A DNA stretch of 55,785 nt, filler included, from Ionaspis alba (taxonomy: Eukaryota), in the NCBI GenBank assembly GCA_964255285.1. It is 4 parts of 4 records of this genome, joined end to end, with 100 filler letters (N's around TTAATTAATTAA, not from the genome) between each part and the next. Parts side by side here need not be neighbours in the genome. Positions count along the whole stretch, not along the records: positions 1 to 13,910 come from CAXUUL010000443.1; 3 more parts are not named here. One strand, written 5' to 3'. Both the position numbers and the translations under genes were made by a program. Numbering within the stretch: position 1 is the stretch's first letter; every line of letters begins with the position of its first letter. The notes below the pieces were generated by a model. The model was given only the letters and a program-made list of their open reading frames with translations. It was not told the DNA's origin and searched no databases. This document shows, piece by piece, positions 1 to 55,785 of this stretch.

Positions 1-1080
1 ATTTAGAAAATCTACATCTTGCACCTCATCGCTGGTTGTACAGTTTTCTCAGTACTGTAGTTCGCTTTGGGACGGGGTGAGGTGGCACAGCCTATCCGAG
101 CGCTGGACGTTGCAAGCTAGCGAGTAGCATAATGGGATTTTTAGAGTTGATTGGTCCCTAGTCTGAGATATGTGCTGCTGTACTCTACATGGTGGCAGCG
201 ATGCCATCCCGCCGCTGCTACTCCACGTCGAATGCAGGGTTCTACACGGCCTGACCCGGGTCGCAAAATACTGTACCCTTCGGCATTATGATCAAGCGCC
301 CAGTACGCATCCGACACCCGCAATTGACCGCCAAGTCATTTAGGTCCGAGCGCTAGCGATACTACCACTGCAGCTCTTGCATACAATTTCACTTGAGCTG
401 CTGGGCCAGGGATCTGGGAAATCCTAAAAGTGTCTGCCTCGTGCTCATCACTGCCAACGATTGGGTTTCACATCCCTTCTTGGTCCGATGGATCGTCTTA
501 CCCGCCCTTGCTGGCCGGACTTCCACTTGGCCTAAAAGACTTCCAGCGTCTGGTACTTTGTACCCCGTATGTTCCCCACGCATGCGGCATCATATTATCC
601 TTCTGTTGGACTACTTTATTTTGGGTCGTGGATCTTGCATCACTCCTTCCTACCTTCTGTCAATCCTTCCTAGTCACGAAGATCACTGCAGTAGATGTTG
701 CTGGTTTTCGTGACTGGCCCGCTTCGGCCATTTGCCTGATCTGTTCGTGCTCAGCTCTCCCTACCTCTACTATCGGCGATAGATATCTGCCATGTTGACA
801 AGACTGACTCCAGGCCACCAAAGCCCATGTTATTGCCTTCTGCGTCCGGGCTTGCTTGCCTTCTCCACTGAGGAAAGACGGAGGTTCCGAGCCATGTATA
901 AAGGATGGCCCCCTTATTCTGTTCTTTTACTCATGCTCCTTCTCTGATATTACTTCTTATAATAGACTAAGTCTATCACTGCTATATTTCTGCTGCTTGT
1001 GACAACCTCAACACTGTATTTTAGCTCTTCTTATACACCCGTGACCCTTTTCTCCCTTTGCCCTTTCTTTTGCCAGAAGC

Positions 1081-1710
1081 ATGTCCACCCCCCACACAAG
1101 AGTCCCCTCAGCACACGGGAAGCCATCCACAGAGCATTCTTCCCAGCCGGGAATGGTAGAGAGGAGACTTTCACAGGCTGATAAAGGCCAGTCGACAAGA
1201 TATGCTGACCCAATTCAAGCTGGGTGAATGACTTCTACCATGACCTGATGCCCTATCCTTGACGCTGATCATATCAGGTCCAACTACAGCATCCCGACTT
1301 CTCTTCAGGCCATGCCACGCGGCTATACCAGCTCCGCTTCCCACCACAGTCATGACACCGAGCCCCACTCCCAAGCATACGAAGTGGCTTTTCAACATGC
1401 TGTCGCCGTATCTACCCCTTTCAGCGAGTCCTTGACGAGCAGCAACCTGGCCGAGTATACCCAAGCCACCTCTCAGTCTGTCTCAGGGCCTGGCATCGTT
1501 GGTGATCCTGATCATGAGCGCCTCGAGGCTCTCAAAGCCACTCTGATGCAGCTTAGTGTTGAGCTTGGTGTCGACCTTCCCGAGCATGTCGCCATAGAGA
1601 TGGCCAAGGACTACAACGGCATTACACCACTGCGAAGGTTCTTGGCTGAGAAAGGATACTGGTATCCTGGTCATACTACTTCATCTAATTCCACGGGACA
1701 AGTTTCTTGA
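1081..1710 (+). CDS. Orphan hypothetical protein, 2 exons (1081-1223, 1278-1710), ~191 aa
   Basis: ATG 1081. Intron 1224-1277 (GTGAAT...GCTGAT...CAG) joins exon 1 in frame (GG+G=Gly) to ORF 1312..1710. TATAAA at 897-902. No family recognised. Confidence 0.5.
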
Positions 1711-1921
1711 AGGATTGAAGGGGCGTCGGCCGAGGAGACTTTCGTGTTGCCTGAACTGCATGTTGTTTACAATTTATGTCTGACACTAATACTTACGATA
1801 GTCGAACATTATTTATGCTCACGATATACACAAGCGATGTTGTTCTTGATGTTCTTGTAATGTAAAGTAGCTCTTGAGTAACATACGTTCGTTGTAACGA
1901 AAAGGCTCGGCGAACTTTAAC

Positions 1922-2062
1922 AATGGTACACATTGCCAAAAGAGTCACCAAATGGTAGACATTGCCAAGAGTCACCATGAATGGAACAAATTGCCAAGAG
2001 TCACCATGAATGGAACAAATTGCCAAGAGTCACCAAATGGAACAAATTGCCAAGAGTCTCCA
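1922..2062. repeat. Minisatellite, 5 tandem copies of a 27-29 bp unit (AATGGAACAAATTGCCAAGAGTCACCA[TG])
   Basis: Copies at 1922, 1951, 1980, 2009 and 2036, abutting with no spacers. Confidence 0.95.
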
Positions 2063-2134
2063 TCTGCCACCAAATTGTCATGGTCACATGACTTATCCTA
2101 GAAATCTACGTTCGATCCCGCATTATTCAAAGCA

Positions 2135-3044
2135 TCACGTTCCTGTCATCCCAACGAAAATCGCCAAGTCAGCTGCATAAGCGGCTGTAATAGTCATTAC
2201 CTCTTGCTCCTTTGTCTTCGAAAACAATGCCACGAATATCGCAAAAAGGCAGGTACTTGTCGATACAGTAGTGAGAGTAATAACTTGCGATTTATGTAGA
2301 ACCATTAGGTGCATTGGTTCTATCACCGCGGCACCAAATAGTGCCAAGGCGATACGTTTGGTCGATTGCCACAGTCTTGCCTTCCAATTCACTCGAAATA
2401 CCTCCGGGTTCGCATAGTCGTCGGGTTCGAAGAGGTACTTTGCCACGGTAGCATTAGAAGCCGCGAATTATCGTAGCTTTATGCATTCATCATCTTGCTC
2501 TAGCAACAGCTGGTAGGTGGGGTCGCTCTTGTTCAATACATCTAGAAACTCGGTAGGTCTTCGCGAGCGCATCTTTCCCAAGTCCTGCACCGCACGCGCT
2601 AGATGCTGTCAGGTTTCCTCGAGATGCTAGATCGGATAACGGTCTTTCCAAGTCCTGCACCGCACGCGCTAGATGTTGTCAGGTTTCCTCGAGATGCTAG
2701 ACCGGATAACGGTCCTTACAGTGGCGTTGCAGCAGCTGGTTCAGACTTTCCATTTACACTCGCTCAAGCGCTGGATCGGTGATACGGTCATCAAAGCTCT
2801 CCGCTTCTCGTGCTAGCCTGTACTCGAGGTAGGAGATATTCAGACAAGCAAGGCGAGGAAAGCTCAGAACGGTTTTGCGATCCGTCATGTCGCAAAGCTC
2901 CTCTTTCGTTAGGGCCTGGATGACTCGGACGAAGTGCTCATCGTAGTTCTTTTGATATTCGCTCTGGGAAACGAGAGGCTGCTTTAGATGTGTAGGGTCG
3001 TTAGAGCTGATACTGAAGCCCTTCTCAAGATCTGTTGCAGCCAT
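2135..3044 (-). pseudogene. DUF6594-like membrane protein pseudogene (3 C-terminal TM helices)
   Basis: ATG 3044 (MAATDLEKG); motif LSFPRLACLNISYLEYRL; intron donor at 2719; C-terminus RIALALFGAAVIEPM...TITAAYAADLAIFVG typical of DUF6594. Exons 3044-2720 and 2598-2135 total 263 codons, interrupted by in-frame TAA at 2756-2754 and 2470-2468. Confidence 0.7.
2572..2714. repeat. 70-bp direct tandem duplication spanning most of the intron, the branch site, the 3' splice site and the exon start of the DUF6594-like gene
   Basis: TCTTTCC(C)AAGTCCTGCACCGCACGCGCTAGATG(C/T)TGTCAGGTTTCCTCGAGATGCTAGA(T/C)CGGATAACGGTC occurs twice with period 70. Confidence 0.95.
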
Positions 3045-3378
3045 GTCTTCTTGCAACCATTATAGTGCCTTCAACTGCGATGAAAGATGATCTGTTCATC
3101 AATATGTAAGGCATGACTTAGAAGTCATCCTTGACTTTATATAGTATGATTTTAGCCTCCTCTGGATAAGAGGAATAGCAAGACGTGGTGGAGACAGCCA
3201 AGCTAAAACAATGAGGCAGGTGATACGGCCGTTAGCTGCCATACCCATTGGGCGCCTTTACACTTCATCCATCGTGTACTTCAGCCACTCTGACCAGCAT
3301 TTTGTGGAAGTTGGAAGCGCTGTTTATATTAGAATCTGGGCGAGAATGAAGTCTGATCTTGGCACTGATGACTCCCAC

Positions 3379-3417
3379 TTCCGTTTCGGGTGCATCCTGG
3401 ATGCACCCAAAACGGAA
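3379..3417. repeat. Near-perfect 39-bp palindrome in a divergent promoter
   Basis: TTCCGTTTCGGGTGCATCC-T-GGATGCACCCAAAACGGAA: 19-bp arms, 1 mismatch, 1-nt spacer. Confidence 0.9.
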
Positions 3418-3681
3418 TAGCGTATATCCAAGTTTTTGAACTCTGCTTGTCTAGGCTTGCCCTATCCGTTCCGGATCTAGCCAGATCGGTCCTGCATCAC
3501 TAGCGTGAGGCGTCACCTTCTCCGACCGCAATTAGCCTTGTGCGCCGTGCGACGACAGACCAATAATACGAGCTCCTGATGCACACCTAAATGTACCATT
3601 GCATACAGCTTCCTTCTTCAGGAACATGTCTCGTCTCTTCTCGACCAGATCACCATATCATCAACATCCTAAGCTGCCGCC

Positions 3682-6600
3682 ATGAGTTTTGGCTTCAGCA
3701 TTGGCGACCTTATCACGGTTTCGACCCTTGCGTGGCAGATCTACAAATCATGCAAGGACTCTTCGGACGATTTCAAGAACCTTTCTAGCGATGTGGCATC
3801 TCTGCATATTGTTCTGAAGGAGTCGCTCGAGCATATCCAGGAGCAAGATCTTGACGTTGAGCGCAAGGAATCGTTGGTAGCTGTGGGAAAGAGCTGTCAA
3901 GACGTCCTTAAGGATATTGAATCCAAGCTGGAGAAGTATGACAGTCTGGGGACGCAAAGTCAGCGCACGTGGGACCGAATGAGATTTGGGCTGGAAGATA
4001 TATCTGGCCTGAGAGATCGACTTGTTTGCTCCACCACCATGCTCTCAGGCATCAACTCGGCCATTAGCAGGTATATGTCACTGGTTCTTGACTTTTCGTG
4101 AAGATGCTAACTTTCTCTGTAGCTCGTCTCAAGCACGAGTCGAGAAGAAGTTGGACAAGTTTCTGGCAGAGATACGAGCAGGGAAACGCGAAGGCTCGAT
4201 TGTCTCTATTGAAACCATTGAATCTCTATCCTCGGAGGACAAAGATGCCTGGAGGCAACTGCGTGCAGAGCTGGAAGACATTGGCATCGGAGCATCACTC
4301 TTTTTGCAGCACCACGCCTTCATAGTGTACTGGTTTCAACTCGCTCTCCGAAACGGTGCTTTCAACGAAGTGGCCATTGAAGACGCGACGACTATCGAAA
4401 AAGCAGCCATCGAAGCATCACCGAAACCAATAGCCCTACTAGAAAATGCACCACAATACCCACGAGAACTCATCCGCCAAGAGACGTTCGAGCAGTCTTC
4501 TCCGAGGAAACGAAATGTATTGCAACGAGCTATGCAAGGTGTCAGTGGCAGGTTTTCGATCGGCTCGAGGCCAGAGGGTCAAAGATTGTCCACGAACGCA
4601 TCTGTAGTTTCAGATATCGCGGAGGGTCATCGCCTGCTCTCGAAGAGGAGTAATGCTAATATAGCAGCTCTTTCACAGAGGTCGGATGCTCCGGAACGTA
4701 TAGAACCGAAGGGATTATCATGGAAGAGGAGTAGTCCAAGGCTAGCAGCCATCTCTCAAAAGATGGAACCGCCAGAACACGTCGAAGAGGCAAAGCGACT
4801 GTCATCGAGGAGAAGTCTCGCTAGGTTGCGTGCTAAGACTTCTATCTTAGCTCTTGACAAACGGCCACCACTACCAACGGCCAAAGGTCATGCTAGGAGC
4901 CAGTCGCTTGGAGATGGACCGGGCACTTTGGATCAAAAACCAGTTTCCTCGCCTACCGGAGATCGCCGCAGCATTACTAAACTCCTTCCGTTGCGTACGG
5001 CGACAACTTCAGACGTGTCTCGCAGTATTTTTCGACCGTCAGCTCGTCCTACGTCAGAGCATTCGCCGTTTCAGCCACGACCTTCGTCAAACAACTTCCC
5101 TGATAGTCCGCGTGCGAGTATACCATACTATCACAGAGGTAGTTGGACTCCATCGCATCAGGAAGCTTATGATAGACATGAAGCCACGATCAAAAACCTC
5201 TACTATCAGAGAAGTGCTGCTGAGGAAGCGCAGATTGGTCATGCGAGAAGGTCGCTAAAATTAGGTGGCAGACCAGCCATCGATCGCATCGCACCCTCTT
5301 TTGACAGATTGGCATCCTCTGGTATGGAGATCTCGATTCCGAGTCCCTCGCGCGAGAGTGCTCCGGTTCTTCACGAGGATGATTTGGAAGACGTTGACAA
5401 TCAAGATCTCGAGAATATGACCACCAGCTTTCATGAGGATCGACACAGACCAACCTCAGACCTGCTTCCTGCCTCATATCACGATCTCCATTCGTCCTCG
5501 AGAAAGACTAACCTTTCACGCAAGCAGCAGCAGACAGCGAGGGCCAGCTCAGATAATCTTCTGGACCAGAAATTGGCAAAGCGCCGAGACACTGATTTCA
5601 GAACGGTCGAGAATTCTAGGAGGAATGACCAAGAAAAAGCATCTCGTCCGCCTATGCCCAAACTCGAGACACCACTCTATAGTTCGAATCCTCTTGAGGG
5701 TCTACAAGCCAGTAATTCTGGATCAAAAGACGTCAACTCCCTAACAGAGCTAGAAAACATCGAAATAGTACAGAGACTCATGGAAAACGGTCGTTCCGTT
5801 GACTTCTGTGACAATCACGACTCCACACCTTTGCACAAAGCATGTCAATATGGTCAAACCCAGTTCCTACGCTTTCTCATAGAGAATGGAGCCGACGTTC
5901 GTTTAAAGAACAGCTTCGGTCAGACTCCCTTAGATATCGCAGTGGGAGAGATGGATTCGAAGACGACACATGCTCTACTCGATAGCATTCCCGCCTCGTC
6001 GATACGCGAGATCTGGGATTCTACAGTCCTTCATACTGCTCTAAAGCGACGAGACGTTATCATGGCGTCGTTGTTGATACGTCACGGAGCTGACGTCAAT
6101 AGGCGGGATTTCAACGGTTTGACAGCGCTCCACATTGCGGCATCAGGACGACCGACTGGAACTCTCATAGTGCCGTTAGTGCAAGCCGGAGCAGATGTCA
6201 ATGCTTCAGCCGCAATTGGTGGAACGCCAATGCACAAAGCCGCCGCAAGCGGATATACGAAGGCTATACAGCTGCTTCTTGATAATGGAGGAATGATTAA
6301 CTCGTTGGATTCAAGTGGTCAGACGCCACTTCATCGGGCAGCCGAGCTTGGCAAACTCAAAACCTTGAGGCTCTTAGTTGAGAATGGTGCTGATGTATCT
6401 GCATGCACACCAGCAGGAATGAGTCCACTCCACATAGCTGCGTTGTGTGGGCACAGCGCTGTCGTACAGTTCTTGATCTGGAAACGAGCCACTATCAATG
6501 CTTTGACTACCGAGAACCTCACACCCCTTGACCTTGCGATCCGAGCTGGTAACAAGGACACAGTTATGGTCTTGCTTGGAAAGGGTGCCAAAGTAGTGGA

Positions 6601-6841
6601 CTGTTCCAAGTCCCTCATGGATGCCATTGCTGGCACTGTGGAGGTCAATGTTGTCAATGGTTCTGCTCATGACGAATCCTTACAGAGTCCTAGCAATGAG
6701 AGAATCAGTCAAAGTACTGGATTAGATGACAATCCTTCTGGAACTGATCTCTTATGTAAGAAGAACATTGGTGTGGATCAAGATAGTGTATCCGCTATTC
6801 CAGCAGTGCCTACATCCACGTCCACAATGGCAGAGGCCTGA
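3682..6841 (+). CDS. NLR-like protein: N-terminal HeLo-like (fungal STAND N-terminal) domain, long disordered linker, ~8 ankyrin repeats
   Basis: Exon 1 3682-4070 MSFGFSIGDLITVSTLAWQIYKSCK...WDRMRFG. Intron 4071-4122 (GTATAT..GCTAAC..TAG). Exon 2 runs to stop at 6841 with TPLH/TALH/TPLD ankyrin repeats at about 5730-6600. Confidence 0.85.
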
Positions 6842-7858
6842 GTCAAGTCTCAGACAAGCTCGGAGCCTATTTGGTCTTTCTATGTAAAGGCCGACATACC
6901 TCTTTGCCAACCATGACTCGCCGTTACGAATTACTGCTGCTGTCTTCTACCTATTCGAAGCAAAGGGAAGCTCCAGCTCGCGCATGGAAATCAGCATGTT
7001 CATAATGAAAGCATGGCTTGAGGAGCACAAGCACGAGATACTCATTTGATACTCCCAGAAGATGGGAAGATGCGGCCTCGAACTTGTGTCCTGTGTTTCA
7101 AGCTCGGAACCGGACCAGAGCCTCTGCTTGCAGCTTTGCCACATTGGTCTTAGCGACGTCGTTCTTAGGACATGAGAGTGCCTACAACCGTCTTCCTCGT
7201 TGCTCCTGCTCAGCTATAACTAAGATACTGGGCACTTCGGCTGCGACCGTTGAACGACAATCCCGTGATGTGTAGGAGGTGGCTCTAGCTACTTTCTCCG
7301 ACGACAAGAACATGAGCCTTGCACCACTGATTGGTATTGTTTCACATACTCGATTGCTTGCGCACTAGAATCCTGTCATTTTATCGACCATTGGTACTGG
7401 GAGCCCACATAGCAGTGGTCCTCTTCTAGTCGAGCTCTACGTCTGTGTTTCCCAAGAAGGAACAGAATATAAGCCTGCATTTTCGAAATGTGGGTCTGTG
7501 TCCTTAGAATCGTGTTTTCCCGCACGGATTCACAGCGCTCACCTCATTTGCCCACAGCTTCTATAGACTTGCTTGATGTTCAACAATAGAGTAGGATGCC
7601 AGTCAGGCATCGATTCACGCATTATCCCTGCAAGATAGTCAGTACCGCTATTGCTAGACGTTCACAAATCCAATCAAGTTATTGAAATCCAGTCACAGAA
7701 TCCATAATTACGGCGCAGAAAATATATTTTGGATTCTTAACGCTGTACTGCAACACCCAGCCAGCTTGTGATACCCACAAAATCCATATACAGCCATAGG
7801 TCATCATCAGCATATCAACCACAACATGCCATATCTACATCTCACTCGCCATCTCCAC

Positions 7859-10800
7859 TCATTTCCCTCCATCCTCCTTCCCTTCTAATTTCTTCACAAA
7901 CTCTGTCGCCCTTGCCTTCACTCCCTCCACACTCTTCGCATCCCCCTCTCTCTCCTCGAACTCCAACCACCTTTTGAAGAAGAATTTCGCCTTCTTCGCT
8001 TTCAACTTTCCACCCGTCACTCTTCTAAAAAGCCTTCTCACTTGCTCCTTATCCCCAGCCTTGATCTCCAGATCCAGTAGCACATTCCATAGATCTAGTC
8101 GTTTAGGGAACGTACTCAGCAATCCCTCGAAGATAGTCCGACCACGCTCTGCATCGCCGTTCGGGGAGCGAAACTCTAAGTACGCGAATTTGGACGTCAG
8201 ATCGAGGTGAGTGTGTTTAGGCAGGGATTGCAGAGCTCGGGGAAGGAGGTCGCGGGCGCGCTGAGGGGCAGCGAGGGTGTCGAAGAGGAAGGTTGCGTAG
8301 TTGAGCCAGATCTTTGGGTCTTGGGAGAATTTCTTGGTCATGGTTTGTAGAAGAGTGTCTGCTTTCTAAGAGGACGTCAGTTTACCGAATGACAGACAAG
8401 GAGTTCCCGGTAGAGACTACTCACCTCGTTCTTCCCAGATTGAATGTAGATACTCGTGAGACGGCTGTGTATCTCTTCCGGATCGTTAAACTCGCAAGCA
8501 CGCTTGAAAACTTCCTCGAGGGTTTCGTCGCTGCCGTAGGTATTCTCGAGGTTCAGGAATGCTACCCAGACGTTCAAACGCTCGCTGTCAGTGTCTCTAC
8601 CTTGGACAATTGTTCTGATGGCTCTTTCGGCGACTTCTCGCGCTTTTGTGACTTCGCTTAGCTGTAGCTGGAAGGCCATGTAGCTGAGCCAGAGATAGGA
8701 GGAGTTGGGTTCACCCATTAGTAGCCGCTCGAAGTCGGCGACTGACTGCGGGCCATTGGCGTCGAGATCTCCCGTTCTGTCGACCTTGATTTCAGCTTTC
8801 CTGCGTTTTTTCTTCTTCGGCTGAACGTTCTCTGCATCTGTGTCTGACTGTACGTCCTTACTGCCTCCATTCGCCAGACCCCCGGTCCAGTCGAAACCGC
8901 CAGTACTGAGACCTTTGCCATTCGATGGCAACTTTACACCTCCATGGGTGCTCGACTCGTCGCCACTTTTAGAATCATCCTTGTCCCCCATGTTGAGATC
9001 GCTGTCTATATCTTGTACATTCTCGAGATTGACATCCGGCGCTTCCTCCTCGTCCTTATCAGATCCTTCATTGCTGTTACCCCCAAGCTGCACACCCTCC
9101 ATGCCATCGGTATCCTCGTCATCACTGTCTGCGACGTCTTGCTCAACATCAAAGTACGAGGCCTTCAATCCCAGAGATATTCGCCGTTTGTCCAAGTCGA
9201 CTTTGAGAACTTTTGCCTTCACAATGTCTCCTTCGTCGTACAATTTTCGGACGTCGGCAACCCTCTCCTCCGCCATCTCACTGCGATGACAGAGCCCACT
9301 GACGTTGGCGGAGTCGTCAACCACAATAAAGACCCCGAAATCTTCAACTTTGCGAACCTTGCCGGTAACAATCTGACCTACCCGCATGTCGGCATACGTC
9401 AAAGGAGCTTTGTAGTTCTTGTCGAGCACAGACTTCTTAAGGCTCATCTGCACATGGTGGATCAAAGGATCCACGGCTAGAATCTTCCCTTGCACTAGCT
9501 GGTCTATCTCGAAATGCGATTTCCAGTCTTTCAGGAACAAATCGGAAAGATCGGAGACTCGAACAAAGGCCGTAACATTGCTGGCTAACGTTACGAAGAG
9601 ACCGTTGTCAGCGACATGCTTAATAAATCCGCGCACAACGTCGTTGACCTTGAGTTGTGATACAGAAGTGATTTCTCGATCCTCAACCCGCAGGGACGAG
9701 CTTAATATCCTTGACGGGCGGGTTGAGAGAATGATTTTCTTATTGGGTATGTCTAGGTCGACTACGCAGACCCTCACCGTCTGGTTCTTTTCATAGACTG
9801 TTGGATTCGCCTGGGAGTAGTCGTCGGCCAGATCAATGAGATGTACTGGTGCCGATAGGTTTTCATTCAACTGAACCATAATAAGTCGCTCGGTAACCTT
9901 TGTGATACGCCCTGGTAATACCATACCCTTGGAAAGGTCTTTCAATGTCAACGCTGCAGAGGAGCTGCCAGATCTGCCGGACAGGTCTAACCGGTTGTTC
10001 GTCACGTCCACGTTGAGTACTCGAGCTCTAATAGCGGAGCCGACAGGAAAGTTCTTTGCAAGGTCGGCGAGAAGAGAAACATCATCTGAGACATCCAAGG
10101 CTCTGATCCGTCCTCGGACGTTTGGAGATATATTGACCCAGATACAGTCATCGGTTATATTGTTTACAAACGACAACCAACTGGAACCAACTTTGACTTT
10201 ATCTAGTGTAAGCACGTCTAGGTCATCCTTGGTCAGATTCGACGGTTTTGCTGAAAGTTCAAAGACAGGAGCTTTGCCACTGTGAGTAATGGGAAGGAAG
10301 CGATGGTTCCTAGAATCGTGTACGCCAAGTATACGGACTGGTAGAATCTGTTTCGGGCTGAAAGTCTTCAGAGGGTGCTTGCGATCTTTGATGTCCTCCC
10401 AAGTGTCGAATACCTCAGACACGTCGATTCGGCCTTGAACATCATCGGCAAGTTGCACGTTGAGCTGGGTTTCCTTGACAGAGATGATCTTCGCCTTTGT
10501 TGTCTTGCCCAGAGTAAAATCGTCGATGGAAGTCGCAGCTTCATCAGCAGGATTCGATAGACTTCGGTTAAAAGGAATGTCGTCCAACTTCTTGGCACTC
10601 TCGGTATGCCGGGACGGTATGGGCTTTTGGGTAAGGAGAAAGCGTTGCTGACCATGATCCACGGAGAGGACCTTGGCAGTTATCGACTGGTTTCTTCGCA
10701 TGCCAAAGTCGGGTAGTCGAACAGCATCATCTGGGAGGTGATTTTTCAGCAGTAAGGCCGTCACATCTCCAGCAAAATTGACAAATACCCCACTCAAGGT

Positions 10801-13312
10801 GATGTTCTTGACAAAGCCAACTACCTCAGCGCCGACAATGACATCTTCGAATGAAGTAAGCAGGCTACCAGACTTTGATGCCTTGATCAAACTTGGTTTG
10901 CTCGTCAACCTGATGTGCCGTTTCTCTTCGTTCTTACTAAGGAGTAAGAGCCCTTCAAGATTTTGGCCTACCCTGATCTTCTTGGCTGCCCCAATAGATT
11001 TCTGTACAGAGCCATCTGTCAAATGTTCAAAGGGAAGGTATGCTCTTAGCCCAGAATCTTTCAATTCAACCACAATCTCATCGTTGGTCTTCTCTGAAAC
11101 TGTACCTGACACCACGGCTCCAGGAGTCAGCTCGGCAAGAGCTTTCTGCTGAGCAGGGCCGAAAGCAGAACGATCTCTGCAAGAAACAGTCATCCGCTCG
11201 TCCTCTGCATCAATAGACAAAATGTGCACATTGACCACCTGACCAACACGGAAATGCTGTTGAGGATCTTGGATGTAAGTCTCACTCATCTGGGAGACCG
11301 GAAGAAATCCCCTGACAGAGCCAAAGAACTGAACTATAGCTCCTGATGGTAAAATCTTGATAAGAGTTCCGGGGGACTCCATACCTACAGCTAGCCTATC
11401 AAAAGAGTCCCACACAGTAGCCTCGCTATTGACAAGGGTTTTCTTCAATGTCAGCCGCAGTTGGCGCTTCTCAAGATCTACAGAGACCACTCGAGCGGTA
11501 ACCGCGAGGCCTTCCTTGAATTTCTTCTCAGGATGCTGAAGATGGACGTCCGCCAAATGCATCTCAGGAACGAGTCCGGATATGCTCTCTGTGATATTCA
11601 ATATCAGGCCGCCCACACCAGTAGCGTTGACTATCAGCTTTTCGACAGTACCTTTGACAAGATCACCAACTTTGACATCCTCAAGTCGTAGGAATGGCAG
11701 TTCGATGGTGCTCCTTTCCAGCGAGACCAAGAACAGCCCGTCCATGGGATTGAAGCCGAATACCCGACCACGGTGGACGGATCCCACCCTATATGCGCCT
11801 GAAGATTCGGAGAGTACTTCGACCTTGCTATCGGATATTCTCGATATATGAACGAAGCCACGTATCCCCTTGACACCGAGATCGACGAAAAGCCCGAGAC
11901 CAGGCTCGACTTTGACAACACGAATCTCATCAACAACTGTGGAGATGGGGAGCACATCTGTAGGCACAGTATTCTCTTTGCTATCCTTTGGTGATAAGGG
12001 CGAAAGCGATATCACATGATCTAAGAAGGAGACTCCTAGCTTCTTCTCATCAGCGTGTGGAAAAGTACAGACAATTCGAGCTTTGGTCTTGCATCCGACA
12101 GGGTACTTCTTCTCGAGTGGCTTGCTACTCGCCGCGACTCCAGAGTGCACGATGTCTGCTGTCACATCAAGTAGACCCATGACCTTTCCAGCCAGTCCAG
12201 AAGCATTCACTTCAGAAACTAGAAGTTCCACTGCAGTCCCGGGTAGAAAAGAATCAATTGTGGGTGCATCAGTAAGAAAATTGCTCTTCTTGATGTGACC
12301 AATTCGTTGAGTATCTGCGGATAACTTGACAGTCTTGCCATTGGAGCTGACACCGATAACCATACAGAGGTAGACTGCGCCCGTCTGAATCGTTCCAAGG
12401 TCCTTCAGATGACCAATTTCTTTAGACGACATAAAACCCCGTGTACCTGTTTCCTCGAGCCCGAGATCCATGATGGCTCCATGATCCTCCACGCTGATGA
12501 CCGCAGCTTGGACAGTGCTGTTGATGACTAATTCATTTCCGCTTAGACCTTTGTTGGCCTGTCTGGGATTGATAGAAAGCTCAATATGCTTCTTTGTTCC
12601 TCCGCTCGAGCCTACTGGCCGCGTCGTTGAGGTTACGTATGCGCGAAGATATTGTCCAATTGAAAAGAGAGACTCCAAATCCAGCTCCTCAGACGATTCT
12701 GCTCCCTTTTCACTTCCTTCTGATTGCTCTTCTGCTACCAACGCTCTCGCCTTCTCAGTGACCTGGTCTGATATAGAAGTCAGAGGTATGTAGCCCGTAA
12801 GATTGTTGGGTAAGGACAAGGTAATATCGTAGCGATTTATTTGAGAGACTTGGCCAAGCACCATAGATCCGGGGACCAAGCGCTACTTATGTGAGCACTG
12901 TACAGTGAAATGGGCGCCAATTTAGCATAGATACCTTATAGCTTAGGCCCTCGATGCGTAGTCCACGCTCCTCGATCGACTTTTTCAATTTCGACTTCCT
13001 CCTCGGAACGACGGCTTTCCTCTGCACTGGCCGTGAAGCAGTGACTGGGCCTTGCACCTCGCCGTCGTCTCCGTCCTGCTCCCCATCCGAATCAAATCTC
13101 GCTGTTTTTTGCCCCGTACTTTGTTCGAATAGAACATCCTGCTTAGCTTGGATCTGGATCTGTTTCTGTTCCAGAGGTGTTAAGATGCTCGCCCCACCAC
13201 GAGGGAACGCAGGTTCTTCTTCTCGTAGGACGGATGGCAACGGCTTCTGCTTCTTGACTGGTCTTTCCGCGCGAAACCCCGCTTTTTCTGACTTTCTTTT
13301 CACGGAAACCAT
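7859..13312 (-). CDS. RRP5: rRNA biogenesis protein Rrp5 (multiple S1 domains plus C-terminal HAT/TPR repeats)
   Basis: Exons 13312-12935, 12882-8425 and 8365-7859. Motifs FPRGGASILTPLE, repeated S1 motifs, [50 protein letters not shown]. Confidence 0.96.
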
Positions 13313-13602
13313 GCTTGAGATACCGTGGCGGTGGACACTAAACTGCTTCTGTGTGAGGTTGAAAATGTGGTTGATATCGAATCCGAAACCGGCCCGTTGA
13401 TGGTGAGACCCGGCTACTCGTGAGCGGAGGTAGTACTCTCCATAGAGGCTGTCCCTGCACTATCCATGAGTGAAGTTGGGATTGTTAGATGTTGCTGTTT
13501 TTGAAACAGTTAATTGGTCAATTCCAGTATAATTTTCCTTCAAATCTGATTTTCATACCTGGGTTAATATTTATCCTAGCGCTGCATCCCGTGGTGCCGT
13601 GC

Positions 13603-13788
13603 CACGCGGGTGCCAAAATAAATGGTACTCCAAAAAGTGGAGTTCCCATAACTACCCAGCCGGGGGAACGTTTACGACGGGCGGGCTCCCCGATTCATCC
13701 ACCTAGAATCTCCTTCTTCTAGGGGATTTAAGACGGCGAGCCAGTTAAATCTCTCGTTTGGTGTACCATTTATTTTGGCAACCGGGTG
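13603..13788. mobile_element. Non-autonomous DNA transposon (MITE), 186 bp, 32-bp TIRs, 5-bp TSD; Transib-like ends
   Basis: Left TIR 13603-13634 CACGCGGGTGCCAAAATAAATGGTACTCCAAA. Right TIR 13757-13788 reverse-complements to CACCCGGTTGCCAAAATAAATGGTACACCAAA (29/32 identical). CGTGC flanks both ends directly (13598-13602 and 13789-13793). Confidence 0.65.
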
Positions 13789-13910
13789 CGTGCTTCCCTT
13801 GCGGGCTACAAATGAGATCGCTTAACAACCAGCGCTTCCACCTAAAGTTGGGCATCTATAGGGGTGTTAGGGGACTACATCGCTAATCTACCTTCGGGGT
13901 GCGTGGCTTG

Positions 13911-14010
13911 NNNNNNNNNNNNNNNNNNNNNNNNNNNNNNNNNNNNNNNNNNNNTTAATTAATTAANNNNNNNNNNNNNNNNNNNNNNNNNNNNNNNNNN
14001 NNNNNNNNNN
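13911..14010. other. Assembly gap with artificial linker N44-TTAATTAATTAA-N44
   Basis: Identical 100-nt construct also at 27895-27994 and 41856-41955; the 12-mer gives stops in all six frames. Confidence 0.95.
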
Positions 14011-14152
14011 AGATCTACCCATCCCCCTCAAGACGCCTGCTCGGTAGATAAAAGTACAAAGCAAACGCCGCGCACAAATGCATCCACCAGCCCCTTTCCT
14101 GAGCTCACCCCGAAAGTCCCGTTCCTCTAAACCCACTCCGCTCAACTCTCCC

Positions 14153-17100
14153 TCATTCATCATCACTCACCCTCCCACTCCCACTCCCATTAGTATACAC
14201 GCCATCCCCACCTCCTGCTCCCGCCGCACTCCCGCCATTCGCATGGAACGTCAACTTCAACTTCTGCCCATTCGCGCCCGCCCCACTGCCCGCCGTCGTC
14301 GGAAGCGGCGTACTGACGCCCGACGGCCCAGCGGTAGACGGCCCATCGGCAGGCGTGCTGTCGTCGAAGTCTTGGAATTCGGGCTTGTTGGCTGTTTCGG
14401 AGCGGAGTTTGGCGACGCAGGCGGCCTGTGAGTGGTTATGTCAGTAAATGCCTTGTATGCATGCATGTGGGGCCAAGGCTGGAGGGGCGGAGGAAGGGAA
14501 AGGGAAACATACCTCAATATCATTCGCATCCTGAAACAGCATACTCCCATCCTCATTATATGTTCTCGCATTGTTACACAGCAACCTGATATCGTCCCTA
14601 AACTCCCTCAAGCTCTGATATTCATTCCGGTTGATCTTCTTCTGCACGTTGTCCATAGCAATAGGATTCGTGATCACAATATAGTAATCCGGATACTGGG
14701 ACTTCGGCACCAGTTTGATAAATGGATCGATGATCCCCCTCGTTGGCGGGCTGCCGTCTTCATCATCCGACGACTCGCCCGGGATTTCGGCTTCCAAGTC
14801 CATAAGGTGCTGGTAGACGTTGTTAAGGATCTTTTGCAGCTTGTTTCGCTCTGAAATCGTGAGCGTATCCACAGCTTTCGAAGGACGAGCACCGCGTTTG
14901 TTCCGTTTCGCGGCGGGGATTTCTTCGATCTCTTCATCGGCTTTGCGCTTGGGACCAGTGGATTTGCGATTCCGCTTTTTGGGCTGGGGTTCTTCGGAAC
15001 TCTGACGAGATGGTTCGGGGGAACTATCGATGCCCATGGCGCCTTTGGCTCGCTTCTCCTTGTTGGTGTTTCGCTTTTCGATGCGTGCGTTCTTTCGAGC
15101 GATGGCTGCTTCAAGTGTGTCCTCGTCGTCGTCCACGGCCATGAGCCATTGCTCCTCGGTGAGGCCGTCGTCGTATTTGACGCGAGTTCGCTCTCGTGCT
15201 CCACGTCCGGCGATCTCCTCGATCTCCTCGGTGACGGGATTGTCTTCCTGGAGATAGATATCGGGGAGTTCGCTCTCGCCCATCAGTCGAGGGAGTTTGC
15301 GACCAGGGCCATAGTCGGGATCCTTTGCTCGCTCAGCGTCCAGCTTTTGGAACATCACAAGCTCGTCTTCAGACCGAGCCATAATAGCGTTCAGGTCGTC
15401 ATCATCCATTTCTTCCTGTTCTGCAAGCTGCTCCGCTGCCTCTGCAGTTTCGAGCAATGTTCGGAGTAGGGCTTCTCGCTCTTCGTTGGAAGACTTGTTG
15501 TCGAACTTTCCAGCCTGGATGACTTTCCCGTCCATATCGAGCTTAAACTTTGCTCGCTCCAAGATTTTCTCTTCTACAGAGTTCGAGCTTATCAAACGCA
15601 AAATACGGACCTCGTTCTTCTGCCCGATACGATGAGCACGATCTTGAGCTTGCAAGTCCTGGTGCGGATTCCAGTCGGAATCGTAGATGATGACCGTATC
15701 TGCAGTCTGCAAGTTGAGACCCAGACCACCAGCGCGAGTGGACAAGAGGAAACAGAAATAGGGTGAATCAGGAGCATTGAACAGCCGCAGCAAGTCCGAT
15801 CTGTCGTCTGATTTAGTTGATCCATCGAGACGCAGGTAGGTCATGCCGCGCAGTCGTAAAAAGTCCTCCATGATGTTCATGATCTGTGTCATCTGGAAGA
15901 ACATCAAAACTCGATGGCCGGAAGCATGGAACTTGGGCAGGACTCGATCAAGCAATTCAAATTTGCCAGCCGTTCGCCAGAGCAAGTCATTAGTGCCTTT
16001 ATCGGGATTCATCTGCTCCTCCACTTGCTCGAAGACGAAAGGATGATTACACAACTTTCGCAACTGCATAAGCATATTGCTCAAACCTCGCATTCCCGTC
16101 TTGCCACCCTTTCCATCACTAACGGACATTCTGTTGTAAGTGACCAGTTGTTTGTAGAGTTTCGCCTGTAGAGCAGAGAATCTGCACTTGATGACTCGTT
16201 CCTGCTTGTCGGGCAGATCTTTCTCGACATCCTTCTTGAGACGACGGAGCAAGAAAGGCCGGAGAACCTTATGCAACCGACGAATGACAAGCAGTTGTTC
16301 TTCTTCCGTAAGTTCCATCTTGTCTGCGCTACCGGTATTGGCAAATGGCGTATTGAACCATTCGTCGAAAGATTTCACTGATTTGAAAATGGTTGGAAGA
16401 ACGAAATTGAGCAACGCCCACAACTCCGGCAAGTTGTTCTGCAATGGAGTACCAGTAAGAATAAGTCGATAGCGAGAGTGATAGTAGGACGTCAACGTCT
16501 GGCTGAGCTTGGATCCGGCATTCTTCATACGATGTCCCTCGTCGACGATCATATGGATCCACTTGATTTTACTCAGAACAGGTCTATCCTTGATGATGTA
16601 TTCAAATGTTGTGAGAAGGACTTGGAAGTTACCATAACGAATCTGCTGTTGCTGCATTTTCCTCGTGTTAGGTGGTCCTTTGTAGACAACGCGTGCGACA
16701 GAAGGTGCCCATTTCTCGAATTCGAGATTCCAGTTCGTGAGTGTACTCAGCGGTACGATGACAAGAAATGGGCCATTCTGCTTCTTCTTCTCGATAAGAT
16801 AGGTAATCAAACTTATCGTCTGGATCGTCTTGCCCAAACCCATCTCGTCGGCAAGGATACCATTGAGATTGTTGTTATACAACGAGATCATCCATTGCAA
16901 GCCTTTGAGTTGGTATTCCTTCAAAGTTCCTCCGACTAGCATGTTCGGCTGAGCTTTGACTTCTTCCTTGATCCGATGAGCCACTTGGTAGTAGTCGACC
17001 TTAGGGCCACCTTCTTCATCATCCTCGCTCTCGCTGATGTCCTCTTCAGGCAACTCATCATCTCCATAACGTTCCGCGGCACTTCGTTGTTGCTGCTTCA

Positions 17101-18722
17101 CAGAAGCGGCGAGTTGACTCAAGAATCCATCTGTTTGCTTGAGAAGGTGCGAGATACGAGAGTCTTTGGCTTGGCCAAGTAGTTTCATGTAGGTCTCTTC
17201 ATCGTTCGCCTTCAAAGCTTGTAGACGTTGCTTGGCAGTTCTCTCGACGCGTTTCTGTTCCTCCTTCTCGATATGCTGATGATGCTGTTGCATCATACGC
17301 CCAAGTTTCTGAACCCTTGCGCGCTGAGTTTCAGCATTTCTCTTGATCTCAAAACTGTGTTGTATGATGCCTTGGAGACGGTCTATCTGCTTCTTCTTCT
17401 CCTTTGTTTCCCTGGCATCCCTTTGCTCCTTCTCCAGCTTTTCGGTGATTCGGGCTTCACGCAGAGACTGTCTCTTCATGCGGCGGTAGCTAGACCGATT
17501 GGCAGTCTGGGCAAGATTGTCGTAATGAATCATGTCTCTGCTGACTTGCTGTCGAAGGGCTCGCTGTTTTGGAAGAAGATTGAGCATCTTCAATTCGATC
17601 AGGGCCTTCAGCTTGATCGAGTCGTCCGCTACCGGTACGTCACTCTTCTTAGTATCCCATTGCGCTATGTTAGCGCTCGTCTCGCTCAACTCAACCTTCC
17701 TCGTCAAAATCCGGTTGTAGATGATCTTCTCGCGCTCCTCGCGGACACGATCAACGTCGACCCCAGCACCCATGATACTCGGTACTATAAACCGCTTGCG
17801 TCGTACGTTGTGGTCAGCATATGTTATTGCAGTCTGGAGTGTCTCATATGGTGAAACGACAGACTCATACGTATGAGGAAGTTGTCCCGAAGCAGTCGCG
17901 GTTCGTCGATTCCGAGGCTGTGGAGCAGATCCTGACGCAGAAGAACTGGAGGCGGCTATTTGAGGAGCATCAGACTTTATGGTGTTTGTGACTGCTTCTA
18001 CTAGCTGGCCAGCTGTTGGCGGTCGTTTAGTCTGTTGAGATGCAAAGAGTTGTTGTTGCACGTGTGGAGGAATAGTAAGGTTCTTCGATAACAGCTTGAA
18101 AGCTAGAATCTGATTTCGAAGTAGTGCCATTTGTTCTGGGGTGAAGGTGCCATGAGGCCCGCCTTGTGGCTTTTGCGCTTGAGCCATCGGTGCGCCGGTG
18201 GTTGGAGTATCAGATGAAGCGCCTGACGCGGTGGTAGTCGGTTGACCTGAGGACAGACTGGACGTCGAGGTTCCTAGATAGTAGCATTTAGAATCCGTGT
18301 ACCTCGAAATCATGTTACAGAATGCTTCCTACCATTGACGCCATTCGCAGTGGACTGTGCATTGGCGGCAGCTTGCTGCTGCATGGCTTGACGAGATCGA
18401 GCCATCATTTCCTGTTGTTGCTGTGCCTTTTGTTTCCTATAGTTTGCTTGTTGACTTATCGCAGACAAGAGGTTGAAGGCCTTGATGTATTCGGGGTCAT
18501 CTTGCCGGACGCCATTATCCTTCATCATCTGGTATTTCTGAGATATTGGTTAGCCCATCGGGTTTGGTCGAGCATGAGAAGACCATATGACTCAAGTAGC
18601 TTCATTATGGATGTGTATCATTGACCTACCTTGTAGACTTCTTGCACATCGGCCTGGGTAAGGTTGCTGGGAATGGCAGTCCCAGTGTGGGCCATAGTGG
18701 GTGCGTTCTGCACAGACGCCAT
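14153..18722 (-). CDS. STH1: SWI/SNF-RSC chromatin-remodelling ATPase (Sth1/Snf21/Snf2 family; QLQ, HSA, SNF2 ATPase, bromodomain)
   Basis: Exons 18722-18630, 18537-18333, 18273-14513 and 14425-14153. Motifs LNGILADEMGLGKT, DEGH, QAQDRAHRIGQ and bromodomain YPDYY...NARTYN. Confidence 0.93.
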
Positions 18723-19470
18723 ATTGGGCGGTCTTCTTTCTTCTACCATGCGGCTAGATATCTAGATATGACGATAGGAATGGATGGATTGGGATAAGGC
18801 GCAACTATCGTTGGGCTTGCTGCTGGACTGGTAGGGACAGGAGCTGAAAACAGCAGAATTGGTGTTGAGGTGCGCGACAGTGCACACAAGACCTGGAAGA
18901 GGCCGTTGAGGGTCCTCAACGCGTCGGAGAGGACGTGTCGGGGATTATTTAGGGTTACCGACGATGAAATTGATGGAGGGGCTCGGCTTCTTGTGATGCG
19001 GATGCGATCGTAGGTGAGGTGAGGTTCCTTCTCCAGCATTCTTTGCCAAGTCACGCTAGGTTAATTTAGCCACACCGCACTAACACTCACGTGACCAATT
19101 TTCCGATGTCCGCACAACACACACGCATCGAAATGCTCATAGAACCTGGTTACAGAGTTATCACTAATCGCACTCTACACTCCTTTCATGTAGGTTTTGT
19201 CACGCTCAACAGCAATGGAACGTGAACAAAGCAGGAGCCTACCCCAATGTCTGAGGAAGTCTTCCTTAATTGATCGTAATGCAAAAATATGTATACACAA
19301 TCTCGCAACCAGGTATATCGTACAAAGAAGAAAACATCCACCGTAATGAAGTCCTAGGGCCCTCGTGAGGGATTCGCATGACCATAATGTTCCAACCTTC
19401 GAAGTACCTAGTTCCTGTTGCAATTCCCACGACTCCAGGGTCGTAAATCATATCCCTCGTCACCGGCCTC

Positions 19471-21016
19471 TCATGCATAGTGTACGTCGGAAGTGCTAAG
19501 CGCGCTTCTTTTCATCGGTGGTGGTGGCGGCGGTTTCTTCGCTCTCGAAGGCGGTGGAGGCGGAGGGGCTTTCTTCGCACCAGTAGCCATACCGTTCAAC
19601 GTCGATGAGCTCGCAGTCCTCGATGGTACGCTCCCGTAAGAAGTCGCAGGCGAAGCTGCTCTTTCGCCAAAGTACCTGTCTGGACTGCCTGTGCTGTTGC
19701 TGTAGAACGTTGATGTATCGGAGGGATCGTCGAGTGCATCGCTGCTGGTCGCGACTTTGCTCACAGGTCGTAGCTGGGACCTTTGGGTTCGCATAGTCAA
19801 GCTGTCGCTAGGGACTCTGGCCATCCTCTGGGAGGACACCGGTGATCCTTCTCGATATAGCTGAGTGGGGCCTTCGAATGTGGTACATCTATGAACATTG
19901 GGACGAGAATGCCCGTAATCATAGCCTCCGTTCTCTCTCCTAGGGGAATCCGGAGCCTGGTTCGACGAGACGGCACGATTGGACCGAATTGACGGTCGTT
20001 CTGGGGGTGGCATCTCTGGTTCTTCTTCCACTGTATTGTATCGGTCTGCAAATGAGTGTGCAGTATTCGACCGTGACCTGGTCAACTTTCGGTTGTCCCG
20101 ATCATTCTGATCCGTGTGTCTATTTTATGTCAGGATTGATCTGATACAAGAAGTGGGAGAAGCATACCCTGCCGGCCAATCTCTTTTCAATTGGAGCAGT
20201 ACTTCACGACATTTGTCATAGTAGCTCAATTCTGCATCCAAAAAGGCACCAAGGTCTGCCACACTGTCGACTTCAGCTTCCTTAATGTCTTGCATCCGCC
20301 TATAGACATCCTCGCTAGTCTCCTCATATTTCGCCTTCTGTGATCGCAGTTCCTCCTCGACACGGAAGTCTTCTTTCTTCGCCTTCTGCATCTTGGCAAG
20401 AGAGGCGTCGTATGCGAGACGGCGGTTCTCTAATTTCTTGCGCGCTGACTATCCCATGGATGAGTAAGGAGAAATGGTGTGGTGGAAGTCATGCCTACCT
20501 GGTATTCCTTCATCTGTGCAAGAGATCTCTCCAGCGACTCGAGCCAGCTCGTAGTTGCGTTGGCCACATAGGTCTCTTGAATGCGCGAGATGCGTTCATT
20601 CGTTCGGCCCATACCTGATGGTCCAGTCAGTAACCGTGACAAACCAGTGGCTGGTTATTCGTACTGATGAGGCATTGCCCAAATTCTGAATCGTTTTCAA
20701 AGTCCTCCCCATGGCTAACCATTGTAGATCCTAAGTAGGCGACTGGCAGTATTTTCTCTTTGTCTTCGGCTTCATTCCGTTTCGCAAGTGTCTTTATGTA
20801 CGCCGTCATAGATTTCTGAAGACGCTCCATACCTAGTACAGGTCAATCACATAGTCCTCCGCTGACAGAAGCATCCAGAGTGCGAATACCTTCGTGTCGC
20901 AGCGTCATTTCCACCTCGAGAGCCTTGAAGTCGTCCGAAACGTTCGTCTTCACCTCCCCGCCCATCCTTTCGCCTGCCCATTGCTTGAAACGATCAAGCT
21001 TCTTATTGACGTTCAT
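19471..21016 (-). CDS. N-BAR domain protein with proline-rich C-terminus
   Basis: ATG 21016 MNVNKKLDRFKQWAGERMGGEVKTNVSDDFKALEVEM. Further exons with HGEDFENDSEFGQCL, RKKLENRRLAYDASL, EEELRSQKAKYEE. C-terminus KKAPPPPPPSRAKKPPPPPP. Confidence 0.85.
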
Positions 21017-22015
21017 TGCGATATAAATTGCCTGGGCACGTTGCGTATTTCAAAAGTGATCTTTCAATGGGTCGTGTGGATGACCTCCAAAGTTAGATTC
21101 TGTTGGGGTATTCTAGTGATTTCAATCGTGAGATGATGAAAAGTCAAGAGCGTGCATAAGTCACCAGAACACCAGCTGGAGTACCGAATGCGCTGTGAAG
21201 TCCAACGAATGACTGGTAGTAAGTGATGAGGTTCTCAATGAGAAGTGTCCTGAAAGGATAACAAAGAGAAAAACCAGAGATCTATTGTAGAGCAAGATTA
21301 TTGTCTTGGGGGAGCAACTTATGGGGTAATCGCGGCGCTATCTCATACGCGGAAAGTGCCTTGTTTGTACCCCCGCGATTGGAATTCTAGCAGGGATCGG
21401 GGGTGACGCGCAGGGGGTGAATTGCTTGGGTGAGGCGGTTGACGGGACCTTTCAGGAGACCTCTCGAGCGTTCTAATTCAGGAACTTGAAACAACCTTCA
21501 GTTTACACGTTCTTCTCATCCGCGTCGTGATCCATCTGGTAGGATTGAGGAGTCAAAGTTGCTGGCTACTGCAGCCTTTTGTCTATTTAATAATATGCCA
21601 GCGTATGCTTCGTTGGGCAACAGGCCAGATGAAACAGCCTTTGTCTCTATCTATCTGACACGTCTAACGTCAAGCGCCCGTCGAATCATCACTCAAACCA
21701 ACTCGGGATAATGGATGGAAACCCTCTTCAGGTTGGTATGCCAGGAACACAGTACATGAATTGCTTAGACCCCTGGAGCAGACAACTCGTAATAGGGAAG
21801 ACGAGATCATGGAGTCATGATGCTTCAGGCAGATACATCAACTGCATCTGAACACCTGGTTAAGGTCAAGACACCACAAGTACATAATTGAGTTCGTTTT
21901 GCGCACATATGTGGCATTATCTAGAATGAAGACGAAGTCTGTAGCTATCATCGCTATGCAGAGGCTCATTCCATATTCGATGCCAATCCCCCCACGACAC
22001 AAATCAGAAGTGCGC

Positions 22016-22960
22016 CTAATCCTTTGTCTTCTGCGTACCACGTAGTAGACCAGTTCTCCGAGCAGCAATGAGACCCGCCTTTTGACCTTGTGCAGCGTAC
22101 CGTGAGATTGTTGAGGCTTTTCCGATATGTTGATGATTTCCACCTCCGTGTGGCTAATTGAGATCGTTAGCAGCATTCTAGTCAAAATCTTTGTTGGCCG
22201 AGGAAAACGCACATGGTCGACAGGGTTCATAGCTACACCACGAGTCTTGGGCCACGAGTTGCGCTTGACGGCGAACTTATGCTTCGCACGAGACGCCTCT
22301 GCGCTGGCATTAGCTCCTGCTCATTACAACCCTGGCAAGTAGATCGACTTACTAAGGAGAGGCTTGTCTGTTCGTCCACCTCCAGCAACAATCCCGACCA
22401 TACCTCTTGCACTGCTTTTGATAACCTTCTTGGCTCCACTGGGTAGCTTCACTCTCGTCTTGCCCTCATCGGGGTTGTGGCCAATGACCGTAACGTAGTT
22501 TCCTGAGGTCCTTCCCAACGCACCACGATCTCCAGCTTTCTCCTCAACGTTTGTGACCACTGTACCTTCTGGAACGGAGCCAAGAGGTAAGACATTTCCG
22601 ACAGTCAGAGAAGCGTTCTTCCCGGCATAGATGAATTGTCCAGTGTACATCCCCTCGTTCGCAATGAAAGTCTCGGTATGCAGCTTGAATCGGTAGGGGT
22701 CACGGAAGACGACTCTGGCAAGAGGTGCACCTCTGCCTGGATCGTGGATGATTTCCTTCACCACACCTCGAATGTACCCATGTCGCTCGGCATAATCAAG
22801 AGTTCTGAACTGTGCAGGCGCTTTGTTCAGGCGAGTATGGGCCGCTATGAATTATTAGAGACATAGAACCACTCTGAGCCTCTGACAGGCCGCATTGGAG
22901 CTTAAACGTACTGAAGATTGAGCCACGACCCTTCCTCTGGTTGCGAATCACTCGACCCAT
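22016..22960 (-). CDS. RPL2: 60S ribosomal protein uL2 (L2/L8)
   Basis: [64 protein letters not shown]; 3 coding introns; stop TAG at 22018-22016. Confidence 0.98.
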
Positions 22961-24478
22961 GGTGATCTACTCTCAGTCAGCATGTCGACCCTAAGATTGA
23001 GAGAAGCTGAAGTGTTCGTACAGCTTCAAATCTGAACGTCGATGGTTTTGCTGGCTACTACTGGTGTCTTGAGTATCGCGATTTGTGTGGACTTTCTCGC
23101 TTAGTCTCCGCGCTAGAATAGTGCATTCTTGGCATGCACTAATATGTTCGGACTTCCTCCCTTCTCATCTTCTCAGACAATCACCAACCGGTTGCACCGG
23201 CTCTCAAGCCTGCCATTAAAAGTAGCAATTACCTACACGACAAGCTCTTCATAGAGCGTAAAATCGACGACAGCGAAGTGTGCTTCTTTTCTTACTCCAT
23301 GCCTTACTTACTCTAACTGGTGATCTCTCTCCTCATCATTAGACCAGATGCGATCTTCTATCTATGCGTTGAGCTTGATTTATTCAAGCCACGTTGCCCT
23401 AAGGAATGATACTCGATGGTTGGTGGCAATCCGTGGACGAGTCCTTACGGATGAGATAGTCACTATCGTGACTTGCGGACAAGCTGTTGTTGATCGCTCC
23501 TTGTTCTATTCATGTATCTTTTGTGCTACGCATTGCTATTTTTTCTTGAACCAAAGCTCTCTCTACACTCTTGATTACTAGTTGTGGCTCTGGGATATAG
23601 CAAGAGACTGGTTTTGTATGTGCTTGCTTCCACTCGCTAGTCAAAAGGTCACAGTACGTGGCTCATCGCTTCGTCTTCTGTGTTTGTTAATTATTCCTTC
23701 TTCCAACATTACTGCCGCTGTCATTGGGCTTTGTCACATCTTTGTTCTGTGTAAGTTCTTGTTTGCTGAGACGTGCAAAAATGCTAGATTATGGGGATCT
23801 GGAAAGGGAATCTATGCTCCACTCGATGCAGACGAAATGTGCTTAAATTGTGGCAAAATCACTGCAAATGCACTTCTTTTCCATCTAGAGACATTACCCG
23901 TGGGATCACGTCGATTGCGACCGAGGATTTCTCAATAGTACGTCTAGGGGCTTCCAGGCTGTGGGCTAGCCAAGATTTTCCCGGTCGCAAAATGTCTGCG
24001 GAAACCATGGCAGAATAAGAACAATTCATGGCAGTCCGAAACTTCATCGATACTGCGGTCTATGTACCTTCAACTTTATGCATGCTTCTTGTATCGGTGT
24101 TGATATCTGCTTGGATGGTACGTGCGATGGTGTTGTAGACGGGACAGGCAAAATGGGGAGCAGGATTGGTGTGGATCAACGTGCAAACCCATTGGACGAA
24201 GAGTTCATTCGACATTCCATCTTCAACGTTCATGATCATCACACGATGATGGCATACGGGCCTGTTTGACCATTTCAACACTGCATACAGCTCGAATATG
24301 GGGGAATCTGCTGCTAAGTCTCTTGAAACATCTTTGAGCATTGTGACCTATAAAAGAGCTTCCTGCGTAGAGCTATGATAGGGCCGTGCCTATCGCGCTT
24401 GTCTATGTGTAAAATTCGTAGTTCCGGCTTCCAACCTCGCATAACATACATCGACCACTCCTCCACCACCGACCCACG

Positions 24479-26631
24479 ATGTCCTCCTCTGACATTTCCT
24501 CGTTATCGTCTGCACCTTCCATTGACACTGATGACGAGCTCCTGGCGATTCTAAAGCCTCAAGGTAGTCTAGATCGATACTTCAAGAAGGATGTTCGCAA
24601 AAATGGCAGCGCGGCCTCGCCGCCGCCAAAGAAGAAAAGGGCTCCCTCACCGCCCCACGAGACTGTTCTTGCGGACAACCCAGACATCGCTGTAAGACAT
24701 GAGAGTTTCCATATTCCATAAATCGTTTCCCACGTTCAGGCGCGTTGCTAACATGCTGGTCGCGCAGTTCATCGTCATGTTCCGCTCGCGATTTGGAAGC
24801 GCATTCCCAAAGTCATTGCTACATTTCGGGCCTCAAGACATAGAAAGAGGGGTTGAAGGCGCACTACCTGATGAGCACATGGAAAGACTACTCTGCGCAT
24901 TGATCGGTCTGGTCTTGAATAGGAAGAAGGACGTGGAGTAAGCTCAATTGCCCTTTCCCTTTACCCCTTGGCTCTCTAAATGCTCTCTTGCTCCCATACT
25001 GGCTGCATGTGCTTCAGGCTGAACTGAGTGTGTTTGTATAGGAGAGGCCATTTCCAGCGTGCCCTCGAAGAAGCCGTCTCGACACACACCAATCAGTGGC
25101 CCTCATCATGGGGAGGCAAGAATCCTTTACATGGCGGCTCCAACTTCAACAACATGGATCCTGCACGACGGGTATGTTGCTCTATGTCTTCTCGTGGCGG
25201 AGTTTCCTGAACTAACAACGGTTTACTAGCTGAACTTGCTGAAGACGCTGATCCTCTGGTCTCTCAACTCCTCTGAATCTATACAAGCCATCCTGAAGGA
25301 GTCATACAAGCAACAACGACACGAAGATGATCTCAACCAGCCACTATCCGTTCAACCGTGGGGCAGAGATGGTGACAAACGCAGATTTTGGCTCATCGAA
25401 GGTCAAGATGATACACATTTCAGGCTTTACAGGGAAAGCAATCCTGCACTGAAACATAATACCTGGTGGAGCGTTGCTGGGTCAATCGATGAGCTCAAAA
25501 CCGTAGCGGAAAAGCTCAAAGAAGAAGGAACGCAAGCCGCAAGAAGACTTCAGGAGCGTATCACTCTAGCTATTCCGAGATTCGAGGCGTCTGAGGAGGT
25601 CAGTTCATTTCTTGAGCATGATATTGTTCGTGTCTATTATTATTTTACTAAATCCCCTATAGAAACGCAAGCGTCGAGACTATCGTTTGGCTCGTAAGGC
25701 GCAATTCACTCGTCCAGAGCCTGGCTTCTCGCTTTATGAGGGTCGAACAAGGGGCAAACGTATCAGATACACATATTCTGATGAAGAGGAAGGGGCTTCG
25801 GACGCAATGTCGTCGAGGCGATCTAACCGTCAATCTGGTATTTCCACTCCTGCAGAACTAGCAGGTCCTACCTTTACGGCAAGTGGTCGACAGGTAAAGT
25901 CAAGAATCGGAGGAGCTTACGGAGAGTCAATGACTGCCGCTCATCACGATCATGAAGAACTTCCGAGCTCTGCCCCATGCGTCGGTAAAGGTGCGGATGA
26001 TGGAGACAGCGGCGCTATCCCTCAAACTCGCTCACGCCGCTCGGCCCAGCCGACTGGCAAGGCAGGGAGCAGAGGGAAACGAAGTCACATCGAAGGCTAC
26101 AATGCTTTGGACGAGATGGAGGACGAAAGTGATGCATCCTCCAGCGGCGGCGATTGGGATGACGGCGACGATGATGACGTGGATGACAACATTGTCGACG
26201 ACGAAGATGATGCCGACATGAGTGATTCAGACAATAGCGCTGATGACGACGACTTCGACAGACCTGAAAGACATAGCTTGGTGGTGTCACTGAGGTATGC
26301 GAAGAACAATGAAAATATCCAGAGGAACCAAGACATCAAGGTCGAAGGGCACGCAAAGCTCAACGGATTTGCGACTCCGCCTGCGACTTCTTCCATCGTG
26401 GCCAATGGAGATGGCCCGATAGCAATGAAGAGGGAGGAGCTAGCTATGGGCGATCGGAAAACTCAGCCAGATTCGAATATGGTCATGGAGGACAGCATTG
26501 TCTTGGAGCCGCAAATGATGCCAGTAAAACCTCATCCATCGCAGCAGAAACCAACGCCACAACAAGGGCAGTCACACCTGCCCAACGGATTCCTTCCACC
26601 TGCTATGCAAACCGAAGGGACTTCCAGCTAA
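24479..26631 (+). CDS. Nuclear chromatin-associated protein, WHIM1-like (Ioc3/Esc8-related), with acidic tract
   Basis: Multi-exon gene joining ORFs 24479, 24699, 25028, 25236 and 25687. Motifs FIVMFRSRF, LLCALIGLVLNRKK, QPWGRDGDKRRFWLIEG, YEGRTRGKRIRYTY; long D/E tract. Confidence 0.65.
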
Positions 26632-26896
26632 TCTCGAAAATCAACTAAGTTGGCTCGTCATTCCTATGACCAAATAGCCACTTGGGAGAAACGAATTGGC
26701 TTCACAGATGGCATGGTATTGCTTAAATATTTGTAAGATTCATGAACTTGGCTATCATGTAGAGCAATAGACTATTCTCGCTCGCTTGAGCACCGATACA
26801 TAATGGCCTTCATCGGCTCAAATATGCAACGTCAATGATGCGATATTCTCACTCAAGAACTAATACAAAATTGGACTGTGAATTCCGCTACCCACG

Positions 26897-27893
26897 TCAG
26901 CCTCTACTACTGCCTTCGCCACCTCCCTCTCCTCTCCTCCCAACCGGCATGTTCCTCCTCTCCTTTCCCGCCTTCTTTTTCCTCCTTCTCTCAATAACCT
27001 TCTTGACTTTCTTCTCCCCTAATCCCTCAAAGTTCTTCACAAGGGCCAGCTTCTTCTGCTCCCTTCTCTTCAGATAGTATGGCTGCTTCCCACTCGCCAC
27101 CGCCTCCTTCTCCTTCCGTCTATGCTCCCGCAAAACCTCCTGCTGCACTTCCTTATCCTTCCTCGTCTTCTCTCTAGACTCCATGGCTAACAATTCCCTC
27201 TTCAGCGCTTCTTTTGCGGTTGGATCTTTCGTGCTCCGAATGCTGGCTTTTAACGCGGCAATCTCAGAAAGTCGGTAGTCATTTAGGAAGGCGTAATTGG
27301 CCGATACCTTATTGGTGTCCAGGCTTCCGGAGAGATTGTCAAAGCGGGGGTCGCGGTGGGTGATTGTAGGCGTGGCGACTATGGACCGTTTCCGTGATAC
27401 AGCTTTCTTGGAGGAGAGTTCTGTGGGGGCATGTTTGGAGGGACGGGCATGCGTGCGATTGTCTTTTTTGCCGGCCTGGCGCTCAAGAGCTTCGGCGAAG
27501 GGGGATGTAGAGCGATGAGGGAGTGCTTGAGAAGGGGAGGAGCGTTTGCGTTTGAGGTTCAGGGAGGATTGAGCGGAGGCGAGGGCGCCGAAGGAGATTT
27601 GAGTGAGGGGGCTGGAGGGTGAGAATGGGGATGACTGAGGGACGGTTGTTTAGTCATTGATACAGCAGGCTCAGCGGCATATATCACACCTTGGATTGGT
27701 CGTCATCGCTATTCTCGCTGTCTTCATTCTTGTCTTCAGCGGAGTCAAGGTTGCCTCCGGCCGCTGAGCTATTGCTCCGGTCTTCGGAGCCTATATCTTC
27801 ATTTTCGGAGGACGAGATTTCGGCAAGCTCCTCCACATCTGCATCTTCCTTGCTCGCCCTGACCCGGCGCTGCAGAACATCTGTCAAAGCCAT
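26897..27893 (-). CDS. RRP36: rRNA biogenesis protein Rrp36 (DUF947)
   Basis: ATG 27893 MALTDVLQRRVRA, one intron, then ISFGALASAQ, SKHAPTELSSKKAVSRKR, RDPRFD, GKQPYYLKR, RRRKKKAGKERRNMP. Confidence 0.9.
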
Positions 27894-27894
27894 C

Positions 27895-27994
27895 NNNNNN
27901 NNNNNNNNNNNNNNNNNNNNNNNNNNNNNNNNNNNNNNTTAATTAATTAANNNNNNNNNNNNNNNNNNNNNNNNNNNNNNNNNNNNNNNNNNNN
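27895..27994. other. Assembly gap with TTAATTAATTAA linker
   Basis: N44 + 12-mer + N44. Confidence 0.95.
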
Positions 27995-30711
27995 ACGCCA
28001 GCAACAGCAATACCCGTAGCTATCACACTCCTAAGCACATCTTTCTGTCCAGCTTTCCAGCCATCCTCGCATCCCCGATACCTTGCCGTTTCCGCGGACG
28101 ATTTGCCTACTGCTTCCCACTCCTTGCGAGCTACCTTGGTTACCAACTCTGCGGAATCTAGGAACGATCTCAGACGATCGGCGTCATCAGCCTCCTCTTC
28201 CGCTGTGAATGAGTGAGCCGAAGTGAAGAACGGAGAGAGGACTGCATTGAACTCTTCATAGGTAGGCACGGCGGGTACGGAGAGTTGAAGGAAGGGACGC
28301 ATCCGAAGAGAGTGGCGGAAAGATGGCGTGCTGTAGGGAAGGGAGGATCGAGAATCGAGGAGGGAGAGATGGTCAAGAGATATATAAAGCTGCCCGTGAT
28401 CTGTATTAACTCACGGCTGGTTTGAATACTTGACTGTTTTGGGGGGGAAATGCAACGTACAATAAAAAGTGCATCTGCCAGTGACTGCGTTGCTGATGCT
28501 TCTAGCATAGCGAATCCAAGGAACGAAAATGACTTGCTAAACGCGGCAGCCTGTGACGGATTGGATCGGGATATTTGATTCAAACGTCGGGTTGTAAAGG
28601 CTTGGATGCGTTCGAGATGTTGAAATTGGGTGTATGCAATATTCTGCAGGTACCTAGTTGTCAAAGTGAGTGACTTACTTCAACAAGGCCTGGTATAGTC
28701 TTTATCGATTGGCTTTCTTACCAATACATGCCCGCCAACTCATCGACTTGGTAAATTTGTAATTCGAAGCCAAGCTGAATGATCAATTGCATCTGACGGA
28801 GCTTTTGTAAGTATGCCCAAGAGGACAACGGATACGACCACATCTCTTCGCCTCCCGAATGTTGATCGATCAGCGGTGTTTCGTTCGAGTATTGGCGGAG
28901 TTCGATATCCAGATCTTCCGACTATAATTTTGCTGAGCGTATGCCCCTGACATCAGGATGTTTGAACTTACATCGAGTTGAACATTTTCCCACTCTAACA
29001 CTGTATGGCAGAGCATTCTGCGCATCCGAGATCGATTCATACTTAGCGCTCTGAAAATATCAAGATATGACTTAGCGCAATGTCAGCTTCCGCAACGAGA
29101 TCCTTCCGAGGAAATTGATGGCTTCGTACTTGTCCTACCCGCATAACATAATCGTCCATCTTCCTTGCGATTTGGAACCTGGGGTCTTGTGGTGTCTCAA
29201 TATCAACATTGGTATAATCAACCAAGGTGTCCGCAGGAAGCACAATCTCCGCTAAATCTTCGAAAATGAGCTCTTTGATCGACATTGTCCCGAGCACTCG
29301 CATTTCGGAGAATATTAACGACTGCAGTAAGCATCGCATATACACGCATGGCTGTGGTTTCCGAGACTGAAATATAAGGACAAAGGTCTAGAAAACATCA
29401 GCCTCGTGATGCAGGACGCCATTTATCCTCTACCAACCAATATATTGCTCCCTCCCCGGCAGCCCAAGACTCTTCCCACATGAGCCCCGTCTTCACATAG
29501 CCTTTTGAGAAAGTCATGGGCAGCTGTGAAGCTAATGCTGACTATTGGCCTCGGAGGTACAGTACTGGCTAATCGGCGTTGGATCTTCGTGCTAAAACAA
29601 CCTTCGACAGGAGCACCCCATTGGCTGCTTTCGAAGACTTTGACCAGCATGATCGTGCAATCTATCCAGTAGTCGTTGCTCTTCGTCTCGACCAGGTTTG
29701 TGTCTATTGACGCTGCTAGCAGGAATGATCTGCGAAAGTTCAGACGATGCAAAAGGGCATGTCGAACGTGCTCCGGCAAGTTGTCAGATGCTTTCACAAA
29801 CTCTGTTGCACGATCTAGTAAAGCTTCAAATTCGGAAACGTCGAAGCTCGAAAGCAAGGTCCGATTGTACAGGTTGGTAACGAAATCCTCCTCCTAAAAA
29901 CTGTTAGCCAGGGTGGTTTCACCTGTTATTCAACCTAGACAGTGTACAAACCTCATAATAGGTCTCTTGACTGATTCTATTATGTACAAAGCCACATGTC
30001 TTGATCAGAGCCAAGCAGTACGCTCGGAGGACCGTATGTACCAGTGGATTACTGTCTGCTGGTAGTCCGTTTCGGTTGAAGGATGCTTCGTTGATGGTCT
30101 TGGGCTCCGGCCACAGTAGTCGATCGATATACAGCGAGGTAAAGAGCGTTTGGGATAGAGGATTGCCCATGTGCCATGCCATCTGATTGACTCCGTAAGC
30201 ATTCGTCAAATGTGTTTTTGGACGAATGCATGAGCACACCTCCGAGCAGAGTAATTGATCCATTATGCCCACGACCTCCTCGGGCAACAGCTTCTGTAGC
30301 ACATCATAGTCATCTTCAAGGGTCTCGCCAGGAGCTAGGTATCCGCTGTCCATCTTGGGATCCATGATCTATAACCGATATCCAGCTATCAGTCTTTAGC
30401 TATGGGTTTCCCTCCAGACCCTTCTACTATTTCGACGTACCTCCAGCGCACCGACGGCTTCGAAGAGGGTGAAGAAGTCATCTTTGACGAGCTGACCGGT
30501 TTTGAGAGCTATCAATTCATCAGCGGGGCATATAAGGCTAGTGAGGAAAGAGATTACCTGATGCTGCTTGCGTAAAATGCGATGTGATGTCCTTGAAGGC
30601 ATTTGCCCGTCGTGAACTTCGGTCTTTAATAATAGGCAGCTTGAGCTGTCGATGCTCGTCGCAGGAGGCGATGTCTCCATTTTCAACATGGGCCTGTGAT
30701 CCTTCCGCCAT
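27995..30711 (-). CDS. MAK10: NatC N-alpha-acetyltransferase auxiliary subunit Mak10/NAA35; 3' end lost in gap
   Basis: ATG 30711. Motifs FKDIT, GQLVKDDFFTLFEAVGALE, MDPKMDSG, MAWHMGNPLSQTLFTSLY, QRRLASTVPPRP, LGFELQIYQVDELAGMYW. Reading frame runs open into the gap. Confidence 0.92.
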
Positions 30712-30751
30712 GAGTGATTGACGAGATTTGGTCAACGAAAATTGGAATATG

Positions 30752-30851
30752 NNNNNNNNNNNNNNNNNNNNNNNNNNNNNNNNNNNNNNNNNNNNNNNNN
30801 NNNNNNNNNNNNNNNNNNNNNNNNNNNNNNNNNNNNNNNNNNNNNNNNNNN
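30752..30851. other. 100-N gap flanked by an exact 55-bp duplicate (30697-30751 = 30852-30906)
   Basis: Identical 55-mers on both sides indicate overlapping contig ends. Confidence 0.9.
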
Positions 30852-31163
30852 TGATCCTTCCGCCATGAGTGATTGACGAGATTTGGTCAACGAAAATTGG
30901 AATATGCTCGTAAGTTGTAACTGTCGTGCAAACCACTACGAAGATTCTGGGTCATCAAGAATTGGCTGACAACAAATGAAGCGTCTACAGCACAAAGTGC
31001 GTTCTACAAATTCATCATGAATTGGTAGCGATGAGTGGCTAGAAAATGCAATTGTAGTCGCTGGATCTTGTGTCCTGTAGCTATTGACGGAGCACGTAAT
31101 ATACAGTTTGTCCCGTCCTGCACAACAGTGGACCACGCCCCTTCGAGCCTCAAGAGTCTCCCT

Positions 31164-31512
31164 CTACTGCTGTCCCGACCCGGCGCTCTCCGCCATTGCA
31201 GCCGCATTCGCCGTCGCCAGGTTCTTGTTCTCTCCTTGTTTGCCGCCCTAGGACACTCACCATGTCAGCTCCAGGACTTCTTTCACAGCCTCGATTCTGA
31301 CACCATTGTAGGACACACCTGCCACTTAGCAAACTTCAGATCCATCTGTCCTCTCCTCTCCGCCTGTAGCCGTGGCTGTTCCTTAAGGGATCGGCGGACA
31401 ACTCTGGCTGCCACGGCGAGGTAACGGTTGTACCTGGGAGCTGTTAGCGGATAGCACCAAAGACAGTTCGCCACCCTTACGTTAGGCCTGCGGCCTTCCA
31501 AGCAAAGGTCAT
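31164..31512 (-). CDS. ATP15: Mitochondrial F1 ATP synthase subunit epsilon, 76 aa, 3 exons
   Basis: Exons 31512-31481, 31433-31319 and 31247-31164 splice to MTFAWKAAGLTYNRYLAVAARVVRRSLKEQPRLQAERRGQMDLKFAKWQGGKQGENKNLATANAAAMAESAGSGQQ*. Confidence 0.93.
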
Positions 31513-31865
31513 CGTGGCAGTTGTGTTTTGCGGTTGGTTGATGAGGATATCGTCTTCTCAAAACAAGCTAGTTTCGCCAAAGCGAAGCGTAGAGTTGTAA
31601 GGCTAGCCTTGTGCCACCAATTGACGAATCAGAATGACCCTTGTTGCAAGCCATTGCAAGCAGACCAAATGGACAGTGATCATCTGGTTGCACTAACGAA
31701 TGGTAAATTGGGAGACTCAAGCTCCACCGTCCAGCCAATCAACATTGTTGAGCTTGGGACATTGTTTTGGGACTTGCCGCATATGTACACATAGAACCCT
31801 CAAGAGATGCCTGGGGTTGAAGTACGACTACTCTGTATGATACAGTGGAATATTTTCTAAACAAA

Positions 31866-33425
31866 TCAAACGCTGAGCCCAATATCTTCCGCAAAAGGAA
31901 GAACGTAGAGATCTCCAACAGCAGACACCGTCGCCTTCGACTGTAGTATCTCTTTCGCAGCCTAGAAACAGAACTCTTAACTAACATCAAAGAACTTATA
32001 GGACAGGGTTTACTCACCTTCTTGACTTTATCCTCGGTCACTGAACCAATACTCTTTCCGACCTCGTCAATTTGGTGGGGCTTTCCACCTTGTATCAAAC
32101 CTGCACCGGTCAACTCAAGCCCCGCGGCAACATTCTGACCGGACTCTAGAGCGTTAAATTTTGCAGACGCAACGGCCTTCGTGAAATCCTCCTTACTGAT
32201 CTCCCCCGCCGCAACGCTCTTGATGACCTTCACAATCTGTGAGGCAGCTTCCCTAATTTGCATTGCATTGCCATCTATTGAGATGTAAAGTAGACCAGCA
32301 TCCGAGTAGGTGGCATGGGTGGTTGCGATTTGAATTCCAGCGTGCGCAGAGTTGATTTTGGAGAGTAGAGAGAACCCGGGGGACCACTTAATGCTTGACT
32401 GACCACCTAGGAGCGCTGCTAGTACGGCGACTTCAGGCTTGTACGACCCTCCAGTAAATGAGCTTGAACCAGGGAAGGCGATGATCATCGAGTTGCCGGA
32501 GTCGTGCGCGATACGCTCCTCGCCTCCATAGTATTTCGAGGCGGACGTGTCCATTTTTGGAACATTGCTTGGAGGTGAGGTAGGACAGTCCGGAAAAAAT
32601 TCACCAACCCATCTCGACAGCTCAGAATGATTGGCGCCATTAGCGATGACAGCTATATTCCCCTTGGCGTAGGCGGCTTTGCTGTAGGCTTCCAAGTACC
32701 GTGCACCAAGGTATTTGGTGAGTGGCGATGAAGAGGTTGGGTGAAGGGGTGCACCAAGACCTCGGTGAAAGGCTATTCCATGAGCGGAATTGATAGCTAG
32801 CTGGTCCGGTTTTCCTAGTAGTGTCTTCTGCGAGAGCTTGATGATGGGGAGAACCTCTTCCTCGAACTCATGCCCTGCATAGAGTCAGTTCTGCATTTGC
32901 ATTAGCAGATCGCCAATCATACGCGTGTATTTTGTGTTTGAAACGACCTCCGCCAGTAGCTCTGCATAGTATGGCAGATCCTCCCGTAGAAACTTTGCGC
33001 CAATTATCAAATTCTCCCGTGAGTGGTATGCCATAAGCTCAGCGCCAAGGAGTTCTGATTCTCGATTTATTCTTAAAGCAGATCGCCTGTGGGTTGACTA
33101 CCACGTTCGTTCAATGTCAGCGTGTGTGGTCAACGGTATTGGAATGTGAGACTAGACAACTAACCTTGAAAGCAAACTTCTCCAGTCCGTCCGCAAAGCC
33201 TGGCAGTACCTGATATCGCGTTCCGGCCTTCGCAACTACCGCCAAGGTGGTCGTGGGGCCCGCGAGATCTCTGCTTGCGAATTTGACACCACCCGCTTCA
33301 CCGGCTTCATAGGAAAAGCTCCCTGATGCGGCTGCTGCAAGACCTCTACGATTGGTTGGCTGGACGGCGACCGGCCGTCGCAAGGCAAGCTGCGCATTGC
33401 GGCCAAGGCGAGCCCGAGAGATCAT
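31866..33425 (-). CDS. QCR2: Ubiquinol-cytochrome c reductase core protein 2 (M16 peptidase-like)
   Basis: Mitochondrial presequence MISRARLGRNAQLALRR; AKAGTRYQ, LEKFAFK, RESELLGA, FLREDLPYYAELL, YSDAGL, C-terminal VGDLYVLPFAEDIGLSV*; 3 introns. Confidence 0.93.
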
Positions 33426-33531
33426 GATGCACACAGAAGGAAATGAGGGGACAATTGAATTCGGGTAAAGGATGTGCTCTCAATGGCAAGTCTTGGGCGA
33501 GGTTGGGCCATGGACTTTGATCAAGCTAATG

Positions 33532-33579
33532 ATTGGTCGACGGAGCGAGCGCCTATTGCTGCCGCGGTTCGTGGCCAAT
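33532..33579. promoter_or_regulatory. Two CCAAT boxes in the 320-bp QCR2/RPC82 divergent promoter
   Basis: ATTGG at 33532-33536 and CCAAT at 33575-33579. The Hap/CCAAT-binding complex is the known regulator of respiratory-chain genes; the motif is short, so chance occurrence is possible. Confidence 0.4.
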
Positions 33580-33744
33580 GACTCTCAATTTTTGTGCCCC
33601 ACCAACGAATAAATCTCATGATGGACCATTTAGATACATCTCACCAAGACTTACTTTTCTTTTCGAGCCATACACTCATGAATCAGCAGCGGTGACATTT
33701 GTGCAACTCTAGGGAACTGGGTAGCTTCTCTAGAATGTTGCATC

Positions 33745-36047
33745 ATGTCTTTAGTAAGTCTATCTGTCTTTCCCTGAGTCGTCTCTAGCTGTAAGTATCC
33801 ATGCTAATTTACACCTTATAGTATGCTACCGAATTATGCCTCCTCCTAGTAGATGATATTTACGGAGGACTGACATCAGTAAGTTTCTGGTCCACATTCT
33901 TCAAGCGAGCCCCGCTGTTCAAACTTCTTTGCGCCGAGTCAAGAACACCACTGCGAGCCGTAATATTGTTCTAGCTGATATGGTATAGCGAGTATTTGAG
34001 ACTCTAATGTGTTATGGACGTCTTACATTCTCTGCTTTATTACAACATACTGGCCTGACGTCTCGGCAACTAAAACACTCTTTGGTCGTCCTTGTCCAGC
34101 AACACCTTGCTCTCTGGTTTTCATCCCCAGAAGATGAAGCAACGCATTACGAGGCGGACTGGCGCGGCGCATATGCCCTGGCCAGGTCTGGAAAGCTTAT
34201 CAAGGTAGTTGAGGACCGATATGGCGATTTTGCGGGCGGCCTAGTCTCGAATCTCTTGCTTTCAGGTCATGCTTCAATTTCAGACCTTGCCCAGGCCTAC
34301 AATCTGACAACTGGAACCGTAGAGATTGGCGTTTCTCAGCTGACCAAAACTAAAGGCAGCTTGTCTAAAGGTTTAACAAATGGTCTATCCGAGTCGCCTA
34401 GCAATCTACCAAATTCAAGTCTCGAGACATTCCACGAATCTCTAATCACGCTACTGAACGACGGATTTCTCTCCGTAGTCCATGAGTCACACTTTCGATC
34501 AGACGCCGACAATAGGAGCAAGGCTGAGTCAGTTGTAAACAGTCAAGAAAGATTTCAGCGAGCGCTGAAGGCAGCGGAGAAGGAGGAGTACGAAAAAGCC
34601 GTTCGAAAGCAGGTCATGGAATGGAAGCTTGGCTCAGACTCTAGGAGAGGACTAATCAGGAAACTGGCACTGGAAGTCACAGACAGAAGAAAGAAACGAT
34701 GCGCAGATGACCATGCTACCAGTGATGGGCCCCCCGAAAAACGGAGACGCTTGAGCACTGGCTTCAGCGGTGTAAACGGTCGAGACACCTATGCTGAAAA
34801 GGATCGAGCGCTAAATCTGGACGTATGTTGCATGTAGACGAACACTGGCAATTTGCAAAACCACTAAATTTTAATAGGAAACCCTCATTGTCCGTATCAA
34901 CAATGAGAAGCTACCAATCTTAGCTCGTAACGAGAAGCTTGTGAAGTACGTAGAACAGCATATTGGTCAGACCACATCCCGAGTCTATGCGGAACTCCTT
35001 TTTCAGCTTGAAACGAGTTCCACATGCTGCGATTCGGGAGGAGCCACCTTGGACGAACTCGATGATGGCTTCAATGATGAATTCATGGAGGGATCTGCAA
35101 TCTCTACCACGGATCTTATGCTTGCTCTAAAAGGCACTGTAAGGCTTACCGATGGTATTTCACCCATTGATACTGCCAATATCGATATCGATCAAACCAT
35201 ACATCCGAAAAACCGGCGAAGGAAAAAGATCAAATCCGAAGAAGCTGAAGTTGAGGGATATGCCAGTCCCGATGAAGAGGAAGATACTATGGATGTCGAA
35301 CCAAACGGAGATGCCCATGACGGGCTCAATAGGGACTCGGACTATCAATCTGAGTTGAGGAGAGATGACAGGACAGAGTCTGATCCATCGGCCCCGACCG
35401 ATACTCCAAACATCTATCATCTCACACAGCAGCACCTCCTACTCCTGGCCGAGCATCCCTTCGGCTTCGTCGACCACATTCCCCGCAGAAACAATCGATC
35501 CGAGAGCTGGAGCGTCGATTATTCCACCATAACCCGACAGATCCTGATCGTCGAGCTGGAAAATATAATTGTCTCTCGCTACGGACTTGAAGCTCTACGT
35601 ATCGTTCGAATCCTGCAAGAAAAGAGGAAGCTGGATGAAAAAGCCATCGGATCCTTCGCTCTCATGAACCAGAAAGGTATGCGGAGTCTTCTGACAAGGA
35701 TGCACGAAGCAGGCCATTTAGAATTACAAGAGATCCCTAAAGACACTTACCGTCAACCTTCACGGACAATGTTCATGTGGTTCTTTGACCCAGAACGTTG
35801 TCGTCAAAAGGTCCTCGAGGAGACGTACAAGACGATGGCAAGGTGTATGCAGCGGATCAAAGCGGAACGAGAGTCTATTCAGGGTGTCATCGATAAGGCT
35901 GCTAGGACAGACGTGGTAGGCAAGGAGGAGGAATTTCTCGGCATTGATGAAAGAACGGCTCTGGAGGCGTGGCGTGAGAAGGAAGAGAGGTTGCTCGGGG
36001 AGATAGGCAGGCTGGACGATCTAGTCGGTGTGCTTAGGGACTTTTGA
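33745..36047 (+). CDS. RPC82: RNA polymerase III subunit C82/RPC3 (POLR3C)
   Basis: Micro-exon ATGTCTTTA at 33745, then YATELCLLLVDDIYG, GRLTFSAL..LKHSLVVLVQQHL, C-terminal ALRIVRIL..KLDEK..LELQEIPK..PSRTMFMWF; 3 introns. Confidence 0.88.
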
Positions 36048-36470
36048 GCACCAGGAGCATCATTGCTGTGTGGATATGATGCGTTACTGCATAGCGACGG
36101 GTGTTCATCATTGGATTTGCTCCATCACGGGCTCATTCTGGCTACGTGTACCATTAGCTGCCACAATGGCCGGGATAGAGACAGTGTAGTCTCTCCTCCT
36201 CAGATTCGAGAGATGATACAGCACGTTTCTCCACCGGTGGAATCCCGACATCCCTCCAGGATACCTTACGCTCACTCAAAAACCTATCATTGTGAATGCT
36301 AAGTTCATTGCAAGCCAAGGTATGCGGTGTTCTAGGATTGCAGTCCATAGAATCGTAAGGAGTACAGCTGGCCACGAACATATACTCTGGTTACATACTG
36401 TACACTGTACCATCCACGAGGTGCCGAGCGGTCCTCGGTATACCTCCTCGCCAAGCTACTAAAGCCTGGA

Positions 36471-36570
36471 NNNNNNNNNNNNNNNNNNNNNNNNNNNNNN
36501 NNNNNNNNNNNNNNNNNNNNNNNNNNNNNNNNNNNNNNNNNNNNNNNNNNNNNNNNNNNNNNNNNNNNNN
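36471..36570. other. 100-N gap flanked by an exact 55-bp duplicate (36416-36470 = 36571-36625)
   Basis: Identical 55-mers on both sides. Confidence 0.9.
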
Positions 36571-37120
36571 ACGAGGTGCCGAGCGGTCCTCGGTATACCT
36601 CCTCGCCAAGCTACTAAAGCCTGGAATTGTTGCACACATAATAGCTTTCCATGTTCCAGCTTTGTTTTCGTGACCCCATCTTCGTCGTACGCCCGGAGAG
36701 GACGCCACGACCTCTTGATCTGCGTCGTCCCTTCGACCGTCGAGGACTGTCGTTTATCCCTGCTTCGTTTGATCGACACGGGCATCTCGCTGTTTTGGGC
36801 TTGCCGCCGGCCACTCTCCAATGAGTACAACCACACCAATGCGCATCAGCAATCCAAAACAAATTACCTCGAGGATGTCATAGGTTGTTTTCTAGAAGTG
36901 AGCCTGCCGCCTGACCTGGTAATGATCACTAGCTCCGGCTTTGCTTCATTCACTCTTTGTTCAGTTGCCATTAATTCGGTGACATTGATGACCAACTTTC
37001 TGCAAGACATCACATGAGACTAGGACTGGGTATGAGTGACAGCGAAGATGGGTTTCTCGATAGTACTTGTGGATACATCAGTCTTCTCTGTTTCCGAACA
37101 CAACGTCTATTCACTTCAAG

Positions 37121-38069
37121 ATGCTGCTCCTTGCGTTGAACGTGCTATGTCTTCTCGTTGTTTTCACGACTGTATTTGCGCAAACAGCATGTAACGGCAA
37201 CACAGCTCTCTGTGGGCGCAAATACTCTTCTGTATCTCAGATCGGTACCCACGACTCTGCCTTCGTCGGCTCCCTTCCCCAGGACAACCAAGACATCTCC
37301 ATAACAGATCAACTGAATGCAGGCATTCGGTTCCTCCAGGCGCAGTCTCACAAGAATCCCTTCGGCACCCTCAGTCTATGCCATACCTCTTGCTACCTAG
37401 CTGATGCTGGAAGCGTTCAGTCCTACCTCTCCACCATCAAGTCATGGCTGGACACGCATCCAAACGAGGTCCTCACGGTTCTGTTGACAAATGGAGATTC
37501 AGTTGATGTTGGCATGTTCGATGCCGCTTTCACGGATTCAGGAATCAAACCCTACGCTTTCATTCCGGCATCGACTCCTGGAATTTTAGCTCTCGATGCG
37601 TGGCCAACGTTGCAAGAGATGATCGCATCAGGCAAGCGCCTTGTTGTCTTCCTTGGTGAGCGCTTGATCCACTGACGGCTTTGGACGACATAACTTACGT
37701 TTCTTAGATTATGGTGCAGACATGAAACGATACCCCTACATTCTTGATGAGTTTGCCTACTTCTTCGAAACGCCATATGACACCACAGATCCAAATTTTG
37801 CTGAGTGTACCCTTGATCGGCCTCCGAATTCGTCGCCAGATAGGAAGATGTACATCGTGAACCACTTCCTCGACATCAGCATCTTTGGGGTCCTAATACC
37901 AGACAATCCAAGAGACCAGCAGACTAATGCTGCGACGGGAGCAGGCAGTATTGGCGCGCAGGTCGCGCTGTGCGAAGGTATATATAAGGGGGCTCCCAAG
38001 GCAGTGTTGGTGGACTACTTTGATAAGGGAGATGTTTTCACGGCGGAGAGGGCCATGAATGGGCTGTGA
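37121..38069 (+). CDS. Secreted PLC-like phosphodiesterase (PI-PLC X-box TIM barrel)
   Basis: Signal peptide MLLLALNVLCLLVVFTTVFA; ACNGNTALCGRKYS, IGTHDSAF, QLNAGIRFLQAQSH, WLDTHPNEV, VNHFLD; one intron at about 37656-37707. Confidence 0.88.
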
Positions 38070-38343
38070 GTCTCAAGGCACACGCTGTGGTTGTAGCTTT
38101 GCATTCTTCATAGCATTCAAAAACTGGAGTTCTCAGTCTCAATTTTTCGAAGGCGATATCAGCGCAGGAATTCCAAATCCCAGGAGTTTGTCATGGCTCA
38201 ATCTGACAGACTCTAGAGACTATATTGGAAATATTCGGATTGACTATAATCTCAAGATTGCTAGCCAACATCATTCTCCAAGTTGTTTAAAAACCTCAGT
38301 CCAAACAGCTACCAGCCCGGGAGCCCAATGAATTTACAGGTCA

Positions 38344-40102
38344 TCACATAACAGCGTCCAAGACTCTTCGTCGTAGCGCTTTCAACTCTGCCTCCTTTTC
38401 GTTAAGCTTTCGCTGCAGCACCAAAGCCCTTCGCTTCCAGTCCACCTTCCCACCGTCATCATCACCATCTTCCTCAGGCTCGCTGAGCTCAGCATCGATC
38501 GAGTTTAAGAAATCAGCGGAGCCCCGCCGCTCGTGTCTATGTGATTTCTGTTGGACATCACCACCAGCTTCACCATTGACTAAGACCTTTGGTGGCGGTG
38601 TGGCTAGCCGTACCGGCCCACCTAGATGTTGCGGAACCTGTAGAGACAACTTGCTCGGCTTCTTCGTCGTTGGTGTTTGACTTATCGTTGCCGAAATGGG
38701 CGTGTCGATATCCTTTGGTACATTTTGGGCTGAGCTTTCGGGGTCAGATGTTGTAAACTGTATGGGCGTACTGACACTCCTGGCGGGAGTAGTATTGCTT
38801 TGGGGATTTGCAGGAAAGGTCGAGAATAGACCATCTTGCACTGAACGATTACTTGGAGGTCTTCCTCGAGGTAACTTTCCGCCGGAAGAATTTCCAAAAC
38901 TATGCCAGGCCGCTGACACCGCAGGACCATGTTTTTTCTTGGGGTGGCCGGCGGGAGATGCTGTCAGAGGATGAGCTGATAGTGGGGCGTCAACAGTTCT
39001 ATATGTAGAAGGATTGTGACGGGGTATGACCGCTGATTGAGGATAGGGCGATGATGGCGTGGGATCGGGAACATCCATCCAGAATGTTTGCTGGCTCGAG
39101 GACGGCTGTTGAGGCGTGAGTTCGTGACCTGGCTTCGATGTAATTGCTCGGTGAGCTGCGGCCCAAGCCTCATTGGATTGAGATTGCTGACTCCAAGGGA
39201 AAGCACTTTGGGGATAAGCCGAGAACCCTTCGTGGGGTGTAGCGAGATCCTCCGGGTTGAGTGAACTATGCCGCTGAATTCGCTTTGATGGCGTGCCCGA
39301 GTCGCTTTCGCCATATTCCGCTTTTCGTCTACCCCTCTTAGGTCGCCATTCGGGAAGAAGAGCTCGTAAGGCAAGGTCCTCTTCGGGAGGTACACCGTCT
39401 CGAATATTGTCCGATAGGGGCTCGTCTGCTCCTGGGATCTCTGTCCAGTAGGATGTTCTCTTTCCTAAACAGTACTGGAAGAACGCGTCGATGTGATAGG
39501 CATGAAGCCAACGCTACAAATGAGTCAAATCAGTCTCGTTCGACCCGAACCTACAGCAGCGGAAGATTGAATGGCTAAACTCTGGACGTAGTTACCTTCA
39601 ACCTGACAGCGAATTGCTGGACTTTTTGACTGCTCTGGTTCTTCGCGGCATCTGGTGGTTCGACCCCCAGCTCCGCGACCAGTTGGGACCAAGTCTCGAT
39701 GTCCTTCGCCTCAAGCTTCTTGATCAGGCCAAATAGCACGAAGGTATCAAATTGATTACCATCAGTTTTGGGCATAGATCGGAAACCTCGTCTCAACACT
39801 GCTGTATCGGTAGACAATGGAACAGATGGGTTGCAGTAGAAAATGAACTGTACGTAGGCGTCATCAATCGACGAGTCATCAACATTAGGAGATGGCAAGG
39901 CACGTGTCAGAGTTTGTTTGGGGGTATGTCTGATGCTGGGCTCAGAGGCAGGCTCTTCAACCACATTTTGCTCTTGGACAAGTCCGGCAGATTTTGGACG
40001 ATAGTGGGTGTTAGGGTCAACCATGATCGCTGTAGGAGCACTCCTAGGTGATTGCTGATGAAATTGACCGAACATAGTCTGGCCTTCCATAACATTCTGC
40101 AT
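38344..40102 (-). CDS. abp2: ARS-binding protein 2 (Abp2) family DNA-binding protein; start codon uncertain
   Basis: IDDAYVQFIFYCNP, QSSQKVQQFAVRLK / RWLHAYHIDAFFQYCLG, RDGVPPEEDLALRALLPEWRPKRGRRK, C-terminal coiled coil VDWKRRAL. Confidence 0.82.
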
Positions 40103-40671
40103 CGTGCTCAAATTGCCTTGGGTGAATGGAGCCTCTTTCACCCAGCACGAGTCTCGACAAATCGCTGAATTGGTGCAGTGCACTCGTACTCAGTAGCGAC
40201 GGAACTTCCATCGAACGTGTTAGCATGACTTCCATCATTCACGCTCAATTCAGCGAGCATGGAGAACGGCCTTCACACACCCTGTTTCTTCTCGGCAAAC
40301 CCATCCCACGATATATCCCAAAATGCATATAATTTGGTGGAGATTACGGGGAGTAATGGAAAGATAATGCCTAAAACGGCAAATAGGTAAAGCCGAGGTT
40401 CATGCTCGAATTGGACGTCATTTCGAGACCACCCGAGGCGAGAGTCTCTCCATGCCATAATGCGAAAGAGGAGTCGACATTCCATGTGAACGTCCGTTTA
40501 TCTAAACATATCATCCTCCTGAATCGACTGCGTTCTCTATACTCTCAAGCTCCTTGAGTCTTCTACGAGTGGAAAATCAATCAATCTACCACCAAAGAAC
40601 AACCTACGTTGGCCCCAGACCTCGAAAACATTCCATCCCTTGGCCCGCGGAACCCGCTCCTCCTTACAAAC

Positions 40672-41826
40672 ATGTCTCAATCGGCCAGCACCGCGAAAAG
40701 AGATGCCACGCCTGCCACATCCGCCGCTCAGCAAGGCGACAACATCGCCCACGCTCTCGCAGGAGCCGGTGGGGGACTTCTGTCCATGACCTTGACGTAT
40801 ACCCCACCACATTCCAGTCGACAAACACAAGATACTCACGGATCCTTCATAGCTATCCTCTCATCACCCTATCTACACGCGCTCAAGTCGAGTCCAAGCG
40901 AGCCCAATCTTCCACCTACGACGCTGCTCGACGCATTGTACAGAGGGAAGGCATTGCAGGGCTGTACTCGGGCTTGGACTCAGCATTATTCGGGATAAGC
41001 GTCACAAATTTCGTCTACTACTACTGTACGGCCACGGGGCTCCCAAAGTATCCTGCTCTTGATTGACTTTCCTTAGGGTACGAATGGACCCGCGCCGGCT
41101 TCGAGCGTGCCGCCATCAAAACCGGCCGCGCATCCAAGAAACTCACCACCGTAGAGTCAATGATCGCTGGCGCCCTGGCAGGCAGCGCTACCGTACTCAT
41201 CACAAACCCCATCTGGGTCGTCAACACACGTATGACAGCTCGCCAGTCCCAGTCCCACGAGGACAGCCTGCCCGGCTACGAGCACAAGAAGACGAGGAAG
41301 CCATCCACACTGGCGACACTTCGATCGCTGTTCAAAGAGGAGGGCCCCACAGCACTCTTCGCGGGGGTATTACCAGCGTTGGTGCTGGTGATCAATCCCA
41401 TACTGCAGTATACCATTTTCGAGCAATTGAAGAACTCGGTGGAGAAAAGGAGGAAGGTTACGCCGAGGGATATATTCCTGCTAGGCGCGATTGGGAAGTT
41501 AATGGCGACTAGTATTACATATCCGTATATTACGGTCAAGAGTCGGATGCATGTTGCGGCTAAGGAGGGCCCGCAGGATAATATGATTGAGAGTGTGAGG
41601 AGGATTGTGAGGGAGGAGGGCTGGAGTGGGCTGTATAAGGGTACGTGGATGCTTTATGCTGGTCTTGAAATTTTGGGTGAGTCCGCTAATTGGTTGTGTA
41701 GGTATTGGACCGAAAGTTACTCAGAGCGTTATCACGGCGGCCTTCCTGTTTGCTTTCAAGGACGTCTTGTATGACCTTAGTGTGCAAATGAGGAGGAAGG
41801 TTCCAGCTAAGCTACCTCTGAAGTAG
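40672..41826 (+). CDS. Peroxisomal membrane carrier of the mitochondrial carrier family (PMP47/SLC25A17-like)
   Basis: DNIAHALAGAGGGLLSMTLT-YPLITLSTRAQVE, TNPIWVVNTRMT, LVINPILQYTIFEQLK, TYPYITVKSRM; three carrier repeats, 3 introns. Confidence 0.88.
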
Positions 41827-41855
41827 AGGCAATGGATATTGGTGATTGTGCTTGC

Positions 41856-41955
41856 NNNNNNNNNNNNNNNNNNNNNNNNNNNNNNNNNNNNNNNNNNNNT
41901 TAATTAATTAANNNNNNNNNNNNNNNNNNNNNNNNNNNNNNNNNNNNNNNNNNNN
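41856..41955. other. Assembly gap with TTAATTAATTAA linker
   Basis: N44 + 12-mer + N44. Confidence 0.95.
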
Positions 41956-43035
41956 ATGAGGGGCCCTTCACGGAAGCCTGGGACTATTTGGCTGCTGTTG
42001 CAGAGGCCAAATTATCTAAGATTTGACAATTATCGTTAGTATTACGTTTAGGTGAACGAGAGTAACCAAGTGTCCGTACTTGGGACAGGTGTGCTTGGTG
42101 TCTCGTGCGTAGACTGCGCCATAAAAGGAACACATCCTTTAATTGTTCAAAGACTTTCCGAGCCCTGTTGCTGGCGCTTAAGCCCAAGCATTGTTGGAGA
42201 GGTTTTCGATCTGATTGCCCATATTTTCTGGTAATCGAAGAGGCAGGGAAGGATACCAGGGTCTCTTCATAAGCTAATAATAGATACTGTAGGAATGTGG
42301 TGTTGATGTTGACAAAGGACAATTGACAAACGGCACTCTAACACCCCAACAGCACGGGTGCATGCCGCCTTCCAGAGCTCAGCGATGCTGCAAATGACTA
42401 CGATAGAAGAACATTCTGTCGAATCTCTTCTTCAAGCGGCTTGCCCTCGTTGTCCCGCACTGGACCGAACGTGGACAGCGAATTCTCGCGCTTCACGGTC
42501 TGAACAAATGTTGGAAGGAGGCAATTCTGCTCCATCCACGGTCCGATCGTCCTGGACCTGCCCTCTGCATCATCGAATGAGAAGCATCAACATCGCTTCC
42601 AACTGGATAGTAGACCGTCGACAGTACTAGTATCTTTCTCCCCATGTCCTCAGCCAAAACTTGAAACGCAAGAAGGAACAATCTTGGCCACTGATGAATG
42701 TCTTTAAGAGGGCCGACAGAGCATCTGGTGTCCTATAAAACATGTAGTCCGTAGATTGTGCAATGTCACGAATAGCCTGGACAACAGGTCGTATGCCCAA
42801 TCATGGTTGGGTTGAAGGGGCGATAGATAAGATGCAGAATGGGCTGGGAACTACCTTGACTAAGCATTAATGTGGACAGAATACTGCCGTTCGACTTGCA
42901 AGTTCCGCGCGCTCAAGCTGCACAGCGAACATTCATTGCCGAACAGCATCTCAAGTCGCTCTTTTCCACTGTCCAGTTTCCGAAAGTTTCTCTTCTGTAC
43001 TCTCAACCATTCAAAAGAGACTTCCATATTTCATT

Positions 43036-44580
43036 ATGGGTGACGTTCTCATCGAAAACCCGGTCAATACTGTTGCGCCACACAAAAGACAACCCACGTC
43101 CAATATCCCCAATATCGACTCTCTGGAAGGGATAGGCAACGATGGCAGTGATGAATACTCCACTCTTAAGAAGCTTCAGAGGCATCTTGAGTCTGTGAAT
43201 CCGATTCCTTGTTGGGTTGTAGCTCCGTCAAGCTAACGCTGTACAGGTACATCAACTTGCAGGAAGAGTATATTAAAGATGAACAGAGGTATGTCCTGAC
43301 GCATAGCACGCCCTACTTTGGAAGGATCCCAGAAGCTAAGTCTGTCTTCAGGAGTCTGAAGAGAGAGTTGGTCCGAGCACAAGAGGAGATAAAGCGGATT
43401 CAAAGCGTCCCACTCGTGATCGGCCAATTTATGGAAGCCATCGATCAGAAGTAAATCTTTCCATACACTTGAGAAACCACAATCTATTTACACATCCACA
43501 GCACCGGTATTGTACAATCTTCGACCGGCTCAAATTATGTCGTCCGCATACTTTCGACCCTCGATCGGGAGAAACTCAAGCCTTCCTCCTCCGTCGCTCT
43601 CCACCGTCACTCCAACTCCCTTGTTGACATTCTGCCTCCGGAAGCAGACTCCTCGATCGCCATGCTAGGAGCACATGAAAAGCCTGACGTTACATATGCT
43701 GACGTTGGAGGACTGGACATGCAAAAGCAGGAGATTCGAGAGGCTGTGGAGCTTCCTCTTACACACTTTGATCTTTACAAGCAGATCGGTATGGCTCTAG
43801 ATCGGTCCGGTTTTATATAGGTACCTCACTTACATGGTTTGTAGGTATTGATCCTCCTCGTGGTGTCTTGCTCTACGGCCCTCCCGGTACTGGGAAAACC
43901 ATGCTGGTCAAAGCAGTAGCCAACAGTACCACTGCCAACTTCATCCGCGTCGTCGGCTCCGAGTTCGTGCAGAAATATCTCGGAGAAGGCCCTCGGATGG
44001 TTCGAGACGTATTCAGGATGGCCCGAGAAAATTCACCCGCCATCATATTTATCGACGAGATAGATGCTATAGCTACCAAGCGATTCGATGCGCAGACTGG
44101 TGCTGACAGAGAAGTTCAGCGTATCCTCCTGGAACTGTTGAACCAAATGGATGGATTCGATCAGACAAGCAACGTCAAGGTGATCATGGCGACGAACCGT
44201 GCTGATACTCTGGATCCTGCATTACTCCGGCCCGGGCGTCTTGATAGAAAGATAGAGTTTCCCTCCCTTAGGGACCGGAGGGAAAGGAGACTGATCTTTA
44301 CCACTATCTCTTCCAAGATGTCCTTGTCACCGGAAGTTGATCTGGACTCTCTAATCATCCGGAACGATCCTTTGTCAGGAGCCATCATCGCGGCAATCAT
44401 GCAAGAGGCGGGTCTAAGGGCGGTGCGGAAAAATAGGTACAACATTATTCAATCGGATCTGGAGGATGCCTACTCTAGCCAGGTGAAAGGCGCTCAAGAG
44501 GCAGAGAAGTGAGTTGGAAGAATGGGACATGTGTATTGTTATTGTGCTAACGTGAATGCAGATTTGACTTCTACAAGTGA
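43036..44580 (+). CDS. RPT3: 26S proteasome regulatory AAA-ATPase subunit 6B
   Basis: [27 protein letters not shown], Walker A GPPGTGKT, Walker [10 protein letters not shown]-terminal FDFYK*; 5 introns. Confidence 0.97.
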
Positions 44581-45239
44581 TTCGGTCATGGTCTTTGGAG
44601 CGTGTGGTGCATTGTTTTGCGAAGTTTGGTATTGAGCGGCGGATCGGACTTACTATGGTGCAGTAACTGTATATAAACTTAGAACAAGGACCATCGGATA
44701 GCATGGCGTTAAAAATGCTCTTCTACAGAGCAATGGCAGTACTGCTATGGTATTTGCGGAGGACATTCACCTCTGTACCTGATACAATGGGCGCCGTTTT
44801 CAACGGAGCCCAGCGACTTTGTCCTACACGTTTAGCACCTTCGATATTGACAAGCCAAGATATCTATCAAATATAGTAATAATTTCGACGTTTTTCCAGT
44901 TCTCCAGCATCTGACTTCTAAGCTGCTCAGTCGCTGACATCCATCTGACGAAGTCCCGAAATGCGTCGAACCTTTCTGTAAGCCTCCCTGACATGCGCCC
45001 CTGTCGGCCGGAAAATGCCCGAAGGTGAAACCGAGTGCGTCATGCTTGCAGCCAAACTAGGCATAGCGTTGCGGTTGTCATCAGATGGATGCCTTCCGCA
45101 GCAACCCAGCCACGCCATCACTCACCTGCTATCATCGATCAGCTATCATTCACCCAGCTTGCTTTGATCTATCACCGTACGATTTGATAGCAAAGCTTGA
45201 CATCTATTTATTCTACATCTCACAAGCAACCGAGTGATC

Positions 45240-46676
<1,437 letters not shown>

Positions 46677-47463
46677 AGAATCCAAACATGGCCGCATCGT
46701 AACCACGCATCTCTGGTTGGAAATTGTATGGTGATAGGAACAAGGCTGGGCTTTCACTGTTGAGGGGCGGGAGTTCTTACAAATTGGCTGTTTTGCGCAA
46801 AGGGCATCCCAACCTTGTTGTATAACCGGCTGTATTACAATCTTCTTGTCCCGTATTTTCTGTACTAGATTCAAATTAATGATGGTTTTACCGACGCGTC
46901 ACATAGGGCAAGACTATGTAGAATCATAGCACATGAAAGATGAAGAAGCCTTGTGGTACGTCAAGATAGTGCGGTTCAACTTCTAGGCTATAGTCTCAAA
47001 GGATACGTAGGGAGCAAAACAACACAGTCACCCCTCAAATCCTTCATAAAACCATGCGTGGCCGGTTGTTATATGTCACACGAGCAGCGGCATCAGTTGC
47101 AGATCTGGCTCGTTGAGCGCGTCCCGGTTGCCGTAGCGTGCCACCATCCCTGCCCTTTCCTTGCAGCTTCCAGCCTGAATGGCGCCTGGGCTAATGGGAG
47201 GCTTAAGGTTATTATTTCCCCAAAATTCACTGTGACGTTGGGCCTGCTTCTTTATATTGTCAACTTTCCGCGGTCAAAAGATCTTTTGTCTACACCATGA
47301 TAGCTGTTGACTCAACAAAGGAACAATGTAAATGTTCTGCGAGGTGATCCGAAGCTTATCGCTCGTCAGCTGAGTCGGCCCACCCTCTACTTCGACCCAG
47401 TGACCGTTGAGCTTTACACAAGAACAAAAAAACCACGGGTCGAAACTGAAAAACTCTACAAAA

Positions 47464-50400
47464 ATGGGTCCTACAGAAGAGGAGCAGAAGAAAAGGGTCG
47501 GGAGGAAGCTTACTAAACGTCGCAGACCACAACGAGCCTCATCTGTGCAGTATCCCGAAAGACTACAGGTTGGAGACGATGCCCAGGAAGACGTGACCGC
47601 TCCAAGACCGAAATTGCCGAACATGAATCAGTCCGTCTTCTCTATGATTGCCGCTGCCGGCTCCAGAGCAGATTTCCACGCACGGTTCGACGAGGATAGC
47701 AGCGGAAGTGATGAAGAGCAAGAAGCGCCTGGCACACAGGATATACAGGCTCCTGGTGATGAGTCGATAGGGCAGAGGCTTGAGCAGGGACAGTTCGATG
47801 CCTCGCTCGACCGGAATGAATCACAACAGGACCCTAGACGAAGACCAGATACCAGAGGTCTACGATCTCTGCCGAAGCTGAATGTACGCACCAACCGGGA
47901 GAAGAACTACATGTCACAAAGCTGTATCCTACCTCCAGCAGGAATGGTTTCGCCAATAGGAAGTCTCAACGTCGCAACGCCGCGAGACGCCCCAGTCATG
48001 AGCCGTATGCTAGAAGCACAGGCACAACTGAGGTCTTCAACTCCGACAGTGGGATTGGGGCTCTCTGTAGATCAGGCAGATGCTACGGAGGAACCGACAA
48101 AGGAGAAGCCTGTGAGCCTGGTACTAAGGCTGAAAGAAATTTTCGGTTTCGAAAGGCCCGAAGAAGTGATATCTGGTCCGTTGATTGTATTTGAGCTTAA
48201 TTTCTCTTTTTGCTGATATTCTATCAGAGTATCCATGCTGGCTATTACAAAGTGTGCTATTGCAAGGGTATATGTACATTACAGAAAATCATATCTGCTT
48301 CTATGCCTACCTTCCCAAGAAATCTGTAAGGGTTCCTCCCAGTACCACCAATTGCACAACAGCTTATAGGTGTCAGAATGTAATCGCCAAATCAGGGTAC
48401 CTTTCCAAAAAGGGCAAGCAAACCCGCAAATATAGCCGTTACTGGTTCACGCTGAAAGGTGATGTCTTATCTTACTACACCGACCCGTCAGCACTATATT
48501 TCCCAAGCGGAAACATCGACCTTCGCTACGGCATATCGGCTGCTCTGTCCTCCTCTAAGGAGAAGGGTAAGGACGTTACAAGCTTCACAGTTACAACCCA
48601 TCAGCGAACCTACTACTTCAAGGCGGACAGTCCTGCAAGTGCTAAGGAATGGGTGAAGACATTACAGAAGGTGATTTTTCGATCCCACAACGATGGCGAC
48701 AGTGTCAAGATATCTCTTCCCATTCAGAACGTCATCGATATTGAAGAGAGTCCGGTTGTCGACTTCGCAGAAACAGTCAAGATTAGAATTGTGGACAGCG
48801 ATGAGACTTATGCTATTGACGAGGTATGTACAGTATCCAGAAAATTCCATCCACTCGCTAACTGGTTCTACAGTATTTCTTCTCGTTCTTCAGCTTTGGC
48901 AAAGATGCCATCAACGTCCTCAGTGCGATGGTTGACGACACAACAGCGCAGAAGCTCCCCATTGATTTTCTCTCTCCTACCTCTGGCAATGATGATGGCT
49001 CGAGATCACGCGACCGTTCTCGATGCTCTTCAAGATCACCGAACCTTCGTACTCGCAGTCCTTTCGATACTTCTACGCCAGTACTTCGTGATAACGTTCG
49101 AGCTACTTTATCTCCATCCTCCGTCCCTGTGAGCAGCAGAGCTAGTCCACGCGCGAGTGGAGAATGGGGAAGATCGAGCATGGACCTGGGTCGTCGGAGT
49201 ATGGACCTAAATAGGGAGGTGAACCGGGTGAGCTTCGAACCGCGAGGTCGAAGAAGTGCGAGCACTAGCAGGATGAGCTTTGGCAAGAATCGTCCTGTGA
49301 CTCAGTCACCCTCGTCGAAGCCACAGGGATCTTCGGACTCCTTTGTTCATTCACTCGAGCCTAGCACGGAGTCCTCCATTCCTAATTATTCCAGCGAAAG
49401 TACTCAAGCTTCGGCGAGTCAGATCTTGAGTCGCAGCGATGTGTTTCAGTCTCCAACCATTCATCGCCACACAAGATCACCGTCCCGCATTGATGAAGAA
49501 GTCCAAGACCCATCGCAGCAAAGACAAGAAACTCGTCCACGTGATGAGAACTTCCATGTTCATCCACCTTCAAGATCGCAAACACAAACCAATCGTTCCA
49601 AACCCAGGCCGACTCCCAAGATAAAACGTGCTTCCACGACGGATGATCTGGAGTCTAGTCAGACTGACTCTGGACATCTGCCATACACGAACTCCGCTCA
49701 TACCCTACAGCAGCTTGTCAAAGCTGGAGCATATCCTCTTCAACGAGCCGCAGGGTTCGCAGAATACCTCCGCAAAGGATCCAAGCGGATGAGCAATCTT
49801 TTGGCGACGGAATCCATGGGTTACGTGGAGAAGGTCTCTGGAATGTGGGCTGGCGGACGCAGGCACTACGGAGATGGAGAAGGAATAACGTCCGAAGAAA
49901 TGGAAGAAGACGTCGAAGACGATGACGGCAATGATGGATATGGCGACAGATTCCGAGCCTATTTCGCATTGCCAGCATCCGAAAAACTACAAGCAACATA
50001 TTTCGGGTATCTCCATCGGGTACTGCCTCTCTATGGCAAGATCTACATCAGTAACAACAAATTCTGCTTTCGCAGTTTGTTGCCGGGTACAAGGACGAAA
50101 ATGATCCTTCCACTGAAAGACATCGAGAATATCGACAAGGAGAAAGGGTTCCGTTTCGGGTACTCTGGTTTGGTTATCGTTATTCGAGCCTACGAAGAAT
50201 TGTTCTTCGAATTTAGTCAGGCAGAAGTACGTGACGATTGTGCGGTGACACTCCTTCAGAAAATGGATGCGATCAGATATCTCCAGGAGTCCGGGACATT
50301 GACCCAGGAAGACAAGGAAGAGGCCGAAATGGCTAAAGCTGAGCATTTGATGCTGCAAGAAGCACGGACGGAAGGCGGTAACGACCACGAAGTCAAATTA

Positions 50401-52060
50401 CCAAAGACCGTGGATACAGTCGCACATCCTCCTATTCTTTTCGACGACCCCCGCGTTTCGATTATCAACTTTAAGCCAACGGAGTCTTTGCGGATTACTT
50501 GCTTGACAATCGGATCACGTGGTGACGTCCAGCCATACATCGCACTTTGCAAGGGTCTTCTTGCAGAAGGCCACCGGCCCAAAATAGCGACACACGCAGA
50601 ATTCGAACCTTGGGTGAGAAAGCACGGGATTGACTTTGCTCCGGTGGACGGAGATCCTGCCGAGCTCATGCGTATCTGTGTGGAAAACGGCATGTTCACA
50701 TATTCCTTCTTGAGAGAGGCATCCGTCAAATTCCGAGGTTGGATCGACGAACTTCTCAGCTCCGCTTGGACGGCGTGTCAAGAGACGGACCTCTTGATCG
50801 AAAGTCCCAGCGCTATGGCGGGAATTCACATCGCCGAAGCATTGGCTATACCTTATTTCCGTGCCTTCACGATGCCTTGGACTCGGACGCGAGCCTATCC
50901 TCACGCGTTTGCCGTACCAGAGCGCAAAATGGGGGGTGCTTATAATTATGTCACCTACGTTATGTTCGACAACGTCTTCTGGACAGCCATTGCTGGACAA
51001 GTGAACCGGTGGCGTAAGAAGGAACTAGGGCTGCGAAGTACCAATCTCGATAAATTACACCCCAACAAAGTACCATTTCTTTACAACTTCAGCCCCTCGG
51101 TGGTGATCCCGCCTCTTGACTACAGCGATTGGATCCGAGTCACGGGATACTGGTTTCTCGACGAAGCTTCTGATTGGACGCCATCGAAAGAATTGATGGA
51201 TTTCATCGCCCAAGCTCGGTCCGATGGTAAGAAATTGGTCTACATTGGTTTCGGATCCATTGTCGTGTCCGATCCTGCGGCACTGACCAAGACTGTCGTC
51301 GAATCTGTCCTCAAAGCAGACGTTCGCTGCATTCTTTCCAAAGGATGGTCGGATCGGCTCGGCAGCAAAGATGCTGCTGTTGCAGAAGTTCCTTTACCGT
51401 CGGAAATCCTCCAGATCAAATCTGCACCTCACGACTGGCTGTTCAAGCAAATCGACGCGGCAGCCCACCATGGTGGAGCGGGGACGACCGGCGCAAGCTT
51501 GCGAGCTGGATTGCCTACCATTGTTAAGCCTTTCTTTGGAGATCAATTCTTTTTTGGTTCTCGTGTTGAAGACCTAGGTGTGGGGATATGCATGAAGAAA
51601 TTGAACGTGTCTGTTTTCTCCAGGGCTTTATGGGAGGCAACTCACAGCGAGCGGATGATTGTCAAGGCGAAGGTCCTAGGGGAGCAGATCCGCAGAGTAA
51701 CTCTTTCCCCGATCCAAAATTGCACGTTGAGCCCCTAAACTGATTGTGCTCGTTTAGGAAGACGGAGTTGGAAATGCCATTCAGGCGATCTACCGTGATC
51801 TCGAGTACGCGAAAACTCTGATCAAGTACCGCACCATTAATCCGGAGAACGACATTGGAGATGAGGAAAGCTGGACGTTCATCGGAGACGAAGGTGATCC
51901 GGAATTGGTCCGACGGATAGCAGAGTGGGACCCCACAGGACGAACGAGTGTTGACATGAGGAAGTCATCGATGCCAGCACTTGCGTCCCACGATTCAGGC
52001 GCGCTGGCGGTCCCGTTTCGGAAGATGCCTAGTAGGGAGTCATCGAGAACGAGGATATGA
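47464..52060 (+). CDS. ATG26: Sterol 3-beta-glucosyltransferase (GRAM, PH, GT1 domains)
   Basis: [19 protein letters not shown] domain, [37 protein letters not shown]; last exon 51758-52060 [19 protein letters not shown]. Confidence 0.95.
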
Positions 52061-52564
52061 AAGTGGTATTGGTTCAGGAAGGACTGGTATTATCCTTAAT
52101 TGCTGTACTGTTTTGCTGCACTTGGAGCGATGTCCTATCATCTTGGTGTTGTTTCTTTTTGGTTCTCAATCACAGGATAAACGTATTTAGACGGGAGTTC
52201 TAAGAGAGGGTCGAACGGGCGTTCTGTGGCATCGCCACTCTAAATTAAGGTGTCATAGGTTTGGAGGATGCGGTCGAGCCATCTAGGCGATCGGCATGTC
52301 ATTCATGACTGGTACTGGTAGAGAACAGAATACGTAATTACCCATTAACCTAAACTCCAAACACACTGTTTGCTGCTTCCTTGTGTACCGCATTGACTTA
52401 CTGTGGACTCTGATTGAGCCTTGAACAGGGGGCGAGACTGGCTTCTGGTGAAGGAATCATTCTCATAATCACTCATCCAGATTTAGATTCTATAGCGTCT
52501 GTACCAATAGCATTAATAGGCGAATCTAATCCACGATATTCAATGCCCGAGTAGTCTTGATACT

Positions 52565-53007
52565 TCATGAAACCTTAGACTGTACACACAATGCAATGCC
52601 TCCCAGGACAAATCCCATTCCGACCCAAGTGTCTAAGGATCAAACGTCAGCACAAGGCGCACGCAAGATGTATAGGAATACCGTCTACCTCTGGAAATTA
52701 CCTTCCCCTCCGCCCACCACTCCCCCAGCACCGTAAACAAAAACGCCAGCGAATTCGTAATCGGCACGGTAAGACTCAATTCTGCCTCTAGTCAGCCTCT
52801 TCCTCTAAGTACTCACTCGAAACCTGTCGATCACTCACCCGCCTTCCCAATCAACAAAAAGAACCACACACTCCCTGTCAAATTGATCAGAAGCGGCACC
52901 GCATACCCTGGACTCCGCAACAAATCCAGCACCGTATAAACCCCCTTCAGCACCTTCCTCGCCACCCAGCTATTCCGTGGAGACTCAATCGATGGTCGGG
53001 AAGGCGG
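52565..53007 (-). CDS. TMEM234/UPF0546-family small membrane protein, 5' part lost in gap
   Basis: Three visible exons: ..DLLRSPGYAVPLLINLTGSVWFFLLIGKA / ELSLTVPITNSLAFLFTVLGEWWAEGKVISR / DTWVGMGFVLGGIALCVQSKVS*. Not present in the ORF track. Confidence 0.85.
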
Positions 53008-53107
53008 NNNNNNNNNNNNNNNNNNNNNNNNNNNNNNNNNNNNNNNNNNNNNNNNNNNNNNNNNNNNNNNNNNNNNNNNNNNNNNNNNNNNNNNNNNNNN
53101 NNNNNNN
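53008..53107. other. 100-N assembly gap
   Basis: Run of N; truncates the TMEM234-like gene. Confidence 0.95.
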
Positions 53108-53796
53108 GCTCTCCGGTCGGTATACTACTTTGCCCTGCCTCACAGCTGCATGAGGTGTGTCAACCGGTATGCCAGCCTTGGTCCAAACATGGTTGGATGT
53201 GGGACTGCTGAGGCTTTACGGCCTACTATTTAGACATTTATTGACCTACATGACCGTTGAGTATCTTCGAACCTTTACGCAGGCCATTGTCACTCTGCGA
53301 GTCTGACAGAAGCTGTTCTTTACATGGGTGACGTAGTGTCACCTTGTGGTCTGGTCAGATCACGATTCTTAGCTGAGTAAGTGAGATTAGATAACATGAT
53401 GATTGAATGCCTTGGTTCCTTGTTGCTTACATGTCAGCGGTCATCCCATGTCCCTACACACCAATTTGTGGTTTGCTGGCTGCGCATGCACTTGATGAGT
53501 CATTTGAATCCTGCACGAGGTCACTGGTTGGTATAGGACAGATGAGTGTACAGAAAGCCTTGACCGCTCGCATTGCAGGATCACTGTCGCAGGCTGTGAA
53601 ATGGGCCGAGATTGCTTATGCATTTCTTGCATGGCTGCTGTGGTCTATAAGATCTTAGGCTGAAGGAAGTAGAGCCTCGTCTGTGGGAGAGAATACAAAA
53701 AGAGCGATTCTCCCGTTGTCGAAGATGGACTTTGTTACTGCTCGTTGTTCTTGAACAGAGTCTCGCGTGGTCCAAATTTTTCAAAGTATTCTAGCT

Positions 53797-55785
53797 ATGC
53801 TTAAACCATTGTTATTCATCTGGACAGCAATTGCATTAACAGCCATAGCTGCTCCAATCAGCCAAAATGAAACAGCAAGAGAGGTCTTTCGGAAGGTAGC
53901 TTGCATCTGCTGGTGCTCAAGGGCCAGTTCTCCTATTTCGCGATCCTTTGGTTGACTGATGCCTTTAGATCCCGTCTTCAACGAACCTCAAATGGTATCC
54001 TTGTCAGTCTCAATTCTATTGTGCAATGCTGAGCGTACGTTCTCTTTCTATTGTGCAACCCCACAGACACATCCCTAATGTTTCTCCTCTAAGGTTCCCC
54101 TCGATTATGCAAAGCCAAAGGGAACACGAGCTTCAGTCCCGCTCATCAAAATTCCAGCGGACAAACATTCCCTCAATGGAACCTACAAAGGGATGATTTT
54201 GTTCAATCCAGGCGGACCTGGTGGATCTGGTGTGGATACTATCCTCAATGCAGGCTCACTGCTCCGTCATGTGACTGGCACCAACTTCGACCTCGTCGGT
54301 TTCGACCCACGGGGCATCGGAAGTAGCGTTCCATTGGCCAATTGCTCTGCACCAGCTGTCTTATCGCCTTTGCGACGCCGGCTGCTCAAGATCACTGGTC
54401 CCGAATTACCAGACGCTGTTTTAGAAAAGATATATGTTCAATCACGTAAGTTTGGAGACATATGCCAAGTTGCCATGGGAGGCCCAGACGAGGCAGGACC
54501 ACATATGTCTACCGCGGTCGTTGTGAAGGACATGATTAGTATCGTCGACGCGTTCGCTTGCAGCAAGGAAGGGAAGCGGGTCAAGAACGCCCATCTGCTC
54601 AACTACGGTGGATTCAGCTACGGAACATTCATTGGAGAGACCTTCGCAACTTTGTTCCCTGATCGGGTCGGCCGCTTTGTTCTTGATGGTGTCCTTGATC
54701 CCTTACAATATACTAACTCCTCTACGGTTGCGACCCTCGAATTTCTCGATGATGTGTGGTCCACCTACTTTGTTTATTGTCATGCCGCTGGACCACTCTT
54801 GTGCCCATACTATACGGGTAACAGCGCAGTAGATATCTACAACCGTTTCGAGAGATCCTTCTCGCAGCTCGATGTCCATTACGCATTGGCTCAGAATTGG
54901 ACAAACGCAACCGTGATTGGAGAAGCCCTGGCACTGACTAAGAAGCTTATCGAGGGGGCTGTGTACGGCCCCAAGACCCTGTTTCCGAAAGCGACTCCTT
55001 TACTGCTAGGCTTAGAAGGTGCACTGAAGAACCATACTCTGGATTCCTTCCTCAGAAGTGCTTCCGACACACTTCGGCCGTCTACGGCTTTGAGTGTCGA
55101 AGCGCAGATAGGGGTTTTCTGCTCCGATAATAATGGTTTGTTCTACAACAGAACTTTTGAAGCACTGAAACCAGACATCCGTGCATTAGAGAAGGAAAGC
55201 GTGATTGGTGGAGAGACCTTTGCACAGACAGTTCTGGATTGTGCCGGGTGGCCAATCAAAGGGGTAGATGTCTATCTCGGTGAGCTTCCGAATTGTATTT
55301 TGGTAGTGAGTCAGCGATTAACAGACGAACAGGACCCTTTGGCGGTGTGACAAAGAATCCCATCCTGTTCGTGTCCAACACTCTGGATCCGGTAACTCCT
55401 ATTACCAGGTGAGGTTCTTGAGAATTTTGTAGCCGCTTAGGCTAACGATCAATAGTGGACGAACATGGGCACCAAGGTATAAGGATGCACAGCTGCTCAC
55501 TATTGAAGGCACAGGGGTAAGCACTCCCACTGCCCTTGCCTACTATCCCTTCGCCTCGCTTATACACTACTCCATCGCAACCCAAAAGTAGAAACGTTCG
55601 AGCTAATTAATTCTGCTGATAGCACACTTCCAGCGCAACGGAAAACTCCTGCGCCTTTGCCAAGATCGGCGCTTATTTCCAAACGGGACAGTTGCCAGGA
55701 AAGGATGCTTTCTGCCCGCTGGAGGAAGGCCCGTTTAACATCACGCTACCGACAGGGGCACTGGCTAAACGAGACGATTTGAGCG
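53797..55785 (+). CDS. Secreted alpha/beta-hydrolase, TAP-like peptidase (S33 family); 3' end beyond window
   Basis: Signal peptide MLKPLLFIWTAIALTAIA; VPLDY, FNPGGPGGSG, GFDPRGIG, nucleophile GFSYGT, FPDRVGRFVLDG, NTLDPVTP, G/HTS catalytic His region; several introns. Confidence 0.88.

Follow-up and report, generated by a model that had tools for sequence, protein, structure and literature searches.

A probable MITE insertion with CAC...GTG ends and a 5-bp GC-rich target-site duplication upstream of RRP5 in Ionaspis alba

Transib and its relatives as the closest described systems

Transib is the transposon group ancestral to RAG1 and to the V(D)J signal sequences, and its record in fungi is thin and contested. 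The superfamily has been defined by 5-bp target-site duplications, GC-rich targets and ends that begin with CAC, and its end consensus consists of the heptamer CACAATG, a spacer of ~23 bp and the nonamer AAAAAAATC (PMC1131882). Kapitonov and Jurka (2005) treated Transib as the only superfamily with 5-bp duplications (PMC1131882). For Hztransib, the duplications are invariably 5 bp long, and its ends carry heptamer-like but hardly nonamer-like sequences (PMC4840297). A recent preprint describes relatives of Transib with 3-bp and TA duplications, and concludes that an assignment based on the transposase may be supported, but should not be overridden, by the length of the duplication and the sequence of the ends (preprint 10.64898/2026.08.26.747230). 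Transib belongs to the CMCT clade, together with EnSpm/CACTA, Mirage, Chapaev, Plavaka, ESTA and Lanisha; these lineages have in common 5'-CA..TG-3' ends and duplications of 2-5 bp, and fungal EnSpm families with CAC..GTG ends have been described (PMC12730594).

As to fungi, the 2005 paper places a Transib transposase in soybean rust only (PMC1131882), and a 2017 survey employing the Pfam RAG1 family detected none and gives Transib as the one superfamily that is missing from fungi (PMC5751038). A paper from 2022 presented 20 potential fungal Transib-like proteins (PMC9435367). The entries in its supplement include Massospora, Austropuccinia and one ascomycete, Erysiphe pulchra, whose entry lies on a contig of 3,970 bp; according to its authors, neither the Austropuccinia nor the Erysiphe entry has identifiable inverted ends (PMC9435367). 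The transposons of lichen-forming fungi, MITEs included, are barely described. Our literature searches found no report of Transib in lichens and, by title or abstract, none, among the papers listed, of a fungal MITE that leaves a duplication of 5 bp.

Anatomy and setting of the 186-bp element

The window analysed here, i.e. the whole stretch of 55.8 kb from I. alba, was assembled from separate contigs joined by linkers, and gene neighbourhoods across the joints are thus no evidence of linkage. The artificial joints (N44-TTAATTAATTAA-N44) occupy positions 13911-14010, 27895-27994 and 41856-41955, and N100 gaps are found at 30752-30851, 36471-36570 and 53008-53107. The element and RRP5 lie on one contig of 13,910 bp, which ends at position 13910, 117 bp beyond the element. 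RRP5 is encoded on the minus strand by a first-exon ORF (12887-13312, with its ATG at 13312) and a main ORF of 1,500 codons (8377-12879), which carries the Pfam domains S1, S1_RRP5 and OB_RRP5 (OB_RRP5_4th) and whose relatives are named rRNA biogenesis protein rrp5. The main ORF is shorter than these named relatives, which measure ~1,780 aa, and the C-terminal HAT/TPR repeats must therefore be located in a further exon downstream. A putative additional ORF lies downstream of the main ORF at 7862-8365 on the minus strand. The next contig begins with an ORF for a Snf2/Sth1-type chromatin remodeller (14441-18313, minus strand; QLQ, HSA, SNF2, Helicase_C, SnAC and bromodomain). Among the 25 ORFs of the window scanned in Pfam we found housekeeping families only and no transposase.

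Among named proteins, RRP36 (75% identity) and RRP5 (65-68%) have their closest relatives in Xylographa, Lambiella and Trapelia, all Lecanoromycetes. Judged from these proteins, the host is a lichen-forming Lecanoromycete near Xylographa and Trapelia, in line with its initial annotation as an ascomycete.

The element itself spans 186 bp (13603-13788) and is delimited by two terminal inverted repeats of 32 nt, a left arm on the plus strand that starts with CAC (13603-13634) and a right arm on the minus strand that ends with GTG (13757-13788). As determined with a repeat finder, the arms lie 122 nt apart and are complementary at 29 of 32 positions (91%); the mismatches fall on positions 4, 8 and 27, and all three are transversions. 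In a pattern search, the outer 23 nt of the right arm showed two mismatches. An A-rich block covers positions 13-20 of the left arm, and AAAA occupies positions 13-16 in both arms. The internal 122 bp (13635-13756) can form some stems and have no transposase coding capacity as judged by six-frame translation and folding, the longest stop-free stretch within the element being 45 codons. Both the size and the inverted ends are thus of the MITE type.

Flush with the left and the right arm, the sequence CGTGC is found at 13598-13602 and again at 13789-13793. The match between the inverted repeats ends exactly at CAC and GTG, since complementarity breaks off at the bases just outside, and the boundaries of the element are therefore not arbitrary. 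From the ATG of RRP5, the element is separated by 290 bases and lies upstream of the gene. These features agree with the initial annotation, which had reported 32-bp inverted ends with 29 matches, CAC at their start, AAAA at positions 13-16, a CGTGC repeat that exactly bounds the element and an insertion ~290 bp upstream of the RRP5 start codon. Other boundaries were also considered: inspection by eye gave no matching flanks for a 3-bp or an 8-bp duplication, nor for a solo LTR with TG..CA ends.

Mimps of Fusarium are among the classical fungal MITEs, which derive from Tc1/mariner or pogo transposons and leave TA duplications. The element resembles them in its size class, its inverted ends and its position near a gene, but its duplication comprises 5 bp and is not TA.

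Next, we asked how often such an arrangement would be expected by chance. The probability of at least 29 matches in 32 positions is 7.5e-15, so that ~1.3e-6 such pairs within 3 kb are expected across the window. Of 54,389 window positions, 53 (0.097%) have a flush direct repeat of 5 bp at the spacing of the element. When the whole window was scanned for inverted repeats (seed of 10, arms of at least 16 nt, at least 85% identity, span of 40-3000), three were found, among which the 186-bp element alone is bounded by a flush direct repeat of any kind. Chance thus does not account for the 186-bp inverted repeat together with its flush repeat. As for the two others, a weaker inverted repeat at 21240-21465 has arms of 18 nt (16/18) and a span of 226 bp, and a 16-nt inverted repeat (15/16) at 31727-33367 encloses a Peptidase_M16_C ORF within a span of 1,641 bp; neither has flanking direct repeats, and the latter probably arose by chance.

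Folded as single-stranded DNA, the element region reached -49.2 kcal/mol compared to -25.7 ± 3.2 kcal/mol for 200 shuffled sequences (z = -7.3). A fold of this strength upstream of a housekeeping gene, at a distance of 290 bases, would also suit a conserved hairpin of the RRP5 upstream region that is not mobile, be it a palindrome with a regulatory role or a structured transcript; the CGTGC repeat next to it would then be a coincidence. The fold as such follows from the anatomy, because a long inverted repeat must fold in this way. Moreover, the hairpin would leave to chance a 5-bp repeat that sits exactly at the limit of the inverted repeat, which ~0.1% of positions would provide. None of the Rfam families attained its curated score; the better of two sub-threshold matches, RefA5, obtained 18.9 bits where 91 are required. 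A tRNA search of the window returned none.

A second, diverged copy of the element

Further copies of the element bear directly on this alternative. Within the 55.8-kb window, a pattern search allowing up to 3 mismatches retrieved the two arms only, and neither blastn-short nor a permissive blastn revealed a second copy. Two prokaryote searches have no bearing on fungi: the 22-nt core of the inverted end had 0 matches in a prokaryote DNA collection, and a prokaryote profile scan built on the frame of the window and on the protein described below (P0123) gave 32 pattern matches, 0 of them confirmed. Since protein sets include ORFs that gene finders have called on contigs of lichen fungi, we searched with a translated frame. 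To this end, the stop-free frame of 45 aa at 13652-13786 on the plus strand was compared with 1.84 billion representative proteins.

This search returned a single match at E ≤ 0.001, a predicted protein of 55 aa from ENA (P0123; E = 5.9e-5), which matched the window in a tblastn comparison with E = 1.3e-11. P0123 aligns with the translated element in a gapless manner; the alignment begins at an ATG within the left arm (13622) and leaves only the final 2 nt at the right end uncovered, and the reading frame of P0123 stops at the end of the element. Identity extends to 28 of the 54 codons that can be compared. Conservation differs between the segments, with 5/6 identical codons in the left arm, 1/15 in codons 7-21, 10/19 in codons 22-40 and 12/15 in the right-arm region. 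Codons 7-21 match the neighbouring frame instead (VRIIVQLGKHLRR vs VPITTQPGERLRR, 7/13), a frame switch that reads as the signature of compensating indels. Furthermore, the reverse complement of the left arm accounts for 9 of the last 10 residues of P0123 as well.

The gapless alignment across the element thus indicates a second, diverged copy of equal length. As read from the translated protein, through which alone this copy is known, the family has at least one further, diverged member. The initial annotation had named a single copy, together with the lack of an empty-site allele and a stem conserved in relatives, as a reason to give up the mobile element, and P0123 speaks against a single-copy state. 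A profile of P0123 and the window frame recovered only P0123 among proteins of 24-97 aa. The motif ATGGTAC is present in both arms, and P0123 appears as an ORF that starts inside the arm of another copy and reads through. The presence of ATGGTAC in both arms thus enables gene finders to call short ORFs through the element, and arm-internal ORFs of this kind offer a reusable route to MITE copies in protein sets.

The copy also speaks to the hairpin. In this one related sequence, conservation is higher in the arms than in the middle, as a hairpin would show, but the middle has acquired frame-shifting indels and is of low identity. In addition, P0123 stems from a contig of 60,251 bp, and none of the best 120 of 1,627 RRP5 relatives (E ≤ 1e-50) lies on a contig of this size. 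Judging from contig sizes alone, the P0123 copy is therefore probably located at a locus other than RRP5. Taken together, we consider a non-mobile hairpin very improbable.

The 186-bp element is very likely a genuine MITE insertion upstream of RRP5, i.e. a non-autonomous DNA transposon of the cut-and-paste type, a judgement that concerns the insertion and not its superfamily. Its proposed non-autonomous nature agrees with the inverted ends, the CAC...GTG termini, the 5-bp GC-rich duplication and the further diverged copy. From this anatomy and from the established behaviour of comparable elements, a transposase encoded elsewhere in the genome would bind the inverted ends, whose best-conserved block (positions ~9 to 26) includes the A-rich stretch. 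The enzyme would cut exactly at the CAC/GTG boundaries, the element would be joined to a target whose two strands are cut 5 bases apart, and gap repair would then give rise to the two copies of CGTGC. The duplication was read at one insertion, and its length of 5 bp thus represents n = 1.

Superfamily of the element

With the boundaries of the element at hand, we aimed to place it among the known superfamilies. Its 5'-CA..TG-3' ends with C at position 3 point to the CACTA/Mirage/Chapaev/Transib clade. Other superfamilies with 5-bp duplications were considered as a source of the MITE, namely hAT5-like and Ginger2/TDD-like elements. Duplications of 5 bp are known from hAT5 families (PMC12730594) and duplications of 4 or 5 bp from Ginger2 (PMC10045372), and hAT and rve-type (Ginger) elements have been reported to be ubiquitous in fungi (PMC5751038). 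The ends argue against both. According to the legend of Figure S7 in PMC1131882, the third base of a hAT end is invariably G, whereas the element has C there, and hAT5 is nested in an animal hAT lineage (PMC12730594). Ginger2 elements have TGTNR ends and AT-rich targets, in contrast to the CAC...GTG ends and the GC-rich target observed here, and the 5-bp cases given for Ginger2 are TDD-4 and TDD-5 of Dictyostelium (PMC2836005). A derivation from either group thus appears very unlikely. As the ends exclude hAT and Ginger2, the CMCT clade remains, and we regard an origin within this clade, of whatever kind, as somewhat favoured; another or an unclassified superfamily is a distinctly less likely source.

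Within the clade, the CAC-initial ends expected of CACTA/EnSpm elements are present in both arms. The 3-bp duplication of that superfamily did not fit, because the duplication has 5 bp here and the three flanking bases differ between the two sides (TGC vs CGT). The same holds in general for CACTA/EnSpm, Mirage, Chapaev, Plavaka and ESTA, which share the 5'-CA..TG-3' ends with the element but, in the descriptions of these lineages, have duplications of 2-4 bp (3 bp for EnSpm, TA for ESTA) instead of 5 bp. Among the CMCT lineages, a GC-rich duplication of 5 bp fits the geometry of Transib and RAG.

This raises the possibility that the MITE was derived from, and moved by, a RAG1-like DDE transposase of the Transib superfamily in a Lecanoromycete. 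In favour of it, the duplication CGTGC has 5 bp, four of its five bases are G or C, and both ends start with the invariant CAC. The element resembles in these respects the non-autonomous Transib-N1_AG and Transib-N2_AG of Anopheles and Hopper/Kodama of Drosophila, which are likewise short and have inverted ends, CAC and 5-bp GC-rich duplications (PMC1131882; preprint 10.64898/2026.08.26.747230). The initial annotation had taken 5-bp duplications as characteristic of Transib and ProtoRAG, which agrees with the 2005 definition (PMC1131882) but leaves aside hAT5, Ginger2/TDD and the Transib relatives with 3-bp or TA duplications. Indeed, the descriptions of these groups show duplication length to be labile both inside Transib and across the CMCT clade, and the sequence of the ends varies within Transib as well.

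A closer inspection of the ends weakens the resemblance. The heptamers of the two arms (CACGCGG and CACCCGG) each match CACAATG at 4 of 7 positions, and three of the four matching bases are the CAC common to the whole CMCT clade. When both arms were scored against the Transib consensus, neither had a nonamer at a spacing of 12 or 23: a nonamer starting at position 20 scored 4/9 and 3/9 in the two arms, and with starts at positions 29-31 the left arm reached 4 to 6 of 9 and the right arm 4/9. At position 29, the left arm alone has CAAAAAGTG (6/9), compared to 4/9 in the right arm. The best nonamer-like sequence is an A-rich block that begins at position 14 in both arms (7/9). In both heptamer and nonamer, the element thus departs from the non-autonomous Transib elements named above, and its fit to the Transib end consensus is weak. 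The absent nonamer weakens a membership in Transib but does not exclude it, because Hztransib also has no clear nonamer. Moreover, a palindromic target type (CASTG/CAWTG/CARTG) has been named for those elements, and CGTGC is not of that type (PMC1131882; preprint 10.64898/2026.08.26.747230).

The host bears on the question as well. Potential Transib-like proteins have been reported from 20 fungal entries (PMC9435367), but the superfamily is rare or absent in fungi according to PMC1131882 and PMC5751038, and the literature examined contains no ascomycete Transib with inverted ends, the host here being an ascomycete. Furthermore, the duplication is a single one, and the 25 ORFs of the window did not include a transposase. 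From the proposal of a Transib-like derivative, the MITE, its CAC ends and its 5-bp GC-rich duplication thus hold, and the 4/7 heptamers and the lack of a spaced nonamer stand against it. We therefore regard Transib membership as doubtful at present, a lead and not a result.

In broader terms, we can only tentatively propose that a Transib lineage, or an undescribed CMCT lineage with a Transib-like 5-bp geometry, is or was recently active in Lecanoromycetes and left MITEs close to genes. As evidence for Transib in an ascomycete, the element is a good lead for a genome-wide search and no demonstration. If the partner enzyme turned out to be an ordinary CACTA-like or other transposase, the element would simply be a further family of fungal MITEs, located close to a housekeeping gene. 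Should the proposal hold true, Ascomycota would gain their first family of this kind for which inverted ends and target duplications are defined. Clean-ended MITEs with duplications of 5 bp would provide a direct handle for the autonomous partner in genomes of lichen fungi, and this partner would settle whether Transib proper, or a new relative sharing its integration geometry, is present in Ascomycota.
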